Below are positions 1 to 57,819 of a DNA stretch of 57,819 nucleotides, one piece after another; within the stretch, counting starts at the first letter, position 1, and every line of letters begins with the position of its first letter. The stretch comes from Chiloscyllium plagiosum (Eukaryota): assembly GCF_004010195.1 (NCBI RefSeq), contig NC_057749.1, forward strand, positions 16,706,564-16,764,382, written 5' to 3'. Below the pieces are notes generated by a model, which was given only the letters and a program-made list of their open reading frames with translations, did not search any database and was not told the DNA's origin. The translations under genes were made by a program, and so were the position numbers.

Positions 1-977
1 GCTGTAACAGAACCATATTAGATGGAAAGGTTTCAGGTTAAATTAAAAGTGCTTGAGTTTAAAGATACCTACTGGGGTAATATCAGCAATTGGCCCTATA
101 TCTTTCAAGAATGGGGGAACAAAAGTGAATTTGAATTCAACCTTATGCTAATCACAACTCCCCATGCCTCACCCCCAAACAAAAAACATATTCTGCACTC
201 AGAGCAGGATTCACATTTGTATGTTACCTATTTCTTAGTACAGTCATCTTGGTGTCTTGTCTCGTTGTCCACATTCCTGCATATTACAAGCGCTCCCAAA
301 TACGCTGGTCACCAAATACTTTTGAGCTCTTTGCCATGTGTACAGCCAGTAAAATCTCTCTTGAAAAACTGCACTTTGTTGAATATGCAGTGTTAACAAA
401 ACAGAATGCAACAATAAATAAATTAAGTGCCTAAATATTTAGCAGCAGGAAAGACATTCACCAACTTGCCTGATAGTCCAGCTGAAGCATTTCCCAGTGA
501 AGAATTGCGACTGGGGTGCAAACCCAGAAGACAACCAACGTGCATTATGCTAGATCCTATCCAGTATGACCAACAGCCTCATGGAAGGCAGGCAGCATCA
601 GGGGAAGTGTGTGAAAACCCAAAGACGATACTTGAGTAAGATTTACAATATGAATTGAATGAAATGATTCAATTAGTTTGTCAGGGGTTACCATTTACTA
701 TATACATGGATAGTGAGCTAAAGATTCTGGTTTTATGTGGGTGTAAGTGATTCACAATGATATCAGAAACAAGGTTGTGATGGTCTGCAGCTGACTCTAA
801 TACTTAAAATATGAAGTGACTGGACAATTACTCAGCCCTTCACTGATTCAAACTATTTTTACAGCCTGACAGCACTTTACAGTTCAGTACTTGCACTGAA
901 GTATCTAATAAACCTCAAATTGAAAAAGTTGAATAAATAAAATTATAATATCACTTTTTCTGGGAAGGTGGCCCTGG

Positions 978-1035
978 AATAGAGTTGAGAGTGTTGTTCT
1001 GAAAAAACACAGCTGGTCAGGCAGCATCCGAGGCA
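978..1035 (-). mobile_element. Penelope-like element pLTR tail fragment
   Basis: gaaaaaacacagctggtcaggcagcatccgagg is the reverse complement of the pLTR tail seen at 3300-3350 and 52600-52650. Confidence 0.55.
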
Positions 1036-1117
1036 CTGGAATAGACCCTGACCACACTGGGAAGTGTCTGAGCCATACAGGGGGCTTTAATTTTTTATAA
1101 AGGTAAACTCTGCTGAA

Positions 1118-1228
1118 GGGCCAGTGTGGCACAATGATAGTGTCCCTACCCCTGGATTTGGAGACCCAGGTTCAAGTCTCAGCTGTTGCAAAAAGGTGTG
1201 AAATAACATTCCTAAACAGGCTGATTAA
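1118..1228 (+). mobile_element. Short tRNA-derived SINE
   Basis: A-box-like TGGCACAATGATAG and B-box GGTTCAAGTC. Its 3' part (gtgtgaaataacattcctaaacaggctgattaa) recurs at ~14790-14823. Confidence 0.5.
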
Positions 1229-3260
1229 ATTTTTAAAAACCCTTACTACACAATATTCTTAGAATTTATGAAATTTGCAACAATTAGCTTCACAGAACTT
1301 ACAAAATGACCTTGCAGTAATTCTATCTCTAGTAGCATATTTAGGGCAAAAAAGAGTTATATTCAGTTGCAAGCAAAGTATTTAATTAGCATGTGTAATT
1401 AAGGGTTTAAACTTTTTAATAGATAACATGCATGTAATGGAAATTGTGGAGTGATGAGCAAGGATTCAATCTGAGCAATAATATAGAGCTGTCAATGTCA
1501 GTGTTAGATCAAATATATAGAGTTGTACCTGCTTTATTCTCCTTTAAAGACAGAAATCACGTCACAATTTGCACAATTGCAGGTGAAAATGTTCCCCCCA
1601 CCCTTACTATATCCAGAGTAATTCTCAATCTCCCGATTCTAGGATCTGAATATTTGTAAAACATTGTAGGTTTCTTGACTCCTACTCTCTCCCTGAAAGC
1701 CCCTTCCATAAACATGGCTGTCTGACAGCAGACTGAAAAAAAGTTTCATTATTCTGAATATCCAATCCCTAATCTACTAAGTTTCTTTAAAATATCCAGA
1801 CATATGCTCAAATATCTATATCATCCTTTTAAAGATGAAATCCTCAAATTACTTCTGTATTTTCTCATATCTCAGACCAAACATTCAGAAGGAAAGCAGC
1901 CTCAAGGCTCTTCCCGGTCTTCAACACTTGTACATCTTCTGTTCCTCAACCAAAGTTACACAGCACTTGTGGTATAGTCAGCAGAACACAACACATTTTA
2001 AATCTAAAAGGAGAAGCAATTTTCCCACTAAATTAACAAGACTTGACAGGCCTAAATGATGTCATGCAAGTTTCAATTACATGTAAAAACATGAGATAGA
2101 ATACTTTACATACATTGATTGTACACGCAAGCAACACTTTGCACATATTGATCCTAATGAGAGTAGGATCAAATGGCACCTGCAACCAGCAGTTATAACT
2201 TCTTGGATTTTTATTTTTATAAAAAATTCAAAGCAGTATCAATATTTTGTTTTAAATATCAACAATATACATTTAAACAGCACACAAAGTAATACAAAAA
2301 CTAAAAGGCACTTCACAAGAGCATTTTGAAACAATTCAACATGTTCAGAGAAGCTATTATCCTTGGCAACCAAAAGCATGGGCAAAGGTAGAATTTTCAG
2401 GAGTGCCTTCAAGGAGAGAAAGGGAAAAAATGGTATTCCAGAATTTAGGGCTACACTGTTTGAACACTCAGCAACTAAGACCAGGAAGAAAATGTTATCA
2501 GAAGCCCTCATTTGTAAGACGAGCTCATTGTTCTTCCAGTGCTCTCTATATACACAGCCTATTTCACAACAATTGTTGATTGCACTAATTTTCCTAATTA
2601 AAATAACTTCTAAACAAACACTTCAGTCAACTTCATTCAGTTTAGTAATCTTAGCATATGCGTTTTTTTAAAAAAAGCAGACCCATGAATAGATTCAAGT
2701 TCCAAAATGTGTCATTTGAAGTTATGAATAAATCCCAACATTTTGAAGCTACCATTTAAAATGCAAACAGTTGAAGTATTGAAATGCTACATTGGTCTAT
2801 ATCAATTTATATAGTGAATAACTTTAGAAAAATTGAAGCATTAGCAATTTTTAAATGTCAGCAAGAGATGTTGAATGTTAGCAATAAATTTTAAAATCTG
2901 GTGGCTATTTTGGCGACACATTAGGCTTCAAATTTACAATAATTATGTAGTTGATGTAAATACCTTAAATAAAAATTTGGGTAGAAAAATTGAGTTTCTA
3001 TTAAAAAATCATACTTTTAGACAAACTGTATATAATCAGCCATTTTGGAAAGGTTTAAGATTTTCAAGTACTTGATGAACAGAGATGGATTACAAACATG
3101 TTATTGAAGGTTTGAGGTTAACATGTTTGCTTTGGAGTGAAATAACTCTTGGGACTCACCACTGCCCATTTGTTTTGCATTATTTAACCTTAAATCACCC
3201 ATCATTACCTTTTGTGGATCTATTTGATTTAAAAATGCTTATCACCTCCCAGATTTAATG

Positions 3261-3389
3261 ATTCCTGAAGAAGGGCTTATGCCCGAAACGTCGATTCTCC
3301 TCTTCCCTGGATGCTGCCTGACCTGCTGCGCTTTTCCAGCAACACATTTCCAGCTCTGATCTCCAGCATCTGCAGACCTCACTTTCTCC
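3261..3389 (+). mobile_element. Solo Penelope-like pLTR with intact minimal hammerhead core
   Basis: attcCTGAAGAagggcttatgcccGAAACGTCgatt followed by the pLTR tail ending actttctcc. Flanked by TTAATG duplication (3255-3260, 3390-3395). Confidence 0.8.
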
Positions 3390-5584
3390 TTAATGTTTTC
3401 ATCCCCAACCCACACAGGTTTAATGCCCAGTAGAGAGTCTAAAATTGCATTTTAGCTAAGTTAAACATCCCCCTCTAGTCTGGACAGTACTACAGCCTTT
3501 TTAACACTTAATTCTTGATTATGGGAAAGTATGAACAGTTAACTTGATTATCCATTTAGAAAACCAAGAATTCTATGTTAAGGAATAAGAATTGCAGCAT
3601 CTGGGAGGTAGAATCATTTCCAAGTGGAAGCTTCTCGCCAGGACTAGAATACATAATCTAAGATTAGTGTCATACAAAGTAAGACTGCATTGGCATAGAC
3701 ACCATTATTCAAATTAAACTTCAAATTGCCCACCTTGAAGCTTTTAAAAGATATTCCCCCAGTATTTTTCCAAAATTAATTCAACAAATATCTGCAAATA
3801 CACTAACTAGTCATACAGCCAACATGCCACTTGTGAACTCTCAGTGCACAAACTGGTTAGTGTTTCCCTAACTAAAAACCATAATTATGCTTTGAAAGCG
3901 ATTCTTTGAGTCAAATAGTTCGGCACTCTGGCACTCACTTAGCATGACCAGCACAGTACAAATCTAGTTTCTTTAGAAGTTATATACATATTTACCTTTT
4001 GTAAATTTATTTCAACTTTAGATGAGAAGGCATTGTAATAAGCAACTGCACGCAGAGTTGGTCTCAAATACAAGCCTCAGGTTCAGAATAATTTGTCAAT
4101 AACAATGTTTACAGGCCTCAATTTTCTCAATTCCCATAATACCTAAATTGCGTTCATATACTGTACACTAATTTAGTAGATATGTCAGCTTGTTCATATT
4201 ATTGAACCACTTATGGTACAAAGGCAGATCTGTACACGTATGTAGATTATTGGTTATACCAGGATCTAGGCCTGTGACTCCAGCTTTTGATTGGACTCTG
4301 CACAGTGCACTGCGCCAGCCTGCAGCATTTGCGCTGCAGGCTGTATTTGAACTCATTGCTCCACATTGTTGCAATAAACCCACAAGGCAACTTTCAAATA
4401 AAAATTCAAACAAAATCAATATGGTGAAATAAAGAGATTCCATAAACTCTAGGAGATCGTAACTTCTCAAATACATTTTCCTACCAGTTATGAAATCAAT
4501 TGCAGCTGTGAATCTACTTTAATGAGCCACTGATTCAAACCACCTTCATCAATGCTCCACTAATAAAAGCTTCAAGTTCAATATCTGGCTGGCAAATTAA
4601 ACAATCTGCACATTCAGCCAAAAATATACCACGATTACTAAGGACAAAGAGACAATCTGGACCTTAGTTAATTACATTTTTTTAATATAACTTTCAATTA
4701 AATTTGCCAGTTAGCAAGTCTGAAATGACTCTCAAGGTTGCAATTTACAAATTAGGCCTACTATGACACATGATGCATGTGGTGTATTGTTGTTAGTAGG
4801 CAACCTGGTTTCAAAAAGGAGCTGGAAAAATAGATTTTACTTTTCAGTTCAGTGAAGGTGACCTTTTTGTTTAAAAAAAAGCAAGCAGCAAAACCATTTT
4901 GAGCAGTGAACCTGCATAGTTTCTCCAAGTGAGCATGTGATTTAAAGATTCTCAATTACCTGGGATATTAATTGCTGAAATAACATAAAATTGAGTTTTA
5001 TCATACAGAAAGAGATTGCCAGAGGCCACTGGGCAGTTCATGTTGGATGAATAGTCATCTTAGCAGTAGAGCAATTATTTCATTAATGAAGTCTCCAGAC
5101 TGTCAGAATTGAAAGTCTCCAGGTCAATGGAACTGAAACATCTTAAAATTCCACCCCCCACCAAACAAATGAGGAGGGACAGTCTCAACTGATGAATAAC
5201 TAAATCCCTGATTGATATCTGTGCAGCTCAACGTGAAGCCAGTAGATATCCAATGCTGACTTCTGTGGACAGGTAGTGTAATGGTCTCTGCCCATAGATT
5301 TTACCCATAAATACTGGAGGATGCAGGCCAAGCCAGAGGCCTGGAGGAGGATGCAGCACACTAGCTGAGGTAACTGCAGTGACTTTCAAGTCAGAAATTA
5401 GTAAAGTACGAGTAGATGTAAATGTTGGTATGACATGCTGCTCACTAAATAGGATTTACATCATTATTCAGACCTGGGATGGAAAAAAAAACAGTTTCTT
5501 CAACAAAAACCTTGTTTAATGAATCTTGCCAATTGACACTGTATTGTCCATGTCATTTAGAGGCGAGAAAATCCAATGTCGTGC

Positions 5585-5757
5585 TCCTCTTCAAGTAGGA
5601 CCATGGTATCTTTAACATTCTTATGGTGCTGGCAGATGTGATTTCTAATAAATATTTGACATGTGATAAAGCAGAACTCCCTCAGTGTTGCCCTGAAACA
5701 TGAATCTCAAGTGGGGCTTGACCTCGGATTCATGAGCGCCACCACCAATTGAGCAAG
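5585..5757 (-). mobile_element. Diverged tRNA-derived SINE, possibly DeuSINE-like
   Basis: gcagaactccctcagtgttgccctg...caagtggggcttgacc resembles the reverse complement of the DeuSINE head/central region. Highly decayed. Confidence 0.4.
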
Positions 5758-6977
5758 CACAACACTACAAATGAAAGCAAGACAATTGTGGGAGGAAATT
5801 TTAAAAGGTCCTTGAAAATAATGAGCTAGAAAAGAGCACACTAAACTAAATCTTCATTTCTAAACAGTGAGTATAGAAAGCAGCTATGTGAGAGAGAAAA
5901 TTCAGCGTAGAGTAAAAAGGGAAAATAGATAGACTTGAGAATATAAAGACTGATACGTTGTCAGAGGCTTGTCTAACTTGTTTATAATTCATACAATGCG
6001 TTTATTTCAGATTAGATGGTCTTGTATTTGAAGTGTAGCCAACTGTTGCTTTAGAAGATTAAAAACTTAATAAATTTCTAAAAGATGTGACATTTTGTGT
6101 GACTACTGATTAGTTTCCTTGAAAAAAACAACTGTACAATCATAAGAACACATACCTAGGGTGTCACAGGGGAAGATATTACTATTACAGTGCAGCATCT
6201 CTCAGGCAGGCAGTTAAGGGTTTGGATTAACATTTTATTGTAAATGGAAAGCATTTGTGAATTAAATGCAAGGAAGACTAGGTAGCATTGAGAAATGAAC
6301 AATACTTTGGAATCCAGTTCGCAGATTCACCAACGACCAGAGCAGGTGGGGTAGTTAGATGCGAGCCAAGGTTTTAATTCCGTCCAGATAGCACTCACCT
6401 TCTATTGGAGCACAGAAGTGCCTATGGCACCAGTTCTTTTCCACACTTGCTATTACATGACCTCTGACAGAATCTGTCAAATTATTGCTAGTTTTGTTTT
6501 ACTGAGCCCTTCCCCTTCTGAAATTGAATTGAAAGTTAAGATTGAATCTTCCTATCTTCAACTATCTTCCTATTCCAAACTACAAGTGGTTACTTCACTT
6601 GATATGCTTTCCTCACTGTTAAGCTTTTTCAAGAGTTAAGATCTACAGCTATAGCCAAAGCCAGATTAAGGTGTTCAATGTTAGATGTTAAATTTTTTTT
6701 TAATTAGTTATAAACAAATTTTGCAAATTCTTTTCCACTATTCCAAATGCATAAGATACTGCAATTGTGATCTTCGCTTATCAACACTTTCAATTGCTAT
6801 GTTTATTCAGGAAATATTTTATAAAGCACTCACAAAGAATGAATAGAAATTTAAAAGATTGCAACTGGACTTTTAATGTAAAGGAAAAAATCAAGTTATA
6901 TAGTGAGTTCACAATTCATTAACCACCTGAGCAGAATAGACCTTTAATTGCCAAGTTGCTCCAACACAAAATTAAAC

Positions 6978-7434
6978 AAACTTGAAAGGGTTCAAAAAAG
7001 ATTTACAAGGATGTTGCCAGGTTTAGAGGATTTGAGCTGTGGGGAGACGCTGAATATGCTGGGGCTGTTTTCCCTGGAGTGTCGGAGGCTGAGGGGTGAC
7101 TTTATAGAAGTTATAAAATGGAGAGAGGTATGGATAGGATAATTAGACAAGGTGGGTTGTGGTCCAGAACTAGAGGACATAGGTTTAGAGTGAGGGGGGA
7201 AATATTTAAAAAGGAACATAAGGGGCAACTTTTTCATGCAGAGGATGGTGCATGTATGGAATGAGCTGCCAGAGGAAGTGGTTAAAAGGCATCTGGATGC
7301 ATATAATAATAAGAGCAGGTGCGAGGGATATGGGCCAAGTGCTGGCAAATGGGACTAGATTAATTTAGGATATCTGGTCAGCACGAATGAGTTGGTCCAA
7401 AGGATCTGTTTTCATGCTGTACATCTCTACGACT
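6978..7434 (+). mobile_element. CR1-clade LINE (HER1-like) 3' fragment
   Basis: KLERVQKRFTRMLPGLEDLS..E.L..LGLFSLE.RRLRGD is the CR1 ORF2 C-terminus. 3' UTR ends gctgtacatctctacgacta. Confidence 0.9.
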
Positions 7435-8204
7435 AATTCTCTCTCCTTCAGCATACAATTCTTTGGTCAGGCCTCAAATCCTTCCGTCTATTCAATCTTT
7501 CATTGCTTCTGAGACTTTTAACATTCAGGATTGTCATCTAACCAGATTATCTCCACCTCTCCTTTGTTAGTTTTTTTGAAAGTATTGTTCTGTTACGGGC
7601 CTTAGGAATCATCTAAGTTTAGCACAGGAAATATTAGTCTTAAAAATGTAAGTTGGGAAATCAAATGCCGAGTGGCTGACACAATTATAATTTTGCAATT
7701 GGACGCCAAATCTATTTCATTGCACAACCCTTCTCCACCCACAACCTATGTTTTAGCCCACTGTTCAGGTCTGAACAACTTTGGTCTTCCTTTCAATTAT
7801 TATATTTGCTTTTCTGATGTCAGAAATCAGAACTCATTTCTGTAAACGTGCATCAAGCTGAAGGATTAATTCCTTGGAGTGAAAGTCTTTTTGTCCAAAT
7901 TTTGCACATATTTAACTGACTGCTGATTCTTATTTCCTCAATATTTTCATTTTTTTTACCCTAGCGTCATTTGCACAGAATTCCTTCTTAAAACGGAAAC
8001 AAACTCATGAAACTTGGAAGCTTGCCTCTCGGTTCACTGCTAAAAAGGTCCAAAGTCGAAATTCTGGTCTCAGTTTCCTGATCCCATGTTGGATGATGCA
8101 TGGTGTTGCCACTATCGCTGGGAGTAAATTAGCCAGAGTTCCTGCTCATAATCACTGTCTCGTGACCACAGACAAAAGTGTACATGTTGACATTTAAGTA
8201 ACAG

Positions 8205-8500
8205 CTATTGTTTTTATTTATCCTGCACCTTTTAACAAAGAAAAATCCCAAGGCTTCTCATAGGTGAATTATAAAGTTTGACAGCAAGTCATATATGGAG
8301 ATACTAGATCAGATGACCAAAAGCATTGTCAAAGTGTTAAATTTTTCAGGAACATCTTAAATATGAGATAACAACAACTGGAAGTGGGGAGGTGTAGAAG
8401 AGGAATTCCAGAATTTGGAGTTCTAGGTACTCTAAGGTACAGCCATGAATTGTGGTTAAATTATTTGGAATGCACAAGTGGCCAGAATAAGTCTGCACAG
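8205..8500 (-). mobile_element. Old L2-like LINE 3' fragment
   Basis: tttatttatcctgcaccttttaac...ccaaaagcattgtcaaag...ggaattccaga pattern typical of a reverse-oriented L2 tail. A similar decayed piece lies at ~2360-2450. Confidence 0.4.
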
Positions 8501-9330
8501 ATATCATACGGTCAACTACAGTATACCCTTTCCAGCCTCTTCTGGGATATACAGCCTAACGTGCTTAACATTCACTGACAAGCGAAATAAGGAGAACTTC
8601 ACCATTCTGTATGTGAGACTTGAACCCGATTTTGGTGCAATGAAGTTAAAAAATAGGCAAACAATGCAGCAGAAAAGTTTTAGCAGAAATGCTATTCAAA
8701 GATCAAAGGAATGGCTTTTACATTAAGAGCATACTGCATGAAGTAACAGGAATGGGAGGAGGAAAAGAAGAAAACAGGAGAAAGAATGAGATATCAGGAT
8801 ATACTATTAATTTTCAGTGTTTATCAATTTACTTTAACAAGCCTCAACCAGGCCATGAATAACTTTGGCATCATGACATGTATTCAAAACAAGACATGAG
8901 AAATTCATCCAGAGATACGTGTGGGCTGGTGCTCCCCCAATAACACTGCATGGGACATAAAGCTATGAATTTTCTATATTCTTGAATAATTGGAAGACTG
9001 GGTGAGGATGTAGGGCTGCTATGCTTTATACAGAACAGCAATGATGCCGGCTCTGCCATGTTAAGTTCTCAGCTTTGTACTACTTAATCATTCTGTTCAT
9101 GGGCTTATAAAATGATAATGATTAATTTTCTCAGATTTTCTTTATATATGAAAAGGCAGCACTAACTACATTTTCAGACATGTCTGTGCACATTAGAAAT
9201 GGTGTGACTGAGTCCCACTAACTTTTGGACAATTTGAAATGAGTTATTGCATATGTGGACCTAAACTGATGCAATGAAAACATGCAATGTAATGGACTTT
9301 TAACAATACCTATACAACATCACTAAGCTA

Positions 9331-9655
9331 CAAGTACACAATCCTTATCCGAAATTCTGAAAACCGAAAAGCTCCAAAAGTTTGTCGTGGAGTATGGAGC
9401 ATCATTTTGGTGTGCAAGCAGGTGACCCAATGCCACAGCCACTTGAAACACGCCACTCAGGTGTGATGTAGCGGCGTGGCCCAGCACTGGCAGGCTTCAA
9501 CTGTGTCTCAACACTCGTACTATTCACACATGGGTCTGCTGTTAGGTTTTCTTTCATTTCACAGTGAAAATGTCAGTTATTCCAAAATCTGAAAAATTCC
9601 AAATTCCGAAAAACAACTGACCCCCAAGGATTTCAGGTAAGGAATTGTGTACCTG
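9331..9655. mobile_element. Tc1/mariner (Tigger/pogo-type) MITE
   Basis: TIRs CAAGTACACAAT-CCTTATCCGAAAT and (reverse complement) CAGGTACACAATTCCTTACCTGAAAT. TA on both flanks (9329-9330, 9656-9657). No coding capacity. Confidence 0.8.
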
Positions 9656-9934
9656 TACTTGCATTTCCCTGAACTCAGGCTGCAGTACATAGTTCGTGGT
9701 TACATCAAGTCCAATTCAGCATTAAATTAACACAAATTGCAAGACCTTGCTTCAGTCCATTTTTGTCACTGAACAAGACATCATTACCTGCATGCATCAC
9801 AGTTTTGCATAATAGCATTGCTAATAGTTTATTTTACCGATCAATTTTAATTAGCTGCATCTGCATGACAAAAAGAAAAAAAATCCTACAGACTGAAGAT
9901 TGTTAAATGCAAAATCTTTTGGCCTTTCAGACTA

Positions 9935-10297
9935 CAGTAGCACCTCGACATACGAACGACCCCGTTCACAAACAAATCGGTTGATGAACAGGATTGTACG
10001 TAAAATTTTGCTTCAACGTACATACGAAATTCAAGGTACAAACGCAAAAAACCCATGTGCGACCACGTGGTTTCATTGATCTGCTTTGCTACGCGCTTGT
10101 TGAACGCAAAAGCTCTCAGGCCTCGCGTGATCTCATTCAGTTCGTCTTTGTCGTGGGCACTGTGAACAGCGTTCGTTGCTACATTCAAGCATTCTTACGC
10201 TATCCGAACAATGGGAAAAATTGATTCAGTTCGCAAACTTTTCGGTTCGCAAACCGGGTCCCGGAACGGATTAAGTTCATATGTTGAGGCGCTACTG
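9935..10297. mobile_element. Tc1/mariner (Tigger/pogo-type) MITE, CpG-rich
   Basis: 23-bp TIRs CAGTAGCACCTCGACATACGAAC / CAGTAGCGCCTCAACATATGAAC (20/23 match). TA duplication on both sides. Confidence 0.85.
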
Positions 10298-10459
10298 TAT
10301 AACCAAAACTTCTGTCATCAACTTGAACTATCTTTCTTAATGTCATTCTCCATCACTTGTGAACACAAAGAATTCCTTAGAAGCTTCACCCCACCCTTGA
10401 GGGTATAACCTGCAAACTAATAAAATCCAACCGTGCTTCACCTAGCCATTACTCATTGG

Positions 10460-10570
10460 ACAGGCCTATGGATGAGAATGGCGTGTGTAGGTTAGATGGT
10501 CTTCAGATTGGTTTTACAGGGCGACGCAACATAAAGGGCCCAAGGGCCTGTACTGCATTGTAATGTTCTA
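10460..10570 (+). mobile_element. CR1-type LINE 3' terminal fragment
   Basis: ...gggcccaagggcctgtactgcattgtaatgttcta is a CR1/HER1-like 3' end motif. Confidence 0.5.
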
Positions 10571-13500
10571 TTGTGTACTTTTACCTGACCCTTGTTGACA
10601 TTATTTTTTCAACTGAAAAAACATTTTCACCCAAAAACAATACCCATGAATACTTAATGTATAGTACGATCCTCAAAACCTTACATCACTTTAAATTGTT
10701 TGGTAACATGGATTACAGATGATGATAGAGATCATGCCTCTGTCAAACTGTACCACAAATACACTAAAATTGGCTATCACTTAAAATGAAAAATATTGCT
10801 TAGTTGAAGACTAGGATCAATTCTGAATAAACGTGCATAGAGCTGAACAAGTCACCATCCATACCCATTGTTTCAAAACAAGCTTCAAAAAAGTCATTAA
10901 CCTTATTCATTTGTGTTTAATGGAAAGAAAAATGTTTAATAACAGATTGTTCACTTCCTATACTGTCAATGGCCACACTGCACATATAAATGTAATTTTG
11001 CATTACAACTATACATAAACTTTAATTTGATCAAACAACTTTCTTGAGTGACCTGCCCCCCCTCTCAGAATTCACTTACCCCAAGCCCTTTGCCGAACTT
11101 TGAAAGTCTGCACAACTGCACACACCACTTACCTACACTTAACTGGTCATGCCTTGGCAATAGATATCCATCTTGTGATTTCAATGTTACAGCGTGGTTG
11201 TGCTTTTGCACGGACATCAAGACAAAACCAATCTTTTCAACTGATTTCCAGACTGTGGGCAAAGATCAGATGATGTGAGTGGGGGGAACAAACACATTTA
11301 AATGATGGTAACCCAACTTCACACATCTGCTGGATCATTTAGAAAATAAAGTTACCGATATAGGTGCTTGCCCAAAAAAAAACAAATGTCTAAAGTGCTG
11401 CAAGGTATAGCAACGTCTAGAAGAACAAACGATTCTGGTTTCCAAGTTTACTGGTCTCTATGATAACACCGACCTAATGTTTTAGGTATTTTTTTACAGC
11501 CCCTTCACAAATCTAATGTGCATTTTAGGGACATTCAAGCTTTCACTTCAATAGCTAGCATTTTCAGGGCTTTATTCATTAGGCCAACACTGCATTTATT
11601 TAGTCTCTTTAACATAGCAAACCAAATTCCCAAGTCCAATTTTTCTTTCTGAACACAGTACTGTTAGTGGTGTCTTCAGTTTGAGTGAATTCAACTTCCT
11701 TAGATTCAGCCAGTTTCTCCCATTGCCTATGCGGACAGTGAAAATAAACTAACAGAAGCAGAGAAAATGTAATTGTCATGCAAACTTAAGATATTTAAGG
11801 CAGCACAACTCAACTACATGATTGCATTATGTTCTGGAAATTACAAAACATCTCAACGTGTCTCAAGTTTTAACGAACCATTAGCACAGTTACAGATAAC
11901 ACTTTCCAAAAAGGGAACTATGTAAGTTTTGACCCCTGACAAAATAGATATTTTAATCTATACTGTTTCAAAACTAACTGTTAAAACTAAGCTCATTATC
12001 CCAGTGAAAACACATTCTTGCTAACTGAATTTCAGCCATGAAAACTAGTTTAGTCTTTGTCTTAATCTGAAATATTACTATTTTGCAGAGAACAAAAACT
12101 AAGGAATAAATTGCATCAAAATAAATCAGATTATGGAAAGGTGATGAGATAACTCCACATATGTAAAATTGGAAGATAAGCCAGGCTTCTGAGTACATGT
12201 GGACAGCTCATGATGTTTAACTGCACATTTGTTCCCTTTAAGAGATTCTGATCTGTGAACTTCGATTTGATTCAGACTGTAGTTTTCTCATTCCCCACCC
12301 TCTTTAAAATCAGTGCTCAAGTGTCTTTTTAAAAGTGTTGGCTTGTAGTTTTCTGGAGCCAAAGTTTTAAAAAAACGAACCATTTTCCATTTGTACATTC
12401 AAGTTTCAGGTCAAAGCCATGTTAAAAAGAAAACAAACAGCACAAGCACACATTCTGCAAAGCACTGCAAAGTTCATGTTTACTGTCTCAGTCACCCTGA
12501 GCAGGCTGGTGTTGACATATCTTTAAGTTAACATGCAGGCATGTGGCCATACTGGTTGCACAACATGCCCTTCAAAAACTAACAGCAAAAACATTGTACA
12601 GTTCAAATAGAGATTAGCTCTGGCATCTGAAGCTGCATTTCAATACATCCCTTTCATCCTGAGCAATTTAGCGCTGTGTTTTTAGGTTAAGAGGCAATAA
12701 ATGACACCTACTTTATGAGCCCAGGTAATAAAATTCTAAACTTCACCCAAACAATACAACATGGTATTGTTATTTTTCCCCATATTTGATATTTATCATT
12801 TGAATCGTTAGGCTACAACAGTGGCAACTATTGGTATTACACAATTTATTTCCTAAACAAAGACAGTCTTCTGTACATTTTGAATGTTAACTGAAACGGG
12901 AAAGGGAATGATTTTAAAACCAAGGATTGTGCAAGGGATTTGCTTTAAGTTTTAAAAAGAGCAAATTGCTGAAACTTACTGGAAGTAGCGCTTACCCTGC
13001 TTTGCTCAAAAAATGGGAAAGCTGATTGCAGATGGGCTGTGTACTAAGTTAGATTTGGCTGGCAACAAGCAGCTGGTTAGTTTTTGGAATTGTGACCAAC
13101 TGTGGATGGTTGCCAATAACCATGTAGAGCTCTGGGTAGCTAAACAGCTTGCGAACATGAACAATATTACCAAAAACCTTTGGACCCCCCGAAGAGGTGG
13201 TGGTGGATCTCTCAGCAATAGAAAATACTTCATGCTTGAAGAAAGCTAGTTTATGTTCCCTCACTAATTGCTTTTAAACAGTAAATCAGATACTTTATAA
13301 TTTGTAAACCAATTGTTCTTTGTTTCCTGCAAGGAAGTAATAAGTACCTGGAGAAAAGAGACCAAAGAACAGCAAGTCCTGGCAAGCAAAAGGATCATCT
13401 CAATGAACCATTTGGACAGGGGCCATTGAAATGCCTTCCCAGTTTTCCCTCCATACAAAACACCAACTCGTGTTTCAATATCTGTGTAGGAGGAGCTTTA

Positions 13501-14061
13501 CAAAGGGGTTTGTGCTTTACCTAGTAACCAGCAGTTCATAGTTGCTTACCTGTATTGAGAATCCATTTATTTGCAATAAATAGTAATTCCTATTAAGTAC
13601 AGAAGTCCATGTTTGCTGTTCCCCTGGGTCTATAAAGATAAATTGAGGAATTTGTGTACTTTGAGAAAATCTTTACTTTTTGTAACAAAGCTCGAACAAA
13701 AGAGTTTGAACTTGAACATGCCACCCTTCGGCACCACCTTCGCTAGATGGAAGGGTGGAAACAGTCCTCAATTCTAAGATCCTAGCCCAGGCACTAATGT
13801 AACATGTTCTATTTTCTCCTACTTTACCAGTTACATTTTGTTTTCCCATTTCTTAGTTTTCATAATATTCAATAGTTCTGTGCAGTACAATTGGTTCTCT
13901 GGCTTAGGTTGCTCTAGCCCTTGACAGCCATCTAATTGAACTGGGTTGGTTTCAAATTTCATTTCTTTGGTGGAAGTACTTTTCTAGGCATCCATGCCTA
14001 TGCACAGGAAGAAAGAAAAATGGAATGGCCAATAATAAGATCACATCTTATTTGAAACTGA

Positions 14062-14460
14062 CCATATGCCCAACACAAGACACTCAAACAACTGCTCTTC
14101 TCAGTTCCGCAATGGTAAGCGATCACCAGAAAGGCAGAGGAAATGCTACAAGGACACCCTGAAGCAAATGCCACATCCCTACCAACACATGGGACCTGCT
14201 TCCCCTAGAATGCACAAATCAAAGAAGCATCAAAGGCACAACCAGTTTGAACATCACAAGGTGAAGCATACAGAGGCCAGGAGCAATTAGCACAAAGAGC
14301 ACCCAGAATCTAGAGCTTCCCACCTACCTATCTCCTCAAAACACCATCTGCCCCACCTCTGGCAAAGTGTGAAGCTCCAGGATTGGACTATTTAACCACA
14401 GGAAAACCCACTACCAGATCCCGGATTGGAAGTCATCCTCAACTCAGAGAATGCCCAAGA
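14062..14460 (+). mobile_element. RTE-clade LINE 3' fragment
   Basis: Decayed MP.TR..KQLL.SQ..NGKRSPERQRKCYKDTLK, then a degenerate C-terminal zinc-finger-like stretch (CPT.GKV..SRIGLFNHRKTH). Both are typical of RTE ORF ends. Confidence 0.7.
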
Positions 14461-14734
14461 CAATGAGAAAAAAAAAAAAATCGACAAAAGCAGGACCATT
14501 AAGACAGTGATGAGATTGATTTTGCAATATAGAAATTTAAAACAGATGCAGTTTAACATCAGTTAGGACTACTTAGAAAGGATTGCCATAAAAATTGCTT
14601 CTCGTGGAACACAAACTAGAATTGTGAATGAGTTACAGCAGAAACAGCTGAGATGCCTACTGTAAGCAAGGATACTGCTGTAAGAACTTAGAGTTAAATA
14701 CTGTGGATGCTGCAAACTTTAAATTAAGAAAAAG

Positions 14735-15152
14735 GTGTGGCGGCAATGGCACAGGACTAATAATCCAAAACCATTCCACTTGTTCCAGAAATGTGTAATA
14801 GCACCCCTGAACAGGTTGATTAAAAATGTGTAAAAATCTCCTGAACTTATGTTCTGCAGACATGAGCTCAAATCTGACCATTATAGATGGTGAAATTTGA
14901 ATTCAATAGTTTAAAAAAAAACTGGAACTAAGAATCTAGCCTAATGGCAATTTAGCCACTTAACTGTCGTTTTAAAAAAACAACATTCTGGTTCACTAAA
15001 TGTCCTGTAGGGAAAAAGAATCATCCATCCTAACCATTCTGGCCTACATGTGACTCCAGACTCAGTGATGTGGTTGACTTTTAACCACCTTCTGGCTAAT
15101 TAGGGATGGCAATAAATGGCGGGTTCAGCCAGTCACATGCACATCCCATGAA
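14735..15152 (+). mobile_element. Diverged tRNA-type SINE with L2/CR1-like 3' tail
   Basis: ggcctacatgtgactccaga...aattagggatggcaataaatgg...cacatcccatgaa. The tail resembles the LINE 3' ends at ~41640-41695 and ~37490-37540. Confidence 0.55.
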
Positions 15153-18100
15153 CAAACAGACAATGATGCGAATACTTGGTAGGTCTGCCAGCATCTGTGA
15201 AGACAGAAGCAGAGTTAAGCTTTCAGGTAAAGCACAGTTCTGAAGATCAGAAACATTAATCATATTGCTAAAAGTAACTGAAACAATATTCAGCATACAA
15301 ATTACACCGAATGTTAAGCTATAAAAATGAATAGCTTCTTTAGTATCATTTTAGACAATGTAAAATTTTTTAAAACTGATAATTTAGATACATGGCAGAC
15401 ATTTCATATAGCTAGTTGTTGAAAGAATTTAAGAAAATTAGGTAAATCACAATTGAAGAGTTTAAAATGCTGAAGATTTAGGAGAAAAAGGTACACATTC
15501 ATAAGGCATCTAAACTCAGGAAAAATTATTTTTAAAAACCACAGATAATAAATACATTTTGGTTTCAAATTTGTTGTTCTTGTCTAAAAAGTGCTTCTCC
15601 ACTGGATGGTGACTTAAAGAAGCTAACTAATGCATATTCAAGACACCATGCACCTAGCAACCAAATGGGCAACAATCAGCAGCCACTTTGCATTTATACT
15701 GCATGTGTCACATCATAATTTCCCAAAGCAGGTTACAGAACATCAAGCCCAAAGTACTGAGAAGTTACAAGAGTTACCAACAACACAGTCAAAGGAGGCA
15801 AGTAGTCCCTTCTTGGAGAACACAATGGAGAAGGAGGGGAAAGATTGGACTCAATTAAAAATAGATGCAACATTTTTGCTAACAAAAAGCCTCATCCAAA
15901 ATAAAATGCATTCTTCCAGCAAAAACTTGCAGTTAAAAACACTTGCTATTTTGAGGAACGTGTACACAGTTTTCATTAAAACACCTGCATGCAAAAATAT
16001 GCACAAAATGAAAAGTTAGCTTCAGAAGTAGTTTACTTTTCAAATTACACAGCAAAACCTTCTACTTGTTAATGTATCTAGCCACCCTTCTTGCACAATG
16101 GCATTAATGTAAAGCTATGTTACCGATATTTCACCCAGGAGGACTAAAAATGTCATCTGCCCTATCCTGATAATACATTATACAAAAAAAATTATACATA
16201 CCACATAACACTGTCAATAACAGGCATGAGAGATTTCTTCAGTGAAATTCAATATAATAACACTCAAAACAATTAAGTTAATTGACAGAAACAGGAATAA
16301 CTATCCACAAAAACGTCAAAATTACGTGAAAATCTTGATCACTTGAAAAAAATGTTTCATGAGCCTTTTGTATACATAAATAATTAATTCTACACTACAC
16401 ATAGAACTTGTTGAAACTAAGTAAATGAAACTTTAAATCTATATCTAACCATTCCTCCTGCGATGGTTCCTTACTTCCTAGGATACAGTTCCACAGCAGA
16501 TTCGCTCACTCAACTGGCCCAAAAGTGTAGTCAGAAAAATGTAAACTATTGAAACAGTGATTCGCCCACATTCACAATTACTCAGGACCAGAATGATCTT
16601 AGCCTTCCTATACAAAGGGATTAGGGATCATTGCAGCATTCCAACTTCATAATGTAGAAGTGATGCAGTTTTGTTTTTATAAAAGGTATTTCACCTGTGG
16701 CTCTGACCAAAGGCTACTTGCAATGAGTTATTGTGGCAACACTTCGACGAATGTTTAAGTCAATCCCCAAAATGTATTCTTAATGCACTCAACATGCAGA
16801 TATTGGATTGTGCACAAATTAACAAAAATCAACTGTAGCAAACAGTTGTTTATCAAAATACTTCCTTTAAAAAGATCCTGTTTGGGAATGAATCCACATC
16901 ATTTTTTGTTTTCCTGAAAGAAAATTTAACCTATTTTGTCTCCAAATTCAGCTAATCCTAAAGTAGCAATTTCTGAAATATTCAAGTCATTTTCTGCAAT
17001 GAGAGGTTTCAAGCCTAGCATCAGATTCAGCTACAATTTCCTCAATTTCTACTAATTTACTGATGGGACTTTAATCACAAAAGAATGAGAAAGAGAGCAT
17101 CCAGTGCAAAGCTTTCAGAGTTTTCTAATGCAGTATAAATCAAAAAGATTGAAATCAAACTTCTGTGAGTAACAATAAGATTACTGAAAGAATTTATTTT
17201 GCCTGCTATTTCAGGAACTTAAAATTCTGCACATCTTCAAGATGCACAAATTGATGATAACAAAGATTGTTAAGTTGTCTGAAGGCTGCTTTTTCAAATG
17301 AGTAAAGATCATTCTTCCTAAAGCTCAGAATATTTTCATTCAACTAAACTCTTATGATTTTAGAAAAACACTGATTGCAGAAGCACTATCCAATATATTA
17401 TCCACGTGTCTCAGCAATATGAAAAATGGCTAATTGCAGTTGTGATTGTTAATTAGAAAATGATTGCAATTTGTATGCTAGTAAATGTTTCACATGGAAT
17501 GCATAGAATGAGAGTTCTGAAAAGAAATGATTTCTTCATTAGTTACTACATATTTATTACTCTAAAATTATGTGGCAGAGTTGAATGCACAATTATCATG
17601 GAAGTACAGCAACATTCCATAGAGACAAGGGTGGTCAGCTTGCAAAGTCCAGGCCAGCAGAAGTCAATCAAATTAGTAACTAACAGCTCTAACCAAGCAA
17701 AGAAAGCCAAGGCAAAGGTGCAAACCCATTCTGGATGGAGAGTAGGCATGTAACTAGGGTATCTTATCATGTAAGTCAACATTCGCAACAATCTTATAGA
17801 GTTGAGTACTGTGTGAAGCTGCTGGATAAATACTTGCACCTTGGACTAGGATGTGCTGTGTCTGAAATTCACACCAGATTTGCAAATTTCAGTAACCTGG
17901 AAAGGCTGACAGATTTTTCACTGCATGCGTTAAGGTACTACTTAATTAAATACATAAATAAATAAAACAGCAAATAAAGTGTATTTACCAGAGCATAGAG
18001 AGCTTTCTACCAAATTATTGTGCATGGCTAAAATGGTGCTGCCATAGTCTATTAAATCATTGCTTCATTAACCACCCCGTAACATGAACATATAAGCCAT

Positions 18101-19962
18101 ATGCAGGCACACTATTAAATACTAGCATGGTTAGTCTGACATTTTCATGGACAATTTCAGGCCTCAATCCTGAATCACAGTGCAAGGACCTCTCGTGTCC
18201 CTTGAACTCCAATTACCATGGTAACTAACATTTGTGCGCACAGGGTTATTTCTTTCTGTACAAACTGTGGATAAACATTCCAAGCCCTGAACTCTAGGAA
18301 CTGAACGTTCCTGTAAGAGTAGAAAACACATACAAAAAGCTGTCTTTATTTTCCCCAGTTATTAGGGACACCAGTTTTGATTCACCTCAAAGTTGATTAT
18401 TTTTGTTTTAAACACCCCTCAGCATTTTCCCATCTATGGCATTCACATTTACAGCATCTCAACTAACCCCCTCAAGGAAAACTCAAATACAAAAACTGGT
18501 AACGTATAAATGGCAGTCTTTGGCTTGCAAATAACAATTGCCTGCAAACTTAAGCAACTGTTTATGATAGATGAACTGTACATCTTATCATTCTACATTT
18601 TTGCAAGTACTATCAAATGTAGTGAGGTTGGAGAATGTCCATGTATGGTTATGCTATTATGGACTTCCCCCTCTTATCTTTTATTGAATTACATTCTTGG
18701 TGTAAATCTATGCAGAATAGCTAAAGGAAATATAGAGCAAGGGAGATTTGGACATCAATGCATCATCTGCACATCCAGGTAAAAACCAATGCTTAAACCA
18801 TAGACATTCAGACTGTGAATTCTAGCAAAGCAGCAGAGACTCAGTTCAGCTCTTGAACTGCTCAGAATTATAGTCTCCAGGTGAAATAAAGCAAGGGAAG
18901 CAAAGTAGGTAAAGAAGAACTGGGCACAGACTGGATATGGTAGAAATGCAACTAATTTTATATTTTGAGTTAGTTGCGTCAAGAGAGGTCATGCCGCATG
19001 AAATTAGATAAACTGATGAAATATTTGCAAGTGATCAAATCACTTTAAAATTAGTATGGAAACAGAATGGACAGCACGAGGGGGTGGAGCAGAGAACACA
19101 AGGAGCACGAGAAGAGGGGAGGGAGACAAGAGGGGAGGAGAGGGGGCCAGGGGTCAGGAAGAGGAGGGAACAAACAAATGTCTGAAAAATGTGTGGGTCA
19201 AGAAAGTAGTTTCCTTCATTTTCCCACTCAGCTGTTAATTCTTGTAAACATGAAGGTTTTTGGGTAAAGAGACACTCCTACATGCAAATATTTCTGCTTT
19301 CTGACATGGATGACTCTTCAACTGAAGTGAATCAGGTTCTGCAAATTTTAAAGCACTTTTCCGCTCACCAAAAGCTTGGGAAAATATTGCAAACAGAAGC
19401 CAAGATTTGACAACAGAACATCTGTTTTCACACCCAGCACTCAAATACCCCATAGCAGCTCCAAAACAAACCAATTGATACAGAATTCCACGACCCGCCC
19501 CCCCCCCCCCCCCCTCTCAAACCCCCAACCTAAAACATACAAAATGACTTGCAATATAGCTTAACAAATACTCAGTCACGTTAAACATTACCACATTACT
19601 CTCTTGGCTCAAACTCTGAACTAAACAAACAGTTTCTCTTCATAAATAAACAGCTACAGTACTGTATGGCCTCCAAAAAACTACGTTTTTGCCCCTGCTA
19701 GCAAGATGTAAAATAAACTTCTGTACAAAAGGCCATAAAATTTTGAGGTGAATACAAAAAATCTTTTCCAGAGAAAGATAGATCACTAGCACTTATTAGT
19801 TGCAGCCAATCTTTCAGTCAGAAGTGAAAAATTGTGTTTATTGATACAAATTAAACTAGAAAAAAAAGCCAGTTTTTTCATATTTATCAATTAAGCATAT
19901 ATTGGAATCAGAAATTTGCAACTATGAAATGAAGTCTCTCAAGATACTAATTGAGCTTTCAC

Positions 19963-20266
19963 AGAGTCATAGAGATGTACAGCATGGAAACAGACCCTTC
20001 GGTCCAACCCATCCATGCCGACCAGATATCCAAACGCAATCTAGTCCCACCTGCCAGCACCCGGCCCATATTCCTCTAAACCCTTCCTACTCATATACCC
20101 ACCCAAATGCCTCTTAAATGTTGAAATTGTACCTGCCTCCACCACTTCCTCTGGCAGCTCATTCCATACATGTACCACGCTCTGCATGAAAAAGTTGCCC
20201 CTTAGGTGTCTTTTATATCTTTCGCCTCTCACCCTAAACCTATGCCCTCTAGTTCTGGACACCCCA
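19963..20266 (-). mobile_element. CR1-clade LINE 3' fragment
   Basis: SRTRGHRFRVRGERYKR.LRGNFF.Q.VVHVWNELPEEVVEAGTI.TFKRHL plus the 3' UTR. Confidence 0.9.
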
Positions 20267-20734
20267 ATGTTTAACATGTGACCAGAGATCGACTTAATCA
20301 TTCTTCTCTTCTATTTCAGTCCCTAATTCAAGGTATACAGAAGCTCTACACAAATATGACCTCTTGGATTGCGTTTTGCTTACTTGTCAGTTTTAACTTA
20401 TGTAGTTTTAGGGAAAAAAAGCACAATTTTCAAAGATGTTTCAACAACTAAACTCCAAGCCAAGAATCTCAATACTTTACCTCATAATTTTTACTATTAT
20501 AACCATAATTCTCAGAATTCAAATTTAATATGAAACATCGCAGCTTTAAGCCAGTTTAGTTTACAACTCAAAACATGTCTAACAAATCATAAATTATTTA
20601 TGGTTGAAAAGTGTGGCACTGGAAAAGCACAGCAGGTCAAGCAGCCTCGGAAGAGCAGAAGAATCAATGGTTTGAGCATAAGCCCTTTATCAGGAATGTG
20701 GAGGGGAAGGGGCTGAGGGATTAATAGTCAGGTT

Positions 20735-23500
20735 TTTTTATTCAGTTGTGGGTCATGGATGTCGCTGGCCAGCCAACACTAGTATCCCACACTTATTTGC
20801 TCGAGAAGGCTCTTGAATCACTGCAGTCCACTTGCTGTGGGTTGACCCACAATGCCGGTAGGGAGGGAATTCCAGGATTTTGACCCAAAGACTGTGAAGG
20901 AACAGCAGTATATTTCCAGTCAGGGCAGTGAATGGCTTGGAGGGGTACGTGCAAGTGGTGGTGTTCCAAGTGCTTGCTGCCCTTGTCCTAGATGGAAGTA
21001 GTCATGGGTTTGGAAATGTTGTCTAAGGAGCTTTGGTGCATTTCTGAAATGCATCTTGAGCATTGGTGGTGGAGAGATTGAATGTATGTCTATGTGGTGT
21101 CAATCAAGCAGGTTGCTTTGTCCTGGATGGTGTCGAGCTTCTTGAGTGTTGTTAGAGCTGCCCCCATCCAGGCAAGTATTCCATCACACTCCTGACTTGT
21201 TCCTTGGAGATGGTGGATAGACTTTAGGGTGTCAGGTGTTAAGTTACTCGCCACAGTATCCCTAGTCTCTGACTTGCTCTTGTAGCCACTGTGTTATGTG
21301 GCATGTCCAGTGGAGTTTCTGGTCAACAGCAACCCCAACGGTAACCCACTGTTGGAATTCATTGATGGTAATACTGTTGAATATCAAGGGATGGTGGTTA
21401 GCGTGTTTCTTATTGGTGACGGTCATTGTCTGGCATTGAAGTGGCACAAATGTTACTTGCCTCTTGTTGGCCCAAGCCTGGATATTGTCCAGATCTTGTT
21501 GCATTTGAGCTCGGTCTGCTTCAGTACCTGAGAAGTCACAAATGGTGCTGAACACTGTGCAATCATTGAACATCTCTACTGCTGATCTTACGACGGAGGG
21601 AAGGTCATTGATGAAGCAGCTGAAGATTGTTGGGCCTAGGACACTGCCCTGAGGGAATCCTGCAGAGATGTTCTGGAGCTCAGATGACTGACCCTCCACA
21701 ACCACAACCATCTTCCTTTGTACCAGGTACGACTAACCAGCAGAGCGTTTGCCCCAATACCCATTCCAGTTTTCAATGGTTCAATGCCATATGCGGTCAA
21801 ATGCCGCGTTGTTGTGAAAGGCTGTCACTCTCACCTTCCCTCTGGAATTCTTGCTCTTTTGTCCATATTTGAACCAAGGCTGTCATGAGATCAGGAGCTG
21901 AGTGACTCTGGTGAAATCCAAACTGGACGTCACTGAGCACGTGCTGCTTGATAGCACTGTTAATGACCCCTTCCATCACTTAATTGATAATGGAGAGTAG
22001 ACAGATTGGGCGATAATTGGCCAGGCTCGATTTGTCCTGCTTTTGTGTACAGGACATACCTGGGCAATTTTCCTTTGTCGGGTAGATGTTGGGCAACTGT
22101 ACTGGAAGAGCTTGGCTCGGGGAGCAGCAAGTTCGGGAGCACTATTGCTGGAACGTTATCAGGGCCCATTGCCTTTGCAGTATCCAATGCCTCCTGCTAT
22201 TTCTTGATATTATGTGGAGTGAATCAAATTGGTTGGAGGCCAGTATCTGTGATGCTGGGGACCACTGGAAGAGCCAGAGATGGATCATCCACTTGGAACG
22301 TCTGACTGAAGATTGTTGTGAATTCATCAGCCTTAGCTTTTGCACTGATGTGCTGAGCTCCTCCATTGTTGAGGATGGGGATTTTTATGGATATTTGTTG
22401 TTTAATTGTCTACCGCCTTTCACAACTGGATGTGGAAGGACCGCAGAGCTTAGATCTGATCCAATGGTTGTGGGATTGCTTTGCTCTGTCTATCACTTGC
22501 TGTTTATGCCATTTGGCACACAAAATTGGTAGCCTCATCAGGTTTACACCTCATTTTTAGGTATGCCTGATGCGTCTCTTGAACTCTCCAACGAACATGG
22601 GTTGATCCTCTGGCTTGATGGCAATGGCTGAGTGGGGGATATGCCAGGCCATGAGGTTGCAGGTTGTGCTGGAATACAGTTCTGCTGCTGTTGATGGCCC
22701 AAAGAGCCTCATGAATGCCCAATCTTGAGCTACTAGATTGGGACAGACTTCAAACCATTTAGGTAAAAACAATGACTGCAAATGCTGGAAACCAGATATC
22801 TGGATTAGTGGTCCTGGAAGAGCACAGCAGTTCAGGCAGCATCCGAGGAGCAGTAAAATCGACGTTTTGGGCAAAAGCCCTTCTTCAGGAATAAAGGCAG
22901 AGAACCTGAAGTGTGGAGAGATAAGCAAGAGGAGGGTAGGGATGGGGAGAAAGTAGCATAGAGTACAATAGGTGAGTGGGGGAGGGGATGAAGGTGATAG
23001 GTTGGGGGATGGGGGAAGAGTGGAGTGGATAGGTGGAAAGGAAGATAGGCAGGTAGGACAAGTCATGGGGACAGTGCTGAGCTGGAGGTTTGGAACTAGG
23101 GCGAGGTGGGGGAAGGGGAAATGAGGAAACTGTTGAAGTCTACATTGATGCCCTGGGGTTGAAGTGTTCTGAGGCAGAAGATGAGGCGTTCTTCCTCTAG
23201 GCGTCTGGTGGTGAGGGAGCGGCTGTGAAGGAGGCCCAGGATCTCCATGTCCTCGGCAGAGTGGGAGGGGGATTTAGCACAGTGATAGTGCAACACAACA
23301 CAATGGAGGTTATTCTCAATGTGAAGGCGGGACTTTGTCTCCACAAGGACAGTGTGATGGTCATTTCTACCTAAACTGTCATGGACAGATGCTTCTGCAG
23401 CCAGCAGATAAGTAAGGATGAAGTCAAGTATGTTTTTTCCCTCTTGTAGATTCCCTCAACACCTGCCCCCCCCCCCAGGGGGGCCTGCCACAGACCTAGT
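20735..23500 (-). mobile_element. L2/CR1-group LINE (decayed RT), interrupted by a PLE
   Basis: [20 protein letters not shown]...QQDLDNIQAWA; DTAKAMGPDNVPAIVL; MEGVINSAIKQH.LSD.QFGF.Q.HSAPDL.TALVQ.WTKE. Confidence 0.85.
22763..23271 (-). mobile_element. Penelope-like element 3' fragment (GIY-YIG C-terminus + pLTR)
   Basis: SHSAEDMEILGLLH..SLTTRRLEEERLIFCLRTLQPQGINVDF. ATTTAG duplication at 22757-22762 and 23272-23277. Confidence 0.85.
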
Positions 23501-24004
23501 GTAGTGGAGACGGGGGGTGGGGGGGGGGGAGGTAGCTGGGAAAGTGATAGTGGATGCAGGTGGGGGGTAATAATGATAGGTCAGTGGGGAGGATGGAGTA
23601 GATAGGTAGGAAGGAAAATGGACAGGTTGGTCAGGTCAAGGGGGCGGTGCAGAGTTGGTGGTTTGGATCTGCAATGTGGTGGTAGGGAGGGGAGATTTGG
23701 AAACTGGTGAAGTTAATGTTGATGCCGTGTCATTGAAGGGTACCAAGGTGGAAGATAAGGCACTTTTCCTCCAGTCATCAAGTGGCTTGAATGTGGCGGT
23801 AGAGGCAGCTCAGGACTTCTATAAACTTGTCAGTGTGGAATGGGGGAGTTGAAGTGGTTGGCCACAGGCCAGTGGGGTCATTTGCTTAGAGTGTGTCCTA
23901 GAAACGCTCTGTGATGTAGTGCCCTGTCTCCCCAATGTAGAGGAGACCACATCAAGAGCAACAGACACAGTAGATGTGCAGGAAAATCTCTGCCAGATGT
24001 GAAA

Positions 24005-24330
24005 AGATTAGATTAGACTAGATTAGATTCCTTACAGTGTGGAAACAGGCTCTTCGGCCCAACAAGCCCACACCGACCCTCTGAAGAGTAACCCACCTAG
24101 ACCCATTTCCCTCTGACGAATGCACCTAACACAATGGGCAATTTAGCATGGCCAATTCACCTGACATGCATATCTTTGGACTATGGGAGGAAACCCGAAG
24201 CACCTGGAGGAAACCCACGCAAACACAGCGAGAATGTCTGTATGGAGTTTGCAGTCGCCCGAGGCTGGAATCGAACCTGGATCCCAGGTGCTGTGAGGCA
24301 GCAGTGCTAACCACAGTCACCGTGACACCC
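24005..24330 (-). mobile_element. HE1-type V-SINE
   Basis: tRNA-derived head (GTGGTTAGCACTGCTGCCTCACAGC...GGTTCGATTCC), V-domain GGGTTTCCTCC.GGTGCT.CGG, HER1-like tail and (ATCTA)n end. Confidence 0.9.
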
Positions 24331-27300
24331 CTGACTGTCTTGCACTATAACATATTTCTTAATCAAAATTGCATGGGTGTGGAGGGTGGGTTGATGGGGA
24401 GCATGGACCTAACAAGGGAGTCCCACACCTCCGCCCATGAACTCCAGCCCTCCAACCGCAACAAAGAGAGAAGCCCTCCCCAATCCTCACCTTCCATCCC
24501 ACTAATCTCCGGTTACAGCACATTATCCTCTGCCTTTTCCGCCACTTACAATCCGACCCCACCAATGATAAATTTATCTCCCCTCCTGTGTTCCACGGAA
24601 ATCATTCTCTCCACAACTCCTTCATTAGGTCCATACCTTTCACCAACCCACCGTCCATACTTGGCACCTTCTGGCTGAGACTTTCCTGCACATCCATCCA
24701 CCCACCTGATCTATTGTGTCCATTGCTCTTGATGTGGACTGCTCTACATTGGAGAAACAGGAAGCCACCTCAGTGTTACAGTGAACGTATCTGGGACACA
24801 CGCACCAAACAACCCCACCACCTTGTGACCGGCCACTTCAACGCCCCCCCACTCCCATTCCCCCAAGAACGTGAAAGTCCTGGGCCTCCATCGCCATATC
24901 CAAGCCACCCGACAAATGGAGGAAGAATGCCTCATCTTCCAATTGGGATCCTTCAACCACACGACATCAACATCGACTTCATCAGTTTCCTCATCTCCCC
25001 TCCCCCAGCTCATCCCAGATCCAACTCTTCAACTCTGCTCTGCCTTCTTGACCTTTCTATCTACCTTCCCAACTATCCACACTCCACATCGATCTATTAC
25101 TTGCATCCATCTATGGCCTTCCCAGCAGCCCGACACCCACCCCCTTCCCCCTCCACATTCGTGATGAAGGGCTTGTACCCGATACGTTGACTCTCCTACT
25201 GCTCGGGTGCAGTTTGAACTGCTCTGCTTTTCCGGTGCCACACTTTTCAACTCTGACTCTCCAACATCTGCAGTCCTCACTTTCTTCATAAATTATTCGG
25301 AGTTGAACAAACATAATCCAACAGAGAAAGGCCGACATTGTTTGCAAAAGCTGAAAATTCAGAGAGATTACAGGAAGAGAACTGACCTGCTGGAAGGTGT
25401 ACTAATTAATTTTAATATCTTTGTTAGTGAAACTTTGGCAGTTGGGATGCCTAGCTAGCAGAAAGTTAGCCTTTCATAAAGGGAGTTTCAATGCTAGGAA
25501 AATAACTTCTTTGGGTAGCTGAATAGCAAGAGCAAAGAGATAAGCTGAAGGTGCTCCAGACTCCTGAAATATCCAACATTTAAATAACACCAACTTAACA
25601 GGCAGTGCTGTCTTTAAAACTTATTTAACTACAGGATTCAGCATAGCTAATTTCACAGATTATTTGCTGTTGTTTTGGCTTTGAATCAACATAAACAGCA
25701 TTAAATATAATATAAAGAGCACGAGAGTTTCAAATGCTTTCAAAACACTTTAGATATAATTTTAAATGTGTAATTTTTTTGGGTTAGGTGATAAACACCA
25801 AGTTGGATGTTTGCAACATGAAAATATTGTATCGCATGCAAGCACCTCCAAACAAAGTTACTGCAATATCTATGGATACTCATTTATCAACAGAGAGAAC
25901 AGTGGGACGTTCCAATGAATCTAACTTTCTGACGCTGGGATGAGTACTTGTGCACAAATTTAATTTTACTGGTTAGGAGTGGTGTGCGGCAGACAGGATA
26001 AATATCATCTGCTAAATCTTATAACTAAAGCAGATCAAAGACAAATATCCAAAATACATTTATTGAACTAATGTGGAATAAACCAATAAAAATATAAATT
26101 TTCAAACTCCTTATGGACAGCACAAACTACAGATATAGGCTGATCATACAATGCATAACTGAGCAGTGAAGGATTTTTAAATTTCACAATCATGCTGACA
26201 TTTGCTTTTCCAAACATTTCTTTGCTCAAAGATATGATTTTTAAAACTGTCACATTTTTTGTGAAACCTTGCTGTGCATGCAAGAGTGGCTATATTTGAC
26301 TACTATATGTAGTCAGAAACATTAATTAAAACAACAGTGGGTAACTAAGTTTTCCCAAATACCTCTAGGAATTTCTCTTGTACAGCAAAGGTTCTTTAAC
26401 AAAAAAAATGTAACAATAATACTGGATTTCGACTGCAATTCTAACTAAACTGCCATACTGTACTCATGTCAATTGTCTCTAGCCTTCCTTTCCCCTGAAG
26501 CTGCAATTATGTTACCACCTAGTCACTAGACTTCACCTCTGCTCCACATTCACTGGTGCTCAGCATTATCATCGACTTTGGTCCATCAGCAAAGTTTCTC
26601 AATTTAATAAATAAATTTACAGGTGTTGAATAACGTACAGCTGCCATATCCTTTTATAGTTCACAGGGAATGTGCACTTCAACTATTTGTCTAACAATTC
26701 TTTCAATTGAAAGAAGGATTTCATGCAAGCACAAGGCCTTTTGATGAAAATAATTCACCCAGCACATGCAACGGTTAACTTCGTCTCAATGGGTTATTTG
26801 AAAACTGATAGCTTTGGAAAACTTATTGCATTTTCCCCAATTTACTTCATTTTTTTTAAAGTACACTTTATGTGACAGCAAATTAGTGAAATATCTTTGC
26901 TGAAGGTCATCAATAGATTTATTGATGAATCCTAAAGTACTTTGGGGTTAGGTATGTGAACTCTGGTGAATACCTCTAAACTGCTAGAAAAGCTGTTGAA
27001 TTAGACTGCTCTTATTAAAAGCATACCAAGATCCAGAATAAAAACACACACAAGGGTTTAGGGATCATTCTTTGTGCAAAATACAAACTTGATAAAATTC
27101 CTCTAAGGAGGTTGTAAATTTTTTACGACATCAACATATTGGCACAACTGAGAATCACAAACTGAATGACAAAGGTTCAGTAAAGCAAATATTTAATCAA
27201 AAAACAAACCATAAATTGAAATAGACTTGCACGGATGATCATAAGACAACTATAAAAAAGCTTATGCTGATAATTCTGCATTCATCTAGTTTTTTTTAAA

Positions 27301-27489
27301 ATGAAGGATGCCAAATTAAACTTGGACAATTAGTGGAATAATTAACATGCTTCTGGCTAATGTGGGTCTTCCCTCTATTCAGAGGAACCCTATTTAAAAC
27401 AATTAAGAACTGGATAACTTTCACGTCTGATTCCATGTTAACTGATCAAATAGAGAACCAACAAGCCACACTAACTAGAAGTGTCTCAA

Positions 27490-27730
27490 TCAACGAAGCA
27501 TCTTCCAAGTTGTGACCACTACCATCTATAAAAGGACAAATTTGAAGACTCATGGAACTACCACCAACTGCAAGTTTCTCTCCAATCTACATATTATCCT
27601 GGCTTGAAACTAGAATACCATTCCACCGTCACTGGAGGAACCTGTTACAAACTTGAACTGTGGCCCTCTCAAAGACAACGGGGAAGGGCAAGAACTAATA
27701 ACCTTATTATTGACATTCACATCCATGAAA
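27490..27730 (+). mobile_element. Old L2/CR1-group LINE 3' fragment
   Basis: accactaccatcta...catggaactaccaccaactgcaagtt resembles the reverse complement of 20940-21010. Confidence 0.45.
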
Positions 27731-29166
27731 TAATCTTTTATTTCCAAATGCTGTTAAATTAAGGTGTATCAAAGAGAATATAACTTGCTGTTTATATAAA
27801 AGCGTAAAGCTAGAAATACAATTCAAAGAACGTTAGCTACTGTGCAATCCTTTCCCCACTTTGATATAATCCTAACAGGGAAAAAAAACAATGCTCTGTT
27901 ACACTCAGAAGATCAATACATCTAGCTCAACTACTTCTCGGTTTCTACATTTTAAAAAAGATAATTTATTCAAAGACCATCTTCTGTGGTGCTGCTTATA
28001 GTTTGTCAGAAGGCACAATTATTTATTGGTTTTGCACAGCAATGTATGCAATGAAAGTCTCCTTGCAGAGATCGTGATGTAACTAAGTTTGTCCTAATGA
28101 ATGACCAACTGTGTAGAGTCCACCATGCAGAGTAGAATATCTGTAGCAGGAGAGAAACATACAAGAATGGGATAAGGTCTGATCCTCGAATACATAGGCA
28201 ATTCTACAGGGTGGCTCCTACATAGAAACATGTGGCAAATAATGCAGAAAAATCTGGGTGACTGAAGAAATTGAGAGTTTGATTAAGAAAAAGGAGGAAG
28301 CATATAGATAGGATAGATCGAGTGAATCCCTAGAAGAGTATAAAGGAAGTAGGAGTATACTTAAGAGGGAAATCAGGTGGACAAAAAGGGGACATGAGAT
28401 AGCTTTGGCAAATAGAATTAAGGAGAATCCTTAATTTTTACAAATATATTAAGGACAAAAGGGTAACTAGGGAGAGAATAGGGCCCCTCAAAGATCAGCA
28501 AGGCAGCCTTTGTGTGGAGCCACAGAAAATGGGGAGATACTAAATGAATATTTTGCATCAGTATTTACTGTGGACAAGGATATGGAAGATATAGACTGTA
28601 GGGAAATAGATGGTGACATCTTGCAAAATGCCCAGATTACAGAGGAGGAAGTGCTGGATGCCTTGAAACGGGTAAATGTGGATAAATCCCCAGGACCTGA
28701 TCAAGTGTACCCTAGAACTCTGTGGAAAGCTAGAGAAGTGATTGTTGGGCCTCTTGCTGAGATATTTGTATCATTGACAGTCACAGCTGAGGTGCTGGAA
28801 AACTGGAGGTTGGCTAATTTGGTGCCACTCCTTAAGAAGGGAATTAAGGACAAGCTAGAGAACGATAGACCAGTGAGCCTGACGTCGGTGGTTGGCAAGT
28901 TGTTGGAGGGAATCCTGAGGGACAGGATGTATATGTATTTGGAAAAGCAAGGACTGATTAGGGATAGTCAACATGGCTTTGTGTTCGGGAAATCATGTCT
29001 CACAAACTTGATTGAGTTTTTTGAGGAAGAAAGAGGATTGATGAGGACAGAGCAATAGATGTGATCTATATGGACTTCAGGAAGGCATTTGACAAGGTTC
29101 CCCATGGGAGACTGATTACCAAGGTTACTCTCACTGAATACAGGGAGAACTAACCATTTGGATATA

Positions 29167-29930
29167 GGATTAGAATGGTGCTAAAAAAGTACAGCAGTTC
29201 AGGCAGCATCAGAGCAGGAAAATCGACGTTTTGGGCAAAAGCCCTTCATGAGAAATAGAGGCAGAGTGCCTGCAGGGTGGAGAGTTAAAAGAGAAGAGGG
29301 TGGGGGATAATATCATTTATTGTATCCGTTGCTCCCGATGCGGTCTCCTCGACATTGGGGAGACTGAATGCCTCCGAGCAGAGTGCTTTAGGGAACATCT
29401 CTGGGACACCCAAACCAATCAACCACACCGCCTTTCGACTCCCCCTCCCACTCTGCTGAGGACATGGAGGTCCTGGGTGTCCTTCACCACCGCTCCCTCA
29501 CCACCTGACACCTGGAGGAAGAACGCCTCATCTTCCGCCTCGGAACACTTCAACCCCAGGGCATCAATGTGGACTTCACCAGTTTCCTCATTTCCCCTTC
29601 CCCCACCTCACCCCAGTTCCAAACTTCCTACTCAGCACCGTCCCCATGACTTGCCTATCTTCCTTTCCACCCATCCACTCCACCCTCCTCTCTTTACCTA
29701 TCACCTCCATCCCCACCCCCATTCATCTATTGTACTCTATGCTACTTTCTCCCCACCCGCCTCTCATTTATCTCTCCACCCTGCAGGCACTCTGCCTCTA
29801 TTCCTGATGAAGGACTTTTGCCTGAAATGTCGATTTTCCTGCTCCTCAGATGCTGCCTGAACTGCTGTGCTTTTCCAGCACCACTCTAACCCAGAATCTA
29901 GTTTCCAGCATCTGCAGTCCTTGTTTTTAC
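29167..29930 (+). mobile_element. Penelope-like element: inverted pLTR + GIY-YIG endonuclease + pLTR
   Basis: NIIYCIRCSRCGLL.IGET...FREHL is a GIY-YIG motif. Inverted pLTR at 29167-~29306, sense pLTR to 29930. CCATTTGGATA duplication at 29154-29164 and 29931-29941. Confidence 0.9.
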
Positions 29931-30558
29931 CCATTTGGATACAGAACTGGCTCAAAGGTAGAAGACAGAGGGTGGTGGTGGAGGGTTGTTTTTTTTAGAC
30001 TGGAAGCTTGCGACCAGTGGAGTGCCACAAGGATCGGTGCTGGGTCCTCTACTTTTTGTCATTTACATAAATGATTTGGATGCGAGCATAAGAGGTACAG
30101 TTAGTAAGATTGCAGATGACACCAAAATTGGAGGTGTAGTGGACAGCAAAGAAGGTTACCTCAGATTATAACAGGATTTTGACCAGATGGGCCAATGGAC
30201 TGAGAAGTGGCAGATGGATTTTAATTCAGATAAATGCGAGGTGCTGCATTTTGGGAAAGCAAATCTTAGCAGGACTTATACACTTAATGGTAAGGTCCTA
30301 GGGAGTGTTGCTGAACAAAGAGACCTTGGAGTGCAGGTTCATAGCTCCTTGAAAGTGGAGTCGCAGGTAGATAGGATAGTGAAGGCGGCGTTTGGTATGC
30401 TTTCCTTTATTGGTCAGAGTATTGAGTACAGGAGCTGGGAGGTTGCGGCTGTACAGGACATTGGTTAGGCCACTGTTGGAATATTGCGTGCAATACTGGT
30501 CTAATTCCTATCGGAAAGATGTTGTGAAACTTGAAAGAGTTCAGAAAAGACTTACAAG

Positions 30559-30883
30559 ACTTAGCTCCATGTCCTCAGCAGAGTGGGAGAGGGAGTTGAA
30601 ATGTTGGGCCACAAGGCGGTGTCGTTGATTGGTTTGGGTGTCCCAGAGATGTTCCCTAAAGCACTCTGCTCGGAGGCATTCAGTCTCCCCAATGTAGAGG
30701 AGACTGCATCGGGAGCAACAGATACAGTAAATGATATTATCCCCCACCCTCTTCTCTTTTAACTCTCCACCCTGCAGGCATTCTGCCTCCATTTCTGATG
30801 AAGGGCTTTTGCCCGAAACGTCGATTCTCCTGTTCCTTGGATGCTGCTGGACCTGCTGTGCTTTTCCAGCAACACATTTTCAG
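30559..30883. mobile_element. Penelope-derived insertion: antisense GIY-YIG piece + sense pLTR with intact hammerhead core
   Basis: Minus strand reads NIIYCICCSRCSLLYIGETECLRAECFREHL. CTGATGAagggcttttgcccGAAACGTC at 30795-30822. CTTACAAG duplication at 30551-30558 and 30884-30891. Confidence 0.85.
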
Positions 30884-32254
30884 CTTACAAGGATGTTGCC
30901 AGGGTTGGAGGATGTGAGCTGGAAGGAGAGGCTGAACAGGCTGGGATGTTTTCCCTGGAGCGTCGGAGGCTGAGGGGTGACCTTAAAGAGGTTTTACAAA
31001 ATTATCAGGGGCATGGATAGGATAAATAGACAAAGTCTTTTCCCTGGGGTCGGGGAGTCCTGAACTAGAGGGCACAGGTTTAGGGTGAGAGGGGAAAGAT
31101 ATAAAAGAGACCTAAGGGGCAACTTTTCACACAGAGGGTGGTACATGTATGGAATGAGCTGCCAAAGGATGTGGAGGCTGGTACAATTGTAACATTTAAG
31201 AGGCATTTGGATAGGAAATATGACTAGGAAGGGTTTGGAGGAATATGGGCCAGGTGCTGGCAGGTGGGATTGGGTTGGGATATCTGATTGGCAAGGACAG
31301 GTTGGACCGAAGGGTCTGTTTCCATGTTGTACATCTCTATGACTCTACAATCATTTAGCTCATCCTCCTCAATAAGATCAATAACAAATGTGAGAGTAAA
31401 TTCAGTTAATAGCAAAGTAACCTTTAAACATTTGTCCTTATTTGTATGATACATACTATCAAGTCAGCTACTTAATGAGAATACAGTCTACTTTAGTTTA
31501 AATTAACACTGAAGTCTTATGAACTTTATTCATATTGAAAGATAATTTACAGTTACAGTTCCATCAAAACAAACCATATAAAGAGATAGTCACTTTGATT
31601 TCTTTAAACTAAAAGAAGCTTGTGAAATTCAGACTAAATATCCACCTGAATAGGAACAACCATCAGCAATATAGCTCATTTTTAGATTCAACCTGTCAAA
31701 CTGAAGTTATCACTGGAGAATATTTTATTGAATTGAACAGTAAAAGTAAAATGCTGGTGGTGTGTGCCTGGCCGTGGCAATGGCTTAACAATTTAAGGTG
31801 ATCCCTCAATAGTATGAAATAAAACATGTACAGCACAACATTAACGCATACTTTCTCATGACTTCATGACGTTTCTCATTTCACACGGAATCAATGTGAA
31901 TGATTTGTTTAGGAAGTGAACTAAAAAACCATTCATTTGACATTTCCACACATAACTGTTATACCATGCAAATTAGCAAAGTTAAATTATTTCCTTGGTG
32001 TTTGAAGATTTATCATCTCGAAGTAAAACGCAAAGAATTCTACTCATGTGCTGAACTTTAGCTAACACCCACCACTCATCCCACCTCACCTAATCTCAGA
32101 AAATTAGGTTAAGCCCTAAAAATGGATGTCACATATGTTTTGACAACTCAAAATTAGTTCTTCAAGACAGTCAAGGACTAGAGGGAACTTGGAAGTTTAT
32201 GGTCAAATGTTTACTTTCATTAGGGGAAAAAAACCTTCTGAAAAATCCATTCTG

Positions 32255-32571
32255 GACTGAAGATAGATAGAGGTTAGGGGGAGTCCGGAACTAGAGGGCA
32301 TAGGTATAAGGTGAGAGGAGAAAAATTTAAAAGGGACCTGAGGGGCAACATTTTCATGCAGATGGTGGTGTGTATGGAATGAGCTGCCATAAGAACTGGT
32401 AGACTGGTACATGCACATTTAAAAGACATTTGGATAGGTTTATGAATAGGAAGGGTTTAGAGGGATATAGGCCAAGTGCCAGCAAATGGGACTAGATTAG
32501 ATTAGGATATCTGGTTGGCATGGACAAGTTGGACCGAAGGGTCTATTTGCATGCTGTACTTCTCTATGACT
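32255..32571 (+). mobile_element. CR1-clade LINE 3' fragment
   Basis: gaactagagggcatagg...tggaatgagctgcc...ggaccgaagggtct...ctctatgact. Confidence 0.85.
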
Positions 32572-32608
32572 AAAAAATTCATGTAAGCACATTGTACAAA
32601 ATAGTTCA

Positions 32609-32959
32609 GTATATGTAAGCTAGCTTGCTGAGCTTGAAGGTTTGGTTTCAAATGTTTCGTCACCATATTAGGTAACAAAATTCTTAGAGGCATGGCATTC
32701 TAACCAGTACTCATCAATAAATACATCGATTTAGATCCTATTTACCTTCCCTTGGAAAAAAAAAACAGAAATGACATCACCCACCTTAAGAAACCAAGAC
32801 GTTTAAAGAGAGAGGTGAGAGATACCACCAGCGCTTCACTGGAGACTCTCACTGATGTTACCTATTATGCTGATGAAATGTCTGAAAACAAACCTTCAAG
32901 CTCAGCAAGCTAACTTACCTACTTATCAACTTGAGCTACAAATCTTCTCAAAAATTGTG
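32609..32959 (+). mobile_element. Short Penelope-like element of another family (inverted pLTR arm + endonuclease C-terminus + pLTR)
   Basis: ~65-bp inverted repeats (32614-32677 vs 32856-32918). Internal FLEAWHSNQ.S/INKYIDLDPIYLPL. Decayed hammerhead (cactgatg..ttacc....gaaatgtctga). AATAGTTCA duplication at 32600-32608 and 32960-32968. Confidence 0.7.
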
Positions 32960-33549
32960 AATAGTTCAATGTGTCAAATGTTTACTTATTCAAAAAACTG
33001 TCTAGACATGCAAGTTGCTTGAAACAAATTAGCATAGATAAGTAAATTGAATACATTGCCCTACTGCTGAATTTTTATATTAAAAGTTCCAGTTTCTCCA
33101 GAAGCTCTGTTCAAGTGGACAATCTGTACTGTGGATCAAACAGCTTCACTATGTCAAACATTAGCTATCTTTAATATATATATGTCTCCACTTACAATGC
33201 TTTATTCAACCAGTTTCTTTATAAATGGCAACAAAACTAGCACCCCATCACTTCTAATCTAGGTTTAGGAGAATACATCAATTAAATCTGGCTCAACAAT
33301 AATATGCTCAAGTGATTGAGAAACTTGTAGATTCAACTCCACCCAGCAATTTCAAAAGTGATATGGCAATAGAAATGTTAGGCGGAAAATATCTTTTTCT
33401 GAAGAGGCAAACGTTCTCTTCAATACTTGTTCTTGAAACAAAGCAGATTAACTGGTTTGTCAGACAGGTTTGTCAAATTTGCTTCAAGCAAATAGACTCT
33501 CAAGGGCAATAATTGCTGGCCTTGTTAGTTACATTCACATCTTTTTTAA

Positions 33550-34060
33550 AAATATTTGTTCAAAGGATGTGGTTGTGACAAACTAGACCAGAGATGATCC
33601 AATCTCCAAGTGCCCTCAATTAGTTAGTGACTAACTTCATTCTCAAATATTGCAGATCAGGGATATAGACATCACTGTGCTGTTATTGATTAAAATCAGA
33701 GGTTTCTTGCTGACAATGAAGAAATAACAGTTCAAGTAAAGATGGTTTGTGGGTTGAAGGCAACTTGCACATGGCGCATCTGAAGACCTTATACTTCTCG
33801 TACACAGAGGTCATAGGTTTGGAAGGTGGTATCAGAGAAGCACTGGTTGTGTTGCTGCAGTGGATCTTGGTGATGGTACACACTGCTGCCGGTGAATGCA
33901 GGAGAAAGTGAATGTTGAAGATACTGGATGGGGTGCCAATCAAGCAGGCTGCGTTGCCTTGGTTGGGATTGATCTTAACTGTTGAAGGTGCACTCACTCA
34001 GGCAAATGAAGAGTCTTGCATCATACTCCTCACTTTGAAGGTAAAGAATGGGTTTTGGGG
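33550..34060 (-). mobile_element. Old L2/CR1-group LINE 3' fragment
   Basis: ggtcataggtttggaagg...gtgccaatcaagcaggctgc parallels 21000-21190. Confidence 0.6.
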
Positions 34061-34611
34061 AAATCACTAGATGAGAAATGAAATATATTAAATAAACATG
34101 AGTAACTACATTTCCAAAATAAAAAAGTATTTCACATCTGTTAAATTAGAAGACAAAGGCATCTAAGAAAGAGAGGGAACTGGTCACATGGCTATTCCAG
34201 CTTGTTCCAAAGCCATTCAGCAGACAGATACTGAGGATGTGAAAAAGTGCTACGTAAACAAAAATTCCTTTTTCTCTCCACCATAGCACTACTTTCACAT
34301 CCACCTCAGCAGGTGGCATAAACTAAATTCCACTTTAGTCCTTTGATACAAAATGAAGCAACTCAAGCTTTAAAAGTGAGTACCATCAATTGCTAAATAA
34401 TTGGATTCATCAACATGGGGAGCTGCTGCATTACTTGCTCAATCTGAGAAAAAACAAGCCACTCCACAATAAAACTGAAATCAAGGGTCTCAGTCCTGGG
34501 AGTTTAAAACAAATCCAGATTTTAATAACCTTAACAGATCTATATTGATAGCTTACAATGCAACAAAATAAATGGAGCTATTTGAAACAAGTCACTCAAG
34601 CTAAACTGTAC

Positions 34612-34975
34612 AAGAATGAGGGGTGATCTAATTGAGACATATAGGAATCTGAACATTCTTGACAGAGTAAAATGTTACCCCTCATGGGTGAGTCTCGGAC
34701 CAGTGGGTGGAGTCTCAGAAAAAAGGGGTGCCAATCTGAGATTGATATGAGGAAGAATTTCAGAAGGTGGGGTCTTTGAAACTCTTTGCTACAGCTGTGG
34801 GGGCAGAGTTCTTGCGCATATTTAAGGCAAAGATAGTTTCTTGATCAGTAGAGGAATGAAAGATTATGGGAAGGGACAGAAAAGTGATTCTGAGGAATGT
34901 CGGATCAGCCATGACCCTACTGAATTGCAGAGGAGGCTTGAATGGCCCACACACATTCCTATATCTTATGGTCTT
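34612..34975 (+). mobile_element. Diverged CR1-clade LINE 3' fragment
   Basis: agaatgaggggtgatctaattgagacatat...ggatcagccatga...ttcctatatcttatggtctta. Confidence 0.65.
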
Positions 34976-35714
34976 AAGTTTCAAAGAGGGAACCTATAAA
35001 ACATAAGGACATCATAAGGGACAGATAATGAACCAGATCTCCCCATGGAACTTCAAATACTGCTTTCACACAAACTTTAATGAAGCAAGGGTCAACATTT
35101 TAATTGATAAGTGCTCATGCATGCATCGTTGAAATAGTGGTATACAACTAAACTAAGTGACACAAAACATAAATTTCAAGTTGAAGTAACTTGTAACATG
35201 AAAAAAGTGGAAGATTTCTTGGACACAAATCATGCCATCGCAAGAACCTGTTGAAAGCTTACTCTCTTCTTTGCCTACTCTGTTCCTGTGGAGTACCTTA
35301 CAAAGAAAACCACATGTTCAAATGAAGGGCCATCATCAACCTGAAATTTTAACTGTTTCGCACCACAAATGCTACATGACTTGTTTATTGTATTTTCTGT
35401 TTTTTATTTCAGATTACAGCATCTGAAGAATTTTGCATCCGTAACAAAAAGCCCATGATTAGAGATCTCTGGGTTAATGGAATAGACTGAATTTTGCAAT
35501 TGTTAGAAGACATCCTAAAATTAAATGAAAATCGTAAAAAGGATGTGTGGCCTGGTTGAAAAAAATGTTCTGAAAGCACTTCCCTGAATTACAGGCTCAA
35601 ATGCTAGAATCTAATTCTAATCAAGTAGAGGTTAAAATTGCACACTTATTGGAATTGTGATCTGAGAAATCACTAAGTTTAAAAAACACACAAGTAAACA
35701 TTCACACATTATTA

Positions 35715-36205
35715 AACCGGAAAGCATTTGGAAAATATTTATCATGATGTTGCTGGGAATCAAGGGTTTGAGATATAAAAATAGATTGGACTGGGACTTT
35801 TTTCACTGGAGTGTAGGAGGCTGAGGGATAGCCTTAATGAGGTTTATAAAATCTGAGGTGCATAAACAAGGTGAATAACAAGGTGAATTACAAGCAGCTT
35901 TTCCCTAGGGTGGGGGAGTTCAAGACTAGGGGGCATATTTAAGGTGAGACAGAAAAGATTTAAAAAGGGGCCTTAAGAGCAACTTTTTCATGTAGAGTGA
36001 TTAACATGTGGAATGAACTGCCAGAGAAAGGGATGGATGCAGAACGTTTAATGTTTAAATCACATTTGGATAATTTCATGAATAGGAAAGGTTTTAGAAT
36101 GATGTGTCAAACGCAGGCAGATGGAACTAGTTCAGTTTGGGAACAGGGTCAGCGTGGACTGATTGGACCAAAGGGTGTTTCCATGCTGTATGACTCCATA
36201 TCCAT
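35715..36205 (+). mobile_element. CR1-clade LINE 3' fragment
   Basis: MWNELPEK...FKSHLD.FMNRKG. Tail ggaccaaagggtgtttccatgctgtatgactc. Confidence 0.8.
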
Positions 36206-37606
36206 GACAAGATCTACGGACTGGGCTTTTAAACTGCACTAAAGATCTGAAAAGAGAAGCAAAGTCAGCAAAATTCATCTCACCTTGGACATATAAAAAC
36301 AAATAAATAACACATTCAAAAGAGCAAATGTTACACTGATCAAACATTATCTGAGTTTTTGTCGAGTTAAGCAAGTCTTTTTGGTGTTTAAAACCATATA
36401 GGTCCCCACAAAGAAAATGTCAGTTGTCAGAGAAATGTCTATAAAATTAAACTGAGTAACAAATGCGCTGCAGCTTTAGAGGCAGAAGGATTGGATTCTA
36501 ATTCATTCTGATGAACAGTATTAAAAGTCAAATGTTCTAAAATAAATGGCTGATTTACCATTTATCAGTTCAGGTAATTGACTTCAATTTAACCAAGTTT
36601 TACGGCACTGAAATGGCTAGTTATACAGCACCTCAGTCTCCAACATTTATGAATTTCAATATGATGAACTCAAACTACTGCCGCAGTCTGTCTTTCTGCC
36701 ATTACCAACTCTGAGGTTTCATACTTGTGCTTAATTCCATTGGCTAAACATGTATTTTTGACCCTCAGAAAATATGACCTTCTTTAACAGAATTTATGTT
36801 GAGTGATATTTTCAATCTAGCTTTAGAAGATAGTTGCATGTTGACAAGATATTTAACAGTGTGATACAGTTTTCTTTATTCATTGGCAAGCTTGTAATTT
36901 CTGGCCCTTAGCCCAGCCAAGTAAATGAATTGATGTCCAAAGAATCTCCCTTTACTGTAGAAGGTGAGGTGCAAGATTTATATTTGAAGTCAATTTTAAA
37001 CAATATACAATACAAGACCAAATACCCATTTAAAATATTTGTTTGTACTTTTAAACTGGATTGTAAGGAAGTGTTCACTTGAATTTCCCTCAAGGAAAAA
37101 AGCAATTCTGATTTTATTATGAAGCCTTACTTGCATAGTACAAACACATCTATTTCGTAGTTTAAAATTTAGCAGTGTCTTAATTCAGGAAGACTGCTAC
37201 ATTTCACACCAGGACACATTTTCACAATATCTTACAGTTCAGAAATACTTTATAGAAACAACACCTTCACAGTAAATGGCATACAATGGAGTGTAATGGA
37301 GTGTAGGACAGCATGCGAGAAGCAATAGAAGTCATACCTAAGGAGGACACAGCAACCTGCTAAACTACCAAACAGCATTAGCAGCAAGTGGAAACACCAA
37401 CCTGGAATTCCCTCCTTAATAGCATTGTTGGTCAACTCACAGCAGGTGGACTGCAGTGGTTCAAGGCAGCAGCTTACCATCTTAATAGGCAACCAGGAAT
37501 GGGCAATAAGTGCTGGTCAGACAATGACACCTATATGCCACTAAAAAAAAAGTTAAAAGCAGCAAAGAAATCCCACAACCCAATGATCAGATTTGATTTA
37601 TGATCA

Positions 37607-37916
37607 GATTAAATTAGATTAGATTACATTACAGTGTGGAAACAGGCCCTTCGGCCCAACAAGTCCACACCGACCCGCCGAAGCGCAACCCACCCACACC
37701 CCTACATTTACCCCTTACCTAACACTACGGGAAATTTAGCATGGCCAATTCACCTGACCTGCACATCTTTCGACTGTGGGAGGAAACCAGAGCACCCGAA
37801 GGAAACCCACTCAGACACGGGGAGAACGTGCAAACTCCACAGTCAGTCGCCTGAGGAGGGAATTGAACCCGGGTCTCTGGCGCTGTGAGGCAGCAGTGCT
37901 AACCACTGTGCCACCC
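37607..37916 (-). mobile_element. HE1-type V-SINE (near full length)
   Basis: Reverse complement begins GGGTGGCACAGTGGTTAGCACTGCTGCCTCACAGCGCCAGAGACCCGGGTTCAATTCC. V-domain present; (ATCTA)n tail. Confidence 0.92.
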
Positions 37917-37924
37917 TAAACTGG

Positions 37925-38220
37925 GATCAAATGAGACTCTTCAAGAATATAAAGAGTGTAGGGGCATTCTTAAGAGTGGATTCAGGAAGGTAAAGAGAGG
38001 ATATGAGATAGCCTTGGCAAACCAGGTTAGGGATAATCCAAAGAGATTCTTTAAGTACATTAAGAGCAAATGATCGGCTCGAGAGAGAGTAGGATTCATT
38101 AAAGATCAATGATATCATCCATGTGTTGAACCTCAGTTCATAGATCATACAGCATGAAAAGAGACCCTTCGGCCCAACCAGTCCATGCTAAACATAATCC
38201 CAAGCTAAACTAGTCCCACT
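37925..38220. mobile_element. CR1 fragments: internal piece (+, 37925-38130) abutting an inverted 3' end (-, 38138-38220)
   Basis: gatatgagatagccttggcaa...ataatccaaagagattct matches 28390-28500. catagatcatacagcatgaaaagagacccttcggcccaacc is the reverse complement of a CR1 3' end. Confidence 0.7.
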
Positions 38221-38378
38221 GCCAGGGAGCCCTGGCTGACAGATATAAACAGGAGCATCAGAGAATCTCCTCACTCTAGGGACCGGCTCTGAACTGGCTG
38301 GTTAGAGTTCATGTACTCTAAACATGTAAATAAAGGGTGACTTGGAAATGGGATACCAGCCTCTGCGCAGTGATTTCA
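38221..38378 (+). mobile_element. Possible partial solo LTR
   Basis: TATAAA (38244-38249), then AATAAA (38329-38334), ending ...tgatttCA: the order expected in an LTR U3-R-U5. No partner LTR in the window. Confidence 0.4.
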
Positions 38379-38689
38379 GAGTGAACGTGACCTACCTTTT
38401 ACAAAAGCATTGTGTGTTGTAAACAGAGGACTGTTTGTTTATCTTTGCTTCATTGCGTCAGGTAGGACTTACTGAGTTGTGTGCCTGTCCTATCCACTGT
38501 TTCAGTGTATTCTGAGAGTTTTTTGTGGTTTTGCAACTTATGTAACAATTCTCTTCTCTTAGAATTGATCTGTGATGCTTCTTAATCACTACTTCACTCA
38601 CAATCTCCATTGCCTCTTCTAGAGCCTGGTCTTCTTTGGACTATAATAAATCTGGCATAATTCACCAGTAATATCACATGTACCAATAT

Positions 38690-40435
38690 AAAGTAAAAGG
38701 TATTGTTTGTGTGATATCCAGACGAATTATACCTTACATAATCATAGAATCACTACTGTGTGGAAACAGGCCATTTAGCCCAACAAGTCCACACCAACAC
38801 TCCAAAGACTAAACGATCCAGACCCATTCCCCTATGCTATTACTCTACATTTGCCCTTACTAACACACCTAACCCACACACCCCTGAACACTATGGGCAA
38901 TTTAGCGTGACCAATTCCCCTAACCTGCACATCTTTGGACTGTGGGATGAAACCCACGCAGACATGGGGAGAACGTGCCAACTCCAAATGGACAGTCACC
39001 TGAGGCTGGAATCGAACCTGGGTCCCTGGTGCTGTGAGGCAGCAGTACTACCTATGTACATCAGGGTAATAGAACAGAAGAATGTAAAATATATAGTGGT
39101 ACAGTTAAACAGAAAGGGGAAGGGAAAAATCAACACTAACATGTGATATGTCCACTTATAAATCTGGTAACAGCGTGGAAGAAGCACTTCTAAAATTTTG
39201 GTCCAGGTTTTCAAACTTTTGTATCTTCTGCCCAATGTAAGAGGGGGTAAAAGTGTGTATAACCGAGATGGGAGGGGTCTTTGATTATCTTGGCTGTTTT
39301 CCAGAGGCAGTGGGACATGCAGATGGACTCAATGGAAGGAAGACTAGTTTGCATGATAAATTGTGCTGATTTCACAACTCAAATTCTTGCAGTCTTGGAC
39401 AGAGCCGCTGCCATACCAAGCTGAGAGGCATCTGAAATCGGACACTTTCTATGGTGCATCTTTAAAAATTAGTTGAAGTCATTTTGGACATGCTGAATTT
39501 CCTCAGCCTTCTTAGGCATTAGAGGTATTGGTGTGCTTTCTTGATACCAGCGCTGATGTGGATGGACCAGGACAGATTGTGTGTGATACTTACTCCAAGG
39601 AACTCTCGACCACCTCCACCTCAGCACCACTGATACAGCAGGGTCGTGCCCTCCACCTCGCTTCCTGAAGTCGATGATCAGATCTTTAGCTTTGCTAACA
39701 TTCAGGGGGAGATTGTTGTCTATGCACCATGCCACTAAACACACACACTCTCCTACGCGGTCTCATTGGTGTTTGATATCTGGCCCACTACAGTGATGTT
39801 ATCAGCAAACTTGTGAAATGGAATCAGAGCCAAAGTTGGCCACACGGTCAAGAGAGCTTAAGGAATGTGCTAAGGGGCTCAAGTGTGCAACCTTGCAGGT
39901 CACTGGTGTTGAGGATTATTGTGGAGGTGTTGTCACCTATTCTTACCAATTGTCGTCTATGTGACAGGAAATCAAGGATCCAATTAATACAAAAGCAAAC
40001 TCCTTGGCCTCAAGAGTTAGGTTGGAATTGTGGTGAAGGTGGAGCTAAAGTCAATAAATAGCAGCCTGACATAGGTGTCCACATTATCCACATGTTCCAG
40101 CAAGGAGTATAAGCCTGGAAGATAGTGTCTGCCATGGACCTGTTGCAAGAGTAGGCAAACTGTAGTACAGCAGCCAATCTGGGAGGCTAGAGCTGATGTG
40201 TACCATTACTAACCTCTCAAAGCACTTCATAATGACAGATGTCCGAGCCACCAGGCTGTACTCATTAAGGAACACAACCTGATTTTTCTTTGGCACTCGG
40301 ATGACACCTTCTTGAAGCAGGTGGGAATCTCACATCAGAATAAGGAGAGGTTAAAAATATCTGAAAATACTCCCGCTAGCTGGTCTGCACAGGATCTGAG
40401 CACATGGTTGGGAATTCCATCCAGGCCAGTTGTGT
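38690..40435 (-). mobile_element. Rex1/Babar-clade LINE fragment
   Basis: PKKN.V..LNEY..VA.TSVIMKCFERLV..HI.SSLP and LVAWC.DNNL.LNVSK.KDLIIDFRK are Rex1-type RT motifs. Confidence 0.8.
38741..39052 (-). mobile_element. HE1-type V-SINE inserted in a Rex1-like 3' region
   Basis: gtggaaacaggcc...aaacccacgcagacatggggagaacgtgc...gaggctggaatcgaacctgggtccctggtgctgtgaggcagcag. Confidence 0.85.
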
Positions 40436-40436
40436 T

Positions 40437-41700
40437 CTGTGGGATCTAAGCTCTGCAATCATATTACATCCAGTCGTAAATAGTGCTGGACAATTAAACA
40501 AATCACCGCAAGAGAAGGTTCCATAAATATCTCTCTCCTCAATTATGGTAGAGCCAAACACATTCATACAAAGGATAAGGCTGAAGCATTCACAGCAATC
40601 CTTAGCCAGATACGCCAAGTGGATGATCCATCTCAGCCTCCTCCAGTAGCCCCTAGTATCACAAGTGACAGTCTTCAGCTAGTTCAATTCAATCCACATG
40701 ATATCAAGAAAGTTCGAGGCACTGGATACTGCAAAAGCTATGGGCGCTGACAATATTCTGGCATTGGAAATAAGACATGCTGCAGAATTTGCCACTCCAG
40801 TACAGTTACAACACTGGCATCTGCATGCAGAAAATTGTCCAGATTTGCCCTGTACACAAAGAATAAATCCAATCTGGCCAGTCACCGTCCTATCAGTCTA
40901 CTCTCAACCATCAGTAAAGTGATAAAAAGGGTCATCAATAGTGCTATCAAGCAGCACCTGCTCATCAATAACTCTACTTGGTGACACTAGTTTGGGTTTG
41001 GCCAGGGCCACTCGCTCCTGACCTCACTGCAGGTTTTGGCACAAAAGTGCCAAATTCCACAGGTGAGGAGACAGTGACCGAGTTTGACATCAAGGAGGCC
41101 TAGCAAAATCAGAATCAATGGGAATCAGAGGGCAAATTCTCCACTGGCTGGAGTCATACCTGGAGCATAGGAAAATGTTACAAGTCAGTCATCTCAGCTC
41201 CATGACAACTCTGAAGGAGTTCCGCAGGGTAGTGTCCTAGGCCCAGCCATCTCCAGCTGCTCCAGTGACCTTCCTTCTATCATGAAGTTAGACTGGGGAC
41301 ATTCACAAATGACTGGGCAAAGTTCAGCATCATTCGTGACTGCTCAGATATTGAACTATATTTAAATGCAATAAAATCTGGACAATATCTAGTAGCAATA
41401 ACATTCACAACACACAAGTGTCAGGCAATGACTATCTCATTACTACTCCTTGACATTTGATGATGGTACCAACGCTGAACCCCCCACTATCAACATCAAT
41501 ACCTTTGTATTTATACAGAAATATACTTCTGTTTCTGGACTAAAATCCAGAAATTCCTTCACTCAGGTTTTGAGAGTCTACCTACAGTACATGGACTACA
41601 GTGGTTCAAGACAGCAGTCACTACCACTTTCTTAAGGGCAACTACAAATAAATGCTGGCCCAGCCACCAATGCCCAAATCCCATAAGTGAATTTAAAAAG
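40437..41700 (+). mobile_element. L2/CR1-group LINE fragment (same family as 20735-23500)
   Basis: EALDTAKAMGADNI; ggagttccgcagggtagtgtcctaggccc (GVPQGSVLG); tail aataaatgctggcccagcc...tcccataagtgaatt. Confidence 0.8.
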
Positions 41701-44240
41701 TGAAACTCGTTGGTGTTACGGCAGTCTCTATAGAATGGAATAAATTGGGTGTATAGTGCAAAGCTACTCCAACTTGGCAACAACTATTTCAACAAAATAC
41801 AACAGTCTGGCTGGTATGGAAATTGGAAATAAATGTCACAAATTGCAGTAATGGAGGGTAGAGCTAAAACAGGCACACTACTGGGCTTTGGTTGTAGTAC
41901 ACAACCTGGAGATAAGCAATGGTACGAACACCAGATGCTTAGAAAACTATTTCCCAGTTTGGTGAGCATAAGTATTTAAAGATGGGCAAATTGGTGAATC
42001 ATGAACAGTCAAAGTACAAGTCTGTAATCATTTCTGTGCCAACACTCTGCAAGAGCAATTCATCTAATTCCACTCCCCTGACCTTTTGCTACAGAATCTC
42101 CCATGTGAAGCATTGTAGGAAAACGCACTTCCTACTTCAAATCTATGAGTTATACTTGCACTGAGCCTCATTCTCCAAAGTACTTTAAGTGCTGATGTAC
42201 CACTTTTCTTCTAAAATGCGAGCAGATTAATCATTTCCCTCACCTCTCATTCAGTTCAAGATACAAAATGAGGAATTCTGCCTGCTGTGAGCCATCACAG
42301 CCAGTGTGTGACAACTGCACCACCAATTCAAACAGAAAATAAACTAAGTTCTCATTTAAAAGAGATCAGTAAAACTCATCTTCAAATGCATTCATTTGTG
42401 ACAGCTAGATTATGCTTTTAGGAATACAATCATTGTACAATATTCATTACATTAATCTTGTTGCAGCAAAAAACAAATTGCTTTTTGAAGGGCAAGTGGG
42501 ATGGTGAGAAAAGAATCCAAGAAAGAGAGGAACAGAAAAAAACCCAATTGTGAACCAGAACGATATGACCTTCCTTTTTTTCTACCATATGGAAATGACC
42601 ACTAAGCTTTAACTAAACAAGAGACAGTTTGCAGCTCTACAATTAACCTACATGGATTATCTACTTAGTGTCTTAGTAGTTCCTATAGTACATGCTCGGC
42701 CTACACTTCAAATGTCCATAATAATATGTTAAAATTTACATCAAGCCCAAACATTACTGAAATAAAGTGCATACATTCAACTTCTTTTATATAACAGCAG
42801 TAGTAGGGAACAAGCCAAGAACAGCACAGAATTGCCGGTGTTATTGCAACAGTTGTCATCTCTGCTTTAAAATTTGATGGTATTAAACTTCAAATACACA
42901 ATCCTATATAGAGTTCATCTTGTGCTTTGCGCTACTCCAGCTCAAATTATTTTCTGCTCCTTCCCCCAACTTTCAAAAATGCCAGAATTAAAAATATGCT
43001 GTTATATCAGCCTAACGATTAACAAAGGGAAATTTTCAAATATTAAAAAAATTAGAAATTTCTTAATTTCTAAAATCTAACACTTTTATGCACGTATCAT
43101 TGGCCCAAAGTTCGTTGATTAATTATGATAAAAGCTAATGTGACATCTAACTTTACACAGCAAGGTCCCACAAAGTAGAGGGGTAAATAATATGATTTGT
43201 TTTGGATAAAGATAAAAGTGCAATTCAAGAAAAAGCTCCTGACCTTCTTCAAAAGTAAGGCCATTGGACTTTTTCTTCACCTCTATGAACAGACTTGCAG
43301 GTTTAATCCTTGGTTTGATGCAAACAGAATAAAATATAAAAAGGAGGTCCTCAAAGGTAGTAATATCTGGATTACTCCCAGTGCCACGAGCTAGTGAGGG
43401 CGGGAATAGGAGGAGAGAGCAGATGAATGCATGGCTGAGGAGCTGGTGTATGGGAGAAGGATTCACATTTTTGGATCATTGGAATCTCTTTTGGGCGAGA
43501 AGTAACCTGCACAAGGAGGACAGATTACACCTGAATTGGAAGGGGACTAATATACTGGCAAGGAAATTTGCCAGAAGGGGGGGACCCAGGGAGATAGTGA
43601 GGAAAGAGATCGATCCGAGACAGGTACAGCTGAGAACAGAAGTGAGTCAAACAAACAGTCAGAGACAAGGTAGGACTAATAAATTAAACCATTTATTTTA
43701 ATGCAAGGGGCCTAACAGGGAAGGCAGATGAACTCAGGGCATGGTTAGGAACATGGGGCTGGGATATCATAGCAATTACAGAGACATGGCTCAAGGATGG
43801 GCAGGACTGGCAGCTGAATGTTCCAGGATACAAATGCTCCAGGAAGGATAGAAAGGGAGGCAAAAGAGGAGGGGGAGTGGCATTTTTGATAAGGTATAGC
43901 ATAAGGTAAGAATAATAGGGTGGTTATGGTAGGGGATTTTAACTTTCCAAACATCAACTGGGACTGCCATAGTGTTAAAGGTTTAGATGGAGAGGAATTT
44001 GTTAAGTGCGTACAAGACAATTTTCTGATTTAGTATGTAGATGTACCTACTAGAGAAGGTGCAAAACCTGACCTACTCTTGGGAAATAAGGCAGGGCAGG
44101 TGACTGAGGTGTCAGTCGGGGGCGCACTATGGGGCCAGCAACCATAATTCTATTCGTTTTAAAATAGTGATGGAAAAGGATAGACCAGATCTAAAAGTTG
44201 AAGTTCTAAATTGGAGAAAGGCCAATTTTGACGGTTTTTT

Positions 44241-44606
44241 TAGATTAGATTAGATTAGTTACAGTGTGGAAACAGGCCCTTCAGCCCAACAAGTCCACNN
44301 NNNNNNNNNNNNNNNNNNNNNNNNNNNNNNNNNNNNNNNNNNNNNNNNNNNNNNNNNNNNNNNNNNNNNNNNNNNNNNNNNNNNNNNNNNNNNNNNNNNN
44401 NNNNNNNNNNNNNNNNNNNNNNNNNNNNNNNNNNNNNNNNNNNNNNNNNNNNNNNNNNNNNNNNNNNNNNNNNNNNNNNNNNNNNNNNNNNNNNNNNNGG
44501 GGAGAATGTGCAAACTCCACACAGAGAGTCGCCTGAGGCGGGAATTGAACCCGGGTCTCTGGCGCTGTGAAGCAGCAGTGCTAACCACTGTGCTACCGTG
44601 CCGCCC
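44241..44606 (-). mobile_element. HE1-type V-SINE inserted in CR1, spanning an assembly gap
   Basis: Reverse complement begins GGGCGGCACGGTAGCACAGTGGTTAGCACTGCTGC. (ATCTA)n tail at 44241-44258. Confidence 0.9.
44299..44498. other. Assembly gap (200 N)
   Basis: Run of exactly 200 N. Confidence 1.
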
Positions 44607-47600
44607 ATTATTAGGCAACAACTTTCGAAACCTGATTGGGGGCAGATATTCGCAGGTAAAAGGAACAGCTGGAAAATGGGAAGCCTTCAGAAATGAGATA
44701 ACAAGAATCCAGAGAAAGCATATTCCTGTCAGAGTGAAAAGGGAAGGCTGGTAGGTGTAGGGAATGTTGGATGACTAAAGAAATTGAGGGTTTGGTTAAA
44801 AAAAAGGAGGAAGCATATGTCAGATAGAGACTGTATCGAGTGAATCCTTAGAAAAGGATAAAGAAAGTAGGACTATACTTAAGAGGGAAATCAGGAGGGC
44901 AAAACACGACATGAGATAGCTTTGGCAAATAGAATTAAGGAGAATCCAAAGGGTTTTTACAAATATATTAAAGACAAAAGGGTAACTAGGGAGAGAATAG
45001 GGCCCCTCAAAGATCAGCAAGATGGCCTTTGTGTGGAGCCACAGAAAATGAGGGAGATACTAAATGAATATTTTGCATCAGTATTTACTGGGGAAAAGGA
45101 TATGGAAGATATAGAATGTAGGGAAATAGATGGCGACATCTTGCAAAATGTCCAGATTACAGAGGAAGTGCTGGATGCCTTGAAACGGTTAAAGGTGGAT
45201 AAATCCCCAGTACCCGATCAGGTGTATCAGAGAACTCAGTGGGAAGCTAGAGAAGTGATTGCTGAGATATTTGTATCATCGATAGTCACAGCTGAGGTGC
45301 CGGAAGACTGGAGGTTGGCAAACGCGGTGCCACTGTTTAAGAAAGGTAGTAAGGACAAACCAGGGAACTATAGACCGATGAGCCTGACCTCAGTGGTGGG
45401 CAATTTGTTGGAGGGAATCTTGAGGGACAGGATGTACATGTATTTGGAAAGACAAGGTCTGATTCGGGATAGTCAACATGGCTTTGTGCGTGGGAAATCA
45501 TGTCTCTCAAACTTGATTCAGATTTTTGAAGTAACAAAGATTGAGGAGGGCAGAGCAGTAGATGTTCGACGAGGTTCCCCATGGGAGACTGATTAACAAG
45601 GAATACAGGGAGAACTAGCCATTTGGACACAGAACTGGCTCAAAGGTAAAAGACAGAGGGTGGTGGTGGTGGAGGGTTGTTTTTCAGACTGGAGGCCTGT
45701 GACCACAAGGATTGGTGCTGGGTCCTCTACTTTTTGTCATTTACATAAATGATTTGGATGCAAGCATAAGAGGTACAGTTAGTAAGTTTGCAGATGACAC
45801 CAAAATTGGAGGTGTAGTGGACAGCGAAGGTTACCTCAGATTACAACAGGATCTGGACTAGATGGGCCAAGGCGGCATTTGGTATGCTTTCCTTTATTGG
45901 TCAGAGTATTGAGTACAGGAGTTGGGAAGTCATGTTGCGGCTGTACAGGACATTGGTTAGGCCACTGTTGGAATATTGCGTGCAATTCTGGTCTCCTTCC
46001 TAACGGAAGGATGTTGTGAAACTTGAAAGGGTTCAGAAAAGATTTGAGGATGTTGTCAGGGTTGGAGGATTTAAGCTACAGGGAGAGGCTGAACAGGCTG
46101 GGGCTGTTTTCCCTGGAGCGTCAGAGGCTGAGGGGTGGCCTAATAGAGGTTTACAAAATTATGAGGGGCATGGATAGGATAAATAGACAAAGTCTTTTCC
46201 CTGGGGTCGGGGAGTCCTGAACTAGAGGGCACAGGTTTATGGTGAGAGGGAAAAGATATAAAAGAGATCGAAGGGGCAACTTTTTCATGCAGAGGGTGGT
46301 ACGTGTATGGAATGAGCTGCCAGAAGATGTGGTGGAGGCTGTACAATTGCAACATTTAAGAGGCATTTGGATGGGTATATGAATAGGAAGGGTTTGGAGG
46401 GATATGGGCCGGGTGCTGCCAAGTGGGACTAGATTGGGTTGGGATATCTGGTCGGCATGGACAGGTTGGACCAAAGGGTCTGTTTACATGCTGTACATCT
46501 CTATGATTCTATGGCTAATTCATACATCAACGCCCAACAAAAATTTAAAAAATTAGTTAAGAAATTCACAAGTCAAAAATCTCACCAATCCAAGAAAATA
46601 ATTTTCTAGTATACAAAATCAACTGCACAGTAAGAAGCTATTCATACCCAAGTGGGAAATGCCAGCATTTATGGTCCACACAAGCTTCTTCTCACCTGAC
46701 TTCATTAAACCCCTCTCTGCACCTCTTTCTATTGCTTTTCCTTCAATTTCTTTCCCTTCAACTATATCAAAGCCAGTCACAAACAAACAGTCAACATGGA
46801 AGCAAGGTCCACAATGTAATTACTCTCTTGTATAACAGAAATGTCACCCTAATTCTCAACATCCTTTCCAGATCCCTCCCACCCTTCCCGAAAGCACAGC
46901 ATCCTGTTAGGATACAGTTCCAAGCATGCCAATCTAAATTGACATTAATAAACCAAGATGATTGTTTTCTAATCGTTTGATACAATTTACAGTAACTCAA
47001 AGCATCAGAAAACAGGCCATAAATACAAGATAGTCACTAATAACTAATAAATACAATGAGGAATCCAGCAAGAAGCATCTGCACCAACACTGCTATGTTG
47101 AATTTACTACCTCGTGGATTAATTAAGCGGATTAGTTTACAAGTATTTAAGAGGAAGTCAGATAAGCACATCAAGGAGAAAGGAATGCAAAGATGTACAG
47201 ATAGGGTGAGATGATGCAGGGTGAAGGCTTATGTGGAACAAACAACAGACACTTGCTGGGCCCAATACCTAAGGGACATTTTTTTCTGATCTGCTGTATC
47301 CTTAAATTAGAAAATTTCAATCCAATCCCAGATATAAACTATCCTTAAAAGATGCAATTATTTAACTGCCAAATACACTTGGACTTAATGCTCATATTTT
47401 ACATCAATTACATGAACTAGAAATCTAATTCAAACATGTGAATAGCTCAATTACTAACAAACTGCAGTAACACTCCAAACAAAGGAAAAAAGATTTTAAA
47501 ATGCTGTAACATTAGCAATTTGAAGATTATGGTCCTGCTCATTTGATGCAGTTTTCCCCTACATTTGCATTGCAAACACCCAAGAACCTGCTAAATCATG

Positions 47601-50600
47601 CTTAGTAATGCCAATGGATTCCCCAAAACATTTGATATTTAACGCAACAGGCGAGGGTTGGCACGGTTTCCACACTGTAGGGAATCTAATCTAAATCTAA
47701 CATATTTATCACGCAGGTGAAATCTATTCAAAAAAGGAATACACTAGCTAACTTTAGAAAAATACTTAGTTGGAATAAGCTAACTCAACAGCAGCGCAAA
47801 TAATGGTTTGATGCATCATCTTGAGTCTACTACAATGGTTACCCATCACTTGAATTGAAGTGAAAGATGAATGAAACAAAAACAATCTGTACTATTCCCG
47901 AATACTAAAGACAATGCAGTTATCTCAAATAATCTTCAAGACAACCTTTAATACAGAGACATGTTTTTAAAATTATCTTTGATATTATTTTGATATTAGA
48001 AATTACTTTGTATGATAATTTTAAAATAACATGTTCAATTAATGATATACAAAATGGATTTCCTAGCAACTTTACATTTTTATTAACACGGTGTAGAAAA
48101 CAGCTATCATCTCAGTTGCAGTGCAAGGTTTAATTATGTTGTTCCAGTATGCATGTCAGAACAGCTGTCTTCCAAATTCAAATACAGATCTTAATAGAAT
48201 GCAAGGTACACTCAAGGCCACAATCTATATTTGGCTGATTTCATGCACTGCTGCTTGCAAAGATTAGATTTCTAACCTGACAGATTATGCAAAAACAAAC
48301 CTAACATGGTTGTAAACCATGTGGATTTTTCAACAGTTATAGTGTACAAATCTTCTTGGCTCTCCAAATCTTTTCAAAAGTAGAATGGGGAAGAACGCCC
48401 TCAATGTTCTCAGTACAGAGGGCTGAACAGTCAAACGATTGTCAATATTCAGATGAGCCGGAATTTATACTGCTCAAACAAAATGAATAGGTAATTCAAA
48501 TTAATAGTTACATTACAATCTCAATTCTTTTGGAAACGAAACCTCATTAATCTCCATTTCAATGAGCCTCCATTGGGCAAATTAAAATGTACTACTCTCC
48601 TGTTACTTATCCCATGTAAGCCGATAGTTGAACAGGTTAAAGATCTCTATGTTTATTCTTGCAAAAGTCATCCTGGTTTTCCCTTCAATAGTTATTTCAT
48701 CCAATAAAGTTCCTATGGGAAACATTTTCTGCAGTACTTCCTGATGGTGCTGCCATTACCCAGCCAAAGCAGACAGATTCTAGTGTTTTGTAGCTTACCT
48801 TGCACATTGGTACCAAAATGCTCCACGAAAAAAAAAATTAGTAAATGCATTTTAATGTTGTGCCAATAAGCTCTTCGCATGATCCTCATTCATCATTTCC
48901 AATTATTTCCATTAAACATGACTATTTCACCTAAATGTACCTCTCACAAAATGCAATATCCATTCCCAATGGTCATGCAACAATTCCTGCTCGTGAATGT
49001 ATGCACGAATGTCACAGTAAGGGGAGAGACTGTGGTGACAATAAATAAAACAGTCCACAATTTTTTATTGCACAAATAGAAATTTTAACTGAATAAAACC
49101 ACTGATTTTTCCTACTCACTTCTTCCACCCAATATCCCTACTCCTTAAGCCAACTTAGGAAGAAAGTCATAAAACTACAAAGTCAAAAGATAGTAAATAT
49201 TTAAACCTCATGGAGTCGAATGTTATATATTAGTGCCAGTATTTATTCTGGAAAAAGTAGTACAGAAAATGACTAAAAAAAAATGAACTGGCACATCATA
49301 GGCATTCTAACACTGCGCCACGCAATGATCTATTAATATTGCATTGCTCTAAGAAAATTAAGCACTGCCCTATTACCTGTGAAATGTAACATTTATCAAA
49401 ATCCTTCTCAACAGCTCCTTTACCTCTTTGGCAATAAATGCCAAATAAGTGGTGCCCATATCGCTTGAGTAAATAAAAAAAATCTTGCTAACTTATGGAT
49501 GGTGCAGGGTACTCTCCACTCCTAACAATATTCATTCCTCTGATTATCCAAGGATCCTATATACTACGTTGTGGTGTCTGAATCAATTTACATATCAAAG
49601 ACTTGATTTCCTAATGCCTCAACTGCCAAAGACAATCAGGAGATCTTCAAAAACTGACAGAATCCCAGATTTGATTTTAAGTTCAGCTATTGAAACAGCA
49701 GAGGTGCTGCAATTTGTTTCAGCATCTCTGAATTAGGAATGGGGGATTGCAGGGTGGGGGGCAACAGCCTCATCTGGAAGTACTGGTGCAGGCAAACTGA
49801 ACCTGGCTGACATTCAACTGCTTTGAAAATCTAGTTGGTATTTAGGTTTTATGATGAACAGTCATTTGAATGGATTATAAACATCACTACCTGCAGAAGT
49901 ACAGTAACATAGAGCAACAAACCTCCAGAGTCAGGAACCCCCAATTTTGGGGGCAGGACGGGGGAATAAAACTCAAAATCTATTCCCTAAATTCCAGGTT
50001 TAATCATTTCCCCTCAAATGTCGAGTAACCAAGGTATAATAGGAACTTATGACAACATTTCATTATAGTACAAAGACATGCAAATATCAGAATGCTCATC
50101 ACCACTTCGCGAGACAAAGTGACACAGTACATGACATTCCAGTCCCAATGGTGATTGAGAATGGCAATCGAAGTTATTTACACATTTGATGCTTCTGCAG
50201 TGACAACTCAATGCAAAACACTACCCTGCAGTTGTATTAACATTAATGTGAAATTTTACTATAACATACACATGGTTACTGTAAAAACCAAAATGCAACT
50301 TTGTGTGATACGTAATAGGAAACCAAAGATTATATTCTTTGACTACACAGACTAACTTCCACACATTTTTTCCTGAGAAAGAATTAACTGCAGAGATTGG
50401 AATTTAAAAAAAGTATCATTTGTTTCAAATCTTATAAGTGTTCTTAAAATAATTGCCCTCCAGAGAGATAGCTCAGGAATAGCAATCAATATCATTTAAA
50501 GTGATGTTTGAGAGTAGATGGATTTTATAACTTAATACACCACAATACAAAAGGATTTGTCCAATCAAACCAGGGTTGCATCTGGAGACAGCATTTTGCT

Positions 50601-52149
50601 ATAGGATAAAGTTTAGGTGGTTATAGGTGTGTCACCAGAACAAATGCAAAATCAAAGCGATAATAATTGATTTTTTCCTGTTACTGTTAGTACAAACACG
50701 TGATAATATCCCAGTAGCAACTTGCGTGTGAGGGAGTATTAACTACGGCATGAGCCACTCCCAAAAGCCAAACAAAAACAAAACATCACATTAATACTCC
50801 CTTTTTCTGCTATCCACCTCAAAGCATACTATGAATGAAGGGCCAGATTTCAGCATTAAATTTGTTTCCATGTTTCAGACAATTACAAGTTTACTTAATC
50901 ATATTCACCACTTCCAAAGCTCAGCATTTAAAATCTCAACGCCTGTTCCAATACTAATGAATTACAATTAGTTACTGTACATAAGGAAACCTGTTGCCAC
51001 ATAATTACACTGGCAAATGTTAAGTTTGAGCTCTAATAAAAGCAAAGCTACTAAAATTGGAGACCTGTTTAAAGTCAACAAATTCAAACTCAGAAGTACA
51101 GGTCTATGGACAAAGACTTTAAAAAACCTAAATACATTTTACAATCAACTATTTTTTTCTTTAAAATTTTTAAATCAAAATTTATTTTTAAGTCAGCAAA
51201 AAGATGCACACTCTTCAAAATATGGCAAGCATTCAAAAGAGTGCTGCTCAAGTTGCACCATTACGTGACAATGCATATTTGCAAATCAACCACCTCAACC
51301 TCACCACATCTCTTTCCCGGTAAACGGTGAATTATCTTTACTCAGAAACACGCCTGAAGTTTCAGGAAATGAGTACAGGCTTTGTTTAATTCAGGAATTT
51401 GGAAAGCATCCACACAGGTTTATTTGCAGGTTTGGAAAAAGTACAATAAAATACAAACAAAACTTTCAATTTTATAGCATCCTTCCATCTATGAGAAGTG
51501 ACGATCTTCATCTACTGTATCTTAGCCTATGACTGTGAAGATCAATCCTTCAGAAGCAAGTTCTGCCTGTGAATTTGCTATCTGACATTTGGAGCTGTCA
51601 TTTTGAGTGTTGACACCTGCCATCACTGTTGATTATTGTGGTAGTGCAGGCAGTCCACAGGAGATGCCATTGTCTTGATTTATTTTTAAAATTCCTCTCC
51701 AAAAGTAGAACATGAAGGTCTACAAGAATTCAAGACACTTCAAGCAGGGTATTTAAATATCTAGAACTTATTTTCTTCTGGTTAGAAGTCACCTGTTTTG
51801 CAAACAGGGTGTACACACATTAAAACAAGAACTGATCAACTCATGACCTCTGACAGCAGCAAACCTGGTCACTGTGATAAAGAGGAATACTGTATTTTGC
51901 ACACATCCTGTTCTCAATATGTACTTTATGCAAACAGTTTTTCAGAGCTCACTCCTAACTCAGCAATACTCCTCTACTCAAGTCAGAACCATGAATCCAA
52001 ACCTCATTCCCGAGATTTGGAAACAATCTAGTCTGACATTTTACAACAGTATGAGCAGTAATGTGGTGTGTGGACAGGACCATTTTTAGATTATAGCATA
52101 CAAATTGCTTACTAGAAACAACCAAAGTCTGTCTAGTCCACTTTCCACA

Positions 52150-52685
52150 AACCGCAACGGAACGGTTCAGAGAACACCTCTGGGACACCCGGACCAACCA
52201 ATCCAACCACCTCGTGGCTCAACACTTCAACTCCCCCTCCCACTCCACCAAGGACATGCAGGCCAGACCATAGCAACACGCCGGCTGGAGGAAGAGCACC
52301 TCATCTTCCGCCTAGGAACCCTCCAACCACAAGGGATGAACTCAGATTTCTCCAGTTTCGTCATTTCCCCTCTCCCCACCTTGTCTCAGTCAAATCCCTC
52401 GAACTCAGCACCACCTTCCTAACCTGCAATCTTCTTCCTGACCTCTCCGCCCCCACCCCACTCCGGCCTATCACCTCACCTTGACCTCCTTCCACCTATT
52501 GCATTTCCAACGCCCCTCCCCCCTACTTTTTATCTTAGCCTGCTGGGCACACTTTCCTCATTCCTGAAGGGCTTATGCCCGAAACGTCGATTCTCCTGTT
52601 CCTTGGATGCTGCCTGACCTGCTGCGCTTTTCCAGCAACACATTTTCAGCTCTGATCTCCAGCATCTGCAGTCCTCATTTTCTCC
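52150..52685 (+). mobile_element. Penelope-like element 3' fragment (GIY-YIG C-terminus + pLTR)
   Basis: ERFREHLWDTRTNQ...; TIATRRLEEEHLIFRLGTLQPQGMNSDFSSF. pLTR tail nearly identical to 3261-3389, but the hammerhead core has a 3-nt deletion (ctga-agggc). Confidence 0.9.
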
Positions 52686-52851
52686 TTAAAATTCACACAC
52701 CAGGTTATAGTCCAACAGGTTTAATTGGAAGCACACTAGCTTTTGCAGCGACGCTCCTTCAGACTATCACCTGATGAAGGAGCGTCGCTCCGAAAGCTAG
52801 TGTGCTTCCAATTAAACCTGTTGGACTATAACCTGGTGTTGCGATTTTTAA
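52686..52851. repeat. Palindromic mini-element made of two inverted Penelope-type pLTR ends, containing a minimal hammerhead motif
   Basis: 65-bp arms 52697-52761 and 52775-52839 with 2 mismatches and a 13-nt spacer. cacCTGATGAaggagcgtcgctccGAAAGCTAgtg at 52768-52802. Confidence 0.85.
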
Positions 52852-55640
52852 CTCACTGAATCTGTACATGAACCACCTCAATAACAACAAAGTGAGTTTT
52901 ATTTTTGGAAGTCAGGCTGTAACTTTTGTGATTTACGATGTATGGAGCCAGGATGCAGCCATCTCACTGGATGCAGAATAGAATCAAGGAGCTAAATAGT
53001 CTCCTCTTGTTCCTAATACAAAATAAAAGTCATGTCATTCTAAGTGATTGCCATATTCTACGAAAAGGTCAAATGTAGCCTTGGGCAAAATTAAACTGGT
53101 GAACATTTCATTGAGGCTGCTCTAGAAAATTACTCAATAGCATGAGAAAGCTATTGAAAATCAGAGTTCAGAATTACCACATTAGACCAGTAACCACTTT
53201 GTCTGTAACAATATCTCTCTTTTAACCCCAAAGCAGTAAGTTTATTTTACAAGTATGACTAACGTGAGTTTCATACACTTAAAAATTACTGTAGGAACAG
53301 TTCTAAATGTATTCAAAAATCTATTTCACTCAAGCAACTTGGTTATCAAACAAAAATGTCAGTGTAATTTGATGCTCAGCTCCTGTTGCAAAATACAACC
53401 TGTGATACAAAGAATCCAGTGTCACCAGAGACATTTTCAGAACTTTGAGTTCCCATTACACTTCCACCGCACCCCCTCCCCACCTCCAAACATACACCCA
53501 CCACAAGCATTTGGTGCCCTCTTTAATTGCAGATTTCCTGACTCAAGCAGATCTCCAGACAGGCAACACCAGCTAATGGAGATAAAAATGAGCAGCACAG
53601 AAAGATTAAAAGTCACCATAAATAACACTACGCCAAACTCCATATGAGATGATTAAAAGAGCAACATACATTTAGTTTAGCTTGTCATCTGAACCTCCCA
53701 TTTGCTTTAGTGACATTATAATGGTTATATTCACTGCTTTCCAAAGTATAGAGACACAAGCTCACTCTCAATCTGAAGCTCAAATTGTAAAAGACTACCT
53801 TGCTTATTGTTTTAATCACATTGTACATCTGTGAATTCTGAGTCCCAGCCCCTCATCAATGTCCTGTGAGCAATTGTGAATAACACGTTAAAAGAGCAGG
53901 AATACTATGCTGAGCCTCTTCAAACAATTGGCAATAGTTAGGAACATGATTTACAGAAACAAAAAAACACTACAGCACAAATAAGCCAGGCTAGTGTATC
54001 ATATGTGGACAGTCAGTTAGCTCACTCAAAACTGGATATTTACAAGTAGTATTAAATTTGAGAGATAATGGTTAAATCTACTTCCCAGTTTCCATATATC
54101 AATTAGTTTAGAAAAATTGTGGTCTGAGATTTTTTTAAATGGAAATAAAATTTGCACTTGTAGACAGTGCAAATCATTACTTTTAGTTAAGGATATTAGT
54201 ATTTAGTTACCTAAATACATACTTTGGATCATATACATCAAATATTAAACCTTGAATTACTAAAACTTCTATCACTACATGTGACGCACTTTCAGACATC
54301 AAAACAAAATGTAAGTCTAATTGCAACATAATGAAAATTGGTCGACATCTAAAGATCTGAAATTCACATACAGTGATATGAAGCTCCTTGTCCTATCTTG
54401 GAAGCATTATTCTATTGAGCTCCAAGAGTCCTAGTTTTCTCCTTACTTGTTCCTGCCTTGTAATACAAGTGGTAGCACACAGCAAAATTGCATTACTTTA
54501 TTACAACACAAATACCCCCATTCCAGTTTGTGGAGAGAGACCCAAGTAAGCAACAAGTAAAATCTATTCAAACTGTAGACTTTTGAATACAAAACTGAAT
54601 CTCCACTATTTTCCACCCGCTCAACTCTACTGAACAGTCCGTGCTTTAGTTTCTGTAGCATTAAAAATTGAGTATACAAATAATAAATGTGGGTTGTATT
54701 TAAGCAGAGAGATGTTTTCATTTCTCCTAAGTAATTATAAGAATCAGGAGATGAAAAATGTTGGACAAGAGTACACATACAGTGGGAACATACTCTGGTT
54801 TTGGTTATATAATGGAACTACACTACTTAGGAAATACCTGTAAGACAGTTATGTAAAATAGAAATTAGAGCACAATGACTCAATGATAAACCCTTCAGAT
54901 TGCATGAGTCTCTTGTCCACAGCCTCTCTATGTCGTGAATCCCTGGCAATGTTGTTGTAGATGAGAGAGAGAGATGTAACTGATAATCAGGCATGAGTAG
55001 TTAACTGAATAACACGTTATCAGAAAAACAAATTGGGTGAGACTAAAAATATTCATACAAAGTTATTGCAATACAGAATGCAGGACAAGTGACTACTTGA
55101 AGCAAAATCAGTTTCCTTGAGGCTATAAATTTATCAATTAGCCCATCATTCCTGTCGGATCTCTGAAGACAAATCACCTTTGCCCTTAGATCTTAGAAAT
55201 GTCTAATTGAATCCCTTTTTAAATTTACAGCAGATTCTGTAAGGAGTACATTCAAAATACAGGTAAACAATAGGAAGAAAAACAAACTCTAATGGGAAGA
55301 GCTGAAATTTCGGAGTTTGATCTTAAACCAAAAGTTTCGCCGGAACAAAACAAAGTGACCAACCTTCTGTGAACAGCTCATGCATCTTCCTACTGATTAA
55401 AATGTGAATCATCACAATATCGTCACCACAAATGACAAAGGGTTATTTCTTTAAAAGTCATTTAAACGTCCTGAGTTTTGAAATAAAGTTGCCAGGGATG
55501 CCTTTCTTTTTAAAATAAAAACAGGACGGGACGGAAAAGTTACTGTGAATTAACTCATTCGTTCGTAACTTATAAACAAAACGAGGCTCGCTTTTGGATG
55601 TGGTGGAGAGGGTGTAAGTACAGAGATGCAGTTTGCTCAC

Positions 55641-55811
55641 CTGTCCCAGGTTGATGAAGCCGTGCTCCCTGGCCACCCTGGAGGCCTCCTGCTGCCCGCC
55701 GGGGATCTGCACCGCCCAGCTGTTGGTGTAAACTTTCGGCGGGGTCGGGGAAGCAGAGCACAGCGCGATGAGGGTCCAGGACGAGAGGACGGCCTTCAGC
55801 CCCCACTCCAT
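55641..55811 (-). CDS. FURIN: First coding exon of a furin-like proprotein convertase (PCSK/kexin family): signal peptide + N-terminal part of the I9 propeptide
   Basis: Translates to MEWGLKAVLSSWTLIALCSASPTPPKVYTNSWAVQIPGGQQEASRVAREHGFINLGQ (57 aa), resembling furin KVFTNTWAVRIPGG...VARKHGFLNLGQ. ATG has a strong Kozak context (GGGATGG). It ends at a phase-0 donor CAG|GTGAGC (intron starts at 55640), the intron position conserved after GQ in furin/PCSK5/PCSK6. Family assignment is firm; paralogue is best-guess furin (PCSK5/6 have TNHWAV). The ORF-track extension to 55458 is intronic read-through. Confidence 0.85.
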
Positions 55812-56122
55812 CCCCGAGGCCCGGGTTCACAGTCCAGGGGTCAGGCGGAGGGTGGGGGGGGGGGGGGGGGATTGTCGCTCTCACACTCCGGCCAGTGCCT
55901 TCTCTTCGAGGGGAGTCCTCCCAGGAGCTCAGTCTCCTCCGGGGGTGGTTTGCACACACACACACTCCTCCTCTCTCCCCCTTCCCTCACTCAGTCCCGG
56001 AGGGAGGGGAGACCGGCCCCCGGTGACGGGATGGGGGTTAAGTCGAATGGCCGCTCACACCGTCTCCTTCGCCGGTCCTCCTCCCGCTCCTGACGGACCG
56101 GTCACTCGGTGGAGAGGGATGT
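55812..56122 (-). other. Probable 5' UTR part of the first coding exon
   Basis: GC-rich 311 nt with no upstream ATG on the minus strand. Begins at a candidate acceptor ...gctcatttaaaagaaaatattttctctcAG|AC (AG at 56124-56123, branch-like CTCAT about 25 nt upstream). This fits the furin layout of non-coding exon 1 followed by the ATG-containing exon 2. Confidence 0.55.
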
Positions 56123-56681
56123 CTGAGAGAAAATATTTTCTTTTAAATGAGCAAACGGTGGGTCAGTGTCCGAAAGCGGGCCCTCAGCGGCGGTGCCGGG
56201 TGTCCATGATGAGGCGACAGGGTGCTCTGTGTGTATGTGAGAGACAGACGGCACCGGGGAGCGGGCACACGGACACGGTACGGACAGCCTCTGGTCCCTC
56301 CCTCAGCTCCGAGCGAACAAACCCCCGTCCCCTCGCGCGCGTGCGCGCACACGTTCGGGCGGGAGGAGGGGAAAGGGTGTGCAGGCACGCGCCCGTTCCC
56401 GCTCGGTCAACCAATCCCCGCGCGCGACGGGAATGCGGACCGGCGTGGGATAGGCGCCGCCTCTTTCCCCGCCCACCCGGCCGGCGGACACGCCCTCCCA
56501 CCTTGTGCGCATGCGTAAGAGCCGATCACATGGTTCCTCCCAAGACGTCAGCCACCCGTTCCCATCGCCATGACGTCAACAACCTGGTCAACACTGTTCC
56601 TGGTTCCTTGACCTTCCTTCCCACGTACACTTGTCAGGGCACCAACTGTGAGGACAATAGCAGCAATTACAACGCTAACAT

Positions 56682-56773
56682 GCTCTAAGATCATGCCTGA
56701 CCCAAGGGCTAAGGACATTAGCATTGCTTGGCATGATAACAAGCTCTAAGATCATGCCTGACCCAAGGGCTAA
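56682..56773 (+). repeat. Direct repeat, 2 x 31 bp at 61-bp period
   Basis: GCTCTAAGATCATGCCTGACCCAAGGGCTAA at 56682-56712 and 56743-56773, identical copies. Confidence 0.9.
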
Positions 56774-56780
56774 AGTAATA

Positions 56781-57032
56781 AGATTAGATTTTAGATTACA
56801 TTACAGTGTGGAAACAGGCCCTTCGGCCCAACAAGTCCACACCGACCCGCCGAAGCGCAACCCACCCATTCCCCTACATTTACCCCTTTTACCTAACACT
56901 ACGGGCAATTTAGCATGGCCAATTCACCTGACCTGCACATTTTAGGACTGTGGGAGGAAACCGGAGCACCCGGAGGAAACCCACGCAGACACGGGGAGAA
57001 CGTGCAAACTCCACACAGTCAGTCGCCTGAGG
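56781..57032 (-). mobile_element. HE1-type V-SINE, 5'-truncated, young
   Basis: Nearly identical to 37607-37855; lacks the tRNA head. Confidence 0.9.
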
Positions 57033-57089
57033 TGGGACAGGATTCAGGTTGCAGCCATTTGCACTTTCCAGCCTGCTCCACCTTTCCAT

Positions 57090-57207
57090 CTGCATTTCAC
57101 CTGACATAGGAGCAGCGCTCTGAGAGCTTGTGATTTCAAATAAACCAGACTATAATCTGGTGATGTGTGACTCCTGACTTTGTCCACCCCAGTCCAACAC
57201 GAACACC
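57090..57207 (+). mobile_element. Decayed Penelope-type pLTR related to the 52686-52851 family
   Basis: cacctgacataggagcagcgctctgagagcttgtgatttcaaataaacc..gactataatctggtg parallels 52768-52838. Confidence 0.6.
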
Positions 57208-57285
57208 ATGGCCTAATTATTTCAACCCTTCTGCAATGTATCAGTCAGAAATGAAGTTTCATAAATCTGTGACTGTTATTTGATG

Positions 57286-57480
57286 TCATAGAATCATAGA
57301 GTCCTGACAGTGTGGAAGCAGGCCATTCAGCCCATCAAGTCCACACCAACCCATGAAAAATCATCTCACCCAGACTCACCACATCCCCAGAACCTTGCAT
57401 TCTCCATTGCTAATCCACTGAGCTTGCATATCCCTGGACACGATGGACTATCTAGTATGGTCAAACCACCTAACCTGCAT
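57286..57480 (-). mobile_element. Diverged HE1-type SINE 3' part
   Basis: catagaatcatagagtcc..cagtgtggaagcaggccattcagcccatcaagtccacacc...cctaacctgca. Confidence 0.65.
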
Positions 57481-57636
57481 AACAATTCTACCTCATTGAA
57501 AATTCAACAGCCCTGTATCTTGACTTGCACCAATTCATCTATACCCCAATGCCTCCTCACTGACATTGGTTCCTGGACTAGAAATACCTACATTTTTAAA
57601 TGTTCATCCCTATGTTCAAATCACCTCCATTGACCT

Positions 57637-57819
57637 ATTTGCTTCCTCAATGCCTGTCTCCGTAACCACCTCATCCCACACGGACTCCGGACCACCTTTA
57701 AACCAGCAGAGTTCGGACCCGAACAGGACAAACAGTACAGACTACAGATTCAAAAACACCAGCAACAGTTCTCCTTCAAGATCCTCCGCTCCACGCTTGC
57801 AGCAATGCGCCGGCACCTA
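57637..57819 (+). mobile_element. Open reading frame running off the window, probably the N-terminal region of a Penelope-like polyprotein
   Basis: Stop-free frame ICFLNACLRNHLIPHGLRTTFKPAEFGPEQDKQYRLQIQKHQQQFSFKILRSTLAAMRRHL. The FL..CL...LIP.GL pattern resembles PLE N-termini. Abrupt switch to CpG-containing sequence. Confidence 0.55.

Follow-up and report, generated by a model that had tools for sequence, protein, structure and literature searches.

In the window, the 57,819-nucleotide stretch of Chiloscyllium plagiosum DNA analysed here, a short Penelope insertion at 30559-30883 (elemB) joins a copy of part of an older Penelope insertion at 29166-29930 (elemA, family A) to the 3′ tail of another family (family B). 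elemB descends from the left part of elemA, and the two families meet in one clean exchange located within 30810-30826. We propose that elemB arose in a single event, as a target-primed insertion of family B that made one homology-guided switch to an elemA-derived template, and we assign this reading a probability of roughly 0.78. The value covers the event as a whole and not its RNA branch; the guidance of the switch by homology and the identity of the second template are what we infer from the product.

Two Penelope insertions in one LINE copy

Both insertions lie in an old LINE copy (Table 1), in which Pfam RVT_1 matches were obtained at 28702-29055 and 29971-30159. Deleting elemA and elemB together with one TSD copy each leaves the translated reading frame of the LINE unbroken. 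The host gene was recognized from the PF16470 frame listed in Table 1 and from a Peptidase_S8 exon on the same strand (C40:16688022-16688120, 18.4 kb past the low end of the window). Based on these two features, both elements are intronic and the sense strand of the host gene is the minus strand, which agrees with the sequence-only reading that had placed the site in an intron of a convertase-like gene on that strand. The window also contains a gap of 200 N at 44299-44498, 13 kb from elemB.

Table 1. Features of the locus and its surroundings in window coordinates
Feature	Position	Strand	Basis or remark
Old LINE copy, RT-bearing, host of both Penelope insertions	28702-31500	+	Pfam RVT_1 and reading-frame continuity
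elemA TSD, 11 bp, CCATTTGGATA	left 29155-29165, right 29931-29941		sequence and LINE frame GELTIWIQNWL
elemA left arm, inverted family-A pLTR; outer end is the tail-less start site adjoining the TSD	29167-29305	-	inverted repeats with the right pLTR, alignments
elemA private inversion junction, inverted pLTR meeting the 5′-truncated ORF	29303-29309		40-nt pattern, 2 genomic matches
elemA body, decayed and frameshifted 3′ portion of the Penelope ORF with a GIY-YIG-like region, plus 3′ UTR	29306-29750	+	translation
elemA right pLTR, family A	29751-29930	+	hammerhead core ~29804-29831; optional ~38-nt tail 29893-29930
elemB TSD, 8 bp, CTTACAAG	left 30551-30558, right 30884-30891		sequence and LINE frame continuity
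elemB 6-nt filler ACTTAG at the 5′ junction, partial repeat of the adjacent target	30559-30564		matches neither elemA nor the family
elemB segment from the elemA ORF part, antisense to the ORF on the + strand	30565-30738	-	inverted repeat and alignment
elemB segment from the elemA left arm, family-A pLTR, sense on the + strand	30739-30809	+	A-state diagnostic sites, rare variants
Exchange interval, 17 nt without a difference between families A and B, in the hammerhead core	30810-30826	+	last A site 30809, first B site 30827
Family-B tail of elemB, ending …TTTTCAG, the canonical tail-less reverse-transcription start	30827-30883	+	family-B copy comparison
Family-B Penelope copy within the window	52166-52675	+	repeat comparison and alignment
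Shorter family-B Penelope copy within the window	3261-3379		
Open frame with host exon, signal peptide and S8 pro-domain, furin-like convertase	55461-55826	-	Pfam PF16470, E 2.3e-10

Judged from its sequence, elemA appears to be an ordinary, older family-A insertion that was double-primed and whose inversion junction arose at this locus. That the junction was made in place is suggested by the left arm, which stops at the canonical tail-less site beside the 11-bp TSD. Ten of 29 family-A copies end in the same tail-less manner, and the end position common to the two arms is the normal tail-less end of the family rather than a private feature. Normal family-A copies run on upstream into the ORF at the point where elemA has its inversion junction. 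The body of elemA matches 28 family copies at 82-90% and is without 13 bp near 29434 that elemB and the family-A copies have. Its translation from 29306 resembles GIY-YIG by eye (…YCIRCSRCG..IGET…); the frame is a decayed one of 151 aa, for which no Pfam family was returned. The left arm has its hammerhead core at ~29225-29252 (minus strand), which today has substitutions at two core positions.

For elemB, both copies of the 8-bp TSD were found as the sequence-only reading had described them, and excising the element with one repeat restores the frame of the surrounding LINE (VQKRLTRMLPGLED). The copy of elemA is slightly shorter than had been claimed, as its supposed first six nucleotides are the filler and not derived from elemA. 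The copied inversion junction lies at about 30735-30741, and the hammerhead motifs follow with CTGATGA at 30795-30801 and GTC at 30820-30822, which predicts cleavage between 30822 and 30823. Exact TSDs are present in 19 of 27 family-B copies and measure 9-16 bp (median 14), so that the TSD of elemB is shorter than every one measured in this family. This suggests that the resolution step was atypical, possibly at a non-canonical break.

Descent of elemB and the change of family

Two inverted blocks relate elemB to the left part of elemA, one pairing 29212-29434 with 30613-30835 (223 nt, 95%) and one pairing 29433-29469 with 30565-30601 (37 nt, 95%); the 13 bp missing from elemA sit between them. 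A genome search with the 40-nt inversion junction, allowing up to 3 mismatches, gave two matches in 3.56 Gb, which are elemA and elemB themselves. The junction of elemB was thus not created de novo, being the same as that of elemA over 40 nt and found nowhere else in the genome. Moreover, rare variants at four pLTR positions are common to elemB and the left arm of elemA and absent from the right arm and from most of the 29 family copies, so that elemB follows the left arm rather than the right one. Within the ORF part the two elements share six derived substitutions, with five private to elemB and two private to elemA, and in this part alone elemB is only slightly nearer to elemA than to the best family copies (94%). 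Since ORF similarity by itself barely favours elemA, the case for descent is built on the junction and the rare variants. Two other inverted junctions in family A (L003 and L025) lie within ~20 nt of the same ORF position and have different breakpoints; an identical junction in elemA and elemB therefore means descent. The inverted copy, the common junction and the affinity to the left arm had all been proposed before, and all three hold.

The layout of elemB, with its upstream segment inverted and its 3′ segment direct, is that of classic twin priming, and the recurrence of family junctions near one ORF position as in L003 and L025 likewise speaks for an independent twin-primed insertion that resembles elemA by coincidence or through later gene conversion. 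We consider such an origin very unlikely, as we do the reverse case of elemA being derived from elemB. Nucleotide-identical breakpoints together with shared rare variants are unexpected for independent events, and conversion is unable to add non-homologous sequence within a TSD. Because homology exists on one side only, we also rejected the ideas that gene conversion acted on an insertion already in place and that the elemB tail was replaced. A derivation of elemA from elemB would need two switches and would leave the canonical family-A end of the arm unexplained.

Sites diagnostic for the two families locate the exchange. Upstream of 30810, 29 of the 32 sites are in the A state, two are private and one is in the B state, while from 30827 on all nine substitution sites and all four indel columns are in the B state. 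These counts bear out the claim of the sequence-only reading that elemB carries the 3′ tail of another Penelope family. The same reading had placed the switch just after the GATT site at 30822; a single switch near this position stands, resolved to the 17 nt of 30810-30826 and not to the cleavage bond. The exchange block is the second-longest block of A/B identity, the other long one measuring 19 nt. Against the 42 further listed matches in the genome, the 61-nt tail (30823-30883) shows 95-100% identity, mostly 97-98% with one match at 100%; it is 95% identical to the window copy at 52565-52649, and its end base is the end base in about half of 29 family-B copies. The tail comes from family B, the younger and abundant family.

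Chimeras of this kind were searched for by exact pattern. A-type upstream sequence with a B tail gave two genomic matches, compared with 364 for A/A and 5,729 for B/B, and every one of the best 29 family-A pLTRs has an A tail. The genome has just one further A/B chimera, L093, which lies inside a single insertion with a 15-bp TSD and switched in the 19-nt identity block, ~40 nt downstream of the switch in elemB. By these pattern counts, switches between the families are very rare (2 against ~6,100 pure matches). An ordinary non-autonomous family, in which dispersed copies would have the same junction and the same chimeric tail, has next to no chance of being the explanation: both junction matches lie here, as do one or both matches of the chimeric-tail pattern, and within this assembly the two counts together refute such a family.

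Penelope foldbacks are known to trouble assemblies (PMC8557442), and the 200-N gap lies in the same window, which could point to a mis-joined or duplicated pile of reads. We hold an artefact of this kind to be most improbable, given that 11 substitutions, a 13-bp indel and the entire tail separate elemB from elemA, and that elemB has clean TSDs and on removal restores the reading frame of the LINE. Placement of reads from four runs (X1, X2, X6, X17) was swamped by LINE and Penelope repeats and yielded no contig bridging a junction; one 75-nt contig from X6 covers 29264-29335 but extends just 30 letters to one side of the junction and was not counted as bridging. Read joints that seemed to skip elemA or elemB proved to be other LINE copies.

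Candidate templates and the hammerhead

In the event that we propose, a family-B ribonucleoprotein would have cut the LINE target and reverse-transcribed family-B RNA from the normal tail-less internal start. After ~60 nt, within the shared 17-nt block, the growing DNA end would have quit this template and re-paired with an elemA-derived strand 1.1 kb off. Some 260 nt of this strand, from the left-arm pLTR across the private inversion junction into antisense ORF sequence, would then have been copied. Finally, the end would have been joined to the far side of the break through 6 nt of filler, and the 8-bp TSD remained. Two internal start sites of reverse transcription were shown in vitro for Penelope, and the elemB tail stops at the one that corresponds to the tail-less start (PMC11167929). 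Of 29 family-B copies, no fewer than 17 are short foldbacks, indicating that the growing end frequently departs from its RNA close to the hammerhead. The elemB event itself is a single instance, for which no empty site at the orthologous locus was observed.

As to the second template, we lean slightly towards RNA of minus sense over nearby DNA; this RNA, which could be host intron pre-mRNA or an antisense transcript of the element, is a plausible candidate at somewhat less than even odds. An element-borne antisense promoter may be a further source of such RNA. The earlier claim that the implied template is host pre-mRNA finds no specific support: the sense strand of the host gene is the strand required, but nearby DNA would do equally well. 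In addition, Penelope enzymes prime on both strands (PMC11167929), so that a two-primer reading would imply the strand opposite to host pre-mRNA. Among the seven private changes of elemB, no ADAR-type excess of A-to-G was found, with 0 of 2 in the part that would be double-stranded in pre-mRNA and one of the five ORF changes, counts that do not separate RNA from DNA.

A DNA template is a tentative alternative. Here, the 3′ end of the family-B cDNA would pair with the DNA strand of the elemA left arm on the same or the sister chromatid, by SDSA or a microhomology-mediated switch, and copy ~260 nt prior to end joining. A distance of 1.1 kb in a genome of 3.56 Gb is what cis-biased repair predicts, and the inverted orientation is typical for template switches at forks or during repair. 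The target-echoing 6-nt filler and the short TSD resemble end-joining repair, and the foldbacks of family B, which make up 17 or more of the 29 copies, show that the growing end routinely carries on along a DNA strand. However, 17 nt of perfect homology within flanks of ~80% similarity are short for strand invasion of duplex DNA, and the polymerase on site is RNA-templated. Direct evidence favours neither template.

The sequence-only reading had further placed the jump at the hammerhead cleavage site, and in this respect it is not supported. Motifs of a minimal hammerhead core (CUGANGA, helix II, GAAA and the cleavage triplet), a predicted ribozyme, are present in the right arm of elemA, in elemB and in both family alignments. 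An Rfam scan of 28000-32000 at E ≤ 1 returned no hammerhead and only a chance miRNA match; for motifs without helix III such a miss is expected (PMC4209133). The two families are identical over the 17 nt of the exchange window, which is where any homology-guided switch would land.

If cleavage were involved, both the family-B RNA and the nascent intron RNA would be cut, the reverse transcriptase would run off the donor at G+1 and jump onto the …GUC 3′ terminus of the intron RNA, and the exchange would lie exactly at 30822/30823. The cleavage bond does fall within the exchange window, the host gene has the required strand as its sense strand, and elemB retains the intact core CTGATGA…GAAAC…GTC that the left arm of elemA has since lost. 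We nevertheless regard a cleavage-dependent jump as improbable. The identity window cannot pinpoint the bond, the second chimera, L093, switched ~40 nt downstream, and breaks in family-B homology show no peak at the cleavage bond among the four bonds sampled (93 at -2/-1, 155 at -1/+1, 75 at +1/+2 and 174 at +2/+3). An apparent ~2-fold excess at the cleavage bond, based on the first three of these bonds, was dropped, as the fourth was as high and 6 of the 20 -1/+1 cases inspected were intact copies with nearby substitutions rather than breaks. In vitro, insertion was unchanged in hammerhead mutants, and no RNA-seq read ends were found at the site (PMC11167929); self-cleavage in vitro was low (PMC4209133).

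The minimal hammerheads of Penelope are believed to be active when two motifs dimerize (PMC4209133), so that two RNAs could be brought together. In a more specific version, which we rate as slightly more doubtful still, the family-B ribonucleoprotein would use a heterodimeric minimal hammerhead to pair the RNA it carries with nascent intron RNA, both RNAs would be cleaved, and the enzyme would jump end-to-end and write the intron back 1.1 kb away. If true, this would amount to ribozyme-mediated RNA recombination feeding the local retro-duplication of host transcripts.

Relation to known systems

Template switching by LINE reverse transcriptases makes chimeric retrocopies, such as the bipartite or tripartite U6/L1 chimeras. 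elemB shares with them the fusion of two templates in one orientation, the 3′ end of the mobilizing element at the 3′ side and a single TSD. It differs in that the enzyme is a Penelope reverse transcriptase, the 5′ partner comes from 1.1 kb away rather than from an abundant nuclear RNA, the exchange lies in a 17-nt block of homology and the template may be DNA. Twin priming of L1 likewise leaves a single TSD around two segments, the upstream one inverted and the 3′ one direct, an arrangement also seen in elemB. In contrast to L1, the junction of elemB was inherited from elemA and its two segments belong to different families. The event at elemB is real and rare, and it represents a new form of the known template-switch chimeras; our literature search, limited in coverage, returned no description of a local inter-family Penelope chimera.

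To our knowledge, little is known about the movement of Penelope elements in vivo. The elemB locus offers a natural product in which start site, switch window, second template and end-joining scar are all readable. It indicates that the tail and tail-less starts known in vitro from a lizard element hold in vivo in a shark, and that a template from the immediate neighbourhood can serve when a switch occurs. Copying of nascent host RNA by Penelope enzymes would, moreover, be relevant to the retention of introns in Penelope retrocopies, a puzzle of long standing.

A standard Penelope insertion is described as having 5′ truncation, an inverted 5′ copy and an optional tail of 30-40 bp (PMC8557442), with two internal starts of reverse transcription (PMC11167929). 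elemA shows this anatomy, as do 17 or more of the 29 family-B copies, and the 3′ end of elemB as well as the outer end of the elemA left arm lie at the tail-less start. Unlike in a standard insertion, the 5′ portion of elemB is a copy of its neighbour, including the neighbour's private junction, and not of its own family.

In the rotifer Adineta vaga, Penelope-mediated capture and mobilization of foreign sequence beside pLTRs has been reported, with templates that are antisense or unspliced, self-priming and jumps between templates proposed as well (PMC3846280). As in elemB, sequence foreign to the element lies inside a TSD-flanked Penelope-type insertion, and a TSD of 8 bp is described there too (PMC3846280). 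There, whole intron-containing genes between pLTRs were moved far, whereas elemB holds a 260-nt piece of an older neighbour with the tail of another family and is local.

Two Penelope insertions in an old LINE copy

Within the window, C40:16706564-16764382 of a 3.56-Gb genome, an old LINE copy, recognized by its reverse-transcriptase matches, carries two nested Penelope insertions 1.1 kb apart: elemA, a member of an older family (family A), and elemB, a chimera that also involves the family of two further window copies (3261-3379 and 52166-52675; family B). Removal of elemA together with one flanking repeat restored the LINE reading frame (translated as GELTIWIQNWL), as did the equivalent removal of elemB (VQKRLTRMLPGLED), and both are thus true insertions into a pre-existing LINE. 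With diverged copies, clean target-site duplications (TSDs) and a regained frame, an assembly error at elemB is unlikely on internal grounds.

Features of the locus, the host gene and the second chimera
Feature	Position	Strand	Description
Old LINE copy	28.7-31.5 kb		Holds both insertions
elemA	29166-29930		11-bp duplication CCATTTGGATA
elemA left part	29167-29305		Inverted terminal repeat (pLTR)
elemA right part	29306-29930		5'-truncated element: decayed GIY-YIG-like ORF end, 3' UTR, direct pLTR
elemB	30559-30883		8-bp duplication CTTACAAG
Exon with Peptidase S8 pro-domain	in open frame 55461-55826	minus	E 2.3e-10
Peptidase_S8 exon	G000:C40:16688022-16688120	minus	29.4 bits, above cut-off
L093	G000:C27:22278353-22278466	minus	Only other A/B chimera by exact pattern search

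The ORF of 28 related copies normally extends further upstream than the point corresponding to 29306, so the inversion junction of elemA is a real break. Inverted pLTRs beside truncated ORFs were also found in two other copies (L003 and L025), with breakpoints differing from that of elemA; as such junctions recur at different positions, an identical one indicates descent. The right arm of elemA bears the optional tail, while its left arm ends at the tail-less position adjoining the TSD, an end also seen in 10/29 family-A copies. This is the standard Penelope layout as outlined in one account, in which an inverted 5'-truncated copy adjoins the element and a 30-40-bp 'tail' occurs at one end only (PMC8557442), and it indicates that the junction was made at this locus. 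The optional tail is explained by the behaviour of purified Penelope protein, which cuts and extends both DNA strands and starts reverse transcription at either of two internal positions separated by 30-40 nt (PMC11167929). The outer 55 nt of the left arm (29167-29221) depart by ~10% from the family majority, through six substitutions, mostly C-to-T or G-to-A, and a 3-bp deletion; the right arm departs by ~5%.

Descent of elemB and its family-B tail

That elemB is an inverted copy of the left part of elemA, as the sequence-only reading had proposed, was confirmed by several observations. Two blocks pair in inverted orientation, 29212-29434 with 30613-30835 (223 nt, 95%) and 29433-29469 with 30565-30601 (95%). 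A search of the whole genome (3.56 Gb) for the 40-nt inversion junction, allowing three mismatches at most, gave two places, elemA and elemB. Beyond the junction, elemB shares with the left arm four pLTR variants that the right arm lacks and that are present in 0 to 4 of 29 family copies each; six variants of the ORF part are likewise common to elemA and elemB, two of them very rare (0/28 and 1/28). The 13 bp between the two blocks (~29434) are missing in elemA and present in elemB and 28 family copies, so that elemB keeps the older state of its source. Seven private changes in elemB and four in elemA, besides this deletion, indicate a copy old enough for ~4.6% divergence. The first six nucleotides of elemB (ACTTAG) are unlike either source and partially echo the target sequence.

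The claim of a tail from another subfamily was borne out by the diagnostic sites: elemB has the A state at 29/32 sites 5' of 30810 and, from 30827 on, the B state at 9/9 substitution sites and 4/4 indel columns. The family-B majority was taken from five copies and agrees with the 100 family-B copies listed in the pattern search. Positions 30823-30883 (61 nt) are 95-100% identical, mostly 97-98%, to the other listed matches in the genome (40 of 791 candidates scored), and end in ...TTTTCAG, the tail-less end of about half of 29 family-B copies. Exact patterns joining an A upstream part to a B tail occur twice in the genome (elemB and L093); pure A/A patterns number 364 and pure B/B patterns 5,729, and the reverse chimera, a B upstream part followed by an A tail, has no exact match; all of the 29 best family-A pLTRs have A tails. 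With two places for the junction and two for the A/B pattern, the dispersed family that had been named as the alternative did not emerge, and elemB is a rare chimera and no subfamily member.

A single 15-bp TSD (13/15 matching) encloses L093, which is a foldback. The left arm is family A throughout, tail included. The right arm switches from A to B downstream of the hammerhead, in a stretch of 19 nt identical in both families, and has the tail-less end of family B; RNAs of both families seem to have taken part in this single insertion. Family B itself is very abundant, and its hammerhead core reads CTGAAGA, not CTGATGA. Short foldback insertions (~160-245 nt) make up at least 17 of the 29 sampled copies (L064-L092); their inverted left arm lacks the tail, and their right arm usually has it.

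LINE template-switch chimeric retrocopies are a known class, and elemB has their defining layout. A further parallel is the capture of foreign sequence by Penelope elements in rotifers, where 8-bp TSDs were discussed along with antisense templates, self-priming and jumps between templates (PMC3846280). elemB differs from both in three respects: its second template is local, that template is an older Penelope copy whose junction is private, and the two parts are of different families. Within the literature collection searched, no such local inter-family Penelope chimera was found described.

The exchange point and the hammerhead

A single switch around 30822 is supported by the A and B states on either side, but it is resolved only to 30810-30826, a 17-nt block within the hammerhead core that is identical in both families. 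The predicted cleavage bond, 30822/30823, lies inside this block. Any switch guided by homology should fall in this block or in the second long one (19 nt, ~40 nt downstream), where L093 switched. The extent of the block does not set the cleavage bond apart from neighbouring positions. For family-B copies, breaks at four bonds were counted genome-wide as an exact downstream anchor with a transversion at the preceding base, and copies with the next two or three upstream bases intact were subtracted.

Family-B copies counted at four successive bonds, with the remainder after subtraction
Bond	Total	Intact upstream	Remainder
-2/-1	157	64	93
-1/+1 (cleavage)	256	101	155
+1/+2	151	76	75
+2/+3	246	72	174

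No peak was observed at the cleavage bond among the four sampled. Twenty fetched -1/+1 cases comprised 14 true discontinuities (5' truncations, foldback joints, one deletion and one tandem) and six intact copies with nearby substitutions. Adjacent bonds differ ~2-fold (75 to 174), +2/+3 being as high as the cleavage bond, and break positions may be set by microhomology or palindromes (ACGT, TCGA, helix II). In vitro, insertion is unchanged by hammerhead mutants, and no RNA-seq reads end at the hammerhead site (PMC11167929); minimal Penelope hammerheads are described as cleaving poorly, with dimers thought to be needed (PMC4209133). Taken together, a hammerhead-linked jump would agree with the position of the bond at this locus, lacks genome-wide support and is unproven.

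Host gene and source of the second template

The two exons, encoding the pro-domain and the catalytic domain of a furin-like proprotein convertase, share a strand and are more than 74 kb apart, and the window falls almost wholly within one or more very large introns. The host gene is thus on the minus strand with elemA and elemB intronic, as had been stated. A single cDNA primed at the 3' end of elemB would imply a template with the sense of the elemA minus strand, that is, of the pre-mRNA. Host intron RNA agrees in strand, but for one locus this is a 50:50 coincidence, and there are three alternatives that agree just as well: a transcript running antisense from the right pLTR of elemA itself, promoters active in both directions having been proposed for pLTRs in work on rotifers (PMC3846280); elemA DNA, through strand invasion or a microhomology-mediated switch; or a plus-sense template on which synthesis began from a second primer at the left side of the break, and whose product would anneal to the family-B cDNA via the shared 17 nt. 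Host intron RNA as the template is therefore unproven. The observation behind the sequence-only reading is confirmed, and its interpretation is partly supported: the descent, chimeric tail, non-family status and host strand hold, and the hammerhead link and the intron-RNA template are unproven.

The 8-bp TSD of elemB is shorter than each of the 19 TSDs measured for family B, which range over 9-16 bp (median 14). A process driven by proximity and completed by end joining is favoured by the 1.1-kb distance in 3.56 Gb, the 6-nt filler and the short TSD, features that do not choose between an RNA and a DNA template. The frequency of family-B foldbacks indicates that the growing end commonly departs from its RNA close to this region, with synthesis continuing on DNA.

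The intron is a dense graveyard of Penelope and LINE copies. Further Penelope fragments of related families cluster at 20605-25277 and 988-1041, among them 22768-23272 on the minus strand (85% to elemA), 23574-23976, 24709-25087 and 25156-25277. A 200-N assembly gap lies at 44299-44498.
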